Notes: a model not told the origin generated them from the sequence alone. 64,000 nucleotides of DNA from an uncultured Gemmatimonadaceae bacterium (GCA_963761305.1 CAVXGK010000002.1:1344001-1408000), one strand, 5' to 3'. Shown: positions 1-64,000, counted from the stretch's first letter. Program-made: numbers and translations.

Positions 1-1
1 T

Positions 2-205
2 GACACGATCACGATGCGCGGCGCGCCGATCGTGTTCGCGCTGTCGATTCCGGTGGACGCCCCAAACCGCGCCACGGCTGAACGATTCGTCGCGTATCTC
101 ATTTCCCCCGAAGGCAAGAGAATCCTTCGCTCGCAACACGTCGACGCGCTCGATCGGCTCGTGCCGTCCGGAACAGACCTGCCGGCTGTCGTCAAAGCTC
201 GTTAG
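2..205 (+). CDS. C-terminal part of a tungstate/molybdate-type ABC transporter solute-binding protein (runs in from window edge)
   Basis: Tail GAPIVFALSIPVDAPNRATAERFVAYLISPEGKRIL resembles the WtpA/ModA C-terminus; 5' end is outside the window. Confidence 0.55.
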   Translation, partial: DTITMRGAPIVFALSIPVDAPNRATAERFVAYLISPEGKRILRSQHVDALDRLVPSGTDLPAVVKAR

Positions 206-248
206 TCTGCGCGGTAGCGAAAACTCGGCCGCCTCCGATCTCAAGCCT

Positions 249-1157
249 GTGCGCATTCTGGTAACGGCCGCCCTTGCCGCGGCTTTGATTCGAGCGCCCG
301 CGCTCGCTCAGACCTCGCCGGACTCCGCCCGGCGCGCACCGGAATGTCCAAGGTGCGCCGAGTGGAACGTGTCGCAAACGCCGTTTCGCATCTTCGGCAA
401 CACGTTCTACGTCGGAACGCACGGACTCGCGGCCGTTCTCGTGACGTCGCCGCAAGGCCATGTGCTGATTGACGGCGCACTCCCCGAATCGGCGCCGCTC
501 ATCCTGGCGAACATTCGCGCGCTCGGGTTCCGCGTCGAGGACGTGAAAATCATGCTCAACTCGCACGCGCACTACGACCACGCCGGCGGGATCGCGGCCG
601 TGCAGAAGGCCACCGGCGCGGAGGTCGACGCGAGTCCATGGAGTGCGGCCGTCATTCGGCGCGGCGCGTCCGACCAGGGTGATCCCCAATTCGGGCTGGC
701 GCTGCCGTATCCGGCGGCATCGTCGGTCCGCACGATAAGCGACGGACAGGTGGTGCGGGTCGGCGATCTCGCGCTCACGGCGCACTTCACCGGAGGCCAC
801 ACGCCCGGCGGAACCACGTGGACCTGGCGGTCGTGCGACGGCGATCGTTGTCTCGACATCGTGTATGCCGACAGTCAGACGCCGGTGTCGGCCGACGACT
901 TTCTCTACACACGGTCCGCGGCGTATTCGACCGGCGTGCAGGATTTCGAGCATTCGTTCACCGTGCTCGAGAGTCTTTCCTGCGACATCCTGATCACGCC
1001 GCATCCGGCGGCGTCGAGTTTCTGGGAGCGCATCGCGGCGCGCGATTCGGGCAACATGGAAGCGCTGGTCGATCGCGATGCCTGCCGGCGATTCGCGACC
1101 AACGCGCGGCGCGATCTGGCCGCTCGAATCGAACGGGAAAAGCGCGCGAATCCCTAG
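249..1157 (+). CDS. Subclass B3 metallo-beta-lactamase
   Basis: Signal peptide; PFRIFGNTFYVG; zinc motif SHAHYDHAGG; GHTPGG; TPHP third His; paired cysteines as in B3 enzymes. Confidence 0.88.
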   Translation: MRILVTAALAAALIRAPALAQTSPDSARRAPECPRCAEWNVSQTPFRIFGNTFYVGTHGLAAVLVTSPQGHVLIDGALPESAPLILANIRALGFRVEDVKIMLNSHAHYDHAGGIAAVQKATGAEVDASPWSAAVIRRGASDQGDPQFGLALPYPAASSVRTISDGQVVRVGDLALTAHFTGGHTPGGTTWTWRSCDGDRCLDIVYADSQTPVSADDFLYTRSAAYSTGVQDFEHSFTVLESLSCDILITPHPAASSFWERIAARDSGNMEALVDRDACRRFATNARRDLAARIEREKRANP

Positions 1158-1159
1158 CC

Positions 1160-1699
1160 ATGGCACTCGTCGTCTTTCTTCGCGGCGTGAACGTCGGCGG
1201 ACATCGCACGTTTCGCCCCAGCGTTCTCGCGAAGCAGCTCAGCGCGTACGACGTAGTGAACATCGGCGCCGCGGGAACGTTCGTCGTGAGAAAGCCCGGC
1301 GCGCGCGCGAAGTTCCGCGCCGCGCTGCTCGGCAAGCTTCCGTTCGATACGCAGGTCATGCTCTGCGATGCGAAGGATCTACTCCGCGTGCACGCCGAGA
1401 ATCCGTTCGGCGTGCAGCCGCCACGTGCCGACGTCGTTCGCTTCGTCAGCGTTCTATCGAAGGCGAGCCGCGCTCGAACGGCGATCCCGCTGCAACTGCC
1501 GGCCGAAGGCGACTGGTTCGTGCGCGTGATTGGCTCCAAACATCCCTTCGTGTTCGGAGAGTACCGCCGCCACATGAAGACGATCGGCTACCTCGGCCAG
1601 ATCGACAGACTGTTCGGGGTGCCGGTCACGACGCGGGGATGGAACACGATCATTACAATTGTGAAAGTCCTGTCACGCGAGAACGAGCCCCGACGCTGA
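1160..1699 (+). CDS. DUF1697 family protein
   Basis: N-terminus MALVVFLRGVNVGGHR and C-terminal TTRGWNTI; ATG 2 nt after the lactamase stop. Confidence 0.8.
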   Translation: MALVVFLRGVNVGGHRTFRPSVLAKQLSAYDVVNIGAAGTFVVRKPGARAKFRAALLGKLPFDTQVMLCDAKDLLRVHAENPFGVQPPRADVVRFVSVLSKASRARTAIPLQLPAEGDWFVRVIGSKHPFVFGEYRRHMKTIGYLGQIDRLFGVPVTTRGWNTIITIVKVLSRENEPRR

Positions 1700-1810
1700 A
1701 ACAGCGCCGATTGCGACTCAACTGAGCCGCGTGGATTGGCATTTCTTTGCGCATCGGCCAGCGCCTCGACCGCGGCTGTTGCGTTGTCCCCGCGTCACCG
1801 TCGTAGTTCG

Positions 1811-2362
1811 ATGAACAATGCAAGGTCTCACGTGCGACGACGACATCTTCGATTGTTGGCCCCCGCTCTCCTGACGGCGTTGTCGCTCGCCGGCTGCGAC
1901 AATTCGTTTCAGAGTGACGCTCGGGTCCAATTGGCGAGCGCGTCGGGCGTACCGACGGACGCCGCCCCGACCCCTCCCGACGTGATGCACTTGCTCCGGC
2001 TCGAGGGATTCGTCAGCCCCGGCAACGTCGCGGCAAACGGAACGTGCATTCCGTTCGACGCGAGCGGCCGATCGCGGCTCATCTACCTGATGCTGCCCGC
2101 CGAGTCGTCGTACGTGCGACTGACTATCGTCGCGCGGCCGGGCGGGCCTGTCGATATGGTGGACCTCGTGCGAGGAATTCCGGACGGCCGCATTTGGTCG
2201 GCGACACTCGAGGGTCCGCGAGGCACGACGACGGCGCGCCTTTTCGCGTCGGCCAGCGACAAGGCGCCGACGACGGACGAGTGGTCGGCGCAGGATCAGC
2301 GCACGCAGCGACTGAGCGAGGTCGCCGCGGCCGCCATTCAGTCGCCTTGCGTGCCCAAGTAG
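1811..2362 (+). CDS. Hypothetical lipoprotein
   Basis: Basic N-terminus, hydrophobic stretch and lipobox LAGC. Confidence 0.55.
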   Translation: MNNARSHVRRRHLRLLAPALLTALSLAGCDNSFQSDARVQLASASGVPTDAAPTPPDVMHLLRLEGFVSPGNVAANGTCIPFDASGRSRLIYLMLPAESSYVRLTIVARPGGPVDMVDLVRGIPDGRIWSATLEGPRGTTTARLFASASDKAPTTDEWSAQDQRTQRLSEVAAAAIQSPCVPK

Positions 2363-2363
2363 A

Positions 2364-3116
2364 TCAGGTCAGGTCCGTCACCAGCATGCAGCCCGGAGCG
2401 TGCGTGACGGCGAACGGAATACGTGAGCTGGCAATCGCCGCCTGAGGGGTCACACCGCAAGCCCAGAATACCGGAAGCTCGCCGGGCGCGATCTCGGTCG
2501 GATCGCCGTAGTCGGGCAATGAGATATTTGTAATGCCGATCCGCTCGGGGTCGCCCACATGAACCGGCGCCCCATGAGCCAAGGGAAAGCGGCCTGTGAT
2601 CTCGATCGCGCGCGCCGCGTCGGCGGCGGTCAGCGGGCGCATCGACACGACCAACGGCCCGGCGAAGGGACCCGCCGGTTCGCAAGCGATGTTCGTGCGG
2701 TACATCGCGACGTTCGTTCGCGCCAACAGGTGCTTGAGGCGAATACCGGCGGCGGTCAGCGCCTCCTCGAAGGTGAACGAGCAACCGAGGACGAAGCCGA
2801 CGAGATCGTCGCGCCAGAGATGTGAAATGGCGGCGACCTCTTCGACGAGTTGGCCATGGCGCCAGACGCGGTAGCGAGGCAAGTCGGTCCTGAGGTCGAG
2901 GTCGGCGCCGAGCTCGGGAACGCGGGGACTGCCCGGCTCGGTCACGCCAATCACCGGGCACGGTTTCGGATTGAGCGCGCAGAAGCGCGCGAAGTCGCCG
3001 GCGACGTCGGCCGGCACAACGACGAGATTGCCTTGCGCGAATCCGGGCGCCAGTCCCGCCGTCGGGCCGGTCAGCGTGCCCGCCCTCACCGCGAGCCGGA
3101 CGTCGCGCCCGGTCAC
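2364..3116 (-). CDS. DUF1445/YcsI putative hydro-lyase (D-glutamate cyclase family)
   Basis: [58 protein letters not shown] overlaps the MFS stop (GTGA). Confidence 0.88.
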
Positions 3117-4396
3117 GACGCCAATGCCGCCCCCCGCGTCTCGGGGAGCAAGAATGCCGCGATCCCCATCACGCTGTAGGCGATGATCGCGAAGATCGAG
3201 ATCGCGCGCGACAAGGGCATCGTCGCCGAGATATAGCCGACGAGCGCGGGGAACGTGGCGCCGATGCCGCGGCCGAAATTGTAGGCGAACCCCATCGCCG
3301 AGCCCCGCACGCGCGTGGGAAACAATTCGGCGAAGAACGCGCCCAGCCCGGCGAAATACCCCGACACGACGAAGCCGAGGGGAAAGCCGAGAAGCCATAG
3401 GACACCGTTTGTAACGGGGGCGCGTGTATAGATCAGCGTCATCACCACCGCGCCGGCCGAGAACACGAGGAACAGTTTGCGGCGTCCGATCCGGTCGGCG
3501 AGCCATGCGCCGGTGAGATACCCGGTGAACGCACCGGTGATCAGGAAAGCGAGATAGCTCGTCGACCCGACCATGGTAAGATGCCGCTCCGTCTGGAGGA
3601 AAACCGGCAGCCACGTATTGATCGCGTAGTAGCCGCCCTGGGCGCCGGTGCCGAGTAGCGCGGCGAGCGCCGTCGTCTTGAGCAGGCCCGGCGAGAAGAT
3701 CTCCCAGATCGAACCCATCGACTCGCCGCGTGCCGCCGCGGCGAGCGGCGGTTCCTTCACGAAGCGTCGAATGAACAGCACGTACAACGCGGGCACGAAA
3801 CCGAGCGCGAACATCCAACGCCACGCCTGCTGCTCGGGAAGCGTCGAGTAGACGATCGCCTGGAGGAGCACGGCACTTCCCCACCCGACCGCCCATCCCG
3901 ACTGCACGCACCCGACGGCGCGTCCGCGATATCGCGGCCGAATCGTCTCGCTCATGAGCGCGGCGGCGGCCGTCCACTCACCGCCGAAACCGAAGCCGAG
4001 CAGCGCGCGAAAAATCGCCAGCTGTCCGAAGCTCTGCGCGAACGCCGAGAGAAGACTGAAAAGAGCAAACCAGAGCACGGTGATCTGTACCGCGCGCACG
4101 CGCCCCATGTGATCGGAGACGTAGCCCGCCACCCAGCCGCCGAGCGCCGAGCACAAAAGCGTCGCGCTGACGGTCAGTCCCGCGGTCCCTCGGTCGACGT
4201 GCCAGAGCGCGATCACCGTGCCCAGCACGAGCGTGTAGATCGTGAAGTCCAGACCGTCGAGCGCGTAACCCAGCGCGCACGCCAGCATCGTGCGTCGCTC
4301 GGGCAGCGTCATGGCGCGGTAGAACGCGGCCAATCCCGAGTCGTCGGCCTCGGCGTCGATCGCAACGGGGAGTGCGCCTTCGGCGAGGTCGCTCAT
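3113..4396 (-). CDS. MFS transporter
   Basis: About 12 hydrophobic segments; DHMGRVR and DRIGRRK loops; [16 protein letters not shown]. Confidence 0.9.
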
Positions 4397-4430
4397 GGCC
4401 GCCGAAGGTACCGGCGCGTTCGTCGTCGCG

Positions 4431-7097
4431 TCAGCCCTTCAGCGCAATACTCGGATCGACGCTTGCCGCGCGCCTCGCCGGCAGGTAGCCCGCGGCGACG
4501 GCTGCGACGCCGAGCGTCGCCAGCGCCACCGCGTGGCTCGCCGGATCAGCCGCGCCGACGCCGAACAGCATTCCGGCAGTGAGAGGCGCAACGAGCGCCG
4601 CAACGACGAAGCCGAGCGCCAGCCCGGCGCCCGCGAGCGTGAGCGTCCCGACCATCACCGACGCGCGCACGTTGCCGGCCGACGCGCCGAGCGCCAACCG
4701 AATGCCGATCTCCTGCGTGCGCTGCGAGACGCCGTACGCGACCAGCGCGTAGATGCCCAACGCCGCGAGGACGACGGCGAACGCCGCGAACCCGGTCAGC
4801 AGCGAAACGACGAACCGTCGCGGCGACGCGACCTTGTCGATGAACTGCTGGAGCGGGATCCACGGATTCTTTTCCACCCCGGCCGCGATCGGCGCGAGCG
4901 CGGTGCGGACGGACGCCGCGAGCGCCGCCCCATCGAGGCTCGTGTGCACCACGAGGTTCTCGGCGCGGTGATCCGAGTATTGGCGAAGCGGATAGTAGAG
5001 CTCTCCGGTGAAGTCGCGCTCCAACGACGTGTGGCGCACGTTCTCGACGACGCCGATCACGAGCATGCGCCGATCGCCGTTGCCGACGACTTGGCCCACT
5101 GCGTCGCGCCCCGGCCAGAGCGTGTGGGCGAGTGCCTCATTCACGATCACGACACGCGGAGACTCGGGCGAGTCGCCGTCGTTGAAGTCCCGCCCCGCCC
5201 GCAGCGACACGCCCAACGTTTGGAAGTAGCCGTCGCTCACGACGCGGATGAACGCTTCGGGCGCCTGACCTCGTGGATACACTTGCCCCTCTCCCGCCAC
5301 GCTCCAGCTGCGATCTCCCGTGAAGGGAAGCAGGTCTCCGAGCGCCGCGTGCGTGATTCCGGGAATGCCGCGCGCTCGGCGCAGAACCTCGTCGTAGTAC
5401 GCATTCGCGGCGGCCAGATCTGAAATGCGACGAGCTGGTTCGATGTTCAACGCCGCGGTGCGCTCGGGATGATATCCCAATTGGACGTCGAGCACCTGCA
5501 TGAAGCTTCTCAGCAACAGCGACGACACGACGAGCAGCGCGCACGCCGCCGCCACCTCGAGAACGACCAGCGTGCTGCGCACTCGGGCGTGCGCACCGCC
5601 GCGGGTCGAGCCTCGCGACGCGTCGCTGAGCGCGTCGCGAACGTCCGCCGGCGGCCGCAGCGCCGGCAGCACGCCGACGATCACGCCCGTCAGCACCGCC
5701 GCAGCGGCCGCGACGCCGATCACCTTGAAGTTGACACCGACTCGCGCCAGCAGCGGAATGTCGAACGCGCTGAGATGGGAGACGAGGCGCGTTCCAACGA
5801 CCGCGATCGCCACGCCCAGCAACGCGCCGCCGCCCGCCAGCACGAGACTCTCGGTGAGCGTTTGCCGCACGAGTCGCCCGCGCGTCGCGCCGATGGCAAG
5901 TCGCACCGCCAACTCACGCCGTCGCGCCGACGTCCTCGCGAACTGGAGGCTTGCCAGATTCGCGATCACGATCAGCATCACGCCGACGATCGCCGCCGAC
6001 AGCAGCAAGAGCGCCGGCCGCACGCGTCCGTTGACGCGCTCGTCGAGCCGAAGAATCTTTGGCCGGAGTGTATTTCTGTGGGGGAACTCGGCCGTCAGCT
6101 CCTTGCCGAGCGGAACGAGCTCCGAGCGCGCCTGGTCGACCGTTACGCCGGGACGCAGGCGACCGACGACGGCCAGCGTGTTGCCCTGTCGATTCGTCTG
6201 GTCGCTGAGCGGAAACGGCTCGAACATGTCGACCGGCGCACCGGGCGTGAACACCGACGCGAAATCGAATGACGCCGGGAGAACGCCGATGATCCTGACG
6301 GGCGCGTCGCCGATCGTCACCGTCCTCCCCGCGATCGCCGGATCCGCCGCGAACTGCCGCCGCCACGTCGCCTCGGTGAGCAATACGGTCTGCGCCGCGT
6401 GATCCAGGCATTCGTCGGCGGAGAACGTGCGGCCGACGATCGGCTTCACGCCGAGAAACGGAAGGAAGTTGCAGGTCACCGGCACGCTGGTGAGGCGCTG
6501 CGGATCGCCTCCGGTCGACAGCACGGCGTCGCCTATTCCATAGTAGGCATCGTAGCCGGCGAGGCCGTCGAGCGAGTGGCTCCGTCGCTCCACGTCGAGA
6601 AAGTGGTTGACCTGCCACCGCCATTCGGCGATGCCGTCGTCGCCGATATTGGAGATCCACACCAGACGCGCCGGATCGCGAAACGGCATCGGCCGGAGCA
6701 AGACGCCGTCGACGAGGCTGAACACAATGGCGCTCGCGCCGACGCCGAGTCCGACGATGAGCAGCGCGAACGTGGTGAAGCCCGCGTCACGGCGCAGCGT
6801 TCGGACGGCGTATCGGATGTCGTGCCATACCGTGTCGAGCCATTCGCGCACGTGCATCCGGCGGTGGCGCCGTTGGGCCGATGACTCGAACCGTTTGCGC
6901 TCCTCGTCGACCGCGCCGAACCGTCGCACGGCTTCGGCACGCGCCGCCTCGGGCGACAGGCCTTCGCGCATGATGAGTTGGTTCGTACGCAGCTGCAGGT
7001 GCAGACGGATCTCGTCGTCGGCATCGTCCAGACGGTCCCGCCCCAGTCCGAGCCGGAACAGGCGTCGGATGCCGGGTCTGATCTCTCCTCGTCGCAT
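4431..7097 (-). CDS. ADOP-type duplicated ABC permease (MacB/FtsX domains)
   Basis: DIRYAVRTLRR, RRRELAVRLAIGA and RTQEIGIRLALGA repeats, PARRAASVDP end; downstream of PadR. Confidence 0.9.
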   Translation of the reverse strand: MRRGEIRPGIRRLFRLGLGRDRLDDADDEIRLHLQLRTNQLIMREGLSPEAARAEAVRRFGAVDEERKRFESSAQRRHRRMHVREWLDTVWHDIRYAVRTLRRDAGFTTFALLIVGLGVGASAIVFSLVDGVLLRPMPFRDPARLVWISNIGDDGIAEWRWQVNHFLDVERRSHSLDGLAGYDAYYGIGDAVLSTGGDPQRLTSVPVTCNFLPFLGVKPIVGRTFSADECLDHAAQTVLLTEATWRRQFAADPAIAGRTVTIGDAPVRIIGVLPASFDFASVFTPGAPVDMFEPFPLSDQTNRQGNTLAVVGRLRPGVTVDQARSELVPLGKELTAEFPHRNTLRPKILRLDERVNGRVRPALLLLSAAIVGVMLIVIANLASLQFARTSARRRELAVRLAIGATRGRLVRQTLTESLVLAGGGALLGVAIAVVGTRLVSHLSAFDIPLLARVGVNFKVIGVAAAAAVLTGVIVGVLPALRPPADVRDALSDASRGSTRGGAHARVRSTLVVLEVAAACALLVVSSLLLRSFMQVLDVQLGYHPERTAALNIEPARRISDLAAANAYYDEVLRRARGIPGITHAALGDLLPFTGDRSWSVAGEGQVYPRGQAPEAFIRVVSDGYFQTLGVSLRAGRDFNDGDSPESPRVVIVNEALAHTLWPGRDAVGQVVGNGDRRMLVIGVVENVRHTSLERDFTGELYYPLRQYSDHRAENLVVHTSLDGAALAASVRTALAPIAAGVEKNPWIPLQQFIDKVASPRRFVVSLLTGFAAFAVVLAALGIYALVAYGVSQRTQEIGIRLALGASAGNVRASVMVGTLTLAGAGLALGFVVAALVAPLTAGMLFGVGAADPASHAVALATLGVAAVAAGYLPARRAASVDPSIALKG

Positions 7098-7115
7098 CGC
7101 GGGTCTCGGTCGGCG

Positions 7116-7457
7116 TCAGCGCCGGCTGGCGGGTGAGGTGAGGATGTCGGTCAGCGTGCTCGCGTAGCGAACCCACTGCGCCGTTTCGCTGTTGAGAAAC
7201 GCGCGCCCCGCCTTCGTCAACTTGTAGTAGCGCGCGCGTTGATTGTTCTCCGTGACGCCCCACTCGGCGGCGACGAAGCCCCGCTCCTCGAGGCGGTGGA
7301 CCGCCTGATAGAGCGCGCTGTCGCGAACGTCGAGCGCGCCGCGCGACCGCTCTTCGACCCATTGAGTGATCTCGAATCCGTGCATCGGCGTCCACGAGAG
7401 CGCCTTGAGCACGAGGATGTCGAGGGTGCCTTTGACCAGCGGGAGCGAGTCGGCCAC
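7116..7457 (-). CDS. PadR family transcriptional regulator
   Basis: KGTLDILVLKAL, MHGFEI, SALYQAVHRLEE, WGVTENNQRARYYKLT. Confidence 0.9.
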   Translation of the reverse strand: MADSLPLVKGTLDILVLKALSWTPMHGFEITQWVEERSRGALDVRDSALYQAVHRLEERGFVAAEWGVTENNQRARYYKLTKAGRAFLNSETAQWVRYASTLTDILTSPASRR

Positions 7458-7643
7458 GGCGATGGACTCCAGAATAAGATTACAGACTCTGACCCCTACA
7501 GTGCCGCATGGCCCCGACCGTGTCAAGTCGTGCGACGCACGAATCCGGCGCGGACTTCGCATTAGTGCCTCCGCACGACGATCGCGGCGGCTGCCACACG
7601 GCACAAAAGTCCAATCGCCATCGTGGGCTGACGGCGCCAAACT

Positions 7644-9095
7644 GTGACTAGGAGGCAGGCTGGCGTGGCGAATTGGGGGCGTGACGCCGAAACGGGACGT
7701 GTAGAAAGCCTGGTCGGGCGGGCGCTCTGCGCCGTGCTCCCCCCGCTGGCAGCGCTCGCCATCGAAGCGCTGCTGCTGTCGACGGTGAGCCGCTGGCTGC
7801 TGTTCAACGCGGCCGTGATCGTCAGCTCATGGCTCGGCGGACTCGCGGCCGGCCTCGTCTCGACCGTCCTCTCGGCCGGGCTCGTTTGGTGGTTTCTCAT
7901 CCCGCCGGAGCGAAGCGTCCAGACGGCGGACCCCGGATACTACGCGACCGTCGCCATCTTTCTCACGGTGGGAACGGCGGTCAGCTTCCTCCACGACAGC
8001 CTGCGACGAGCTCGTCGCGCGCTGGCCGGCGCCGCGACGGAGTTGGCGGAAGCGCAGCGTCTCGCGCACATCGGCAGTTGGACCTGGGACTTTCGAACCA
8101 ACACCGGCTGGTGGTCACCCGAGCTGTACCGCATCCATCGGCGTGATCCGGCGCTCCCGCTGCCGGGGCCGGCCGACCTCTCGAAGTTCTTCACCCCCGA
8201 GAGCGGCGCGGCGCTCCATGAGGCCGCCGACCGACTCAGGCGCGACGGGGCCCCGTTCGAGCTCGAACTGGAGTCGATCTCGCCGGACGGCGTACACACG
8301 TGGGTGTCGACGCACGGCGAGGGCGTCCGAGACAACGCCGGCAGGCTCGTGGGTTTGCGGGGGACGTCGCAGGACATTACCCGGGTCAAGGAGCTCGAGC
8401 GCATGAAGGAGGAGTGGACGTCGGTGATCGCCCACGACCTGCGCCAGCCGATCGGCGTCATCACGATGTCCGTCGAGATGCTTCCCGAACAGCACGTCGG
8501 CGAAATCAGCAAACCAGAATCAGCGATTGTTCATCACATCCGCTCGGCGGCGCGCTCGTTGAACCGCATGGTCAACGATCTGCTCGACGTGTCGCGGATC
8601 GAGGCGCACCGGCTGTCGCTGGAACGAGCCTGGCTGGATCCCCGGCGCCTCGTGCACGAGACGCTGGAGCATCTGAGACACCTCACCGAGCACTGCCGCG
8701 TCGACATCTCGACCGAAGGCGCGCTCTCACCGGTCTACGCCGACCCGGGCCGTTTCGAGCAGATCCTTGGCAACCTGGTGAGCAATGCCGTCAAGTACGG
8801 AGACCGAAGCAGCGGCGTTCAGGTGCGGCTGACGCAGCGAGGCGACGAGGTGCTGTTCTCCGTCGTAAACCGCGGACAAGGGATATCGAGCGAGGAGCTT
8901 TCCCGGCTGTTCACGCGGTTCGGGCGATCGACGACCACGCACGCCGCTGCCTCGGGAATTGGTCTCGGACTCTACATCGCCCGGGGGTTGGTCGAAGCGC
9001 ACGGCGGTCGCATTTGGGCCGAGAGCAGGCCGGGCGAGACGACGACGTTCAACTTCTCGCTGCCCTGTCGCGACGCCGCCGCCGCCGCGGCGTGA
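7644..9095 (+). CDS. Membrane sensor histidine kinase (DUF4118-like TM, PAS, HisKA, HATPase)
   Basis: TM N-terminus; AQRLAHIGSWTWD PAS; AHDLRQP H-box; NLVSNAVKY; GIGLGLYI. Confidence 0.88.
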   Translation: MTRRQAGVANWGRDAETGRVESLVGRALCAVLPPLAALAIEALLLSTVSRWLLFNAAVIVSSWLGGLAAGLVSTVLSAGLVWWFLIPPERSVQTADPGYYATVAIFLTVGTAVSFLHDSLRRARRALAGAATELAEAQRLAHIGSWTWDFRTNTGWWSPELYRIHRRDPALPLPGPADLSKFFTPESGAALHEAADRLRRDGAPFELELESISPDGVHTWVSTHGEGVRDNAGRLVGLRGTSQDITRVKELERMKEEWTSVIAHDLRQPIGVITMSVEMLPEQHVGEISKPESAIVHHIRSAARSLNRMVNDLLDVSRIEAHRLSLERAWLDPRRLVHETLEHLRHLTEHCRVDISTEGALSPVYADPGRFEQILGNLVSNAVKYGDRSSGVQVRLTQRGDEVLFSVVNRGQGISSEELSRLFTRFGRSTTTHAAASGIGLGLYIARGLVEAHGGRIWAESRPGETTTFNFSLPCRDAAAAAA

Positions 9096-9180
9096 ACGAC
9101 GTCCTCAAAACGAGTCGAGCCAACCACCGTGAGGTGATTGGCTCGAGATCGTTGTGAAACTCGGCGTCGGTACGGTCTGA

Positions 9181-9972
9181 CTAGTTGCCGCCCGCGCCGA
9201 CCCACGGGTCCGTCGACAACCAGTTCGAGTTGGGCGCGAACAGGAACACCATTCCACCGTCCGCCAGCTGCGGCAGCAGTCGCTGCGCGCGCGCCGTTTC
9301 CATTGCCGGACAGCCCTTGCTGGTCCCCGCCCTGGTCGGCGTCACGTAGGGCGCGCCGTGGGCCACCACTCCGCGAGCGAGGGCTTTGTCGTTGAACCCC
9401 TCGGACACGCCGTTCAAACGCAGGCCGATCGAGTGATACGCGCGGCCGCCTGAGTGGCCGGTAAACGCGTACGTCGCCTTGGCGAGATAGAGACCCAACG
9501 AGGTGGCCGCGCTCCCGAACGCATTGGAGAATCGCGTGGGAATCGAGGCACCCGCCGGCGCTGAACCACGACCGTGCGCCACGGTGAACGGACCGTCGAC
9601 GATTCGCAGCGACGACATGTTGAACACGTAGCCGCGCGGCTCGGTATTCGGCAGACCGTAATCCACGAAGTAGAGGAGCGGCTTCTTCACCTCATCGGGA
9701 TGCGCCGCCTTGAACGCGAAGTAGCTATGGAACGCGGCGTCGAGCGCGTGCGGATCGCTCAACCGGCGAACGGTCGACGAAAAAGCCGCGACCGCTGCCT
9801 TGGCTTTCGTCGCCAACAGGTCCGTGGCGGCGGCAACCGATTTCTGCGCAGTCAAACCCTGTGCCGGAGCGGCCCCTGCGGTAGCGCTGTCGGCCACAGC
9901 AACGCGCGCAGAACCGAACGCAAGCGTTGTCGAACCAATCAAGACTTTCGAGATGACGTGGTTGAGCTTCAT
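9181..9972 (-). CDS. Murein L,D-transpeptidase catalytic-domain protein (YkuD_2 type)
   Basis: Signal peptide; VAHGRGS, FSN, TSLGLY, VAHGAPYV and GTSKGCP catalytic His/Cys. Confidence 0.8.
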   Translation of the reverse strand: MKLNHVISKVLIGSTTLAFGSARVAVADSATAGAAPAQGLTAQKSVAAATDLLATKAKAAVAAFSSTVRRLSDPHALDAAFHSYFAFKAAHPDEVKKPLLYFVDYGLPNTEPRGYVFNMSSLRIVDGPFTVAHGRGSAPAGASIPTRFSNAFGSAATSLGLYLAKATYAFTGHSGGRAYHSIGLRLNGVSEGFNDKALARGVVAHGAPYVTPTRAGTSKGCPAMETARAQRLLPQLADGGMVFLFAPNSNWLSTDPWVGAGGN

Positions 9973-10127
9973 CGCTCGTACCTCCTCGGCAAAACGAAGC
10001 GCCCGACGCGAGCGGAAGTCGCTGGGGGCGCTGACAGGTAGATAGTACCCCTCGGGATGTGATGTGGGTCCACAATTCCTCTGCGGCTCAGCGCGCTTAT
10101 CACCGCTGCCGAGCCCGCTCCCGCGAA

Positions 10128-10313
10128 TTACTTCTGAAATCCGGTCGAGACGATGAGTCTCTTCGAGACGAGCTCGCCGCAGAGATACCCGACCACATAA
10201 TCCGGCGCGGTGTTGACCGAGAGCTCGTTCGTGGCGGCTAGCTCAGCGAGGGTCGCTTCGACGGCCCACCAGAGCGGCGTGTCGCGGTACTCGGCGAACG
10301 GGCGTGACGACAT
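10128..10313 (-). CDS. Small hypothetical protein
   Basis: AGGAG Shine-Dalgarno upstream of ATG; protein-like composition; last gene of a three-gene run. Confidence 0.6.
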   Translation of the reverse strand: MSSRPFAEYRDTPLWWAVEATLAELAATNELSVNTAPDYVVGYLCGELVSKRLIVSTGFQK

Positions 10314-10322
10314 GGGCTGCTC

Positions 10323-10556
10323 CTAGTCCGTGCGGTGATCCTGGGCCGCGTGCACGCGCGTGAGTGGCTCCCAGCGGCTGTCGCTCCGGCGCGAGAGATT
10401 GCGGTTCAGCCGCTGACGCCAATCCAGGAAGAACGTCTCAGTGGGCGCGGCAACCGTCTTCGACGGAAAGGGCGCCGGCTCGGTGGCGACTTCTTCAGGC
10501 GTTGCGGTCGGTGATCGCAGGGATGACCACCGTTCCGGACCTCGTTCGCCTCTCAT
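10323..10556 (-). CDS. Small hypothetical protein
   Basis: ATGA overlap with the upstream gene stop at 10553. Confidence 0.4.
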   Translation of the reverse strand: MRGERGPERWSSLRSPTATPEEVATEPAPFPSKTVAAPTETFFLDWRQRLNRNLSRRSDSRWEPLTRVHAAQDHRTD

Positions 10557-10912
10557 GGGCACGGCGGCGAATCCAGCGCGCCGCTCGAGGAGTCGATCGT
10601 GAGGATGTCACCGCCGAGATGACCGAAGTACTCCTCGACGCACCAGAGAATCATCTTCCGGGTCAGTGCCAGTCGGGCCGATGACGGGCCGACGCTCGAA
10701 CTGTCGACCAGGCCGGATAGTCGCACGATGACCAGCGCCGGGGGAACTCCGGCGCGTCGCTCCGTTCCGACGAAGCTCCAGACGGCACATCGCAGCGTGT
10801 GCTCGTTGATCGGCGCGTCCGCAAGCGCGGTCGAGATCTTGGCGCGCAGATCCTTGGCGTCGGCGAGATCGTCGACCGTGCGCATTCGGACGGTGCCTTG
10901 CCCTATGTCCAT
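10553..10912 (-). CDS. Hypothetical helical protein
   Basis: GGAGG Shine-Dalgarno; motif RRAGVPPALVIVRL...WCVEEYFG. Confidence 0.6.
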   Translation of the reverse strand: MDIGQGTVRMRTVDDLADAKDLRAKISTALADAPINEHTLRCAVWSFVGTERRAGVPPALVIVRLSGLVDSSSVGPSSARLALTRKMILWCVEEYFGHLGGDILTIDSSSGALDSPPCP

Positions 10913-11194
10913 GGAGCCTCCTGCGATGCCGCGAGCAAGCTGACCAGAAGGCTCGGGGATCCGGCGCATTCACCTGCGCAACGCGGAGGCCAAAGGGAGC
11001 GGGACAGGCCGCTCACCAGCTGTGTGAAATATAGTCGATGCCGCTCGCGACGCGCGGCGCACCGCCGGTGGGTCCAAGGTCCACTGCGACCCGGCGTGTG
11101 TTGGACTTTATGATCACGCGATCGCCGCGTGCCCCCCACCGCTGTCGCGATCCGTCGAGCCCGACGAACCCCACAATTCGAACGAGAGAGCGAT

Positions 11195-12598
11195 ATGACC
11201 CCAGCGAACACACGGATCGAGCACGACCTGTTGGGCGACTTGCCCGTTCCCGCCGACGCCTATTACGGCATTCAGACGGCCCGCGCACTCGACAATTTCA
11301 AGATCACGGGCCAACCGCTGAGCGTGTTTCCGAATTTCATCAAGGCGCTGGCGATGGTAAAGCTCGCCGCGGCGCGCGCCAACTTCGAGACCGGCGGGTT
11401 CTCAAGAGAGGTTCTCACCGCGATCGAGAAGGCCTGCCAGGAAATCATCGATGGCAAGCTCCACGACCAGTTCCAGCTCGACATCCTGCAGGGCGGCGCC
11501 GGCACGTCGACGAACATGAACGCCAACGAGGTGATCGCGAACCGCGGCCTCGAGCTCATGGGCAAGAAGAAGGGGGAATACAAATTCCTAGACCCGCACG
11601 ACCACGTCAACCGATCCCAGTCGACGAACGATTCGTATCCGACGTCGATGCACGTCGGCATGGCGCTTGGCAACGCGGAAGTCGTCGCGGCCTTCGAGAA
11701 GCTCATCGCCGCGTTCAAGGCGAAGGGGACCGAGTTCAAGGACATGCTCAAGATGGGACGGACACAGTTGCAAGACGCCGTCCCGATGACGCTCGGCCAG
11801 GAATTCAACGCGTTCGCGCGGACCCTGGCGGACGAAGTGCGCGCGCTCGACACCATCAAGGGCGTCTTGTGCGAAGTGAGCATGGGCGGGACGGCGATCG
11901 GCACCGGGCTCAACGCGCCGGAGGGCTACGCACAGAAGTGCGCCGACCACCTCGCGAAGGTCACGCGTCTCCCGATTCACCTCGCAACGGATCTCATCGA
12001 AGCCACGCAGGATACGCAGGCGTTCGTCCTGTACGGGTCGGCGCTCAAGAGTCTCGCCATCAAGCTCGCCAAGGTGGGCAACGATCTTCGACTGCTGTCC
12101 TCGGGACCGCGCTGCGGCCTGCACGAAATCAACCTGCCGGCAACGCAGCCGGGCTCGTCGATCATGCCCGGGAAAGTGAACCCTGTCATCCCCGAGGTCA
12201 CCAACATGGTGGCGTACCGGGTCATCGGAAACGATCTCGTCATCACGCTCTCGGCCGAGAACGGGCAGCTCCAGCTGAACGCATTCGAGCCGGTGATGGC
12301 CGCGTGCATCTTCGAGTCACAGAAGCTGCTCGTCAACGCCGCCGACACGCTTCGCAAGTTCTGCGTGGAAGGCATCACGGCCAATGAGGATGTGCTCAAG
12401 CACTACATGGAGTCGAGCATCGGAACGGTCACAGCGCTCAACCCGGTCATCGGCTACGACAAGGCGACGGAGCTCGCCGCCGAAGCGCTGAAATCGGGCG
12501 ACGGGATTCTCGAGATCGTTCGCGAAAAGCACATCCTGACCGACGAGCAGATCGACGAGATCCTGAGTCCCGCCGCTCTGACCGGCTCGGGACGTTAG
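11195..12598 (+). CDS. aspA: Aspartate ammonia-lyase
   Basis: RIEHDLLG, YYGIQTARA, QGGAGTSTNMNANEVIAN, KMGRTQLQDAVP, GSSIMPGKVNP. Confidence 0.93.
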   Translation: MTPANTRIEHDLLGDLPVPADAYYGIQTARALDNFKITGQPLSVFPNFIKALAMVKLAAARANFETGGFSREVLTAIEKACQEIIDGKLHDQFQLDILQGGAGTSTNMNANEVIANRGLELMGKKKGEYKFLDPHDHVNRSQSTNDSYPTSMHVGMALGNAEVVAAFEKLIAAFKAKGTEFKDMLKMGRTQLQDAVPMTLGQEFNAFARTLADEVRALDTIKGVLCEVSMGGTAIGTGLNAPEGYAQKCADHLAKVTRLPIHLATDLIEATQDTQAFVLYGSALKSLAIKLAKVGNDLRLLSSGPRCGLHEINLPATQPGSSIMPGKVNPVIPEVTNMVAYRVIGNDLVITLSAENGQLQLNAFEPVMAACIFESQKLLVNAADTLRKFCVEGITANEDVLKHYMESSIGTVTALNPVIGYDKATELAAEALKSGDGILEIVREKHILTDEQIDEILSPAALTGSGR

Positions 12599-12621
12599 CC
12601 CGAGCCACGAGGAATTACTTC

Positions 12622-13728
12622 ATGTCGAGGCTTCATATGACAAAGCGCAACGTGATGGTCGCGTTCCTGGTGGTCGTCGGAGCGGTGAGCGCGGGGGCGC
12701 AGGGCGGAACGGCGAGCGGCACCGTGGTGGACACCATGTCGCTGCCGAAAGTCGTCGTGCTCGCGACGGGCGGCACGATCGCCGGAGCGGCCAAGAGCAA
12801 CGTGACCGCCGGCTACTCGAGCGGCCAAGTCGGTGTCGACGAGCTGCTCAACGCCGTGCCGGAGGCGAAAAAGCTGGCCAGGCTGAGCGGCGAGCAGGTC
12901 TCGAACATCGGCTCGCAGGACATGAACGATCAGGTGTGGATCAAGCTCGCCGACCGGGTGAACGCGATCCTGGCGATGCCGGACGTGACGGGTGTCGTGA
13001 TCACGCACGGAACGGACACGATCGAAGAGACGGCGTATTTCCTGAATCTCGTGGTGCATTCACGAAAGCCAGTCGTCCTGACCGCATCGATGCGTCCCTC
13101 CACGGCGCTCTCGGCCGACGGTCCCCTCAACTTCTTCAACGCCGTCGCGGTGGCCGCGGACAAGGAATCGGCCGGGCGCGGGGTACTCGTCGTCGTCAAC
13201 GATTGGATTCACGGCGCGCAATCGCTCACCAAGACCAGCACCACCGCCGTCCAGACCTTCTTGTCGCCGCTCTCGGGTCTCATCGGCACGGTCAACTACG
13301 GCGTGATGGAGTGGTATCGCGGGCCCATCGGCAAGAACACCCTGAACTCCGAGTTCTCGGTCGATCAGAACACGGTCCTGCCGCGCGTCGACATCATCAT
13401 GGCCACCGAGAACATGGACGGCGCGTTGATCAACGCCGCCGCCGCGAACGGTGCGAAAGGGATCGTGATCGCCGGGGTCGGCAACGGAAACATGACGAAG
13501 CCCGCGCTTGAGGCGCTCGCCGCGCAAGCGAAGAAGGGGATCGTGTGCGTCCGTTCGACCCGCGTGACCACCGGCGAAGTCGGGCGCAACGTCGAAGTGA
13601 AGGACGACAGCCTCAACTTCGTCGCGTCGCTCGGGCTCAATCCTCAGAAGTCGCGGGTTCTCCTGCGCCTGGCGCTGCTCAAGACGAGCGACCCGAGAAC
13701 CATCCAGCGCTACTTCGACGAATACTGA
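12622..13728 (+). CDS. ansB: Type II (secreted) L-asparaginase/glutaminase
   Basis: Signal peptide; LATGGTIAG and ITHGTDTIEET catalytic motifs; MRPSTALSADGP; LNPQKSR. Confidence 0.9.
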   Translation: MSRLHMTKRNVMVAFLVVVGAVSAGAQGGTASGTVVDTMSLPKVVVLATGGTIAGAAKSNVTAGYSSGQVGVDELLNAVPEAKKLARLSGEQVSNIGSQDMNDQVWIKLADRVNAILAMPDVTGVVITHGTDTIEETAYFLNLVVHSRKPVVLTASMRPSTALSADGPLNFFNAVAVAADKESAGRGVLVVVNDWIHGAQSLTKTSTTAVQTFLSPLSGLIGTVNYGVMEWYRGPIGKNTLNSEFSVDQNTVLPRVDIIMATENMDGALINAAAANGAKGIVIAGVGNGNMTKPALEALAAQAKKGIVCVRSTRVTTGEVGRNVEVKDDSLNFVASLGLNPQKSRVLLRLALLKTSDPRTIQRYFDEY

Positions 13729-13803
13729 TTCTCGTCTGATGCTCGGAGGCCGCGTCGCGTGGTGGGCGCGGCCTCTACGTCTTCACCCTGGGCACGGCGA
13801 CCG

Positions 13804-15099
13804 ATGATCGCTCCGCATTCGCGATGGCTCGTGGGACTCGCGCTGTGCCTGGCCGCGGGAAGCGCCGCGCTCGCCCAGAAGCCGGGCAAGACGCGGGCGG
13901 ATTCGGTCCGCGATTCCACGTTGTCCGCCGAGCTGACCGCCGCCGAAGCCGACGCCGAGCCGATGCGTCGCAACCTGCTCCGCCGCCTGGAGTGGAACCT
14001 GGGGTTCACCACGTTCCAGGTGGGCGGCGGCCTCTTGTTCGAATGGATCGCCTACTGGCAAGACTCGGCGAGCATCAAGCAGTTCCCCAATCTGAATCCT
14101 CAATACAAGTTCCGTGATGGGCGCTTTCTGTTGGGTGGCCGTTTCAACACGAAACGGCCCTTCACGTGGCAAGCGGGCATCATGTGGGATCAGTTGACCA
14201 ACAAGTTTCTCGTCCGGCAGACCGGACTCATGGTCTCTGTCCCCGAGATCTACAGCCACTTCTTCATCGGGCGGGCGAAGGAGGGGTTCAGTCTCAACAA
14301 GGTGATGGGCGGTTACGACGGGTGGTCGATGGAGCGCCTTCCCTTCACCGACGCCACCGTCCCGCTGCTGGCGGACGGCATCAAGTGGCTCGGCTACGTG
14401 CCGACGAACCATTTGTTCTGGAACCTCGGCGCGTTCATGGATGGGTTTTCGCAAGGGCAGACGTTCTCGACCTACAACTACCAGTTCGTCGCGCGCGCGG
14501 GATGGGACCCGTTTCCCGGGGATTCATCCGGAAAGCTCCTGCACATGGCGATGAATTTCCGCATCGGCCACCCCGACAAGGATTCGCTGCAGCTCCGCTC
14601 GAAGCCGGAGGCATTCCCCGCCCCGTACTTCATCGATACGGGCGATTTCCCGGCGACCTCGGCGCTCGCGTTCGGCCCGGAGTTGTACTACCGGCTCGGC
14701 CGCGTCCTCATGGGAAGCGAGTACTACTGGCAACACGTCACCTCACCGCAGACGGGCAACCCCTGGTTCCACGGCGGCGAGGCCGTCGTCTCCTGGGTGA
14801 CCACGGGCGAAGTGCGACCGTTCAACCTCGCTGGCAATTACTTCACAGAAGTCGAATCCGACAGCACGGTGATCCAAGGCGGACCCGGAGGGTGGGCGCC
14901 GCTGGTGAAGGTCTCGTACAGCAACCTCACCAACGGTCCGATTCAGGGAGGGATCCTCTGGCGAGTCACGCCGATGATCAACTGGTACCTCACCGACAAC
15001 GTCCGCCTCGAATTCGCCTACGGGTACGCTTGGCTGAACCGATTCGAGCTGCGAGGCGCGACGATGTTTTTTCAGTCCCGCCTTCAATTGCGGCTGTGA
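13804..15099 (+). CDS. OprO/OprP-like outer membrane porin
   Basis: Signal peptide; KEGFSL...MER motif; amphipathic beta strands; NWYLT...RLEFAY; terminal RLQLRL. Confidence 0.75.
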   Translation: MIAPHSRWLVGLALCLAAGSAALAQKPGKTRADSVRDSTLSAELTAAEADAEPMRRNLLRRLEWNLGFTTFQVGGGLLFEWIAYWQDSASIKQFPNLNPQYKFRDGRFLLGGRFNTKRPFTWQAGIMWDQLTNKFLVRQTGLMVSVPEIYSHFFIGRAKEGFSLNKVMGGYDGWSMERLPFTDATVPLLADGIKWLGYVPTNHLFWNLGAFMDGFSQGQTFSTYNYQFVARAGWDPFPGDSSGKLLHMAMNFRIGHPDKDSLQLRSKPEAFPAPYFIDTGDFPATSALAFGPELYYRLGRVLMGSEYYWQHVTSPQTGNPWFHGGEAVVSWVTTGEVRPFNLAGNYFTEVESDSTVIQGGPGGWAPLVKVSYSNLTNGPIQGGILWRVTPMINWYLTDNVRLEFAYGYAWLNRFELRGATMFFQSRLQLRL

Positions 15100-15127
15100 C
15101 GGCCGCCTGACGCCGCTCGGAGGGATC

Positions 15128-15919
15128 GTGGCGAAACACGCTCGGTTTACGTTCGTCACGGCGGGGCTCGCCGTCACGCTGTTCGTCGGCATACTGATTT
15201 GTCTCGAGGTCGGACGCGACTGGGGAACGCACGAGATCGCGATCCACGGCGCTGAAGCACGAACCGGCGTCGGCGTGGTCGACGGCGCCGTGTACGCCAT
15301 GCTCGCTCTCCTGTTGGGATTCAGCTTCAACGGAGCCGCGGCGCGGTTCGACGCACGACGCTCCCTGATCGCGCAGGAAGTGAACGCGATCGGTACGGCG
15401 TGGCAGCGCATCGACCTGCTGCCCGCCGACGCACAGGCGAAGGCCATCCGCGCCGGCATGCAGCGCTATCTCGACGCGCTCCTCGCGTCGTATGCACAGA
15501 CGTTGGGCGCAGTCGATCCGTTCAGCGAGCCTGGCGTGATGAACGACGCTCAACGCGATCTCTGGTCGCAGTCGGTGGCGGCGTGCATCACACCGAACGG
15601 TGAAAAGGCGAGAATGCTCCTCTTGCCGGGGCTCAACGAAATGTTCGGCCTCGTGGAGCAGGAGCGCCTCGCGCGGCGCGTTCACCCGCCCTTCATCGTC
15701 TACATGATGTTGGCCATGACGGCGCTCGCCTCGTCGCTCTTTGCCGGCTACGGCCTGGCCGGCACGCCCGACCGCAACTGGCTCTATATCATAGGCGTGG
15801 CCGCGACGATCTCCGCCATCTTGTACGTCATCGTGGAGCTCGAATATCCCCGCCGCGGTCTCGTTCGCATCGACGACATGGACCAGGCGCTGGTGGAGTT
15901 GCGCGCGACGATGACGTGA
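15128..15919 (+). CDS. DUF4239-like (bestrophin-like) membrane protein
   Basis: LALLLGFSF...RFDARR...EVNAIGTAW..DLLP; ELEYPRRGLVRID. Confidence 0.75.
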   Translation: MAKHARFTFVTAGLAVTLFVGILICLEVGRDWGTHEIAIHGAEARTGVGVVDGAVYAMLALLLGFSFNGAAARFDARRSLIAQEVNAIGTAWQRIDLLPADAQAKAIRAGMQRYLDALLASYAQTLGAVDPFSEPGVMNDAQRDLWSQSVAACITPNGEKARMLLLPGLNEMFGLVEQERLARRVHPPFIVYMMLAMTALASSLFAGYGLAGTPDRNWLYIIGVAATISAILYVIVELEYPRRGLVRIDDMDQALVELRATMT

Positions 15920-15932
15920 GCGGTCGATCCGG

Positions 15933-16967
15933 TCAGAAGGTGATCATGACCTTGATGGCATCGCGACCGTTCATCGCGCGATAGCCGTCCGGGACGCCGT
16001 CGAGACTCGTCACGCGGTCGAACACGCGCCCCGGCTGGATGCGCCCGTCGAGCACGTCGGGCAGCAGCGTGTCGATGTACGCGCGCACCGGCGCGGGGCC
16101 ACCGCCGATCGTGATGTTCTTGAAGAACACCTCCGAGGCCATCGGCACCGTCGCGGCTTGCGGGACGCCGACCCGGCCGACGGCCCCGCCCGCGCGCGTG
16201 ATGCTCAGCGCCGTGACCGTCGATTCTTCATAGCCGACGCACTCGAGCACCGAGTGCGCGCCGAGTCCGCCCGTGAGCTCGCGCACGCGCTCGATCGCCT
16301 CTTGGCCGCGCTCGCTGACGATATCGGTCGCGCCGAACTCGCGCGCGAGCGCAACGCGGTCGTGGTGACGCCCCAGAACCATGATGCGTTCCGCGCCGAG
16401 GCGGCGCGCGGCGATGACGCCGCAGAGGCCGACGGCGCCGTCGCCGACGATCGCGACCGTCTTACCCGGGCCGACCTTCGCCGCTGTCGCCGCGTGATGC
16501 CCGGTGCCCATGACATCCGACAGCGTGAGCAGCGATGGCATGAGCGCCGCGTCGCGCTCGACCGGAAGCACGACGAGCGTTCCGTCGGCTTGCGGGGCAC
16601 GCACCGCCTCGCCCTGCCCGCCGTCGACGCCAGGGCTGCCCCACCCGCCTCCGTGAAGACACGACGACTGCAGCCCCGCTCGGCAGAACTCGCACGTTCC
16701 GTCGGACCAGAGGAACGGCGCGACGACGAGGTCGCCTTTCTTCACCGTTCGCACCGCAGCGCCGACATCCTCCACGAGGCCGATGAACTCGTGGCCCATG
16801 CGGCGACCCGTCGGCGTCGGCGCCATCTTCTTGTACGGCCACAGGTCGCTGCCGCAAATGCACGCGCGCGTGATCCGGATCAGCGCGTCCGTCGGTTCCA
16901 GGATCTTCGCATCGGGGACGGTCTCCACGCGGACGTCCCCCGCGCCGTACATCAACGTGGCTCGCAT
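15933..16967 (-). CDS. Zinc-dependent alcohol dehydrogenase (MDR family)
   Basis: CICGSDLW, GHEFIG, structural Cys cluster, GDGAVG. Confidence 0.92.
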   Translation of the reverse strand: MRATLMYGAGDVRVETVPDAKILEPTDALIRITRACICGSDLWPYKKMAPTPTGRRMGHEFIGLVEDVGAAVRTVKKGDLVVAPFLWSDGTCEFCRAGLQSSCLHGGGWGSPGVDGGQGEAVRAPQADGTLVVLPVERDAALMPSLLTLSDVMGTGHHAATAAKVGPGKTVAIVGDGAVGLCGVIAARRLGAERIMVLGRHHDRVALAREFGATDIVSERGQEAIERVRELTGGLGAHSVLECVGYEESTVTALSITRAGGAVGRVGVPQAATVPMASEVFFKNITIGGGPAPVRAYIDTLLPDVLDGRIQPGRVFDRVTSLDGVPDGYRAMNGRDAIKVMITF

Positions 16968-17006
16968 TCGAGTCCTGTCACCTGTGTGACTGTCGCCGGT
17001 CTCACG

Positions 17007-17213
17007 CTATTTGTCTTGCAGCACGAACGTCACTTTCAGCAACACGCGGTACTCCGAGACCTTGCCTTTCTCGACGATGACCTTCTGGCTCTTCACCCAC
17101 GCGCTGGTGATGTTGCGGAGCGTTTTCTCGGCGCGGGCGATGCCGACGGTGAGCGCGTCTTCGAAACTCTTTGGTGAGGAAGATTGAATCTCGGTTATCT
17201 TGGCGACGGACAT
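17007..17213 (-). CDS. Dodecin family protein
   Basis: MSVAKITEI..SSPKSFEDA...ARAEKTLRNITSAWV...EYRVLLKVTF. Confidence 0.88.
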   Translation of the reverse strand: MSVAKITEIQSSSPKSFEDALTVGIARAEKTLRNITSAWVKSQKVIVEKGKVSEYRVLLKVTFVLQDK

Positions 17214-17441
17214 GGGGCGCTCCGGAGTGGAGTGCGGCGCCGCGCCCCATGACCGAGTGTCACGGGCGCCGCGCCGACCGTCCGGACAACGCTAGCGGGA
17301 AAGCCTCGTGAGCGCGCGAGCGCCGGCTCATAGCCGCCTCAACCAATCGCCGCAAGGCGAGTCGCGCCGTTTGGACGCTGTTCCGCCGGCGACTACTCTT
17401 CGACAGGCGATTCGCGCGCGACATCCCAGGGGGAGAGGTTC

Positions 17442-17792
17442 ATGAAGGCGTCACCGATGGCTGGCGGGCTCGACTCCGCCCTGACCGACGCGGCGTCGCG
17501 TCGCATGTCGAACCAACTCGCGCGCGCCTATCGCGGAACGTTCGGCGCCCGGACCGGGCTGCGGGTCATCGTCTTGCCGCTGGCGCGCGAGATGATTCGC
17601 GGCGGCGTGTCGCCCGAGGCGGCCAACGGCATGCTGGAGCGTTGCGTCCTCGACCATCCGGCCCGGGTCATCGGCGACGCGCAGCAGACGACGGGAGGCG
17701 CCGCGCATTCCGGAATTCTCATCGACCTGATGCACGAGTGCGTCGCCGCGGCGGTCCTCGAATGCGCGACGGCCGCGCGCGCGAGCGGATGA
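17442..17792 (+). CDS. Hypothetical protein
   Basis: GGAGAGG upstream of ATG; protein-like composition. Confidence 0.5.
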   Translation: MKASPMAGGLDSALTDAASRRMSNQLARAYRGTFGARTGLRVIVLPLAREMIRGGVSPEAANGMLERCVLDHPARVIGDAQQTTGGAAHSGILIDLMHECVAAAVLECATAARASG

Positions 17793-17796
17793 CACC

Positions 17797-17985
17797 ATGG
17801 TCGCCATGAAGCGAAAGCCGGTACAGGTTCTTCTCGTCGAGAACAAGCTGATCATGCTCTGCGACGACGGCACGATGTGGCTCGGTCAACCCGCCAACGC
17901 GGCGGCCGTCGACTGGCAACAAATGACAACCCCTCCGGACACCGACGAGACTGGTCCGGTCGGCTTTCGCACGGCCAAGGGATGA
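17797..17985 (+). CDS. Small hypothetical protein
   Basis: Follows the previous gene by 4 nt; motif LCDDGTMW. Confidence 0.55.
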   Translation: MVAMKRKPVQVLLVENKLIMLCDDGTMWLGQPANAAAVDWQQMTTPPDTDETGPVGFRTAKG

Positions 17986-18007
17986 GCGCCGCCGAGCGCC
18001 GAGCCGT

Positions 18008-19420
18008 TCACTCGTTCGAACGGCCGCCCGGGCGCTCGAGCCATGTCTCGCGCCAGAAAACGTGCTCGTCCTCGGCGTTGAAGCCCACGTTTTCGCCGGT
18101 GCTGCGCACACCTTCGAGCACGATCGACGGAATCGACATCGTTTTGAGCTCGCCCGTTCGCTCGGCGATCACCCGATGGAGGACCGCCCGCACCACGTAT
18201 TCTCCGCCGCAGTAGCGGAGCATCTCGGGGTCGAAGTACAGACCGCGGTTGCGGCTCTGGTTGTTGAGCGTTCTCGCAATTCGCTCCTTCGACTTGACTC
18301 TGACAGGATCGCCGGGCTCGAGACCGAGCGACTCAGTGGGAGACGTCACCGACGTCGAGCGGTCCAGGTACGGGAACACCGCCACGCCGCGCTTTTTCTG
18401 AACCCAGTTGAAGCACGCGACGCCCGTGCCTGACAACAGGACGCGCAGGCGGACGTTCCCGGTCGCGAAATCTCGAACGATGTGCCGAGGATCTCGCGCC
18501 GCAAGCGGCTCGGTGCCAGTCGCCAGCTCGGTGGCCTGACACATGTACGTCACGCGTCCGTCCGCCGCGTCGCGCCGAGCGAGCTGATACAGACGAGTCG
18601 GCGCGAGAGGCGGCCGGAACATTTGTTGTTCGAACGCTCGATCGGCCACGTCTTCGCGCCGCAGCCATGCCTCGTTCCACCGCAGGCGACAGTTCGACTC
18701 GCACCCGCCATGGGCCTCGCCAGTGCATCGAGCGTCGTCGAGCTGGACGACGTCGCGAACACGCTTGAGTCCCGCGTGATGAATCCAGTCGTGGATCTTG
18801 TCGACCCGTCGAAACACTGTGGCGCTTCGGCCGCAGAACGCGATCATTTCCGGCATGAAAGGCAGGCCGTCGCGCGCGCCGTTCGCATCGAGCGTCGCGA
18901 GAATCTCGTCGAGATTTCGGACGACGACCCGGTCGCCTGGCCGAAGATGAAGCACCCCGGCCCGACGGTCCAACACGGCCGTCACCGCCCGAAGACCTCG
19001 GGCAATCCAACTTCGCCGGGCCTCTCGCGGCGTGAGGTCCGCGTACGGTCGTCCCCCTCGTCCCAGTGCGTGTCGGCGGAGAACAATCCAGCCTCCCACG
19101 ATGACAAGCACCAAGAAGACCATCACGGCAACGAGCGCCGCGAGAACGAGCGATGCCGGGATCCACCCATCGGCGCGGGGGAAGACGCGTTGGTGCGCGG
19201 CGATCAGTGCGACTCCGATGCCGGCGGCCGTGGAGCACACTGCACCGACCGCGGCGGCGATTGCCGTCTTCCAGTAGCTCCTGCGGTATCTGTCTTCGGG
19301 GGAGCCGACCGCCGTGCGGTCGCGTGCGCCCGAGATGGGCGGCGCGCTCAGGTTCGCTCTACCGCGTCGTCGCGGTTCGTCGGCACGACGACGCCGACGA
19401 GGAGCATTTTCGGACTTCAT
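18008..19420 (-). CDS. Membrane-anchored hypothetical protein with an internally duplicated SH3-like, Cys-rich domain
   Basis: Two TM segments; repeats LRPGDRVVVR..EILATLD..G...GLPFMPEM..FCG and LEPGDPVRVK..RIARTLN..RNRGLYFDPEML.YCG, each ending W.E.WL. Confidence 0.7.
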   Translation of the reverse strand: MKSENAPRRRRRADEPRRRGRANLSAPPISGARDRTAVGSPEDRYRRSYWKTAIAAAVGAVCSTAAGIGVALIAAHQRVFPRADGWIPASLVLAALVAVMVFLVLVIVGGWIVLRRHALGRGGRPYADLTPREARRSWIARGLRAVTAVLDRRAGVLHLRPGDRVVVRNLDEILATLDANGARDGLPFMPEMIAFCGRSATVFRRVDKIHDWIHHAGLKRVRDVVQLDDARCTGEAHGGCESNCRLRWNEAWLRREDVADRAFEQQMFRPPLAPTRLYQLARRDAADGRVTYMCQATELATGTEPLAARDPRHIVRDFATGNVRLRVLLSGTGVACFNWVQKKRGVAVFPYLDRSTSVTSPTESLGLEPGDPVRVKSKERIARTLNNQSRNRGLYFDPEMLRYCGGEYVVRAVLHRVIAERTGELKTMSIPSIVLEGVRSTGENVGFNAEDEHVFWRETWLERPGGRSNE

Positions 19421-19676
19421 GCAGGAACACCCTGAGAGATGAGATCGTGGCGCTGCTTCGCGCCTCGGTCATGATCGCAAGACCGAGGCTGTCACCCGAT
19501 CACCCTCCCGCGGCACGCATCTCGTTGCTACACGGGCAGTTGGGTTGCCGAAAACCCGATGGCTCCCTTGATCTTAGTCTCGCGGGCGCGACGGCCACGT
19601 TGCGAGATCACGACACCGCGGCGTGGACGCGCGCGGGCCATTCTCCAAAATGATGCGGGTCGGCGGGACGGGCCGG

Positions 19677-20980
<1,304 letters not shown>

Positions 20981-20984
<4 letters not shown>

Positions 20985-22384
20985 GTCACCCGCGCCCCGA
21001 GCGGACCGATTTCGAACTCCCGCGCCGCCTGCTCGTGCTCGCTCCCGCGCATCTTGACGACGCGGAGCCTGCGCTGCCCGCCGTGCCCATCGCCCCACGC
21101 CAGATGGATGAGGTTGTCGGACATGTAGCTGAAGCGCTGCTGGGTCCAGGACGGGCCGAGTGTGCCCTCACCCGATTCGAGGGTGAGCATCGTCGAGACG
21201 CCGCGGACGGCGAAGTGTTGAATGAGCGAATACAAATAGTCGTGCAGCCGCTGTTCGTCGTTCGCGGCGATGGCCAGGTCGCCGACGGCGTCGATGACCA
21301 AACGCCGGACGGTGCCGGTGCGAATCGTCTCGAAGATCCGAGCGACGATGCTGTCGATCTGCAATTCGACTGGCGATGCGTACATCAATGAAAGCCCCTG
21401 TTCGTGGGCGAGCTCGGGGTCGTATCCCAGATTGGCCACGGCGCGCCGGAGCTGCGCGGGATTCTCCTGAAAATGGATGAACATCACCTCTTCGCCTCGC
21501 CTCACGCCCTCGATCGCGAATTGCAACGCGATCGTCGTCTTCCCCGAACCGGTCGACCCGATCACCAGCGTGGTCGATCCGGCGAACGGGCCACCCCCCA
21601 TGAGCTCGTCAAGTCCGGCGACGCCGGTCGGAAGGCGCTCGACGAGCGACTCGTAGTGCTCGGGGACACGCGGGGAGACGAGTCGCGGATATAGCGCCAA
21701 CCCGTCGCTGGTGATGCGAAAAGCGTGCTGACCCTCGCGATACGCGCTGCCTCTCAGCTTGAGCACTCGCATGAATCGCTCGTCGCGCGTCGTCAGCGGC
21801 TGGCGAGCCAGCTCCACGATCGAGTCGGCGACGGCGAACTCCGGCAGGCGGCCGATGTCGGCGCGGGTGTATTCGCCGAGCAGGAAGGCGGTGACGTCAT
21901 AGGCCGAAAGCAGGCCGGCGAACCGCGACATGAAGGCCCGCATGTCGTCTTTCGCCATCGACAGGTCGTGGATCGCCCGAAACGAGTCGATGACGATGAT
22001 GCGCGGTGAACGCGTCCTGATCGCGTCGGCGAGCCAGGTCAGGAGCGCCTCTGGTCCGTTGTCCGCCAACGCGCGGCCAAGATCGTCGTACTGGATGTCC
22101 GTTCCGATGCGGTCGACGTCGAAGAACGAAAACCGCTGCACGTACGTCACGACCTTGCTGAGCGGCTCCGAGAGGGTGGTGACGTACAGCAGCGGCCTCT
22201 CGCCGTCGACGTTGTGAAACAGCAGCTGTTCGGCGAAGATCGTTTTTCCGGTTCCGGGATCTCCCATCAGAATATTGATGGAGTTCCGCGGGAACCCGCC
22301 GCCGAGGATGGAGTCCGCTTGCGGATTGCCGCTTTGAATGCGCGACCCCACCCCGTTGTCGGTGATCGTGGCCTCGTCCGTCAT
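20981..22384 (-). CDS. KaiC-like double RecA-domain ATPase (RAD55/KaiC family)
   Basis: Two Walker A motifs GDPGTGKT and GSTGSGKT; VLKLRGS and VVKMRGS fingers; ATGA overlap with the upstream receiver gene. Confidence 0.9.
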
Positions 22385-22863
22385 GCGATGCCGCCGTCTG
22401 GACTGGGCGACGATCGGAGCAGCAGGAGTTGGCGCACGGTCTCCACGAGACGCTTTTCGGCCAGAGGCTTCATCAGGAAGGCGTCGGCTCCGGCCTCGCT
22501 GGCGCGCAAATGAACGGCGAGGATGCTGAACACCAGGACGACCGTCGAATGGAGCAGCGGATCCGCCTTGATCGCGCGACACAGGGCGAGGCCGTCCAAG
22601 CGGGGTACGAGCACCTCGGTGATGACGATGTCCGGACGCAACGTGCGCGTGCGTTCCAGCGCTTTCGCGCCGTCGGCGGCAAAATCCACTTCGAACCCGG
22701 CTTCGTTCAGGAAAAACGACTCTAGCTCGCGAATGTCCGGATCGCGCTCGACGACGAGAATCAGGGCGCGACCGTGGCGATTGAGGGAAGCCTCGTCGCG
22801 CGGGATCGCGGCCTGCGGCGCCGGCGGGCGCGCTGGCGGCACGGCCTGGCTCGCTTTGATCAT
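22381..22863 (-). CDS. Single-domain response regulator (atypical receiver)
   Basis: ILVVERD, PDIVITEVLVPRLDG, GADAFLMKP; the usual phospho-Asp position reads Glu. Confidence 0.82.
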   Translation of the reverse strand: MIKASQAVPPARPPAPQAAIPRDEASLNRHGRALILVVERDPDIRELESFFLNEAGFEVDFAADGAKALERTRTLRPDIVITEVLVPRLDGLALCRAIKADPLLHSTVVLVFSILAVHLRASEAGADAFLMKPLAEKRLVETVRQLLLLRSSPSPDGGIA

Positions 22864-23098
22864 GATGTCAGGGTGCTCAGCGGCAAATGCCGTACCCAAC
22901 TGTTAGGGCGCGCGGCCCGTGCGCCAAAGCCGGCGCCGACATGGGTGCGGCGCCGAGGCGAGAATCGGCGAAAAAAACTACGGAGCGCGCCAGGCTTCGG
23001 CTAGCGCCGGTGCGGAGACCTGGAACGAGTGCGGGGGCGGTGTGCGGAGACCGGGAACGAGTGCGGTGGCGGGGTGCGGAGAACTGGTCCGCGCGACG

Positions 23099-23770
23099 TC
23101 ATTCTCGCATAGCCAGCGACGGCACCGCTATCAGAGTTGGAGACGGCCGCTCTTGAACCTGGCGCACGGCCACGAATCCATACGCCACCGCAAGCCCGAT
23201 CCAAGTCAGCGAATCGAGCCACAGCACGCCCGACAGGTTCGCCGCGAAGTGGATCGGCGCGGCGATCGTCGCCGTCACGGCGGCCCATCGCGGAATCAGC
23301 CGCGTGCGAATGAGCGCCGCGCCGAGCATGATGGCGCCCACGACGTGAAGTGTCGCCAGGATATCCAGCGCGATCATGATCGGGCTGTTCACGATGTGGG
23401 AATAGAGATCGATCATCGCCTGCGTCGGCGGCCCGGCGCGGGTGATTTCGACGGCGACCGGATCTCCAGCCAGCGGTCCGACGATGGCCATCCAGCCGAC
23501 GAGGGTGAGCACACCGCCGATGATCGCGAGCTTCGGTGAGCTGCGCACCAGTGCGCGCATGAGGGCGAGGGTTGCCGGAACAGCCAGGAGAATCCCCGCC
23601 AACACGAAAACGTCGGAGATCGTCGTCATCGACCCGTGGCCATCGATGGCCTTGAGGATCGCTCCCGCGTTGAGAAGACCGTACGCGGGATACAGAAGCC
23701 AGTAGGCGAGAATGAGCAGTGGAAACAGGACCAGGCTCACCGCCGACAGCACGTTCACCGTTCGCGTCAT
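23099..23770 (-). CDS. Multi-pass membrane protein (DUF4386-like)
   Basis: About 6 hydrophobic helices; LGAALIRTRLIPRWAA; GGAGG upstream of ATG. Confidence 0.65.
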   Translation of the reverse strand: MTRTVNVLSAVSLVLFPLLILAYWLLYPAYGLLNAGAILKAIDGHGSMTTISDVFVLAGILLAVPATLALMRALVRSSPKLAIIGGVLTLVGWMAIVGPLAGDPVAVEITRAGPPTQAMIDLYSHIVNSPIMIALDILATLHVVGAIMLGAALIRTRLIPRWAAVTATIAAPIHFAANLSGVLWLDSLTWIGLAVAYGFVAVRQVQERPSPTLIAVPSLAMRE

Positions 23771-23868
23771 CGCACGCCTCCCGAGACGCAGAAAGAATGC
23801 ACGGCTGGGGTTGTCGGGCAATGTTCGATCCAAAGCGGGTGCGGAGACGGAGACGGAGTGCGGAGACC

Positions 23869-24009
23869 TTAGCCGATGTAGATCAATCCCCCGATGAGCA
23901 ACGTGATGAAGAGCGCGATCGTCGCCGTCGACGGTTTGGCGTCGAGGCGGTCGAACGCCGGGGATGGCCGGCGCATACGTCGGTGCTGCGTAGCCAGTCG
24001 TCGTTCCAT
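23869..24009 (-). CDS. Small membrane peptide
   Basis: GGAGA upstream of ATG; C-terminal hydrophobic helix. Confidence 0.35.
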   Translation of the reverse strand: MERRLATQHRRMRRPSPAFDRLDAKPSTATIALFITLLIGGLIYIG

Positions 24010-24407
24010 TGTGTCTCCGGAGATCGTCGTACCGGCGAGGCGTGGCGGCATCCGTGGTGGGAGACGGGAGCGCCTACTGCCGGCGGGTTTTCGAGACCAA
24101 TAGTCCGGATCGTCGCGACGACGCGGCGATAGCGTCCCGAGGATCGCTACCGCGTAGTTAGAGAGCCGTGAAGGAACGCGGACGGAGTCGTTACGGGCGA
24201 GGGCTTGCCGACGTCTACGCGACCGGTGTTGGTACCCAGCCTGACGGCTCGGTATGTTCCGATAGGTGAGGGGCTCGGCGCAGCCATTGGCGGGACCGTC
24301 GCGAGCAAACCCTTTTACCTGGCGAGCGCCTCGTACGTTCGCCGCACAATCGCAAGGCGTTGAAAATCCGGCCGCGCGACGCGGTTCATCTCACCATTAC
24401 TATAAAA

Positions 24408-24569
24408 ATGCCCAAAAAACCGAACTACAATTTTGAGAAGCGGCGGAAGGAAATGGCGCGCAAGGAGAAGCAGGAAGAGAAACGCGCCCGGAAACGCGAG
24501 GCCGAGGAGCTCCCGGAGCCGAATGACAACTCGGTGCCGGGCGCGCCATCGAATCCACCGCCGGAGTAG
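24408..24569 (+). CDS. Small basic hypothetical protein
   Basis: MPKKPNYNFEKRRKEMARKEKQEEKR, a pattern common among small bacterial proteins. Confidence 0.6.
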   Translation: MPKKPNYNFEKRRKEMARKEKQEEKRARKREAEELPEPNDNSVPGAPSNPPPE

Positions 24570-24580
24570 AGCGTACCCCT

Positions 24581-24889
24581 TTACGACTTCTCGGGCGATT
24601 CGCCGGAGCTATCGGTCTCGGGGGGCTTCACGGCCGGACGACGCTGGGCCCAGTGGCGCGGGGCTTCGCGCGGACGCTCACGGTTGGCCACCATCTGCGC
24701 ATAGTAGGCGAGAATGCGCGGCTGAAGGTTGGCCGGCGCGTCGCCTTCCTGGGCGCGGAACGCCGCGTACCGATGCGACTCTCCGGTGATGCTGACCCAC
24801 CACCACAGTGAGTCCGGAGTCGCCGGAGAGGTCGCCGCTTCGCACGTGAACGTGCGATCGCCTTCCCGAAACTCCAGGGCCTGCACCAT
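24581..24889 (-). CDS. Hypothetical protein
   Basis: AAGGA upstream; FTCEAA.SPATP..LWWWV.....RYAAFR motif. Confidence 0.65.
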   Translation of the reverse strand: MVQALEFREGDRTFTCEAATSPATPDSLWWWVSITGESHRYAAFRAQEGDAPANLQPRILAYYAQMVANRERPREAPRHWAQRRPAVKPPETDSSGESPEKS

Positions 24890-25077
24890 TGGTTCCTTCG
24901 ACGGTTTCCTGGCACCCATCAACTCATCTCCATCAATCGAGGAATGACACGTGCCGGCCCTCGGACCGCAATCGCCAGCGTCCAACGATCGAGCGAGCAC
25001 ATCAGCCGAAATCGACGAGGGCTCCGAACGACGGGCGCCACGGTGATTCGGTTCGCGAGGGGGGAAGCGTGACCGAC

Positions 25078-25620
25078 TTACTCAATTAAAGATAGTCGAC
25101 TGCCAGGATCGGGGGGACGAATCGGGCGTCTTGGCGAAGAAATTCCAGCGGGATGAAGGATCCTCCAATTCCCTCTGGCCGCTCGTACCGGGACGGGGGC
25201 GGCCTCGCTTACGTAGTGCACCGAATCGACCCCCGGGGCGAGGAGATCGTCGATTGTCGAACGAAACACGTCGTGAACGACGGGAAACGCGAGCCACGCA
25301 ACGCGTCGCGGCAGCGCGAGGCCCGGCGCAAAACGCTCGTGTTGACTGCGGGACCACGCCATCAGCAACGGAACGTGCCGGGCCGACGCCTCCCCGATCA
25401 CGGTCTCGATGGTCGCCGCCGGTGCGTCCCAATCGCAGATCACCAACGCGGGCTGCGTCCGCATCACCGACAGCCAGGCCGGCTCCGACGTGAGCGGAAC
25501 AATGACCGCCAGCCGACAGTCGGCGACCATGTCGCGAACGAGATCCACGAACAGATTACTGCCGGATGCCACGAGCACTGACCCGCGGCTCACCGCGAAT
25601 CCATCGTCATACAGACTCAT
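25078..25620 (-). CDS. Degenerate receiver-like domain protein
   Basis: VLVAS...QPALVICDWD...HVPLLM...FPV pattern follows the receiver fold; divergent from the glucan synthase. Confidence 0.45.
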   Translation of the reverse strand: MSLYDDGFAVSRGSVLVASGSNLFVDLVRDMVADCRLAVIVPLTSEPAWLSVMRTQPALVICDWDAPAATIETVIGEASARHVPLLMAWSRSQHERFAPGLALPRRVAWLAFPVVHDVFRSTIDDLLAPGVDSVHYVSEAAPVPVRAARGNWRILHPAGISSPRRPIRPPDPGSRLSLIE

Positions 25621-25841
25621 CGGGCTCTCCCAGAAGCAAGAGGAGGCTGACCGAAACGGTCTCGAGAGTCCGGTGCGCGGCGCTGCCGCAAGAGACGCGG
25701 GAGGAACGGTGGAAACACCGCTCACAGTTCTTTAAAACTAGCCTCGGTCGCGTTGCGGCGCTCGGGTGTTCCGGGTAAGTTTATCGTTACGAGACACGCG
25801 CAGCGCGCGGTGACAAGTTCCGACAACCGGGGGCCTGCCGA

Positions 25842-28800
25842 TTGCGAGCGGGCCCTTCGTGCGTCGCGCCACTCGAGAGGGAGACGGGAATCGAACCTCG
25901 CACGCCGCACGATCCGCACGCGATGAGCGTCACGGCCGCCGAGGCGGCCGATCGGCGTCCGATGAAGGGAGCGTTGTTCGGCGCGGCGCGGCTCGCGTCG
26001 CACGCCCGGAAGTTGGCGCGCCGCCACGTCACGGTCCCATCGTCGCCGCCGCGGTGGATCGGCCGGCGCGATCGCGGCCCGTTGCTCTCTCGCCTCGACG
26101 CGACGGGCCGGGTCCTCATCGCCGCACGCGATACACTCGCCGAGGCGTCGGCCGCCGGCGCCGACGTGGGACCGGCCGGTGCGTGGCTGCTCGACAACTT
26201 CTTCATCGTCCTGGAGCAAATTCCCGAGATCCGGGCGACGCTTCCGGCCGCCTACTATAGAGAGCTTCCGAAGCTCGCCGGCGACGGGCCGCGCGCGGGA
26301 TTCCCGCGCATCTACGACGTGATCGAGGAGTTGATCGCCCACACGGACGGTCGTCTCGACGAAGGAAGCGTCTCGCGCATGATCGCCGAGTATCAGCGCG
26401 TCACGCCGCTCACGCTCGGCGAGCTCTGGGCGATTCCAGCCATGCTGCGCATGGGGTATCTCGAGAGCGTTCGCCGGATGGCACTGCGCGCCGCGCGCGA
26501 TGTGGCCGACCGTGCGTCAGCCGACGAATGGGTGTCGCGCCTGCTCGCCGCCACGCTCTCGGGCGACGTCACGAGCGGGCTATCGGCGTTCGTCCATCGC
26601 GGGCCCGACCTGAGCCCGGCGTTCCTCACGCGCTTCCTCCAGCAGATTCGCAGCCGGCGATCCGACTTCACTCCGCTGCTCTGGCTCGAGCAGTGGGTCG
26701 CCGAAGACGTGATGTCGGTGGAAGACGCCGCGCAGCGGTCGGTGCAGGAGCTGGCGCTCACGCAGTTGGTGATGGCGAACTCCATCGCCAGTTTGCGCCT
26801 CGTCACGAGCATCGACTGGATGGCGTTCGTCGAGGCGGCGAGTGCGACCGAGGCCGAGTTGCGCGAGGATCCTGCCGGGACGTACACCGCCATGACACGC
26901 GCGACGCGCGATCGATACAGGCACGCGGTGGAACGGATCGCCAAAGGTGCCAACGTCGACGAGCCGTCGATCGCTCAAGCTGCGGTTCAAGCCTCGCGCG
27001 ACGCGGCGTCCGGAGCGGACCCGCGTGCGCGACACGTCGGATATCACCTCGTCGGCGACGGCCGCTACGGCTTCGAGCGCGCATGCGGGTTCCGCGCCGA
27101 CGCCGCCACGCGTCTGCGCGAAAAAGTCCTCCAACATCCCGCTCGCTCGTACTTCGGCGGCGTGGCGATCGCCGTCGGGCTCGCGACTGCCGCGCTTGTC
27201 ACACCGTTGCACTTCGCCCAGCTCGGCGACCGCACCTTCGGCTGGCTCGCCGTGGTGGTGCTGCTCGTGTTGCTCCCCGCGGCCGACGCCGCGGTGGCGA
27301 TCGTTCACCAACTCGTAAATCTCTTCGTTCCCGCGTCACGACTTCCGCGCCTGGACTACGAGCGCGCCGTGCCCGAGGCCGATCGGACAGCCGTCGTGGT
27401 GCCCCTTCTCCTCGGCAGCGTCGACGCGGTGGCCGGGGCGATCAGCCATCTCGAAGTCCAGTACCTCGCCAACCGCGATCCCCAGATTCGCTTCGGGTTG
27501 CTCAGCGATCTGCTCGATTCGCCAACGGAGCGAGCGCCGGGTGACGAAGCGATCGTCGAGGCGGCTGTCGCCGGGATTCGCGCGCTGAATGCTGCGTACG
27601 GAAACCAGGACGGCGCCACGCCAAACGACGCTCCATTCTACCTGCTGCATCGGCCGCGCCGATGGAACGCGGCTGACGACGTGTGGATGGGGTGGGAACG
27701 AAAGCGCGGAAAACTCGTCGAGTTCAACGAGTTCATTCGCGGGTCGGCCGATCACGCGTTCGAGATCACTGAAGGCGACCTGCCGTGGCTGCGCGGCGTG
27801 CGCTACGTCATCACGCTCGACGCGGACACCGTCCTGCCGCGATCGGGTGCCGCGGCGCTGATCGGAACCCTCGCCCATCCGCTCAACCGCGCCGTGTACG
27901 ATCCAGCGGTCGGCCGTGTCGTGCGAGGCTATGGCATCCTGCAGCCGCGCGTGAGCGTGTCGCTCGCCAGCGCCAGCGAGTCACGGTTCGCCGCCATCTA
28001 CGCCGGACATCCGGGTCTGGATCCGTACACGACCGCCGTCTCCGACGTGTATCAGGACCTGTTCGGTGAAGGGACGTTCACGGGAAAAGGCATCTACGAC
28101 GTCGACGTGTTTCGTCGAGCCACCGACGGCCGCTTTCCCGACAACACCCTGTTGAGCCACGATCTGCTCGAGGGAACGTTCGTGCGCGCCGGGCTGGTGA
28201 CCGACGTCGAGGTTTTCGACGACTACCCGACGCGCTACCTCACGTCCACGCGCCGGACGCATCGATGGATCCGCGGCGACTGGCAACTGCTCCGCTGGTT
28301 GACGGCGCGCCTGCCAGGCCCTCCCGGTTCCAATCGCGATCCGCTCTCGTCGCTCTCGCGATGGAAGATTGCCGACAACATGCGCCGCAGCGCGACGCCG
28401 CTCGCGCAGTTCTCATTGTTCGTCGCCGGATTGTTGTTTCTTCCCGGATCGCCCGCCGCGTGGGTCGCCGTCGCGCTCGCAGCGTTCGGCACGCCGTGGC
28501 TTGTCCCGTTTTTCTTCGCCGCCATCCGTCCACCGCGCGGACAGGCGTGGCGCCCCTACTACGGTGCGCTGGCGCAAGACGGAACGCGCGCTCTTCAGCA
28601 GTTGGGTCTGGCGGTCGTGCTTCTTCCCGATCAGACCCTGCTCGCGGCGGACGCCATCACTCGGACGATCGGCCGCCTGGCGCGCGGCAAGCGCCGCCTG
28701 CTGGAGTGGCAGACGGCATCGCACACCGAGCAGACAACGGGCAATAGCAGATCGTCCGTGTGGCACCGCATGTGGCCGGCGGTGTTGTTGGGCGCGGCCA

Positions 28801-31800
28801 CCTTGGCCCTCGTCGCTTGGCGCGGGGCCCTCGATCCGGCGAGAGGAGTTCTCTGGTGGATCTTCGCCGGCGCATGGGCCGCTCTCGCGGTGGCCTGGTT
28901 GTTCGCCCCCGAGGTGGCCATCGCGCTCAGCAGCCCGCTCACTCGGCGCGATCTCGTGCTCGACGGCGACGAGCGCTCGGCCGCGTTGCGCTATGCGGCG
29001 CGCCATTGGCGCTACTTCGAGCGCTTCGTCACCGCGGACACGCATTGGCTGGCGCCCGACAATTTCCAGGAATCGCCCGAACCAATCATCGCCTCGCGCA
29101 CGTCGCCGACGAACATCGGATTGCAACTGCTCGCGACGGCCTCGGCCTGCGATCTGGGATTCCTCACGCGCGGAGAGATGGTCGAGCGTCTGGAGCGCGC
29201 GTTCGACTCGCTGGACCGGATGTCGCGCGTGCAAGGACATTTCTTCAATTGGTATTCCCTCGAGAATCTGCGCGTGCTCGAGCCGCCATACGTGTCGACG
29301 GTGGATTCCGGGAATCTGGCCGGCCATCTCATCGCGCTCGCCGAGGGGTGCGCCAGCATCGCCGGCGCGCCGGTGGACGACGGACGCATCTGGGCCGCGC
29401 TCGAGGCGGAAGGGGTGGCGCGCGGAGAGACCGGCGGCCCCTGGGTGGGTGAGCGCCTTCTCGCGTACCAGTCGGCAATGCTCGACCTCCGCCGACGCAC
29501 TCAGGTGAGCGCGACCGATTCGTCCAAGTCCGCCACGACGCTCTGGGCGCGGCAGCGCCTTGAAGCCGCCGCCGAGGAGCTCGCGCGGTTCGAGCTCGAT
29601 CCGGAAGGAGATACAGCCGCGTCTCTCCGCACGGTAGCGGCGACGTCGCCGGCGGCCGCCGCCCTGGTCGCCCGACTGGACGCGCTGGCGCGACGCGCGC
29701 GAGAGATGGCGGCGGCGATGGACTTCCGGCTCGTGTACGAACCGCAGCGACGACTCTTCGCGATCGGGTACGACGCGCGGTCGGGAACCCTCGATGACTC
29801 GCTCTACGATCTGCTCGCATCGGAGTCGCGGCTGGCGAGCTTCATCGCCATCTCGAAGAACGACGCCGACGTGGAACACTGGTTCCGTCTCGGCCGGTCG
29901 CTCACCGTGGCGGATGGAGCGGCGGCGCTCGTGTCGTGGAGCGGCACGATGTTTGAGTACCTCATGCCGTTGCTCGTCATGCCGCCGCGGCCGTTCTCGC
30001 TGCTCGATCAGACGTGCCATTCGGCGGTGGTGCGGCAGATCGCGTACGCCAATATGCGCGGCGTACCGTGGGGAATCTCCGAGTCGGCCTACAACGTTCG
30101 CGACCGGCACGACACCTATCAGTACCGCGCCTTCGGTGTGCCGGATCTCGCGCTCAAGCGCGGTCTGGCTTCGGATCTGGTCATCGCCCCGTATGCCACC
30201 GCGCTGGCATTGGCCGTCGATGCGCACGAGGCGTTGCGGAACTTCGCCGAGCTCGAACGGCGCGGCGCGCTTGGCGCGTACGGATTCTATGACGCGCTGG
30301 ACTACACGCGGGTGAATCCCGACGAGCGGGTGGCCACGGTCCGCACGTTCATGGCACATCACATTGGGATGAGTCTCGTCGCACTCGACAACGCGCTGAG
30401 CGTCGGCGAGACGGAAGCCGAAGGCATTTGGCAGCGGCGATTCATGACCGACGCCTCGGTTCGCGCCACGGCGTTGTTGCTGGACGAGCGCGTGCCGCGG
30501 CGATACGTGCCGCGACCGCCGCAGGCCGACGCGCCCACATCCACTCTCGAGGCCACGGCGCAGACGCGCATCGCGGTCCACGAAGTCGACACACCGCACA
30601 CAAGAGAGCCGCACGTCGCTCTGCTCGGCGGACCCGGCTACGGCGTCTTGCTCACGAATTCGGGCAGCGGCAACAGCCGATCGAGAGAGATCGACGTCTT
30701 GCGGTGGCGCGCCGACGCCACGCAGGACGACACCGGCCAGTGGATCTACATCAAAGATCTCACCGACGGCTCGCTGTGGTCCGCCGCGTATCAACCGGTC
30801 CGCGCGGAACCGACTCGGTACCGCGCGACGTTCGCCGCCGATCGAGTGATCTTCGCGCGGCGCGATGGACCAGTGGAGACGCGAACCGAAGTCGTCGTCG
30901 TCGCCAGCGAGCAGGCGGAGGTCCGCCGCGTCACGCTCCTCAATCGATCGTCCGTAGTGCGGGAGCTCGAGCTGACGAGTTACGGGGAGGTCGTGTTGTG
31001 TCCTCCCGGCGCCGACCGTGCCCACCCCGCGTTTCAGAAGCTCTTCGTTGAAACGGAGTGGGTGCCGGCGGCGGCACTGCTGGCGAGCCGTCGCTCCCGC
31101 GCCGCGGGGGAGACGTGGCCATGGTGCGTACACGTCGTCGCGTCGGGCGCCGAACGAGTCGGCGAGGTGACCTGCGAGACCGATCGCGAACGCTTCCTCG
31201 GCCGCGGCCGAACCGTTCACACACCGCACGCTCTCGACGACGGCGTGCAACTGTCCGGTAGCACCGGCGCCGTCCTCGATCCCATCGTCGCTCTGCGCGT
31301 TCGGCTCCGCGTCGCACCGGGCCGTTCGGCCACCGTCGCGTTCACCACGGCCGTGGCGCCCACGCGTGAAGCCGCGCTGCACGTCGCCGATCGCTATCGC
31401 GACGTTGCCGCTTCCGAGCGCGCCTCGAGCCTCGCGCGAACCGAGGCCGAGGTGGAAGTGCGCGACCTCGACATCGAGCCGGCCGACCTCGCGCTCTACC
31501 AAGAGTTGGCGGGCGCGCTCGTCTACCCGCACGAGGCGCTTCGCGCGCCGGCCAGCGAACGAGCCGCCGTGACGCTCGGGCAGCAGGCGCTCTGGGCTCA
31601 AGGCATCTCCGGCGATTGGCCGATCGTGTTGGCGACGATTCGCGCCGTGGCCGGTGTGGCCAGCGTCCGGCAACTGCTCGCCGCACACAGGTACTGGAGA
31701 ACGAAGGGGATCCGAGCGGATCTCGTGATCCTGAACGCGAAACCGCATTCGTACGCGCAGGAGCTGCACGATCAGTTGATGACGATCGCCATGTCCGGCG

Positions 31801-34493
31801 AGGGGGGCGTCCTCGAGAAGCCGGGCGGCGTGTTCGTGCGACGCGCCGACTCGTTGTCCGCCGACGAGACCGCTCTCCTCCGAGCGACGGCGCGCATTAA
31901 CGTGCTCTGTGACGGGGTCGGCCTGGGCGAAATCATCGCCACGAACATTGTGAGCTACGAAACCATCGCCCCCGCGTCGCCAGTCACCGTCCGGCATGCC
32001 GACGCGGTCGACGCGCGCCTCGGCGAGGCCGACGCGTCGCCCGAACCGGCGAACGGATACGGTGGGTTGACGGATGCGGGCAACTTCGAAGTCGATATAG
32101 CCGGCGACCGAGTGCCGCCGGCACCGTGGGCGAACATCATCGCCAATCCGTCGATCGGATTCTGCGTCACGGAGCGAGGCGGCGGCTTCGCGTGGGCGGA
32201 GAACAGTTATTTCTTTCGGCTCACACCCTGGTTCAACGATCCGGTCGCCGACCCGTGCGGCGAAGTGATCTATCTCCGGGATGCGGACAGTGGCGTCGTG
32301 TGGACGCCGACTCCCGGGCCGGCCGCGGCTGTTGGCGACGCGCACCATTCGCCGCGCTACCAAGTCGAGCATGCCCCGGGCGTGACTCGCTTCTCACACA
32401 CGCGGGGCGACATCGTCACCGAGCTCGCCATGGGTGTTCCGGTGAGCGATGCCGTCAAGATCACCACGCTCCGAATCACGAACCGCGGCGACACGACGCG
32501 TCGTCTCTCGCTCACCAGCTACGTCGACTGGGTGCTTGGCGCTGAGCAGGAACAGGCGCGGTATCAACTTCACACGCGGCACGATCCGGCGACCGGCGCG
32601 CTGCTCGCGCAGAACTTTTTCGCGCCCGACTTCACCGGCCGCGTAGCGTTTTCGTGGATCAGCGAGCCGCTCACCGGTTTTACAGCGCGCCGCGATCATT
32701 TCATTGGACGGAATGGCGACCTCACCCTTCCCGAAGGGCTGCGCGTGGAGGATCTCTCGGGGGCGACCGGCGCGGGTTACGACCCGTGCGCGGCGTTGCG
32801 GTGCGACATCGCGCTCGAGCCGAACGAGACGAAGGATGTCGCCATTCTGCTCGGCGCCGCGCCGAGCGACCCGGCTGTGCGTGCGCTGATCGAGCGGTAC
32901 GGCGCGCCGGCTTCCGCGGCCAGTGCGATCGACAAAGCAACCAAAGCGTGGAACGAGAGGCTATCGGTGATCGGTGTTCAGACGCCGGAGCCGGAGTTCG
33001 ACACGCTGTTCAATCGATGGTCCCTGTACCAGGCGCTCTCGTGCCGAATGTGGGCGCGGTCCGGGCTGTACCAGCCTAGCGGCGCGTACGGGTTTCGAGA
33101 CCAGCTGCAGGACAGCATGGCGTTCGTGTACGCCGAGCCGAGTATCACGCGCGCGCATTTGATTCGGGCCGCCGGGCACCAGTTCGTCGAGGGCGACGTG
33201 CAGCACTGGTGGCACGAGCCGTCGGGGCGAGGCGTGCGCACGCGCTTCTCGGACGATCTGGCATGGTTGCCGTTCGTCGCCGATCACTACGTTCGCGTCA
33301 CGGGCGACGTCTCGGTGTGGGAGGAGCGCGCACCATATCTCTCCATGCGCGCCCTCAACCCCGACGAACAGGACGCTTACGACCTGCCGGCGGTGAGCGA
33401 CGACACGGGTTCGTTGTACGAGCACTGCGTTCGGGCGATCGAGCGCGCGTGCACGGTCGGCGCGCACGGGCTACCCCTCATGGGGTCGGGCGATTGGAAC
33501 GACGGGATGAACCGCGTCGGCGCCCAGGGGAAAGGTGAGAGCGTGTGGCTTGCCTGGTTCCTGACGGCGACGCTCCGCCGGCTCGCCACTCATGCGGAGT
33601 CGCGCGGAGACACGCAGCACGCGGCGTCTTGGCGCACGCGCGCCGACGGCTACGCCGCGGCGGCCGAGCGAACGGCGTGGGACGGCGCCTGGTATCTGCG
33701 CGCGTACTACGACGACGGCACCGCGCTCGGCACCGCGGGCGACGAGGAATGTCGGATCGATTCGATCGCGCAGAGCTGGGCCGTCCTCTCGGGCGCGGCG
33801 GAGCCACCGCGGGCGCGCGCGGCGATGCGCGCGGTGAACGAACAGCTGGTGCGCGAGGACCTGCGTCTGATCCTGCTGCTCGCGCCGCCGTTCGACAAAT
33901 CGGCGCGGGATCCGGGTTACATCCGCGGCTATCTGCCGGGAGTTCGCGAGAACGGCGCTCAGTACACTCACGCGGCGCTGTGGACCGTCCTGGCGATGGC
34001 GAAGTTGGGCGACGGGACCCGGGCCGGCGACCTTATGGGAATGCTCAACCCCTTCTCGCGAGCACGTACCCCCGCCGACGCCGGAACGTACATGGTCGAG
34101 CCGTACGTCGTGGCCGGCGATGTGTATGCGGCGGCAGGACACGAGGGCCGGGGCGGCTGGACATGGTACACGGGTGCCGCGAGCTGGACGTACCGCGTGG
34201 CGCTGGAAGGGATGCTCGGGTTCGAAAAGGTCGGCGACCGTTTTCGTCTCCAGCCGTGCATCCCGGCGGCGTGGCCGGGCTTCACGCTCGACTATCGTTA
34301 CGGGACGAGCTCGTACCACATCGACGTGCGGAATCCTGACGGGGCGTCAGAAGGCGTGGTGGCCGTGACGCTCGATGGAGCTCCGGTTCCCGACGGTTGG
34401 ATCACGCTGGCCAACGACGGGCAACGGCACGTCGTCGCGATCGTTCTTGGAGCGGAAGAACCCAGTATGTCGGGCGCTTCGGTTCAGGCGTAG
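25842..34493 (+). CDS. ndvB: Cyclic beta-1,2-glucan synthase (GT84 plus glucoamylase-like plus GH94 phosphorylase domains); start may be 25923
   Basis: 2883 aa; WMGWERKRGKL, YVITLDADT, LLSHDLLEG, RWIRGDWQL, YDLLASESRL, GAYGFRDQLQD, GDWNDGMN, RENGAQYTHAA, GWTWYTG. Confidence 0.93.
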   Translation: MRAGPSCVAPLERETGIEPRTPHDPHAMSVTAAEAADRRPMKGALFGAARLASHARKLARRHVTVPSSPPRWIGRRDRGPLLSRLDATGRVLIAARDTLAEASAAGADVGPAGAWLLDNFFIVLEQIPEIRATLPAAYYRELPKLAGDGPRAGFPRIYDVIEELIAHTDGRLDEGSVSRMIAEYQRVTPLTLGELWAIPAMLRMGYLESVRRMALRAARDVADRASADEWVSRLLAATLSGDVTSGLSAFVHRGPDLSPAFLTRFLQQIRSRRSDFTPLLWLEQWVAEDVMSVEDAAQRSVQELALTQLVMANSIASLRLVTSIDWMAFVEAASATEAELREDPAGTYTAMTRATRDRYRHAVERIAKGANVDEPSIAQAAVQASRDAASGADPRARHVGYHLVGDGRYGFERACGFRADAATRLREKVLQHPARSYFGGVAIAVGLATAALVTPLHFAQLGDRTFGWLAVVVLLVLLPAADAAVAIVHQLVNLFVPASRLPRLDYERAVPEADRTAVVVPLLLGSVDAVAGAISHLEVQYLANRDPQIRFGLLSDLLDSPTERAPGDEAIVEAAVAGIRALNAAYGNQDGATPNDAPFYLLHRPRRWNAADDVWMGWERKRGKLVEFNEFIRGSADHAFEITEGDLPWLRGVRYVITLDADTVLPRSGAAALIGTLAHPLNRAVYDPAVGRVVRGYGILQPRVSVSLASASESRFAAIYAGHPGLDPYTTAVSDVYQDLFGEGTFTGKGIYDVDVFRRATDGRFPDNTLLSHDLLEGTFVRAGLVTDVEVFDDYPTRYLTSTRRTHRWIRGDWQLLRWLTARLPGPPGSNRDPLSSLSRWKIADNMRRSATPLAQFSLFVAGLLFLPGSPAAWVAVALAAFGTPWLVPFFFAAIRPPRGQAWRPYYGALAQDGTRALQQLGLAVVLLPDQTLLAADAITRTIGRLARGKRRLLEWQTASHTEQTTGNSRSSVWHRMWPAVLLGAATLALVAWRGALDPARGVLWWIFAGAWAALAVAWLFAPEVAIALSSPLTRRDLVLDGDERSAALRYAARHWRYFERFVTADTHWLAPDNFQESPEPIIASRTSPTNIGLQLLATASACDLGFLTRGEMVERLERAFDSLDRMSRVQGHFFNWYSLENLRVLEPPYVSTVDSGNLAGHLIALAEGCASIAGAPVDDGRIWAALEAEGVARGETGGPWVGERLLAYQSAMLDLRRRTQVSATDSSKSATTLWARQRLEAAAEELARFELDPEGDTAASLRTVAATSPAAAALVARLDALARRAREMAAAMDFRLVYEPQRRLFAIGYDARSGTLDDSLYDLLASESRLASFIAISKNDADVEHWFRLGRSLTVADGAAALVSWSGTMFEYLMPLLVMPPRPFSLLDQTCHSAVVRQIAYANMRGVPWGISESAYNVRDRHDTYQYRAFGVPDLALKRGLASDLVIAPYATALALAVDAHEALRNFAELERRGALGAYGFYDALDYTRVNPDERVATVRTFMAHHIGMSLVALDNALSVGETEAEGIWQRRFMTDASVRATALLLDERVPRRYVPRPPQADAPTSTLEATAQTRIAVHEVDTPHTREPHVALLGGPGYGVLLTNSGSGNSRSREIDVLRWRADATQDDTGQWIYIKDLTDGSLWSAAYQPVRAEPTRYRATFAADRVIFARRDGPVETRTEVVVVASEQAEVRRVTLLNRSSVVRELELTSYGEVVLCPPGADRAHPAFQKLFVETEWVPAAALLASRRSRAAGETWPWCVHVVASGAERVGEVTCETDRERFLGRGRTVHTPHALDDGVQLSGSTGAVLDPIVALRVRLRVAPGRSATVAFTTAVAPTREAALHVADRYRDVAASERASSLARTEAEVEVRDLDIEPADLALYQELAGALVYPHEALRAPASERAAVTLGQQALWAQGISGDWPIVLATIRAVAGVASVRQLLAAHRYWRTKGIRADLVILNAKPHSYAQELHDQLMTIAMSGEGGVLEKPGGVFVRRADSLSADETALLRATARINVLCDGVGLGEIIATNIVSYETIAPASPVTVRHADAVDARLGEADASPEPANGYGGLTDAGNFEVDIAGDRVPPAPWANIIANPSIGFCVTERGGGFAWAENSYFFRLTPWFNDPVADPCGEVIYLRDADSGVVWTPTPGPAAAVGDAHHSPRYQVEHAPGVTRFSHTRGDIVTELAMGVPVSDAVKITTLRITNRGDTTRRLSLTSYVDWVLGAEQEQARYQLHTRHDPATGALLAQNFFAPDFTGRVAFSWISEPLTGFTARRDHFIGRNGDLTLPEGLRVEDLSGATGAGYDPCAALRCDIALEPNETKDVAILLGAAPSDPAVRALIERYGAPASAASAIDKATKAWNERLSVIGVQTPEPEFDTLFNRWSLYQALSCRMWARSGLYQPSGAYGFRDQLQDSMAFVYAEPSITRAHLIRAAGHQFVEGDVQHWWHEPSGRGVRTRFSDDLAWLPFVADHYVRVTGDVSVWEERAPYLSMRALNPDEQDAYDLPAVSDDTGSLYEHCVRAIERACTVGAHGLPLMGSGDWNDGMNRVGAQGKGESVWLAWFLTATLRRLATHAESRGDTQHAASWRTRADGYAAAAERTAWDGAWYLRAYYDDGTALGTAGDEECRIDSIAQSWAVLSGAAEPPRARAAMRAVNEQLVREDLRLILLLAPPFDKSARDPGYIRGYLPGVRENGAQYTHAALWTVLAMAKLGDGTRAGDLMGMLNPFSRARTPADAGTYMVEPYVVAGDVYAAAGHEGRGGWTWYTGAASWTYRVALEGMLGFEKVGDRFRLQPCIPAAWPGFTLDYRYGTSSYHIDVRNPDGASEGVVAVTLDGAPVPDGWITLANDGQRHVVAIVLGAEEPSMSGASVQA

Positions 34494-34526
34494 ACGGCCG
34501 CTCGACGGCGGTCCGCGCGCGGTGTG

Positions 34527-34871
34527 TCAGCGCGTCCCCAGTCGCGCCGCGACGGCGAACTGGAGGAAATACTTGCTGAGATAGTCCGCGAGGTCCGGCT
34601 CGGCCGTCTCATCGAAGAAGACCCTGCAGAACTGTTCGCGCGCCCGAAGAATCTCCCGGCGTCGATGATGCTTCCAGCGAGGATCGGACGCGGTCAGATC
34701 GAACAGTTCGAGCGCGCGCTCGAGCGCCCGCTCGGCGCGATCGCCACGTCCCTGCGCACGGGCGCGAATCGCGCGGTCGACCTCGCTACCGACGTTGCCA
34801 AGTTGCTCCATCAACGAGAGCGTCTGCCATCGCCCCGCGGCGAGCGACGTATGCGCCGGCAGGTGCGTCAT
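34527..34871 (-). CDS. Small helical hypothetical protein coupled to the DUF5674 gene
   Basis: RWQTLSLMEQLGNVGSEVDRA...ERALELFDLT..DP....REILRARE; ATGA overlap. Confidence 0.75.
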   Translation of the reverse strand: MTHLPAHTSLAAGRWQTLSLMEQLGNVGSEVDRAIRARAQGRGDRAERALERALELFDLTASDPRWKHHRRREILRAREQFCRVFFDETAEPDLADYLSKYFLQFAVAARLGTR

Positions 34872-35227
34872 CCGCGCCGCACCAATTCGCCGACGAGCCG
34901 GCGGATTTCCGATTGAATCGTCGGATCGTCGACGCCGCGCGACCGATTGCCCTGCGCCGGCCGGACGTTGATCATCGAGTCGAACTCGATCCAGTCATCG
35001 CCCGACTCGTTCGGATACAGATTGATGCCCCACACGTCGGCTTGTTTTGCGCCGTCGTCGAGCAGCAGTGCTTCCTCGTCCGAATGCAGCTCGCCACCGA
35101 GGGCCATGACTCCGCGGCCAATGTCGACGGACGCCTTTACCATGTCGCCGAAACGAGCCAGCGCCAATTCCCGCACTTCTGCGAGCGAAATCGGCTCGCG
35201 CACGATCCGGGGGCTACCCTTGTCCAT
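34868..35227 (-). CDS. DUF5674 family protein
   Basis: DMVKASVD...GGELHSDEE..LL..G..Q.DVWGINLYP...IEFDSMINVRP.QGNRSR. Confidence 0.8.
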   Translation of the reverse strand: MDKGSPRIVREPISLAEVRELALARFGDMVKASVDIGRGVMALGGELHSDEEALLLDDGAKQADVWGINLYPNESGDDWIEFDSMINVRPAQGNRSRGVDDPTIQSEIRRLVGELVRRG

Positions 35228-35256
35228 CGGCGTAACCTAGCAGTTGAGCCGGCACC

Positions 35257-35590
35257 TCATCGAGGCACCTTTCGCTTCAGTTCCGTGAACCAGTTGAGCA
35301 CGACTCCGGTCGGTTGTGCGTTTGGCCGCGCGACCGGCTCGACGAGCACAAACTGCGATCCGTCGGGCGTGACGTCGTAGCCGTACGTTGGGTCGCCCGC
35401 TCCGAGCTGTCCGGCATCCGACCTTCGGAACAGAAGCACCGGCGTCCCCACTTCGCCGGACTGTGGATCGAACGACGCGGCCATCATCACGTCGCCTTTG
35501 CGGTACACGATCTCCCGCCCGTTCTTGCTCCACTTCGGCTGACTCCCGCCGCGGGATGGAACTCGCCCCGAAGGTAAACGCCGTCGAGAG
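35257..35590 (-). pseudogene. C-terminal remnant of a TolB-like beta-propeller (Ser/Thr kinase-propeller type protein)
   Basis: GGSQPKWSKNGREIVYR, YDVTPDGSQFV and VVLNWFTELKR tail, with no kinase or remaining propeller upstream. Confidence 0.65.
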
Positions 35591-35785
35591 GGCATCAAGG
35601 ACTCCATTTCTTTGTTCGGCGAGGCCCGCGGTGAGGTCATGGCGCGTTCCGAAACCGATTTCAGACAGGGACTGATTTGGCGTGGTACCTTGCGCCGTGT
35701 GCGATCAGTCTTGCTCTGGTTGTCGCTTGTCCAAGTGCGGCGTTCGTCCCCTGTTGTCCCCCCCAGGACCCCGGAGGGATTCGAA

Positions 35786-36763
35786 ATGCGAGTGGCGATC
35801 ATTGCGACGTGCTTCGCGTGCGTAAGTGCCCACGGCCTCGAGGCGCAAACGTCGCCAAAGCCTCCACCGGTCATCGACGTACATCTCCATGCGATGCCGC
35901 CTGACGCTTTCGGTCCGCCACCGGCTGACATCTGCATCGGCAACGCGCAGTTCGTGCCGTCGTCCAACCCGGCGAAGCCGGAACCGGTGTGTTCAAATCC
36001 CGTTCATGCCCCAAAGACGGCTCAGGAGATGACAGACGCCACGGTCGCGGCGTTGGAGCAATTCAACGTGGTCGGCATTGCGAGCGGCGATCCGGCGATG
36101 GTCAGTCGATTCAAGTCAGCGGCCCCGAAGCGGATCATTTCCGGCTTGATGTTCGGCAGCCCGCAAGACATGTCGGTCGACTCGATGCGCGCACTATACA
36201 AACGGGGGGGCTTCGCGGTCTTCGCCGAGGTGGTCACGCAGTACGCGGGAATTGCCCCGAATGATTCGGTGATGGAACCGTACTGGGCGCTTGCCGAAGA
36301 ACTCGGCTTTCCGGTCGGGATTCACATGGGGCTCGGACCGCCCGGAGCGCCATACATCGGCGACCCAAGGTACCGCGGACGCCTGAGCAATCCGCTGCTA
36401 CTCGAAGACGTCCTGGTGAAGCATCCAAAGCTTCGACTCTACGTCATGCACGCGGGGTGGCCCCAACTCGACGAAATGATCAATCTGCTATACGTGCATC
36501 CACAGGTGTATGTGGATGTGGCCGTCATCGACTACTTCCTACCGCGCGCAGAGTTCTATACGTACTTGAAGCGGCTGGTCGAGGCGGGATTTGGCACGCG
36601 CATCATGTACGGTTCGGACAACATGCTGTGGCCCCAAGCAATCGGCGAAAGCATTCGCGCCATCCAGAATGCGCCGTTTCTCTCGGAAAAGCAGAAGCGA
36701 GACATTCTCTACAACAACGCGGTCCGATTCTTCAAGATGGACGACAAGATGACCGTTCCCTGA
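35786..36763 (+). CDS. Secreted amidohydrolase (Amidohydro_2 family)
   Basis: Signal peptide; IDVHLH, VGIHMG, VMHAGWP, IMYGSD, ILYNNA. Confidence 0.88.
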   Translation: MRVAIIATCFACVSAHGLEAQTSPKPPPVIDVHLHAMPPDAFGPPPADICIGNAQFVPSSNPAKPEPVCSNPVHAPKTAQEMTDATVAALEQFNVVGIASGDPAMVSRFKSAAPKRIISGLMFGSPQDMSVDSMRALYKRGGFAVFAEVVTQYAGIAPNDSVMEPYWALAEELGFPVGIHMGLGPPGAPYIGDPRYRGRLSNPLLLEDVLVKHPKLRLYVMHAGWPQLDEMINLLYVHPQVYVDVAVIDYFLPRAEFYTYLKRLVEAGFGTRIMYGSDNMLWPQAIGESIRAIQNAPFLSEKQKRDILYNNAVRFFKMDDKMTVP

Positions 36764-36772
36764 GGCGCCCCC

Positions 36773-37333
36773 CTAGACCGATTCGACGGTATTTGGGATT
36801 TCCGTTTGAGTCTCGCCAACCTGCAAGCGATGCGGCCGAGCCGACCATGCGGGCGGGTCGTGTCGCTTGGAACTCGGCCGCGGCCTGCGGCTCCCCTTCT
36901 CTGGCGGCGGCGTAATCCCGTACTCGCGCAGCACGGTGCGGAACACGCGGTGCGCGCGATTGATGTGCTTGCCGACCATTTTGGCCGAGATACCCAGGGC
37001 CTGAGCCGCCTCGGCGTACGATTTCCCGTCTTCCCGCACCGCGAGGAACGCCAGCCGGCACTGGGGCGGCAGCGACGCCAGCGTGTTGGTGTACAGCGCT
37101 TCGTATTCGCGTTCCAGCCACTGGGCCTCCGGGTCCATCCACGTGCGCGAGTACCCCTCGAGCTCGCGCAGGTATTCGGCGTCGCGCGCCGCGCGCCGTT
37201 TGTCGCGCCGGTGTTGATCGATCATGCGTCGCCTGACCAGCATCCGGACACGCCGCTCGAGTTCCGACTCTTTCTCTTTTTCGCCTTCTCCCTGCTCTCC
37301 GTCGTCTCTGGTGCCCTCGTCCCGCCGTGCCAT
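36773..37333 (-). CDS. Sigma-70 region 4 protein (N-terminally reduced ECF-like sigma factor)
   Basis: LASLPPQCRLAFLAVREDGKSYAEAAQALGISAKMVGKHINRA helix-turn-helix; GAGGAGG Shine-Dalgarno; only a remnant of region 2 (VRRRMIDQHRR). Confidence 0.7.
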   Translation of the reverse strand: MARRDEGTRDDGEQGEGEKEKESELERRVRMLVRRRMIDQHRRDKRRAARDAEYLRELEGYSRTWMDPEAQWLEREYEALYTNTLASLPPQCRLAFLAVREDGKSYAEAAQALGISAKMVGKHINRAHRVFRTVLREYGITPPPEKGSRRPRPSSKRHDPPAWSARPHRLQVGETQTEIPNTVESV

Positions 37334-37371
37334 CGATACAGCCTCCTCGAATGAAATGAGTGAATCGGCAT

Positions 37372-37660
37372 GGGTGGCCGCGGCCAGCGGATTCTGGCGA
37401 CGTCGACCCCCCTATAGATGAATCGCCACGACTCGCGATTTGATACCGCAACAAAACGTTGCAGTGGGCGAAAACGCCCGTCCGCGCGCCCAAAGTGTCA
37501 TGCGTGCGTCAGCCGCCTGTCAGCACGCGCCTCGCGCCGGCCCATTCGCGACCCAAACCGTCGCCAAATGAGGACAATTGGTATCAAATCGCTACCCGTG
37601 GCGATGTATAAGTAGGGGGACGACGCAGCCAAGTTCTTCCCCGCCGGTGCGCGGCCGCCA
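37372..37660. promoter_or_regulatory. Inverted pair of promoter-like elements (about 37372-37447 and 37580-37660)
   Basis: Both read outward as GGTATCAAATCGC-N4-CGTGGCGAT-N7-TAGGGGG-N1/2-CGACG. Confidence 0.6.
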
Positions 37661-37813
37661 CGTCGCGCGCGATTTCGGGGGTGGCCCAACACGCATCGGG
37701 CGCGCCGGGCGTTCAATCACGAGCAGCTCGGTGGAATCTCGTCGCGTCGCGCATCTCAACCGCGCCGCCCGATGTCACGGCGCCAGAAACACGAATCACA
37801 CGATCGTCAGCGG

Positions 37814-37939
37814 AGATTCACTCCGCTCCGGCCAAGATTCACCGCGCCGCATCTGAGACTCACCGCGCCACATCTGAGATTCACCGCGCCAGATCTGAAA
37901 TTCACCGCGCCACATCTGAGATTTACCGTGCCGCGTCGA
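37814..37939 (+). repeat. 21-bp tandem array A (6 imperfect units, AGATTCACCGCGCCACATCTG)
   Basis: Units start at 37814, 37835, 37856, 37877, 37898, 37919. Confidence 0.9.
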
Positions 37940-37995
37940 GACGTCACCGCACACGGTTCGACGACCACCTGACGGCAGGCCGCAGCAAGGCTGCC

Positions 37996-38066
37996 TCGGA
38001 ACGGGTCCCGCCACGTTCGGAACGGGTCCCGGCACGTTCGGAACGGGTCCCGGCACGTTCGGAACG
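37996..38066 (+). repeat. 21-bp tandem array B (3 units plus partial, TCGGAACGGGTCCCGGCACGT)
   Basis: Units start at 37996, 38017, 38038, partial at 38059. Confidence 0.9.
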
Positions 38067-38124
38067 CGTGCAAAATGCTCCGACCGACGCTCGCATGGCT
38101 CACGAACGCATCGAGTTGCGACGC

Positions 38125-38229
38125 GACGACCGATCGCGTGCTCCCGACGACCGATCGTGTGTTCCGGACGACCCGTTGCGCGCTCCGGACGGCCGATCGC
38201 CCGCTCTGGACGACCGGTAGCGCGCTCTG
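38125..38229 (+). repeat. 21-bp tandem array C (5 degenerate units, about GACGACCGATCGCGCGCTCCG)
   Basis: Units start at 38125, 38146, 38167, 38188, 38209. Confidence 0.8.
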
Positions 38230-38418
38230 ACCGACCGTCACCCGCGCGATCCGCGCGGCGAGCCGCGTCCAGAAGGGCCGGCATCGCCTACAGACATCCT
38301 CATCAGGACTCCAGACCTCATCGAGTCCTCAACAGCGTTCGGCGCAACAGCACGCGCCGACGTCGCGCCCGACACATCCCGTGTCACGGGCGCTCCACCC
38401 TCCCTCAAGGAGAACGCA

Positions 38419-39207
38419 GTGAAAGCTTTCCACGCAGCAACCTTGAACACGCTGACCCGAGTGCAGCGGTTCCTGGATCTCAACGGCTCGTCACTCGGAG
38501 ACATCAACGCGTCGGGCTATCGCAAGATCCTCGACGACGTCGTCGACAAGCTGGGCGTCCACGCCGCTGACCAGACGACGACAAAGCGGACGGCCGCCGC
38601 CGAGGCGGCCAAGGAGCGCGTGCTGCGAAACGCGCTCAAGCTGAATCACATGCGGCCCATCGCCACGGTCGCCAGCGCACAGCTCCGCCAGGTGCCCGAC
38701 TTCGCGGCCCTCAAGATGCCGCCCAAGAACGCGACGTCGCGCACTCTCATCACGTACGCGGCGGCGATGAAAACGGCCGCCGGCGAGTACGCCGACGCGT
38801 TCGTCGGCGCGGGCTTGCCGGCGGACTTCCTCGATGAGTTGCAGGGCGCGGCGGATGCGTTGAGCAACTCGTTGACGAGCCGCACCTCGAACGGCGCCGC
38901 GCAGCGCGGTGCGACCGTCGGTCTCGATGCCGAGGCGACGCGCGGACGTCAGGCGGTCAAGGTGCTCGACTCGCTGGTCGAGCCGCTCATTCAGGGCAAC
39001 CTCGCGTTGCTCGCCCAGTGGACGGCGGCGAAACGGTTCGGAGGCAAAGCGAGTGCGCCGACGAGCACGTCGATCGATGCCGCGGCGAAAGGTCCGACGA
39101 TTCCGCTCCCGACAACGGCCGAGTCGTCGACTCCACCGCAGCCGTCGTCTTCGCAGCCGGTGCCCGCGCCGGCTGCGTCAGTCCAGGCTCCAAGCCCGGC
39201 GGCGTAG
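38419..39207 (+). CDS. Hypothetical all-helical protein with a Pro/Ser/Ala-rich tail
   Basis: AAGGAG Shine-Dalgarno before GTG; strong GC3 bias; LTRVQRFLD, HMRPIATVA, GLPADFL motifs. Confidence 0.8.
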   Translation: MKAFHAATLNTLTRVQRFLDLNGSSLGDINASGYRKILDDVVDKLGVHAADQTTTKRTAAAEAAKERVLRNALKLNHMRPIATVASAQLRQVPDFAALKMPPKNATSRTLITYAAAMKTAAGEYADAFVGAGLPADFLDELQGAADALSNSLTSRTSNGAAQRGATVGLDAEATRGRQAVKVLDSLVEPLIQGNLALLAQWTAAKRFGGKASAPTSTSIDAAAKGPTIPLPTTAESSTPPQPSSSQPVPAPAASVQAPSPAA

Positions 39208-39226
39208 GCGCGGCGCAGTTAGGTCC

Positions 39227-39262
39227 GATTGGTCGGCCGCGATTCGTCGCGGCCGACCAATC
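39227..39262 (+). terminator. Perfect 16-bp hairpin with TTCG loop after the 38419 gene
   Basis: GATTGGTCGGCCGCGA-TTCG-TCGCGGCCGACCAATC, 20 nt after the stop; only a weak U tract follows. Confidence 0.7.
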
Positions 39263-39342
39263 AACACTTTCCGAACCTGGATGATGTTCCACGGGTGTTC
39301 CCCTTCGACGCAGCGGCCCCATCCTTGCTTCGTTCCGCGAAC

Positions 39343-40260
39343 ATGCCCGCCCCGCTGATTACATGGAACGAGCCGCTCGAACAACTCGCGTCCTTCGCGG
39401 GCTCGTTTCTCGTGGCAGGCGCTGTCGGGTTTCGCCTGACGGCCGCGCGCACCACCACTGCCGACCCAACGGAGTCGGTCTTCTTTGACCGCGCGCGGCG
39501 CCGCGCGGCGACGCTCGGTGGGGTCGGCGCGGCGATCGGTCTGATCTTCGTCCTCGTCAGCTTGCCCGGTGACGCGGCGCGGGCACACGAGAGCGTCTCG
39601 CAGCTGCTGGCTTCCAACGTGGTCGATTTGCTGTTGTTGGTCTCTTCAGCGCTCGTTCTCATCGGTCTTGGCTCGGCGGCCGCGGGAGGCGGACGTGCCG
39701 GCTGGCCGATCGCCGCCGTGGCGCTGTTGGTCGGAACGCTCGCGCCGATCGCCGGCGGCCGGTGGAGCACGGTCGTAAACCCGATTCATCGCCTCGCTGC
39801 GGGCCTGTGGATCGGGACGTTGTTCGTCATGGTGACCTGCGGACTCACGCCGCTGCTTCGTCACGCCGAACTGCGCGATCGTCGCGGGGCACTCGCGGCC
39901 GACATGGTCAATCGGTTTTCGCCCGTCGCGTTGTCGATGGGTGGCGTCGTTGTGACGTTCGGCGTCATCACGGCCTGGCGACACCTGCCGACGCTCTCGA
40001 GTCTCTGGCAGTCGCCCTATGGGCAAATGCTGATCGTCAAGCTCGTCGTCGTCGCCGCCGTGTTCGGCCTCGGCGCCTTCAACTGGCGGCGGCAACGCCC
40101 CGCGCTCGGTCACGAGTCGGCGGCGATATCTCTGCGCCGATCGTCGCGCGTCGAACTCACGGTCGCGACGGTCGTGTTGCTCGCGACCGCGATTCTCGTG
40201 AGCCTCCCGTCGCCCAAGCGCCCGGCGCCTCAGGTCAGCGCCCAACCGCAGGCCCGATAG
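39343..40260 (+). CDS. CopD family membrane protein
   Basis: IHRLAAGLWIGTL, VNRFSPVA, SPYGQMLIVKL, LGAFNW. Confidence 0.8.
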   Translation: MPAPLITWNEPLEQLASFAGSFLVAGAVGFRLTAARTTTADPTESVFFDRARRRAATLGGVGAAIGLIFVLVSLPGDAARAHESVSQLLASNVVDLLLLVSSALVLIGLGSAAAGGGRAGWPIAAVALLVGTLAPIAGGRWSTVVNPIHRLAAGLWIGTLFVMVTCGLTPLLRHAELRDRRGALAADMVNRFSPVALSMGGVVVTFGVITAWRHLPTLSSLWQSPYGQMLIVKLVVVAAVFGLGAFNWRRQRPALGHESAAISLRRSSRVELTVATVVLLATAILVSLPSPKRPAPQVSAQPQAR

Positions 40261-40370
40261 CCAAGCGGAGCAGCACCACGTTCTCCTTGCGCTCGATGAA
40301 GCCGACGGCTGGCCGTGCCGCGGCAGTGGGCATACGTTACCGGCCGATCAACCTTTAGCCTTCGTTCACG

Positions 40371-41141
40371 ATGCGCGGTGTATTCAAGGAATTGAAAGGC
40401 ATCCTTCACCGCTCCGTCGCCGAGCGGGGAGTGCTGCAAACGCTCAAATCCGCCGCGACGCGCGGACCGCTGTATCTCCGAAGGACCGTCGCTGAGCTGG
40501 TCGACGCGACGAGCCCCCCGTCGGACTTCGACGCGCGCCACGGCGTCCAGACCGACAGTGACCGGGGGAAGACCACACCGCTTCGCACGCTCCGCATCGC
40601 CAGCGCGAACTGGATGCAGGGCGAGGACTACAGCCCGGTCGACCCCGACCGGTTTCGCGCCGCGCTCTCGGCGCTCCGCGTTCCGGTGAACGACTTCACC
40701 TTCGTCGACTTCGGGAGCGGAAAGGGGCGCGCCATTCTCCTGGCCTCCGAGTACCCATTCCGCGAGCTCGTCGGCATCGACTTCTCGGCGGAGCTGATCG
40801 CGATCGCGGAGCGAAACTGGTCGATCTATCGGAGTCCCACGCAGCGCTGCGCGACGGCGCGCTTCGTCTGTGAGGATTTCCTAAATTACGAGATCCCACA
40901 TGCCCCGGCCGTGCTGTACTTCTATCACCCGTGTGGCGAAGCCCTGTTGGCCAAGGTGGTGGCGAAGACGGCGGACGCCGTCGCCCGACATGCCGAGCCG
41001 GTCACGATCATCTACGTGAATCCGGTGCACACGCACCTGTGGGCCGCGGCGGGATTTCAGCGCGTGCCGACGAGCCGCGTCGCGGGCTGCCACATCTATG
41101 GAAACGCGGAATGGATCGAGCGACTGCAGGAACTCGCTTAA
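40371..41141 (+). CDS. Class I SAM-dependent methyltransferase
   Basis: FTFVDFGSGKGRAILLA, GIDFS, LYFYHP. Confidence 0.82.
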   Translation: MRGVFKELKGILHRSVAERGVLQTLKSAATRGPLYLRRTVAELVDATSPPSDFDARHGVQTDSDRGKTTPLRTLRIASANWMQGEDYSPVDPDRFRAALSALRVPVNDFTFVDFGSGKGRAILLASEYPFRELVGIDFSAELIAIAERNWSIYRSPTQRCATARFVCEDFLNYEIPHAPAVLYFYHPCGEALLAKVVAKTADAVARHAEPVTIIYVNPVHTHLWAAAGFQRVPTSRVAGCHIYGNAEWIERLQELA

Positions 41142-41304
41142 GGTTCCTGCGTCCTCGCGGCTATAGGTGACGCTCGTCACCGGTGTTTGAGCAGATTCGA
41201 GACATCCTGGCCTTGATCACTCTCGTCGATACTCTGGGCATGACACCGATCACTGATCCGGCCTCGAGTCGACCGCCGACGATCGCGCGCGACTCGTCGT
41301 CCGC

Positions 41305-41463
41305 ATGGCCCTCCGCGCGTTCGGCGATGGGACGCAAACCGCCAAATGGCTATCGCGACCGAGCGGCCTGTTCGACGGCCACTCGCCGCTATTCGTTGCG
41401 ACGACGAGCAGCACCGGTTGCGCGCACGTGTGCCGCGTGCTCGACAGTTTGGTTGACGACTGA
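41305..41463 (+). CDS. Xre/MbcA/ParS antitoxin C-terminal-domain-like small protein (possibly truncated; below ORF-track cutoff)
   Basis: Manual translation MALRAFGDGTQTAKWLSRPSGLFDGHSPLFVATTSSTGCAHVCRVLDSLVDD matches the FGD...WL..P...G..PL....G...V...L pattern. Confidence 0.6.
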   Translation: MALRAFGDGTQTAKWLSRPSGLFDGHSPLFVATTSSTGCAHVCRVLDSLVDD

Positions 41464-41754
41464 GCTGCCGATAGTCGTCTTTACGGTGTCCGGACGCGAT
41501 CCTCACGGGTGTAGAGGACGACGACCGCACACAGATTGCGTCCCTTGCTCTGAAACTCCATGGGTGCGCCTCGTCGATCCACAGCTCGGCGGCTGGAATT
41601 CTTCGGCGTCGAAGTCGGTGCGAAGTTTCCGGGCGCGTCTTTGACAACGATCTTGGGCGTGCAGCTCCGTTTCCCCCGAGTATGAGGACCCGTCATCCCA
41701 CGACGGGCCACGACCGCGGTGACTGAAAATCCAGCAAGCCGGCGGTGAGATCGA

Positions 41755-43071
41755 TCACTTCCGCGGTCCGTTGATCCAGTCCACGACCAGCGCCGGAAAC
41801 CCGTCGGCATACCTGGGCCAACCCAGTGCGTCGGCCGGCGGGACGCGTAAGGCATGATCGGCGCCGCCGAGCACGCGAACGGTGACCACGGTGTCGTGAT
41901 TTGACGTGAGTATACCGGTAATCGCGTCGATGCTCTTGCGCGGCGGAACCACTTCGTCTCGCTCGCCGTACAGCAGCAGCACCGGCACGTCGACCGCCGC
42001 CCATGCCCGCCGATTGTCGGCGTTTCCGACGGACCGGTACCACTCCCAGATCCAGTCCGCATCGTCGGGCAGCCCCAGATGCTCATACCACGCTGCCGAC
42101 CGATGTTTCGCCTCGTCGGCGTGGAGCTGATCACGTGACAGCCCACCGCGCGCAGCGTCCACGAACTCCCGATAGAGCGACATTGCGTCGCGAAGCTCCT
42201 GGCCACTGTATCGCTTCGTCAACATCGTCTCGACGCGATAAAGGTCCTGTTCGTACTGCGGCCCGACGTTGCCGTCCGCGTCGACGATCCACCGCACTTC
42301 GGTGTTGCCGGCCGCCACCATCGGCGCGATGAAGCCCCCCTGGCTGTGGCCATACGCGCCCACGCGACGAGGGTCGACGTCCTCCCGGCCCGCGAGAACA
42401 TGGACCGCCGCCTTCGCATCCCGCGCGAGATCGTCGAGGGTACTCGTTTTCCAATCGCCAGTGGATTCACCGACGCCGCGCTTGTCATAGATGAGCGCGA
42501 CAACGCCTCGACGCGCGACATAGTCGGCGAGGAAGCCATTGGCCCATCGCCCCTCGGCCCCCGACCCGTGAATGAATACGACGGCGGGATGCCGGCCCGG
42601 CGTCCGCGGCGATAGCACTGTGCCCGCCAGCTCGACGCCTCCATTGCTGAAGCGGACGGACGTCGACGCATACGGTTTGTCCGTCGATGCCGACACGCGA
42701 TGCAGCGAGAACGTGCCTTGAGACGAGCCCTCGGTGATCGTTCCCCCGATCGAGTCGGCGGCGACGCGGCCCGCGAAGACCATCGTCGTCTGGTCGCCTA
42801 CTAACTCCCAGTGCACGTCTGACCGGAGTCGCACGTTCCGAAGCGGCACGTCCATCGCACCCAAGTCTCCCGCCGTAAAGAACCCTCGGCTGGGACTGCC
42901 CGTCGGCAGGTCGACGGCAATGGGCAGCGCCGATGCCCCCCGCCGCATCGTGCCCTCCCACCGGCCGTTCGCGGGCGATTGCGCTTTAGCGTTTGCGGAT
43001 ACCAGGAGAATGGCCGCACTCGCGAGCCATCGCGCCGGCAGCCTGTCGGCTCTGAAGAAGGATGTGTTCAT
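41755..43071 (-). CDS. Secreted alpha/beta hydrolase (peptidase S9/S15-like)
   Basis: Signal peptide; FIHGSG, YDKRGVGES, GHSQGG nucleophile, GERDEVVP, GADH. Confidence 0.87.
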   Translation of the reverse strand: MNTSFFRADRLPARWLASAAILLVSANAKAQSPANGRWEGTMRRGASALPIAVDLPTGSPSRGFFTAGDLGAMDVPLRNVRLRSDVHWELVGDQTTMVFAGRVAADSIGGTITEGSSQGTFSLHRVSASTDKPYASTSVRFSNGGVELAGTVLSPRTPGRHPAVVFIHGSGAEGRWANGFLADYVARRGVVALIYDKRGVGESTGDWKTSTLDDLARDAKAAVHVLAGREDVDPRRVGAYGHSQGGFIAPMVAAGNTEVRWIVDADGNVGPQYEQDLYRVETMLTKRYSGQELRDAMSLYREFVDAARGGLSRDQLHADEAKHRSAAWYEHLGLPDDADWIWEWYRSVGNADNRRAWAAVDVPVLLLYGERDEVVPPRKSIDAITGILTSNHDTVVTVRVLGGADHALRVPPADALGWPRYADGFPALVVDWINGPRK

Positions 43072-43080
43072 GAACCCCAC

Positions 43081-43136
43081 ACTACGCCGTGGCCGCTGGT
43101 GGCCACAATGGCCAATTCCCGACGATTTCGGCCATG
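43081..43136 (-). promoter_or_regulatory. Putative GlxA/AraC-dependent promoter, copy 1 (hydrolase)
   Basis: Ungapped similarity to 44161-44216 (TGGCCGAAA-CGTCGG...TGG-CATTG...GGCGTA on the minus strand). Confidence 0.55.
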
Positions 43137-43161
43137 CTTTACCGGTCCAGCGATCCACCGT

Positions 43162-44151
43162 CTACTTCACGCTAAACCTCGCCCGATACGCCGTCGGCGA
43201 AACACCGAACCGCCTCTCGAACGCTCGCGCGAAAACGTCTTCGCTGGAATAGCCGACGGAGCGGGCCACAGCCGTGACGGTAACGCGGCGTGCAGTCAGT
43301 CGTTCGCTGGCGAGGCCCAGCCGGAGCTCTTCGACGAACGAGGCCGGCGTCGCTCCGAACTCGTTCTTGAATGCCCGCGCGAAGTGACGCACGCTCATGT
43401 TCGCGCGATTGGCGAGTGTCTCGACACTGAGATCGGCGCTGAGATGGCTCTGGATCCATGCGGCGAGATCGCCGAAGTTGTCGGTCGCCTCTACCTGAAA
43501 GCGGAGCGGCTCGGAGAATTGTTGCTGGCCGCCGGGTCGCTTGAAGTACACCACCAGCTCACGTGCGACGGCAAGCGCGACCTGGCTGCCCAGGTCCTCC
43601 TCGATCATCGCCAGCGCGAGGTCGATCCCCGCCGTAACTCCCGCGGACGTATAGAAGCGGCCGTCCTTGATGAAGATCGCATCCGGCGCGACCTCGAGAC
43701 GCGGATAGCGGCGGCCGATGTCGCGAGACGCGCTCCAGTGCGTCGTGACGCGGCGTCCGTCGAGTAGGCCCGTTGGGGCAAGGCCGTACAATCCCGTGCA
43801 AACGCTGGCGATGCGACGAACCGACCCTTCGATCGACGAGATCCACTCAGCGGTCTTCTCACTGACGCCGGGTCGACGGAGCCCGGCCCCTCCCGGGATG
43901 ACGAGCGTGTCGAGACGTAGCCTCGAGCTCGCGGTCGCGTCGGCGTGCATGACAAACCCCGCGCTCGTCGTAAATCGTTTCGCCGTGAGGCCAATGATGA
44001 CTATCTCATACGGCCGAGGGCCGGCGTTTTCGGCTAGCAAGTCCGAATCGAACACGTCGGACCCGAAAGCATCGGCCGGACCGACGATGTCAAGCGCCTG
44101 GACGCCGTCGAAGCCGAGGAAGCCGACGCGGCGCGGTGTGTCGTTGGGCAT
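43162..44151 (-). CDS. GlxA family transcriptional regulator (DJ-1/PfpI plus AraC HTH)
   Basis: LDIVGP, IASVCTG, TTHW, TSAGVTAGIDLAL, KRPGGQQQFS, MSVRHFARAF. Confidence 0.92.
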   Translation of the reverse strand: MPNDTPRRVGFLGFDGVQALDIVGPADAFGSDVFDSDLLAENAGPRPYEIVIIGLTAKRFTTSAGFVMHADATASSRLRLDTLVIPGGAGLRRPGVSEKTAEWISSIEGSVRRIASVCTGLYGLAPTGLLDGRRVTTHWSASRDIGRRYPRLEVAPDAIFIKDGRFYTSAGVTAGIDLALAMIEEDLGSQVALAVARELVVYFKRPGGQQQFSEPLRFQVEATDNFGDLAAWIQSHLSADLSVETLANRANMSVRHFARAFKNEFGATPASFVEELRLGLASERLTARRVTVTAVARSVGYSSEDVFARAFERRFGVSPTAYRARFSVK

Positions 44152-44160
44152 GGCGCAAAC

Positions 44161-44216
44161 GGTACGCCACGGCGGCGAATGCCCGCAATGACCATCGGCC
44201 GACGTTTTCGGCCACG
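44161..44216 (-). promoter_or_regulatory. Putative GlxA/AraC-dependent promoter, copy 2 (regulator, autoregulatory)
   Basis: Same motif as 43081-43136, exactly 1080 bp away and similarly placed relative to the ATG. Confidence 0.55.
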
Positions 44217-44327
44217 ACCCGCGCACAGGCCGGTCATTATGGTCCCTTAATGTGCGGTCTGTGCCCTCGATGACTATGGGGGCGATCGTCTCCAGCAGTC
44301 AAGCGAGCGGAGCGACGATGACGTAGC

Positions 44328-44462
44328 TCAGTCGTCAACCCAACTATCGAGCACCCGACACACGTGCGCGCAGCCGGCGCTACTCGTCGACGCAACGAAC
44401 AACGGCGAGTGGCCATTGAACAGGCCACTCGGTTGCGACAGCCATTCGGCCGCTTGTGTCCG
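44328..44462 (-). pseudogene. Second, 5'-truncated copy of the MbcA/ParS-like domain
   Basis: Translates RTQAAEWLSQPSGLFNGHSPLFVASTSSAGCAHVCRVLDSWVDD*; in-frame stop at 44472-44474 and no start codon. Confidence 0.6.
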
Positions 44463-44541
44463 TGACCGCCGTCACCGGCTTACCCAACGCCGAGCGTGGA
44501 CCCGGATGCCGTTTACGTCTTGGTAAGACGGACGCGTCAAA

Positions 44542-44561
44542 GCTTAACGCCGGCTTAACGC
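44542..44561. promoter_or_regulatory. Tandem GCTTAACGC direct repeat (11-bp period), probable OmpR-family box
   Basis: GCTTAACGC at 44542 and 44553, about 50 bp upstream of the response regulator. Confidence 0.55.
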
Positions 44562-44609
44562 GACCTCTGCGTCTTATGCGCGGGCCGGTTCTTGGCGTAC
44601 TCTTGCTTC

Positions 44610-45308
44610 ATGCGATTGCTCGTTGTGGAGGACGATCCTCAGTTAGGGCCGATGCTCGCTCGCGGCCTCCGCGAGCACGCGTACGCCGTCGATCTCGTCG
44701 CTGATGGCGCCGACGCAGCACGGTACGCCGCACTGCACGAGTACGATGCGGTGGTGCTCGACTACATGCTTCCGCATCGTGACGGCGTCGCCGTGGCCCG
44801 CGCGCTGCGCGCCAGAGGTCTCCAGATACCAATTCTGATGCTCACAGCCCGCGACGCGATCGTCGATCGAGTCGCGGGGCTCGACGCCGGCGCCGACGAC
44901 TATCTCGTGAAGCCGTTCGCCTTCGACGAACTCTTGGCGCGACTACGAGCTCTGGTGCGTCGTGGCGGCGTGGTGTTGCCGGCCGTCCTCACGCTCGGCG
45001 ACCTCACGATCGATACACGCGCGCAGCGCGTCGAGAAACGCGGTGTGCACGTGCCGCTCACTGCAAAGGAGTACGCGTTGCTGGATTATCTCGCGCGGCG
45101 ACGCGGTGTACTCGTGTCCCGCGCCGACATCACGGCGCACGTGTGGGATGAGAATCACGATCCCTCGAGCAACACCCTCGAGGTGTACATCAATCGTCTG
45201 CGCAAGAAGATCGACGACGCCGATGCGCCGTCGCACATCCAGACGCGCCGGGGCGCGGGCTATCTATTCGACGTGCCCGCACCGGCACTGCCGGACTCGC
45301 GGCCGTGA
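44610..45308 (+). CDS. OmpR-family response regulator
   Basis: MRLLVVEDD, LDYMLP, LTARD, GADDYLVKPF, LTAKEY, IQTRRGAGY. Confidence 0.93.
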   Translation: MRLLVVEDDPQLGPMLARGLREHAYAVDLVADGADAARYAALHEYDAVVLDYMLPHRDGVAVARALRARGLQIPILMLTARDAIVDRVAGLDAGADDYLVKPFAFDELLARLRALVRRGGVVLPAVLTLGDLTIDTRAQRVEKRGVHVPLTAKEYALLDYLARRRGVLVSRADITAHVWDENHDPSSNTLEVYINRLRKKIDDADAPSHIQTRRGAGYLFDVPAPALPDSRP

Positions 45309-46789
45309 TTCGCACCAACGTCCGCACACGCCTCTCCATCTGGCACAGCGGACTGCTCGCATTCCTGGTGACCATGTTTGCCGTGGCGAGCTATGGCTTT
45401 CTGCGCCGAACCGAGTTGGCGCGAATCGATAGCACCCTCCAGGAGCAGTCGGAGATCGTGGCGCAGTCAATGGCCGCTGTCGCGGCCGGTGGTACCCTCA
45501 CGCGCATTGACACGGTCGGGATGCTCGCCGTGATGCACGACCTTCGTGCCCGCGGGTTGCGCGCCTGGGTCGTCGACGGCGCCGGACGACCGATCGTCAC
45601 CACGGCCATGGTCCACGAGGGCGAGGGTGCGGCCGAGGAGCGGCGCGTGCTCGGCGACACGCTGCCCGCCGCGGTGTTGCGCGACGTCGGCCCGGTCGCC
45701 GGGACGCGTATCGTCCAACAGACGGTCTCGACCGCCTCGGGGCGCGCGCGCCTGTATGGGGCGCCGCTCCCCGAGGTGCTCGGCGCCGGGGCCGTCATCG
45801 TCTCGACGTCCATTCGCGACCTCGATGCGTTGTTGCGGGATGCGCGCAACGCCGCAGTCGCGGCGGTGCTCGTGGCGGTGCTGCTCTCGGTAGTTGCCGG
45901 GTACGTCCTGGCACGCCAAAGCTTGGTCCCGGTGACGGCGATGAGCCAGCAAGCGGACCGCATCGGGGCCGCGAATCTGCACGAGCGACTCCCGGTCACG
46001 AATCCGCACGACGAGCTCGGACATCTCGCGGAGACGTTCAATCGCATGCTGGACCGGGTCGACAATGCGTTCGAGCAGCAACGCCGCTTCATGGCCGACG
46101 CGTCGCACGAGCTCCGGACGCCTGTCGCGATTCTGCGCGGCGAGGCGGACCTCGCGCTCTTGTCGGACGGGCGGACGCGCGAGGAATACCGCGGTGCGCT
46201 CGTCGTGGTGCACGACGCCGCCGATCGGTTGTCGCGAACGGTCAACGACGTTTTCCTGCTGGCGCGCGTCGATGCGAGCCAGGTGCCGACGGCACCCGCA
46301 CCACTCTACCTCGACGAGCTCGTCGCCGATACCTGCCGTGCGATGCGGTCGCTCGCCGCGCAGCGCGGTGTCACGCTGACGTGCGAAACCGCCGGTGAGA
46401 TTCCCTACGTCGGCGATAGCGTGCTGCTTGAGCGACTCGTAATGAACCTCGTCGACAACGCGATCAAGTACTCGGACGACGGCGGGACAGTGAGCGCTCG
46501 CCTCGACCGCAACGCGCAGGGCGTCTGGCTCACCGTCGTGAACGGCGGCCCCGGCATTCCCGCCGAAGCGCAACCGCACGTGTTCGATCGGTTCTATCGC
46601 GTCGATGCCGCGCGTACGGCGGCGGCGCGCGGTGCGGCCATCAGCAGTGGAAGCGGTCTCGGACTTGCCATCGCGCGGTGGATCGCCGAATTGCACGGCG
46701 GCGCCGTCGAGTTGACGGCGTCGGAGCCGGGGCGAACGGCCTTCACGTTTCGCTTGCCGCCGGAGCCCAGGCTTCAGGAGAGCGCATAG
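45305..46789 (+). CDS. HAMP-domain sensor histidine kinase (CusS-like architecture)
   Basis: Two TM helices; HAMP DELGHLAETFNRML; ASHELRTP; NLVDNAIKY; GSGLGLAIA. Confidence 0.92.
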   Translation: MIRTNVRTRLSIWHSGLLAFLVTMFAVASYGFLRRTELARIDSTLQEQSEIVAQSMAAVAAGGTLTRIDTVGMLAVMHDLRARGLRAWVVDGAGRPIVTTAMVHEGEGAAEERRVLGDTLPAAVLRDVGPVAGTRIVQQTVSTASGRARLYGAPLPEVLGAGAVIVSTSIRDLDALLRDARNAAVAAVLVAVLLSVVAGYVLARQSLVPVTAMSQQADRIGAANLHERLPVTNPHDELGHLAETFNRMLDRVDNAFEQQRRFMADASHELRTPVAILRGEADLALLSDGRTREEYRGALVVVHDAADRLSRTVNDVFLLARVDASQVPTAPAPLYLDELVADTCRAMRSLAAQRGVTLTCETAGEIPYVGDSVLLERLVMNLVDNAIKYSDDGGTVSARLDRNAQGVWLTVVNGGPGIPAEAQPHVFDRFYRVDAARTAAARGAAISSGSGLGLAIARWIAELHGGAVELTASEPGRTAFTFRLPPEPRLQESA

Positions 46790-46858
46790 CCGGCGTTTAT
46801 CCAGGGTTCAGGTCGATGCGACAGCTTTGATCTGTACTTCACCGAGAGAGTCCCACCC

Positions 46859-47353
46859 GTGGTGTCCGTCGATCAGATCGCGCACTGGCTGCTTCCTTGG
46901 AACCACGCGTTCGCGCACTCTAAATGGGTGGCCGGCACGGTGACCGGCTCCCACATCATTTCTCTAATGTTCGGCGGTGGGCTCGCGATCGCAGCCGACC
47001 GGACGACGCTCCGAGTCGATCGCGCCGACTCCGAGGCTCGCGACGAGCAGATCCGCGAGATTCGTGCGGTTCACGCACCGGTGCTCGTGTCGCTGGTGGT
47101 GCTCCTGGTGAGTGGGGTGCTGCTCGGCGCGTCCGACGTCGAGACGTTCCTGCCGTCCATCTGGTTCTGGATCAAGATCGCGCTCGTCGCCCTCCTCATG
47201 ATCAACGGCTCGGTGCTCGCGTTGACCGAACGGCGGCTTGGTGGCGGGCTCACGGACGGAGGCTGGACCCGATTGCGAACGCTCGCCTGGGCGAGCATCG
47301 CGCTGTGGACGGCGACAGCGGTGGTCGGGATCGTCCTCTCGAACATCTCCTGA
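46859..47353 (+). CDS. Four-helix membrane protein (DUF6644/DUF2214-like)
   Basis: HIISLMFGGG..IAAD, SGVLL, FWIKIALVALLMING. Confidence 0.65.
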   Translation: MVSVDQIAHWLLPWNHAFAHSKWVAGTVTGSHIISLMFGGGLAIAADRTTLRVDRADSEARDEQIREIRAVHAPVLVSLVVLLVSGVLLGASDVETFLPSIWFWIKIALVALLMINGSVLALTERRLGGGLTDGGWTRLRTLAWASIALWTATAVVGIVLSNIS

Positions 47354-47364
47354 ACGCCGCCGCG

Positions 47365-47922
47365 TCAAGAGAGTTTGACGAGAGCGGCCGCCCACTGGGT
47401 TCCGTCGCTGTCTTCTTGAAACAGTTTGTCGAGGTCGACGGTGACGGTGTCACCGGTGCGAACGACGGCAAACCGATCCATGTTTCGCGTTGCGCGGCCG
47501 CTGTCGGGGACGTAGTCACCGTTCGGCTGAAAGCGGGAATGGTGCTTCGGGCATTCGAACTGATGGTCGGCGTCCGACCAGCGCAGTGCCGTGTTCTGAT
47601 GCGGGCACGAGAGATCGAAGGCGTACACCGCGCCCTGCCAGCGCACGAGAATGACGTCGTTCTTCTTGTCGATCTGCGCTCCGTCCGCGGTCGGGATCGG
47701 GTAGCCCACCGTTTGGTCGGGGCGCCGCTTGCCGTCGATGAAATCGAGTGGCATCGCCAGTGCCGATGCCCGGCTCACGCCAACGGCGACCAGCGCACCC
47801 GCCATGCTCAGCAACGTCTCTCGCAAAAAGCGCCGCCGGCTCGTGGGCAGCTCGCAGCCGGCGCAGTCAGTCGCACCCGGCGTCGGCTCGTCGTTTGCTA
47901 TGGTCGTCATCGCTTCGCTCAT
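47365..47922 (-). CDS. Rieske 2Fe-2S protein with twin-arginine signal
   Basis: SRRRFL; CPHQ and CPKHHSRF ligand motifs. Confidence 0.87.
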   Translation of the reverse strand: MSEAMTTIANDEPTPGATDCAGCELPTSRRRFLRETLLSMAGALVAVGVSRASALAMPLDFIDGKRRPDQTVGYPIPTADGAQIDKKNDVILVRWQGAVYAFDLSCPHQNTALRWSDADHQFECPKHHSRFQPNGDYVPDSGRATRNMDRFAVVRTGDTVTVDLDKLFQEDSDGTQWAAALVKLS

Positions 47923-48126
47923 GGTTCACGACATGGTGCATCCTGTGCGTTCTCGTACCCCATTCGCAAGATGCGGTTCGCCGCGATCTCGTATTTATCA
48001 AGCGTTAAGGAAAGAAAGGATCGGCCCGCTGTCGCCACCTCCGCTTCGCCGGCGGAACCCGGGTACGCCGCGGACGAGCGTGTCGTTAGACAAACGAGCT
48101 TCTTGCTCATGACGCGGAGTAGCGTG

Positions 48127-48624
48127 ATGGATCAAAACAAGAGTCGAGCGGCGTGCTCGGGTTGTCTGATTGCTGATTCCCCGCGAATCGGTGCACTCCC
48201 ACCGGTCGGCGAAGGGATCGGGCGGCGCACGTTCCTCGTGCAATCGGGCATTCTCGCGGCGATGGCGGCGCTCGCAGCGTGCGGCGCAACCGGCGATTCG
48301 ACGGCGCCCACTGTGCCGGCGAACAGCCAGATCAACGTCGGAAATTACCCGACGCTCGCGAACGTCGGCGGTGTTGCGCTGGTTTCGCTCGGCAGCGCGC
48401 CCGTCGCGATCGTCCGCATTTCGGCGACGTCGTTCATCGCCCTGTCGCGAGTGTGCCCGCACCAAGGCGGCATCGTCAACGAGTCAAACAACCGGTTCGT
48501 GTGCCCGAATCACGGCGCCACCTTCGACCTGAACGGCAACTGGATCGGTGGGCAGCCAACGTCGAATATGCATCAATACGCGACGACCTATGACGCCGGA
48601 TCGAACACGTTGACAATCAGTTGA
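48127..48624 (+). CDS. Rieske 2Fe-2S Tat lipoprotein
   Basis: GRRTFL, lipobox LAAC, CPHQG and CPNHGATF. Confidence 0.87.
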   Translation: MDQNKSRAACSGCLIADSPRIGALPPVGEGIGRRTFLVQSGILAAMAALAACGATGDSTAPTVPANSQINVGNYPTLANVGGVALVSLGSAPVAIVRISATSFIALSRVCPHQGGIVNESNNRFVCPNHGATFDLNGNWIGGQPTSNMHQYATTYDAGSNTLTIS

Positions 48625-48658
48625 TGGACGAAACTCACGCCAACCAACCCACATTCAC

Positions 48659-49246
48659 ATGTTCGCCTCGACCCTGCTGCTTCTTGCGATCGTGCGCCCA
48701 CCGGTCGACACGCCGACAGTGCAACGGTCGATCCTCGACACGACGTCCGTCGTTCCTATCGAAGTGGCCGCGCCGCTCGACACGCCGGTGGTGAGGCGAC
48801 GCGCGATCCAGTACAGCGATCAGTACTACACGCGCCTCACGATTCATCGATTCGGCAGCTACCTGATGCTGCCGTTGTTCGTCGGCGAGTACGCACTTGG
48901 TCAGAATCTGATCAACGACGCGAATCCGCCAACCTGGATCAAGCCGACCCACCTGGGCGTTGCCTTGGGCATTGGAGGACTGTTCACCGTCAACACGGTG
49001 ACCGGAGCCATGAATCTCTGGGAGTCGCGCGACGATCCGTCGAACCGCGGGTTGCGTATCACCCACACGGTGCTGATGCTGGCGTCGGACGCCGGCTTCG
49101 CGATCACCGGCGCGCTCACGCCGCAAAGGCACTCGTTCGACTTCGCCGAGATTCAGGCCTCTCGGAATCGTCACCGCAACTGGGCACTCGGCTCGATGGC
49201 CCTCTCCACGGCGGGGACTGCGTTGATGTGGTTCGTGAAGCACTGA
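48659..49246 (+). CDS. Membrane protein with four His-bearing helices
   Basis: TIHRFGSY, PTHLGVA, ITHTVLM, RHRNWA; possible heme b ligation (inference). Confidence 0.6.
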   Translation: MFASTLLLLAIVRPPVDTPTVQRSILDTTSVVPIEVAAPLDTPVVRRRAIQYSDQYYTRLTIHRFGSYLMLPLFVGEYALGQNLINDANPPTWIKPTHLGVALGIGGLFTVNTVTGAMNLWESRDDPSNRGLRITHTVLMLASDAGFAITGALTPQRHSFDFAEIQASRNRHRNWALGSMALSTAGTALMWFVKH

Positions 49247-49336
49247 ACACTTGCCTGCGCGGGCCTCGGCAAGCAGACAGTGGCGTTCGGGATTTCGCGA
49301 GGTGAGCCCACCGCAAGCCTTGGAGTCGGGACTGAA

Positions 49337-49504
49337 ATGGGAAGCCAGACGACTACCGTCCTCTACATAGCGCTGTTGATCGCCACTGTCGCGGCCGTCG
49401 ATCTCCTGTTCTTCAGAAATCAGTTCTGGGGGCGACTGACGGTGAATATCGGCATCGTCTTGGTATTCTCAGCCTTCTACTTCAGATACCTGAAACGTCC
49501 CTGA
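49337..49504 (+). CDS. Small two-helix membrane protein
   Basis: VDLLFFRNQFWGRLTVNIGIVLVF.AFY. Confidence 0.6.
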   Translation: MGSQTTTVLYIALLIATVAAVDLLFFRNQFWGRLTVNIGIVLVFSAFYFRYLKRP

Positions 49505-49519
49505 GCCGCGCTAGTTCCG

Positions 49520-52500
49520 CTACGGCTCGTTGCACTGATGAGGAATGGTTGGCGTGGGATCGCCGTCGACGTCGTCGTTGCGACGCTTCAAGTACTCGAT
49601 GATGGCGAGACGCTCGTTCGGCCGAAGGAACCGACCCACGTACCCCGGGGCATACTTGCCGCTATCGCGCGCAGCGGTGTAGGCGCTGTCGAAGAGGTGG
49701 CCCCGGTTGCCGTTTCCGGGCTTGGCGGTGTCGAACGTCCAGTAGCCCTTCACGCTGCGGTTCAGGCCAAGGCTATCCGGATCGTATTCGCGGCTGCCCA
49801 TGGGGAAGGTCACGGGACGTTCCTTGTAGGGTGACAGCAGGAAATAGATGCTCGGCACCGAGCCGTTGTGGAGGAACGGCGGCGTCGCCCAGATCCCTTG
49901 CAGCGGGCGCGACTTGTAGGCCCGAATGATCTGCGGTCTGTCGAGCGCGCCGAAGCCGTCGAGCTCCGCACGCTGCGCCGCGGTCAGCTTAGCGTCGTTG
50001 TATGCTTGATTGCGAATCATCGAGCCCAGGTAGCTGAGCGCCTGGCCCACACTGAGGTTCGTCGGATCGATCTGCGATAGCGTCTGCTCCTCCGAGCTGC
50101 GCAGCGTCGCCAGCGCCTGCTGGCTGGATTGGAGCTGTGCGAGCGACGCCGAGTCCTTGAGAGGCGTGAGACGCTTGATTTCATTCGCCAGCCATATGGA
50201 ATCGCGCTGGATCCATTGCTCGGACGTCGACCGCGCAACCTGACGAAGCTCTGCGGCGGTCATGCCGGTCTTCGAGACGTCGACGCGCGCACGCGCGAAG
50301 TTTGCGGCGGCCATCGAATCGGTGCCGACGTCGCTCGCGCAGAGCGTTGCGACGATCCACTCGGGCTGGTTCGACGGCTTGAGCGGCTGGTCGCGCAGCT
50401 TGATTCCCGCCGGCGCGATGTGCGGTCCGTGGCAACTCTGGCAGTTCTCCTTGAACAGCGCCTGTCCGCTGTCGGCACGCGTCTGATCGATCGGCCCGAA
50501 CAAGTCCGCCGGCCATTCAGGCGGCGTGAGCCGGCGCAGCGTCTGTTCGATCGTGGTGAGGCTGTCGATGAGCGCCGTCGACCGGAAACGCTGCGCGAGC
50601 GGCAACGGATTGCCGTACCGGTCGGCGAGCGTGTAGTTGGCGCCCACGCCCATCGCTTCACCCATGTTTCGCGCCATCGGTTGGCTGACCGAGGCGTTGT
50701 ACTGCACCCAGTCGAATTTCCAGATGTTCCAGAGCGACGGGTAGCTGACCGGCGCGTTTCCGACCTTGTAGTTCTTGGCGACGCCGAGATTCTCGCCGAA
50801 CACAGTGTTGCCAATGCGCGCCAGCGCGTCGGTGCGTCCGTACCCCTCCTGCGTCGGCGAGAGCCCGTGCCACTTTTCGTAGATGCCGATGCCAAAGAGG
50901 TTGAACCCGACCGATGCGAGCTGGCTGTACAGCTCGGATTTCCCCTGGGGATATCCGGCGCCGAGCACCCGCCGCGAGAACCGGTCGAACTTCACGGGAT
51001 CGAGCGCCGTCGCGAGCATCGACGTCGTCAGCGTGATGAGGAACTCGCCGACGTTGGCGTCGGTGAATGCGTGATTCGCCTGGCCGCCGTCGATGCGCAG
51101 CGCGCGCGTCACGTTGTTCTTCGTGATCTCGAGCTGCCCGGTGTGACACGTCGCGCAGGTGACGTCGAGGAGTTCCTCGTGCAGATCGGAGTCGAAATGC
51201 TTCGTGAATCCAACCGGCATCTGATCGGGATTCCGCGGGGTCGGCTGATCGACGAGGAATCCAAACCGCCGCATCTGCTCCGCATCAGCGATCCGCGTCG
51301 TGCCCCACGGCATCTCGAGATTCGCGAACCAGCTGTAGCGAACGTCCTTGAGCCCCGCCCCCTGCGGCGTGTAGTAGAACGTCTGCCGGTCCGCGGCCTC
51401 GAGCCCGTCGCCCCACCCCTTGTTGCGATACAGCACCTCGCTCACCGCGTTCTCCGGCAACTGCCCGTAGTGCGTCTCGACGACGAGCATCGTGCCGAGG
51501 ATCGCCGCGCCCGCGGTGACGATCAGCGCGACGGCGAGCACCGCGGCGTAGCGGCCGAGTGCGCGGAGCTTTACATCGCCAAGCGACTTTCGCTTGGCCC
51601 GAGCCGCTGCCGGCAACGGCGCGCCGCCCCGTACTTCCGCGAGCTCGTTGTGGTGGACGACGGCTTTCGAACCCTTGAGCCCGAGCCGCGCCTTGCGGCT
51701 CGCCGACTCGCCGAACCACCGCGCGCGGTTGATGCTGCCGAGCGGATGTGATTCAGCGGTGGAATGCTCCGTGACGTCGATGTACTCCTGCCGCGCGTCG
51801 TCATCCGACAACACCGAATCGCGGACCAGCTCGAGCCGCCCGACGATGTGGAACGGGGCCTGCCGCTCCGGCCATTCGACGCTCGAGTTCTCGACCCAAT
51901 AGATGTCGTCGCGCTGCTTGCGGCCGTCGCGCATGGCGTCCGAGTCGAGGAACTGAATCCCGAAGTCGAACTCGCTCATCCGCTTGTCGGTCTCGACGTG
52001 CCGAACCAGCTCGTCGCGCAGCATGTTGCGCTCGTGCTCGAGACGCGGCGCCGGATTGTCGTGACGCGAGTTGAGGCAATACTTCACGGCCTCGCTCGGT
52101 CCATGGCGGAACGGGACCCCGCTGAAATAGCGGAAGCGCTGATACGGATGCACCGAATTCTTGAACTGGGCATTCCCGCGCTTCTTCATCTTGCCGAGGC
52201 TCAGGAGCTCCGACCAGTTGAGCGTCGTGAGCGCCATGAGCTGCTGCCATTTCGTTCCCGCCTCGAGCACGCGCATGAGGATCGCGAACTCGTGCGCGTC
52301 GTTGATGGGGAACGTCGTGGCGTTGTTCAGCGCGAAGTCGTGCCGCTTGCCGTTCGGCAAATGCACCGCGAACGACACGGCGCGCACATCCGGCTCGTAG
52401 TCCGCATTGAAGGTCGACGCCGCGTTGGCGAACCGGATCGTCGCGTCATACGTGCCCGGGTTCGCGAACAGGTCCTGGCGAAGACGACCGCGCAGCACCG

Positions 52501-52758
52501 GATCCTCGATCTCCGCCTCGAGATCGAGCACCGTGAACGTGCCGCGCAGCACGATGCCCTTGGTATGCGTGCCACGCCCGAGCGGTCGATGCTGATCGTC
52601 GGCGAGGCGTTTCTGCGCATGCAGAATCCCCCGCACGATTTCCTGGATGTCCTCGTGCTCCGTCGGCAGCAGGCGCTCGAAGACCTTCATGTTCGCCGCG
52701 GGCTGCGGTGGGCGGTATGCAGCCCCTTGCTCGGCCGCCGACTTCGACTCGTGGACGC

Positions 52759-52762
<4 letters not shown>
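49520..52762 (-). CDS. Fusion of a catalase-related heme domain, a TM helix and a RoxA-like di-heme cytochrome c domain
   Basis: RGTHTKG, IRFANA, PDVRAV, DFALNN, PLGSINRAR; TM YAAVLAVALIVTAGAAILG; FYYTPQG, CATCH, GRTDA, CQSCH, YKSRPLQGIWATPPFLHNGSVP, GNGNRGH. Confidence 0.85.
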
Positions 52763-56177
<3,415 letters not shown>

Positions 56178-56181
<4 letters not shown>

Positions 56182-59100
56182 GTGCGAGCGGCGGGTGCGG
56201 AGAAGAGAGCGGGCCGGAGCGAGGGCAGCGAGAGCGCGGACGGCCGCGCAGCGTTCCACGCCTCGAGCGCTTGCATGGTCAACGGGTCCTTCGAGGTGAA
56301 CATCTGATCGACGGCGAAGAGGCCGAGCGCGCGATAGCTCTCGAGCTGATCCTCCCCGAAGAATTGATCGCTGGTGGATTCGTGCGGGAACGCGGGGTTG
56401 CTCGTCGCGTAGTTGAAGACGTCAGCCGGCTCTCGCCCGTAGAAGGCGGGCTTGATGTAGAACAAGAAGCCGTCGTGATCCGCGCCGCCCCCGTCGATCA
56501 CCGAGTAACGAATGTGCGCGACAGCCCAGTAGCGGCCGTCCGGCTTGTTCGGCGTGTTCGTATCCGCGCGAGGATAAATCGGAATCTCGCCGTCGAACTC
56601 GATCGGGACGCCGAAGTCGACGCGAATCTTTCGAATCGCGCCGCCCAGGTCGTCGAACGCACACGCCGGGTCGCTGCCGGCATCGGCGAGCACGATGAAC
56701 CGGCAGCGGCGGCGGACCATCTCGTAGAGTCCGAGATTCTCGAAGTGCCCGCCGTCGGACAGATACACGTACGGGCTGCGATCCGTCGTGCGACCGAACA
56801 TCTCGTCGAGAATCGGCAGCAGCGCGTACTTCGGCTCGTCGTTGTCGAACGTCTGCCGACCGGCCGGTCCCGGATTGCCCAGCCACCATCCGAGCCGTGC
56901 GTTGAACAGCGTCATCAGGAACGTCACCGCCGGCGACGAGTGATAGCCCATGTTCGGGCTCGCCGCCGCGCCGGAGATCGACATCGCGGTGCCTAGCGTG
57001 ACGCCGCGATCCGCGCCGTACAGCCGCTCGCCCGCCGCGCGCGTCGGTCGCGTGCGACGATAGCCGACGCCGGCGGATCCGGCGTGCATCGACGTGAACG
57101 TGAACGGCACGGCCTTGCGGCTCTGCGTCGCGAGATCGGTTCCCGCCACCGTGTTCAGCGTGACGTTCACGACGTGCAGCGGCGGATGGCTCGCGCGCTC
57201 TCGGTCCTCGGGTGCCTCGTGCGCCGCCGGCGGCCACAGCTCGCCGATCGGCAGGTCGTCGCGCTGGTCGAATCCGGTGAACGGATTCGGCTGTCGCTCG
57301 CCTGGCAGTCGCGATGCGCCGAGGAACGTGCGCACGAGACGCTCGCGATACATGGCGTGCAGCGAGAAGCGATTCGTGTCGATGCACCGCGCGAAGATCG
57401 TCGCCAGCGCAGCGAGTCCGAGCAGCCCGACCAGCACGACACCCGGCGATACATACGGCGTGTGCGACGTCATCCGCACCGCCGACGTGTAGTGCTCGAC
57501 GTTGCCCTCGAAGCACCAGCCGGTCGCCGAGCAAAGTCCGCTCAACAGCTGGGTGTCCAGCATCGCGACGAGCACGAGGACGATCACGGCGAACGTCGGC
57601 GTCGCAATGGCGACGACCGCCCCACGTAGCTTCGCGATCACTCCCGACACGCCACTCGTGCTCGATGCCGACGGAGACGAGCTCGCCGCACCCGATGCGA
57701 GCAGCCCGCTCAACCCACCGATCCCAATGAGATGCTTCAGCTTGATGGTCGCGCCGATCAGGAGGTGCGGGCCAAAGAGCGTGGTGCCAACGACTCCGGT
57801 CCACGCGACCAGCCCAATCAGCAGCCACGCACTGAATCGCGCGTTCGACTCGCGCTCGGCGTCCGTCATCGAGTGACTCGCGACACCCACGGCGAGCTGC
57901 GTCGCGATGAGCATTCCCGCGAGCGACGTCGGAACCGCGAACGTTGCATAGAACTCGGCGGAGTGCGTCCACGCGTCCAGTCCGAACAGCGCCATCGCCG
58001 AGGCCGCGCCGACGCCACCGGCGACGCCGCCGCACAGCAGGGCGAGGATCAACCCGGCCGCACGCGCGCTCAGCGAGCCGAGCTCCCCACCGCGCGCCGC
58101 GCGCCGAACGCTGAACACCCACGCGAGCACGTACACAGCGCCCCAGAAAACGATGCCGGCCGTGAAGGCCAGCGCTCGCGTGTTGAGCACGTTCGGATTG
58201 AGCGCGATCAGCGACGCCGCGGTTTTATTTGACGTGAGTGCCGAGGCTAGCGCACCCGTTGGATCGGCGTTCCCGAAATCCACCTGGATGAACGACCAGA
58301 CGAGCTGCCACATGTGCGTCAGCGTCGCGACCGCGACCATCAGCGGCACATAGCACCAGCCGATGAACTGCGGCATCGTCACCGGCGCTCTGAATCGCGT
58401 CTCGGATTCCGTGCGGCCGCTGTAGCTGTAAAGATTCCGCTGCACGAACGAGATGCCGATGACCGCTAGCACGATGCCGACGATGCCCTCGCCGGCCATG
58501 AGCCAGCCCGGATCCCAGCCCATCTGCTTCCACATGTGCAGCGACGTCGTGTAACACGACACGATGAAGCGGGGCAGCAGCAGCCCGGCCGCGAGCACGG
58601 GCAGCACGACCAGCCAGATCAGGAAGATGTTCCGCGCGATCGTCGCGATGACCGTCCACGTATCCGCGGAGAAGAACCCGAGCCGTGGCGCGAGATACGA
58701 GCTGTACGATCGAATGTGGCGGAGCGCCGACGGCTCCACGTCTCGCCGCGCGAAATCGTCCTTCGCCGCATCGCGCGGCTTGAGCTGTTCGTGCACACGC
58801 TCGACACCGTCGCGCTGCATCCACGCACTGAGCCAGCTTCCGGTGTAGCCGCCGCCGGAGACCGTCGACAGATACTCGAAGCGGCGCAGCCGCTCGTGCG
58901 TCGCGAGCCCCTGCACGATGCCGAGCGCGAACGAGGCGCTGCGGATGCCGCCGCCGGAGAAACAGAGCGCCGAGTGTCCGGCGGTCCGCATGCGCGCCGT
59001 GATCTCCAACATCCGCCGATCGAGCCGCGTGCGCAGGAACGGACTGAACGCGGTATCGGCCATCAGGCGGTTGCGAACGGGCACGCTGAGCTGCTCGAAC

Positions 59101-59423
59101 GTGCCGTCGTCGTGCTTCTCGAGAAAAAGGCGGACCGGAGAGAACTCCGGCACATTTCGGAGATCCGTCTCACCGACGACGAGCCTGTTCAACGCGGCGA
59201 CCGTGAGCGCGATCGACGCGGGACCGGCGGCAGGCGGGTCGCGTCGAAGCGCTTCGGTAATATCCGTCGTCAGCTCGGGCGACTCGCGCAGCACACAGCT
59301 GCCGAGGTCGCGCAGCGGATTGTTCGGCGACGACAGCACCAGCGCTCTCGCGAAGCCGATGAAGTCGACGACGTCATCCCCCTGAAACGCGACATCCGAC
59401 GACGGCGGCGTCCGCGGCTGCAC
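56178..59423 (-). CDS. Multi-pass membrane patatin/cPLA2-like phospholipase
   Basis: ALCFSGGGIRSA oxyanion loop, YLSTVSGGGY nucleophile, many TM helices, ISGAAASPNMG, YLSDGGHFENLG catalytic Asp, FPHESTSDQFF. Confidence 0.88.
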
Positions 59424-59828
59424 TTCCCGGATGCAGCGCGAGATATTCTTCCTCGAGCACGGACGCGAGCGAGAGCACCTCGCTGTTCGGTTCTTGGCCG
59501 ATCAGCCGAAGTGCGCGGGAGATCCTTCCGAGGGTCGGCGTCGGCATCTCGGTGGTCCGCTCGAGTCATTGTCGCGCCGTCGCGTGGGCCGGGACGGCGG
59601 GTGGGAGCCCTAATGTGACATAGCGCACATGGGCACGCTAGGCGCCTTTCGGAATCGTGAGGCGGAATCCCCGACGCCAAAGCACGCCGCCGCGCGGCGT
59701 CGTCGGCTCCGGCACGAGCAAAGCCGCGGCAGCCGCGCCGCGCCTGGCATTGAATCGCTGCCGGGTCGACGCAGTATCGTTGAATAGGAGTTTGCTGTTC
59801 CACTCGCCCCGCGCAACAACGCGGAAAC

Positions 59829-61802
59829 TCACGGCGCTCGAGAGCTCTCGCCCGGATCGAATTCACGGGCCTCGATCACCGACGGATACCCACCGTTGGC
59901 GCCCAGACGAACCGATAGCAACACGTTGTACCGCCCCGGGAATCGCTGAGCGGCAAGGGTGTCTCGGTCGCCGAGGTCCCGAACGACGACGACGTCGGAT
60001 GGAAAGTCGAAGACGTCGTACCCGAACAGCGGCGCCATCGCCGGTTCGCCCCACCAGCGAAGGGAAATCGTGTCGCCAGGCGGTTGGGGAAGCGTGGAGC
60101 GAACGAAGACGAGGAGCTTCTGGTGATCGACGCGCAACCGCTCGACGACGGTTTGCGACGCGGTCAACCGAGTGTAGTCCCGTCGACGTGACCGGATGTC
60201 GGAGGCGGCGTCGACGATCATCGTTGTCGCGAGCAGGCCCGCCAATACCGCGCCCGCGGTTCGGTGTCTGCGCGCCAGGCCGTGCAGGAGATACGCCGAG
60301 CCGACCAACGCAAAGGGAAGAATCTCGACGTAGAATCGATCGCTACCGCTGCTGTGATAGAAATAGAAGCCGTACGCGAGGGGCAGCACGACGAACGCGC
60401 CCAGGGGGCGCCAGCGCCAGCGCACGCCGGCGCGCCAGGCGGCGTAGGCAATCGGGACGATGAGGATGGTTGCTGAAAAGAAATCCGTCAGCCCGGCACG
60501 CACGGTCTCTCGAAGGTTCTTGACGGCGACCAGCGGGCCGAATTGGTACGCGTGTTCCACGGGAACGCCCATCGCCGCGTATTCGACGAAGCCCCGCATA
60601 CCGAAGCCCAGAGCGTGAAGCCCATGCTCGGCCACGTCATACCCGAAGCGCAAGGCGGATCCGGTTGTTTCGAGGTTGTAGTACAAGACGAAGACGACCG
60701 GGGCCACGGCCCCCGCGCACGCGGCGAGCGTCGTGGCGGTCGCCGCGCGGAGGGTCGGCCGCTCGCGCAGCAGCACCCAGAACCACAGCGTCGCGGCCAG
60801 CGCCAATCCGGTGAGCGGGCGAACGGCGACCGCGAAACCCAGCGTCAGCCCCGCGAGGGCCCACGCCCACGTGCGACGGCCGGGTGATGCCCCGACCCGG
60901 CCGACCATGAGGCTCGCGGCGATGAGCCCGAGCGCGGCCTCGAAAACGTGAGTGAAGAAGGTCGTCGAAAAGTCCAGGATGGGAGCGCTGGCCGTGACGA
61001 GCACCGCGGCCAGGAGGCCCACACGCGCCCCCGCGACGACTCGGCCAAACACGTAGGTCGTCCCGACCAGCAGCCCATACACGGCGAAGAGGAGAAGCCA
61101 GCTCGCCGACAGGCTCGACGCGATTGACAGCAATAACGGCCACCCCGGCGGATATTGGCCGTTGAAGTAGCCTGGCACATAGTAGGATTGGTTGATCAGA
61201 AAGAATGGGGCCAGGTCGCCTTCGAGCGGCCGCATGAAGGGCGGGTGCAGGACGTACCGGGACTGAATCAGGTACAGCACCTCGTCCAGAATGATCGGAT
61301 GGTGGCCAGGCGGACGGGCAACGACCCAGGCCGCCGTCGCCAGCACCAGCCACGACGCCGTGAGCCATTTGGCAACGACTCCGGGCGCCGACGACGGCTG
61401 GGGATCCCATCGCAGGACCGCGAGCGGCACGCTCCATCCCGCGAGCAGCAGAATCGCCACCTTGCTCACGTCGTATAGCGAAGGACCGCTCAAAGCGAGG
61501 ACAACGCAAACCGGTATTCCGAAGAAGGCCGCCAGCTGAAATCGCTCTCGTGGGCCGGACGCTCGCCAAGTGGGGAGCGCCAGGTAGGCGTCGATGCCTG
61601 CCGCGATGAAGAGGACCCACCTGACTCGAAGCACATCGAGGTGAAGCAGCGGGACGACGGCGAACTGCGCGATCGCCAAGAGGGCGACAGCCGCGTAGCT
61701 GCGCTTGTTGGGCAACCCCACGCTCGGACTCGACTTGAAAGGCGACGGCCAAACGTATGAGTCGGGGTTTGCGATCGGCAGGGTCAACTCGGGTTCGTGC
61801 AT
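59829..61802 (-). CDS. GT-C fold membrane glycosyltransferase (ArnT/PMT-like, family 39/83)
   Basis: LDEVLYLIQ, QYPPGWPLLL, many TM helices, AVRPLT, YYNL.TTG, RFYVE. Confidence 0.75.
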   Translation of the reverse strand: MHEPELTLPIANPDSYVWPSPFKSSPSVGLPNKRSYAAVALLAIAQFAVVPLLHLDVLRVRWVLFIAAGIDAYLALPTWRASGPRERFQLAAFFGIPVCVVLALSGPSLYDVSKVAILLLAGWSVPLAVLRWDPQPSSAPGVVAKWLTASWLVLATAAWVVARPPGHHPIILDEVLYLIQSRYVLHPPFMRPLEGDLAPFFLINQSYYVPGYFNGQYPPGWPLLLSIASSLSASWLLLFAVYGLLVGTTYVFGRVVAGARVGLLAAVLVTASAPILDFSTTFFTHVFEAALGLIAASLMVGRVGASPGRRTWAWALAGLTLGFAVAVRPLTGLALAATLWFWVLLRERPTLRAATATTLAACAGAVAPVVFVLYYNLETTGSALRFGYDVAEHGLHALGFGMRGFVEYAAMGVPVEHAYQFGPLVAVKNLRETVRAGLTDFFSATILIVPIAYAAWRAGVRWRWRPLGAFVVLPLAYGFYFYHSSGSDRFYVEILPFALVGSAYLLHGLARRHRTAGAVLAGLLATTMIVDAASDIRSRRRDYTRLTASQTVVERLRVDHQKLLVFVRSTLPQPPGDTISLRWWGEPAMAPLFGYDVFDFPSDVVVVRDLGDRDTLAAQRFPGRYNVLLSVRLGANGGYPSVIEAREFDPGESSRAP

Positions 61803-61836
61803 GTGCAGGTATACGACGGTCCGCCCCATACATGGG

Positions 61837-62172
61837 CACATTCGACTTCGGCACGAGCACCTGAGACTCCGGCGGCGTCACTTGGCACTCTCGTGGGGAC
61901 ACTTCACGCCGGCGCTTGGCCCTCTGCCGCGCAAGCCGGGGCACCTCGCAATGAGCTCGCGGCACTTCGCAATGAGCTCGCGACACTTCGCAATGAGCTC
62001 GCGACACTTCGCAATGAGCTCGCGACACTTCGCAATGAGCTCGCGACACTTCGCAATGAGCTCGCGACACTTCGCAATGAGCTCGCGACACTTCGCGATG
62101 AGTTCGCGACACTTCGCGATGAGTTCGCGACACTCCGCGGTGAACGCGGGACACGCAGCAGTGAGCTTCGCA
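61837..62172. repeat. 21-bp-period array; core of 9 near-identical units (61942-62130, CACTTCGCAATGAGCTCGCGA) with degenerate flanking units
   Basis: Core units start at 61942, 61963, 61984, 62005, 62026, 62047, 62068, 62089, 62110; CAC recurs in phase at 61837, 61858, 61879, 61900, 62131, 62152. Confidence 0.92.
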
Positions 62173-62330
62173 TCCCGGCACATCTTCGTGGCTCCTTCTT
62201 CGTGTCGGGAAGCGGTGATCCTCATGAGACCCGCCACCGGAGTCAGCCGGGCTACGATTGGAAGGCGAGCGCTGTCGCTGTCGCTCCCTGACTTGCGGTG
62301 GGGGTTCATTTTTCGTTGCCGGTCGGGTCG

Positions 62331-64000
62331 ATGTCGGCGATTCTTCCGTTGTTCATCGCCGCTGCGCGCGAGCGTAACCCGCAGTCCAACGAGCATCCTG
62401 TGCCCTCGACCGAGCGACGGCTCGTCTATATCATCGACGCGCCAGCGACGTGGCAAAGCGTGGGCATCGTTGCGGAGATCGCCACCGAGCACCGAAGGCT
62501 CGACGGATCGTGGGACCTCCCGACGTCGCTGCCGGCGTCGGCGTTCGAGCTGCGCGGCGCCGCGATCGACGCGACGCTCCGGCACGCCTGCGACGCCGAG
62601 CGCTGTCGCCTTCGAACCGCGGCCGACGAACGGCCGACGAAGTCCCTGCGCTGGGACGATGGGCCGCCGTGGCAGCTCCGGGTCCATGTGGCGCGCGAAG
62701 AGCCCGAGCACTACGTCATCACTGCCGGACTCCATCGCGGCGGTGTCGAAATGCCAATCACCGAGCCGGCACTCGTGCACTGGGAAGGATGGGTGATCGC
62801 GCGCGGCACGATCGCGCGCTTCGATTTCAACGGCGCGTTCGCGATCGCGGCACTCTTTCGCAACGCGGGCCACATCGCCGCAAGCCGCGAGGAGCTCTCG
62901 GATTTCCTCACCAGCTTCAACGCGCTCCCGCGTGTTCCGCCGATCGACCTTCCCCACGGCGTTCCAGTCACGGAGGTCCACGCTGCTCCCATACCGACGC
63001 TGAAAGTCCTACCGCCCGTACCTTCGGCCCGAAGAGTTCGTCGCTTGGCCACGGGCTTTCGGTACGGGCCGTTGGAAATCACTGGCGCCGAGCGAACGCC
63101 GACGGTGTACGACGCCGACACACGTACCGTGCACTATCGCGACTTCGCTGCCGAAGCCGCCGCGCGCGCGCGACTCGCGTCGCACCATGTCAAGCAGGAG
63201 TGGGGGGAGGGCGCCGACCTGGGCGAACACAGCCTGGTGATCCCCGCCCACAAACTGGGCACGCTCGTCGCCGATGTCGTGCGTGCCGGGTGGCTAGTCG
63301 ACGCAGGCGGCGCGGAGTATCGCAGTCCCGGACCGACACGGGCAATCGTGCGGTCGGGCATCGACTGGTTCGAGCTCGACGCCGGCGTGCAATTCGGGGA
63401 GGTTGAGGTCTCGCTCTCCGAGCTGCTCGAGGCGCGACGCGCAGGTGCGACGAGCATCCTCCTCCCCGACGGCGCCTTTGGTCTTCTCCCATTGGAATGG
63501 CTAGCCCGATTGGGGCCGCTCACCGCCGGCGGGAGGTCGGTCGGCGGAGTCATCCGCTACCGACCGTCGCAAGTCGCGTTGCTCGATGCGCTGCTGGGGG
63601 CCGTGCCCGAAGCGAGCGTCGACGCGACCTTCGAGAAGGCGCGCGCCGAGCTCCGTACCTTCGAGCAGGTGAGTGCCGTCGACGCCGGGCCGGACTTCGG
63701 CGGCACGCTGCGCGCCTATCAGCGCGAGGGCCTCGGCTGGTTGGACTTTCTCCACCGATTCGGCCTTGGTGGATGTCTCGCCGACGACATGGGCCTCGGG
63801 AAGACAGTGCAGGTCCTCGCGCTGCTCGATGCGGTGCGCGACTCGCCGGACGCGCCGCGGCGTCCGTCGATCGTCGTCGTTCCACGATCGCTCGTCTTCA
63901 ACTGGATCCGCGAGGCGGAGCGTTTCGCGCCACGACTCCGAGTGCTCGACTTCACGGGCAGCGCGCGCCGCCTCAGCGCGATCGATGCCGAGACGGTCGA
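62331..64000 (+). CDS. SNF2-family helicase/ATPase, 3' end outside the window (absent from the ORF track)
   Basis: Manual translation gives SGIDWFEL, GTLRAYQREGLGWL, GGCLADDMGLGKTVQ, VVPRSLVFNW..EA.RFAP; in-frame ATG at 62331. Confidence 0.87.
   Translation, partial: MSAILPLFIAAARERNPQSNEHPVPSTERRLVYIIDAPATWQSVGIVAEIATEHRRLDGSWDLPTSLPASAFELRGAAIDATLRHACDAERCRLRTAADERPTKSLRWDDGPPWQLRVHVAREEPEHYVITAGLHRGGVEMPITEPALVHWEGWVIARGTIARFDFNGAFAIAALFRNAGHIAASREELSDFLTSFNALPRVPPIDLPHGVPVTEVHAAPIPTLKVLPPVPSARRVRRLATGFRYGPLEITGAERTPTVYDADTRTVHYRDFAAEAAARARLASHHVKQEWGEGADLGEHSLVIPAHKLGTLVADVVRAGWLVDAGGAEYRSPGPTRAIVRSGIDWFELDAGVQFGEVEVSLSELLEARRAGATSILLPDGAFGLLPLEWLARLGPLTAGGRSVGGVIRYRPSQVALLDALLGAVPEASVDATFEKARAELRTFEQVSAVDAGPDFGGTLRAYQREGLGWLDFLHRFGLGGCLADDMGLGKTVQVLALLDAVRDSPDAPRRPSIVVVPRSLVFNWIREAERFAPRLRVLDFTGSARRLSAIDAETV

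Follow-up and report, generated by a model that had tools for sequence, protein, structure and literature searches.

The locus at 36773-39262 carries a conserved and undescribed unit, in which a continuous non-coding lattice of 21-bp units accompanies the gene of a basic helical protein. No description of a lattice paired with a protein of such a predicted rod shape was found in the literature searched, which consisted largely of papers available without subscription. The window analysed here, a stretch of 64,000 nucleotides from an uncultured Gemmatimonadaceae bacterium, belongs to a genome of 5.2 Mb in two contigs (G000). The module lies between amidohydrolase and CopD genes, and its features are listed in Table 1. 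An earlier note on this DNA had described the sigma region-4 protein on the minus strand and the 262-aa ORF on the plus strand, each with its Shine-Dalgarno (SD) sequence, the inverted duplicated element and the perfect TTCG hairpin at the end of the unit. All of these were found again; the mirrored arms are 40 bp each, inverted and 80% complementary. The three end hairpins between 38305 and 38393 had not been listed.

Table 1. Features of the module and of the protein-less copy in the same window.
Feature	Position	Strand	Remark
Truncated ECF-type sigma gene, 186 aa	36773-37333	-	Pfam Sigma70_r4_2, E 7e-12
SD sequence of the sigma gene	37342-37348		
Left arm of the mirrored promoter-like element, pointing at the sigma gene	37408-37447	-	putative promoter, from position and orientation
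Right arm of the mirrored element (GGTA..AAAT, ~18 nt, TAAGTAG), pointing at the lattice and the helical gene	37580-37619	+	
Non-coding 21-bp lattice, ~33 units, holding all three visible arrays	37640-38335	.	
Visible period-21 arrays	37835-37932, 37996-38066, 38124-38228		
Three conserved hairpins closing the leader	38305-38329, 38339-38360, 38365-38393	+	91% of cells paired in 13 sequences
SD sequence of the 262-aa ORF	38407-38412		
Basic helical protein gene, 262 aa	38419-39207	+	
Perfect 16-bp stem with TTCG loop, 3' of the helical gene	39227-39262	+	
Protein-less (solo) sister-type head and lattice	61790-62148	+	83% identity over 365 bp to the leader of the paralogue at G000 C2:2527638

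The 21-bp periodicity of the locus is not a product of chance. The z value at lag 21 was 11.7, whereas a z value above 4 was reached by only 4 of 600 random 600-bp windows of the genome, which served as the background of this signal. Three unrelated 21-bp arrays had been reported earlier. The arrays are present and their consensus units are indeed dissimilar, with 4-8 of the 21 bases matching in register, but they turned out to be patches of a single register. A 21-column cyclic profile, trained on 27 other loci with the present locus left out, gave the same best phase for six of the seven consecutive segments between 37640 and 38335, apparent gaps included; for array 3, the common phase of the lattice ranks second best by the profile. 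We therefore concluded that the arrays form one continuous lattice of about 33 units. At other loci, adjacent 105-base blocks share their phase in 64 of 100 cases (4.8 by chance), a figure to which common descent contributes. Between the right arm and the second end hairpin lie 598 to 932 bases, depending on the copy; modulo 21, this spacing is 8-12 in 12 of 15 copies. The present locus, with 3 modulo 21, is an exception, and one further copy is mis-anchored.

A universal consensus of the unit, derived over 57 loci, has a low information content. Unit spacings were 21 bp in 61 cases, 22 bp in five and 20 bp in one, so that off-size units are mostly of 22 and not of 20 bp. In the genome, TRF gave 68 rows at period 21, 8 at period 20 and 2 at period 22, with many unrelated units, and two 43-bp arrays exist. 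The predominance of 22 over 20 among the off-size units and the 43-bp arrays would be expected for a helix of 10.5 bp per turn and not for codons. A 10.5-bp sub-signal, which would indicate bending, was looked for in the lattices and not found, and the same was true of sub-periods of 7 and 3 nt. A weak 5.25-base T/purine signal reached 1.45 times the background and exceeded it in 34 of 53 loci; the unit has a modest dyad (r 0.46). Folding of the lattice was no better than that of shuffled sequences, with a mean z of +0.07 for the sense and -0.36 for the antisense strand in 18 loci. The sense strand is poor in G (skew -0.113, negative in 17 of 18 loci) compared with 66 control regions (+0.008). 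Arrays with a period of 43/86 and not 21 are found at G000 C2:1588908-1589146 and C1:1445565-1445979; the former precedes a family member of normal length (251 aa), that is, the period is doubled without a doubled protein.

The lattice is non-coding. Over 57 leaders (L034 included), the period-3 power was 1.26, compared with 2.86 in the helical gene, and match rates at multiples of 3 were at the baseline. In 14 pairwise alignments of leaders, one-base gaps made up 37 of the 97 alignment gaps, 19 of 44 long gaps were exact multiples of 21, and no reading frame was open throughout across relatives. Some of the one-base shifts are possibly long-read errors; several are common to different assemblies. 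Since 21 bp correspond to seven codons, the lattice could be read as the code for a variable heptad (coiled-coil) peptide, one of the options put forward before. An open frame of 179 codons (37681-38220) crosses all three arrays, and the array at 61942 is readable as a heptad repeat in one frame. The missing triplet periodicity, the common one-base shifts, some of them in more than one assembly, the failure of relatives to keep a frame, and the occurrence of 22- and 43-bp units nevertheless make such a peptide highly improbable, and we rejected it.

The lattice is linked to the helical gene in relatives as well. Upstream of the gene, a z value above 4 at lag 21, 42 or 43 was found at 47 of 59 loci and at none of 59 coding controls; the 59 loci are those left after the removal of five duplicates, an unpublished locus and seven loci with short upstream DNA. 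At 53 of them the top upstream lag was 21, 42, 43 or 63. Among further loci of the same genus 13 of 20 passed, or 11 of 18 new ones after two that repeat earlier loci are set aside; the loci are kin, and neither 47/59 nor 11/18 represents independent trials. At 12 of the 59 and 7 of the 18 loci the lattice is weak or absent, the genes being mostly intact-looking. The earlier note had expected homologues to have both an upstream 21-bp periodicity and a neighbouring sigma gene. The periodicity was borne out, but only 15 of 54 loci had a sigma gene in divergent orientation at a distance of up to about 1.3-1.5 kb, and none had one on the same strand. In a further set of 20 loci, the sigma gene was divergent in six and on the same strand in one. 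The sigma gene is thus an optional part of the module.

The position of the lattice relative to the promoter differs between two families of the protein. In the sister family, a GG-N10-GC motif, which we take from its consensus to be a sigma-54-type promoter, lies at -91 to -140 in 17 of 18 loci (0.06 expected per locus), where the pattern was written after the motifs had been seen and several start codons were picked by eye; the 18 loci are the usable ones of 24, three with uncertain starts, two short ones and one unpublished having been left out. An own-family locus included in this comparison had no such motif. The motif is located at or behind the end of the lattice, i.e., between lattice and gene. 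In the family of the present protein, the same pattern gave four scattered hits in 26 loci. There the mirrored element is followed by the lattice, and this in turn by the ribosome-binding site (RBS); lattices end 1-100 bases ahead of the start codon. Judged from this position, the lattice of the present clade is probably transcribed. Since the position relative to the promoter differs between the families, the constant partner of the lattice appears to be the protein and not the transcript. Since the transcript would include the lattice in one family but not in the other, while the gene beside it is always the same, the lattice would act most simply as DNA. At sister loci L026, L030, L031, L035 and L037, the 5' UTR from the sigma-54 motif to the RBS is conserved and appears to be structured.

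The AlphaFold2 model of the 262-aa protein (mean pLDDT 87) has helices at residues 33-88 and 137-190 and a disordered tail. In the model, the core of about 210 aa forms a long bundle in which two helices are about 55 residues long, and the tail is a low-complexity Pro/Ala/Ser/Thr sequence; no hydrophobic segment was found in the protein. The net charge of the core is positive in all 72 homologues, and 20 core positions are basic in more than 70% of them. The dN/dS of 0.06-0.14 against five relatives indicates purifying selection. From the basic core, the conserved charge and the purifying selection, we infer that the protein binds nucleic acid. The modelled long helices measure about 81-84 Å, which matches the 71 Å of 21 bp loosely. 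An internal duplication is weakly supported (probability 13.5%).

The protein had no match in Pfam or NCBIfam, and Pfam scans of 72 and 27 members yielded no common family. Foldseek found nothing at E<=0.001 in the PDB and viral structures, VIA-align gave generic helical bundles only (best Z 9.9), and a PDB sequence search gave E values of at least 0.59. A language-model neighbour at 0.87, in which 32% of the members have DUF6261, is a lead only; the DUF6261 (PF19775) profile matched neither the genome nor any of 27 diverse members.

Of region 2, the local sigma protein retains the last helix and lacks regions 2.1-2.3; region 4 is present. It matches TIGR02985 from position 53 of 162 (E 2e-15, C-terminal two thirds) with 57 bits against the curated cut-off of 126 bits, whereas a full-length paralogue, at G000 C2:~1.101 Mb beside another copy of the module, matches from position 9. 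For TIGR02937 the local protein scored 38.6 bits, below the cut-off of 42.9, and the paralogue passed with 50 bits. Sigma70_r2 was matched by the paralogue only. A complete ECF sigma factor with regions 2 and 4 was therefore rejected. The local protein resembles ECF sigma factors (TIGR02985/FecI-like) in region 4 and over the C-terminal two thirds, but differs from them in the lost regions and in the absence of an adjacent fecR-like anti-sigma gene. The truncated form was found again in related loci, and its dN/dS over residues 54-140 is 0.23-0.33. Because most of region 2 is lost, the local sigma probably cannot start transcription alone. Together with the small share of loci that have a sigma gene, this speaks against the control by a dedicated sigma factor proposed before.

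No sigma-70 consensus promoter was found at the locus. A TAAGTAG-type motif, derived from the module itself, has 21 sites in the genome, of which 11 lie ahead of a lattice, seven in outward mirror arms and two ahead of weaker lattices, and one is unrelated. The position and orientation of the arms suggest that they act as promoters. It is barely tenable that they are instead the recombination sites of an invertible switch. They are 40-bp inverted arms about 90-130 bp apart, and two arms from the same copy resemble each other more than arms from different copies do (0.78 vs 0.68), as a switch would have it; yet the interior is oriented alike in every copy that was aligned or printed, a copy's own left arm ranks as the best match in just three of eight cases, and no recombinase gene was noticed among the flanking ORFs read by eye.

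In the end hairpins, 16 G-U cells stand against about seven A-C cells, and one change on both sides was seen, at the inner pair of hairpin 3. The pair-type counts, as a measure of covariation, were not above the shuffle control (377/500). A T-run follows the last end hairpin in five relatives (L001, L002, L003, L005 and L009), which makes it terminator-like there; the present locus has none. Searches with the Rfam covariance models yielded hits only at the level of chance, two in number (E 2.4 and 3.8) and both outside the leader. The terminal hairpin at 39227-39262 has no U-tract and was for this reason not picked up by the terminator scan. Its sequence is unique in the genome, and paralogues finish in other hairpins.

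The module is not unique to the locus but is a dispersed multi-copy unit of Gemmatimonadota, shared by many related bacteria of soil. Homologues of the helical protein numbered 110 by single-sequence search and 861 among 8,000 scored candidates by profile; one hit, of 555 aa, is a candidate for a longer or fused form. The protein is present in 35 of 151 genomes sampled from Gemmatimonadota, a tally that includes the unpublished genome G057. In the genus of the host it occurs in 19 of 31 genomes; the number of matches per genome ranges from 0 to 22, and many matches are fragments. Outside Gemmatimonadota, language-model neighbours are the only pointers (Acidobacteriota 0.97, Bacteroidota 0.94). 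The host genome holds 18 loci of the helical gene, 13 intact and five broken, scattered over both large contigs, and about 60 lattice-like segments. The mirrored head of the present clade has nine copies, three with the gene and six without it. Strong lattices (z at lag 21 of 6.1-9.6) lie beside all five broken genes, which are at G000 C1:853k, C2:1.501M, 2.348M, 2.819M and 680k. Most solo copies stop near hairpin 3; their left ends vary from -133 to -251, and both arms are kept. The solo lattice of the window (61942-62138) comprises 9.4 units, and the copy stands directly before an SNF2-like helicase ORF (62298 onward), one of three such solos in the genome.

In the same pairs of copies, the synonymous distance of the sigma gene exceeds that of the helical gene (e.g., 1.24 vs 0.31), and high identity between copies begins at the end hairpins. 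These facts suggest that parts of the module are exchanged as a mosaic. The CopD genes of 11 relatives have no module upstream, but their neighbours differ, and therefore neither an insertion site nor a target duplication could be defined. An insertion sequence or a prophage was rejected, as the left ends of solo copies vary and no homologue of the helical protein was found in viral contigs, phages or PHROGs. In L001 and L009, about 125 bp resembling the head of another subfamily are inserted immediately behind the right arm, which gives these loci a chimeric leader.

Tentatively, and at somewhat less than an even chance, we take the lattice for a landing strip of double-stranded DNA, coated cooperatively by the basic, probably rod-shaped protein encoded beside it, with autoregulation. 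The predicted rod would cover one unit per two turns of the helix, and the period would be set by the protein's repeat on B-DNA, leaving the sequence free to drift, while units would be gained and lost by slippage. In the present clade the coat would span the transcribed leader and hold back RNA polymerase that started at the right arm. Assisted by the block of hairpins and terminator before the RBS, the protein would thereby limit its own synthesis; if the lattice acts as DNA, the hairpins would then be a separate control at the RNA level. Transcription from this promoter may depend on the full-length ECF paralogue acting in trans, with the local region-4-only sigma at most competing for -35 sites. 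Copies without the protein would be extra binding sites. For the cell, the coat might serve nucleoid organisation, or it might serve only the persistence of the unit. In its favour are the single non-coding register, the linkage to the gene in both families despite the differing promoter position, folding no better than that of shuffles, the sizes of the off-size units, the conserved basic protein, and the lattices that are still strong beside all five broken genes. The absent 10.5-bp sub-signal, the modest dyad, the loose match of helix length and the loci with a weak or absent lattice count against a DNA coat.

Of the options that the earlier note had offered, the DNA scaffold is favoured over the repetitive RNA by the sister lattices that precede a sigma-54-type promoter. 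That the lattice works as RNA is possible, though on the unlikely side. It would then be an unstructured, G-poor leader of about 800 nt, coated by the protein at 21 nt per unit and steering termination or translation at the end hairpins, and the solo copies would be decoy or scaffold RNAs. The G depletion of the sense strand and the excess of G-U over A-C fit such a role, as do the location of the lattice between a promoter-like arm and the RBS, the well-paired hairpins with their single both-sides change, the T-run in five relatives, and solo copies that have variable left ends and mostly finish near hairpin 3. However, 17 of the 18 sister lattices would be outside the transcript, the 7-nt and 3-nt sub-periods are absent, and covariation stays within the shuffle control; furthermore, both arms are retained in solo copies, whereas a transcript that starts at the right arm would not include them.

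On another, unlikely view, an enhancer-binding or nucleoid protein of the host reads the lattice, or the lattice is no more than a satellite kept passively by slippage; the helical protein would then serve a different purpose and be just the cargo under regulation. Enhancer sites lie upstream of sigma-54 promoters, which is where the sister lattices are found. Lattices also persist without the gene, in the six solo copies of the present clade and in the segments across the genome, and slippage alone would account for the gaps in multiples of 21. Slippage does not explain, however, why unrelated units all have the length of 21 in the TRF rows; the lattice stays with the gene through a change of promoter type, and the conservation and basic charge of the protein are at odds with mere cargo. 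We prefer the DNA coat as a working explanation. A further reading, which we regard as improbable, is that of a new selfish element without a transposase. The rod protein would polymerise on any lattice phased at 21 bp; by pairing or exposing lattices, the filament would let units and protein-less cores be copied and rearranged across the chromosome. If true, this would explain the 0-22 matches per genome in one genus and the mosaic of sigma gene, lattice and helical gene, and bacterial 21-bp satellites would be the footprints of the element.

Several known systems combine repeats with a protein. In parC-ParR, tubC-TubR and Rep iterons, phased repeats (iterons often about 21-22 bp apart) are bound cooperatively by a protein encoded nearby and double as its operator. 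The present unit likewise has phased repeats beside a protein gene, but the modelled protein is made of long helices throughout, without an HTH, RHH or winged-helix fold. A centromere or iteron array was rejected, since the unit sequence drifts within one locus and no motor or Rep gene is linked to it. Attenuators of the TRAP-trp type have repeats in the leader. The lattice resembles them in preceding a terminator-like hairpin, and differs in having no short conserved word at a fixed spacing, in lying outside the transcript in the sister family and in having no Rfam match. CRISPR-like or guide arrays were rejected as well: the units are head-to-tail without spacers, and PADLOC gave no match below E 0.01.

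The closest working model, in so far as its description was available to us, is KfrA of plasmid RA3, an alpha-helical protein that binds a repeated site ahead of its own gene and represses its own promoter, recognising five conserved 9-nt repeats over that promoter on the plasmid (PMC7783346). Both are alpha-helical proteins encoded behind repeated DNA; here, in contrast, about 33 degenerate 21-bp units are found, on the chromosome and in many copies. A protein of KfrA type in a plasmid location was rejected, because the protein has no Pfam or NCBIfam match, tblastn found nothing in 72,556 plasmids, and the copies are on both large contigs. Bacterial tandem repeats of 20-21 nt with constant size, variable sequence and several families per genome, mostly non-coding, have been described by Subirana and Messeguer (2021, PMC8161180). 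The part of that paper available to us relates the repeat length to two turns of DNA and suggests a protein whose polymerisation on DNA depends on repeats of constant size, and names no partner gene or protein. The lattice has the length, the variable sequence and the non-coding nature of these repeats, and differs from them in its association with a single protein family, with a promoter and with end hairpins.

Repeats of fixed length (21 bp) and free sequence have been described from many bacterial genomes and lack an explanation, and the helical protein family would offer a first testable candidate for a partner. A protein that reads the period of DNA and not a conserved word would, if real, have an unusual mode of recognition and might provide a programmable DNA ruler or scaffold. 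The shift of the lattice from a place upstream of a sigma-54 promoter to the inside of an ECF-type leader offers a natural experiment that separates roles as DNA from roles as RNA.

Some minor observations concern related loci and other repeats. In L007 and L008, the last 50 bases before the start codon contain short 7-bp tandem repeats and no clear SD sequence. Genome G177 (L101-L108) has 22 family matches, with lattices of up to about 1 kb that end 38-101 bases before the start. A 32-bp repeat of 2.5 copies is present in the window at 23009-23087, and the genome has 15 arrays of period 32. Of the 157 period-8 tandem arrays in the genome, 115 derive from two related units (rotations of ACCGGTCC and ACCCGTCC), often beside copies of the module.
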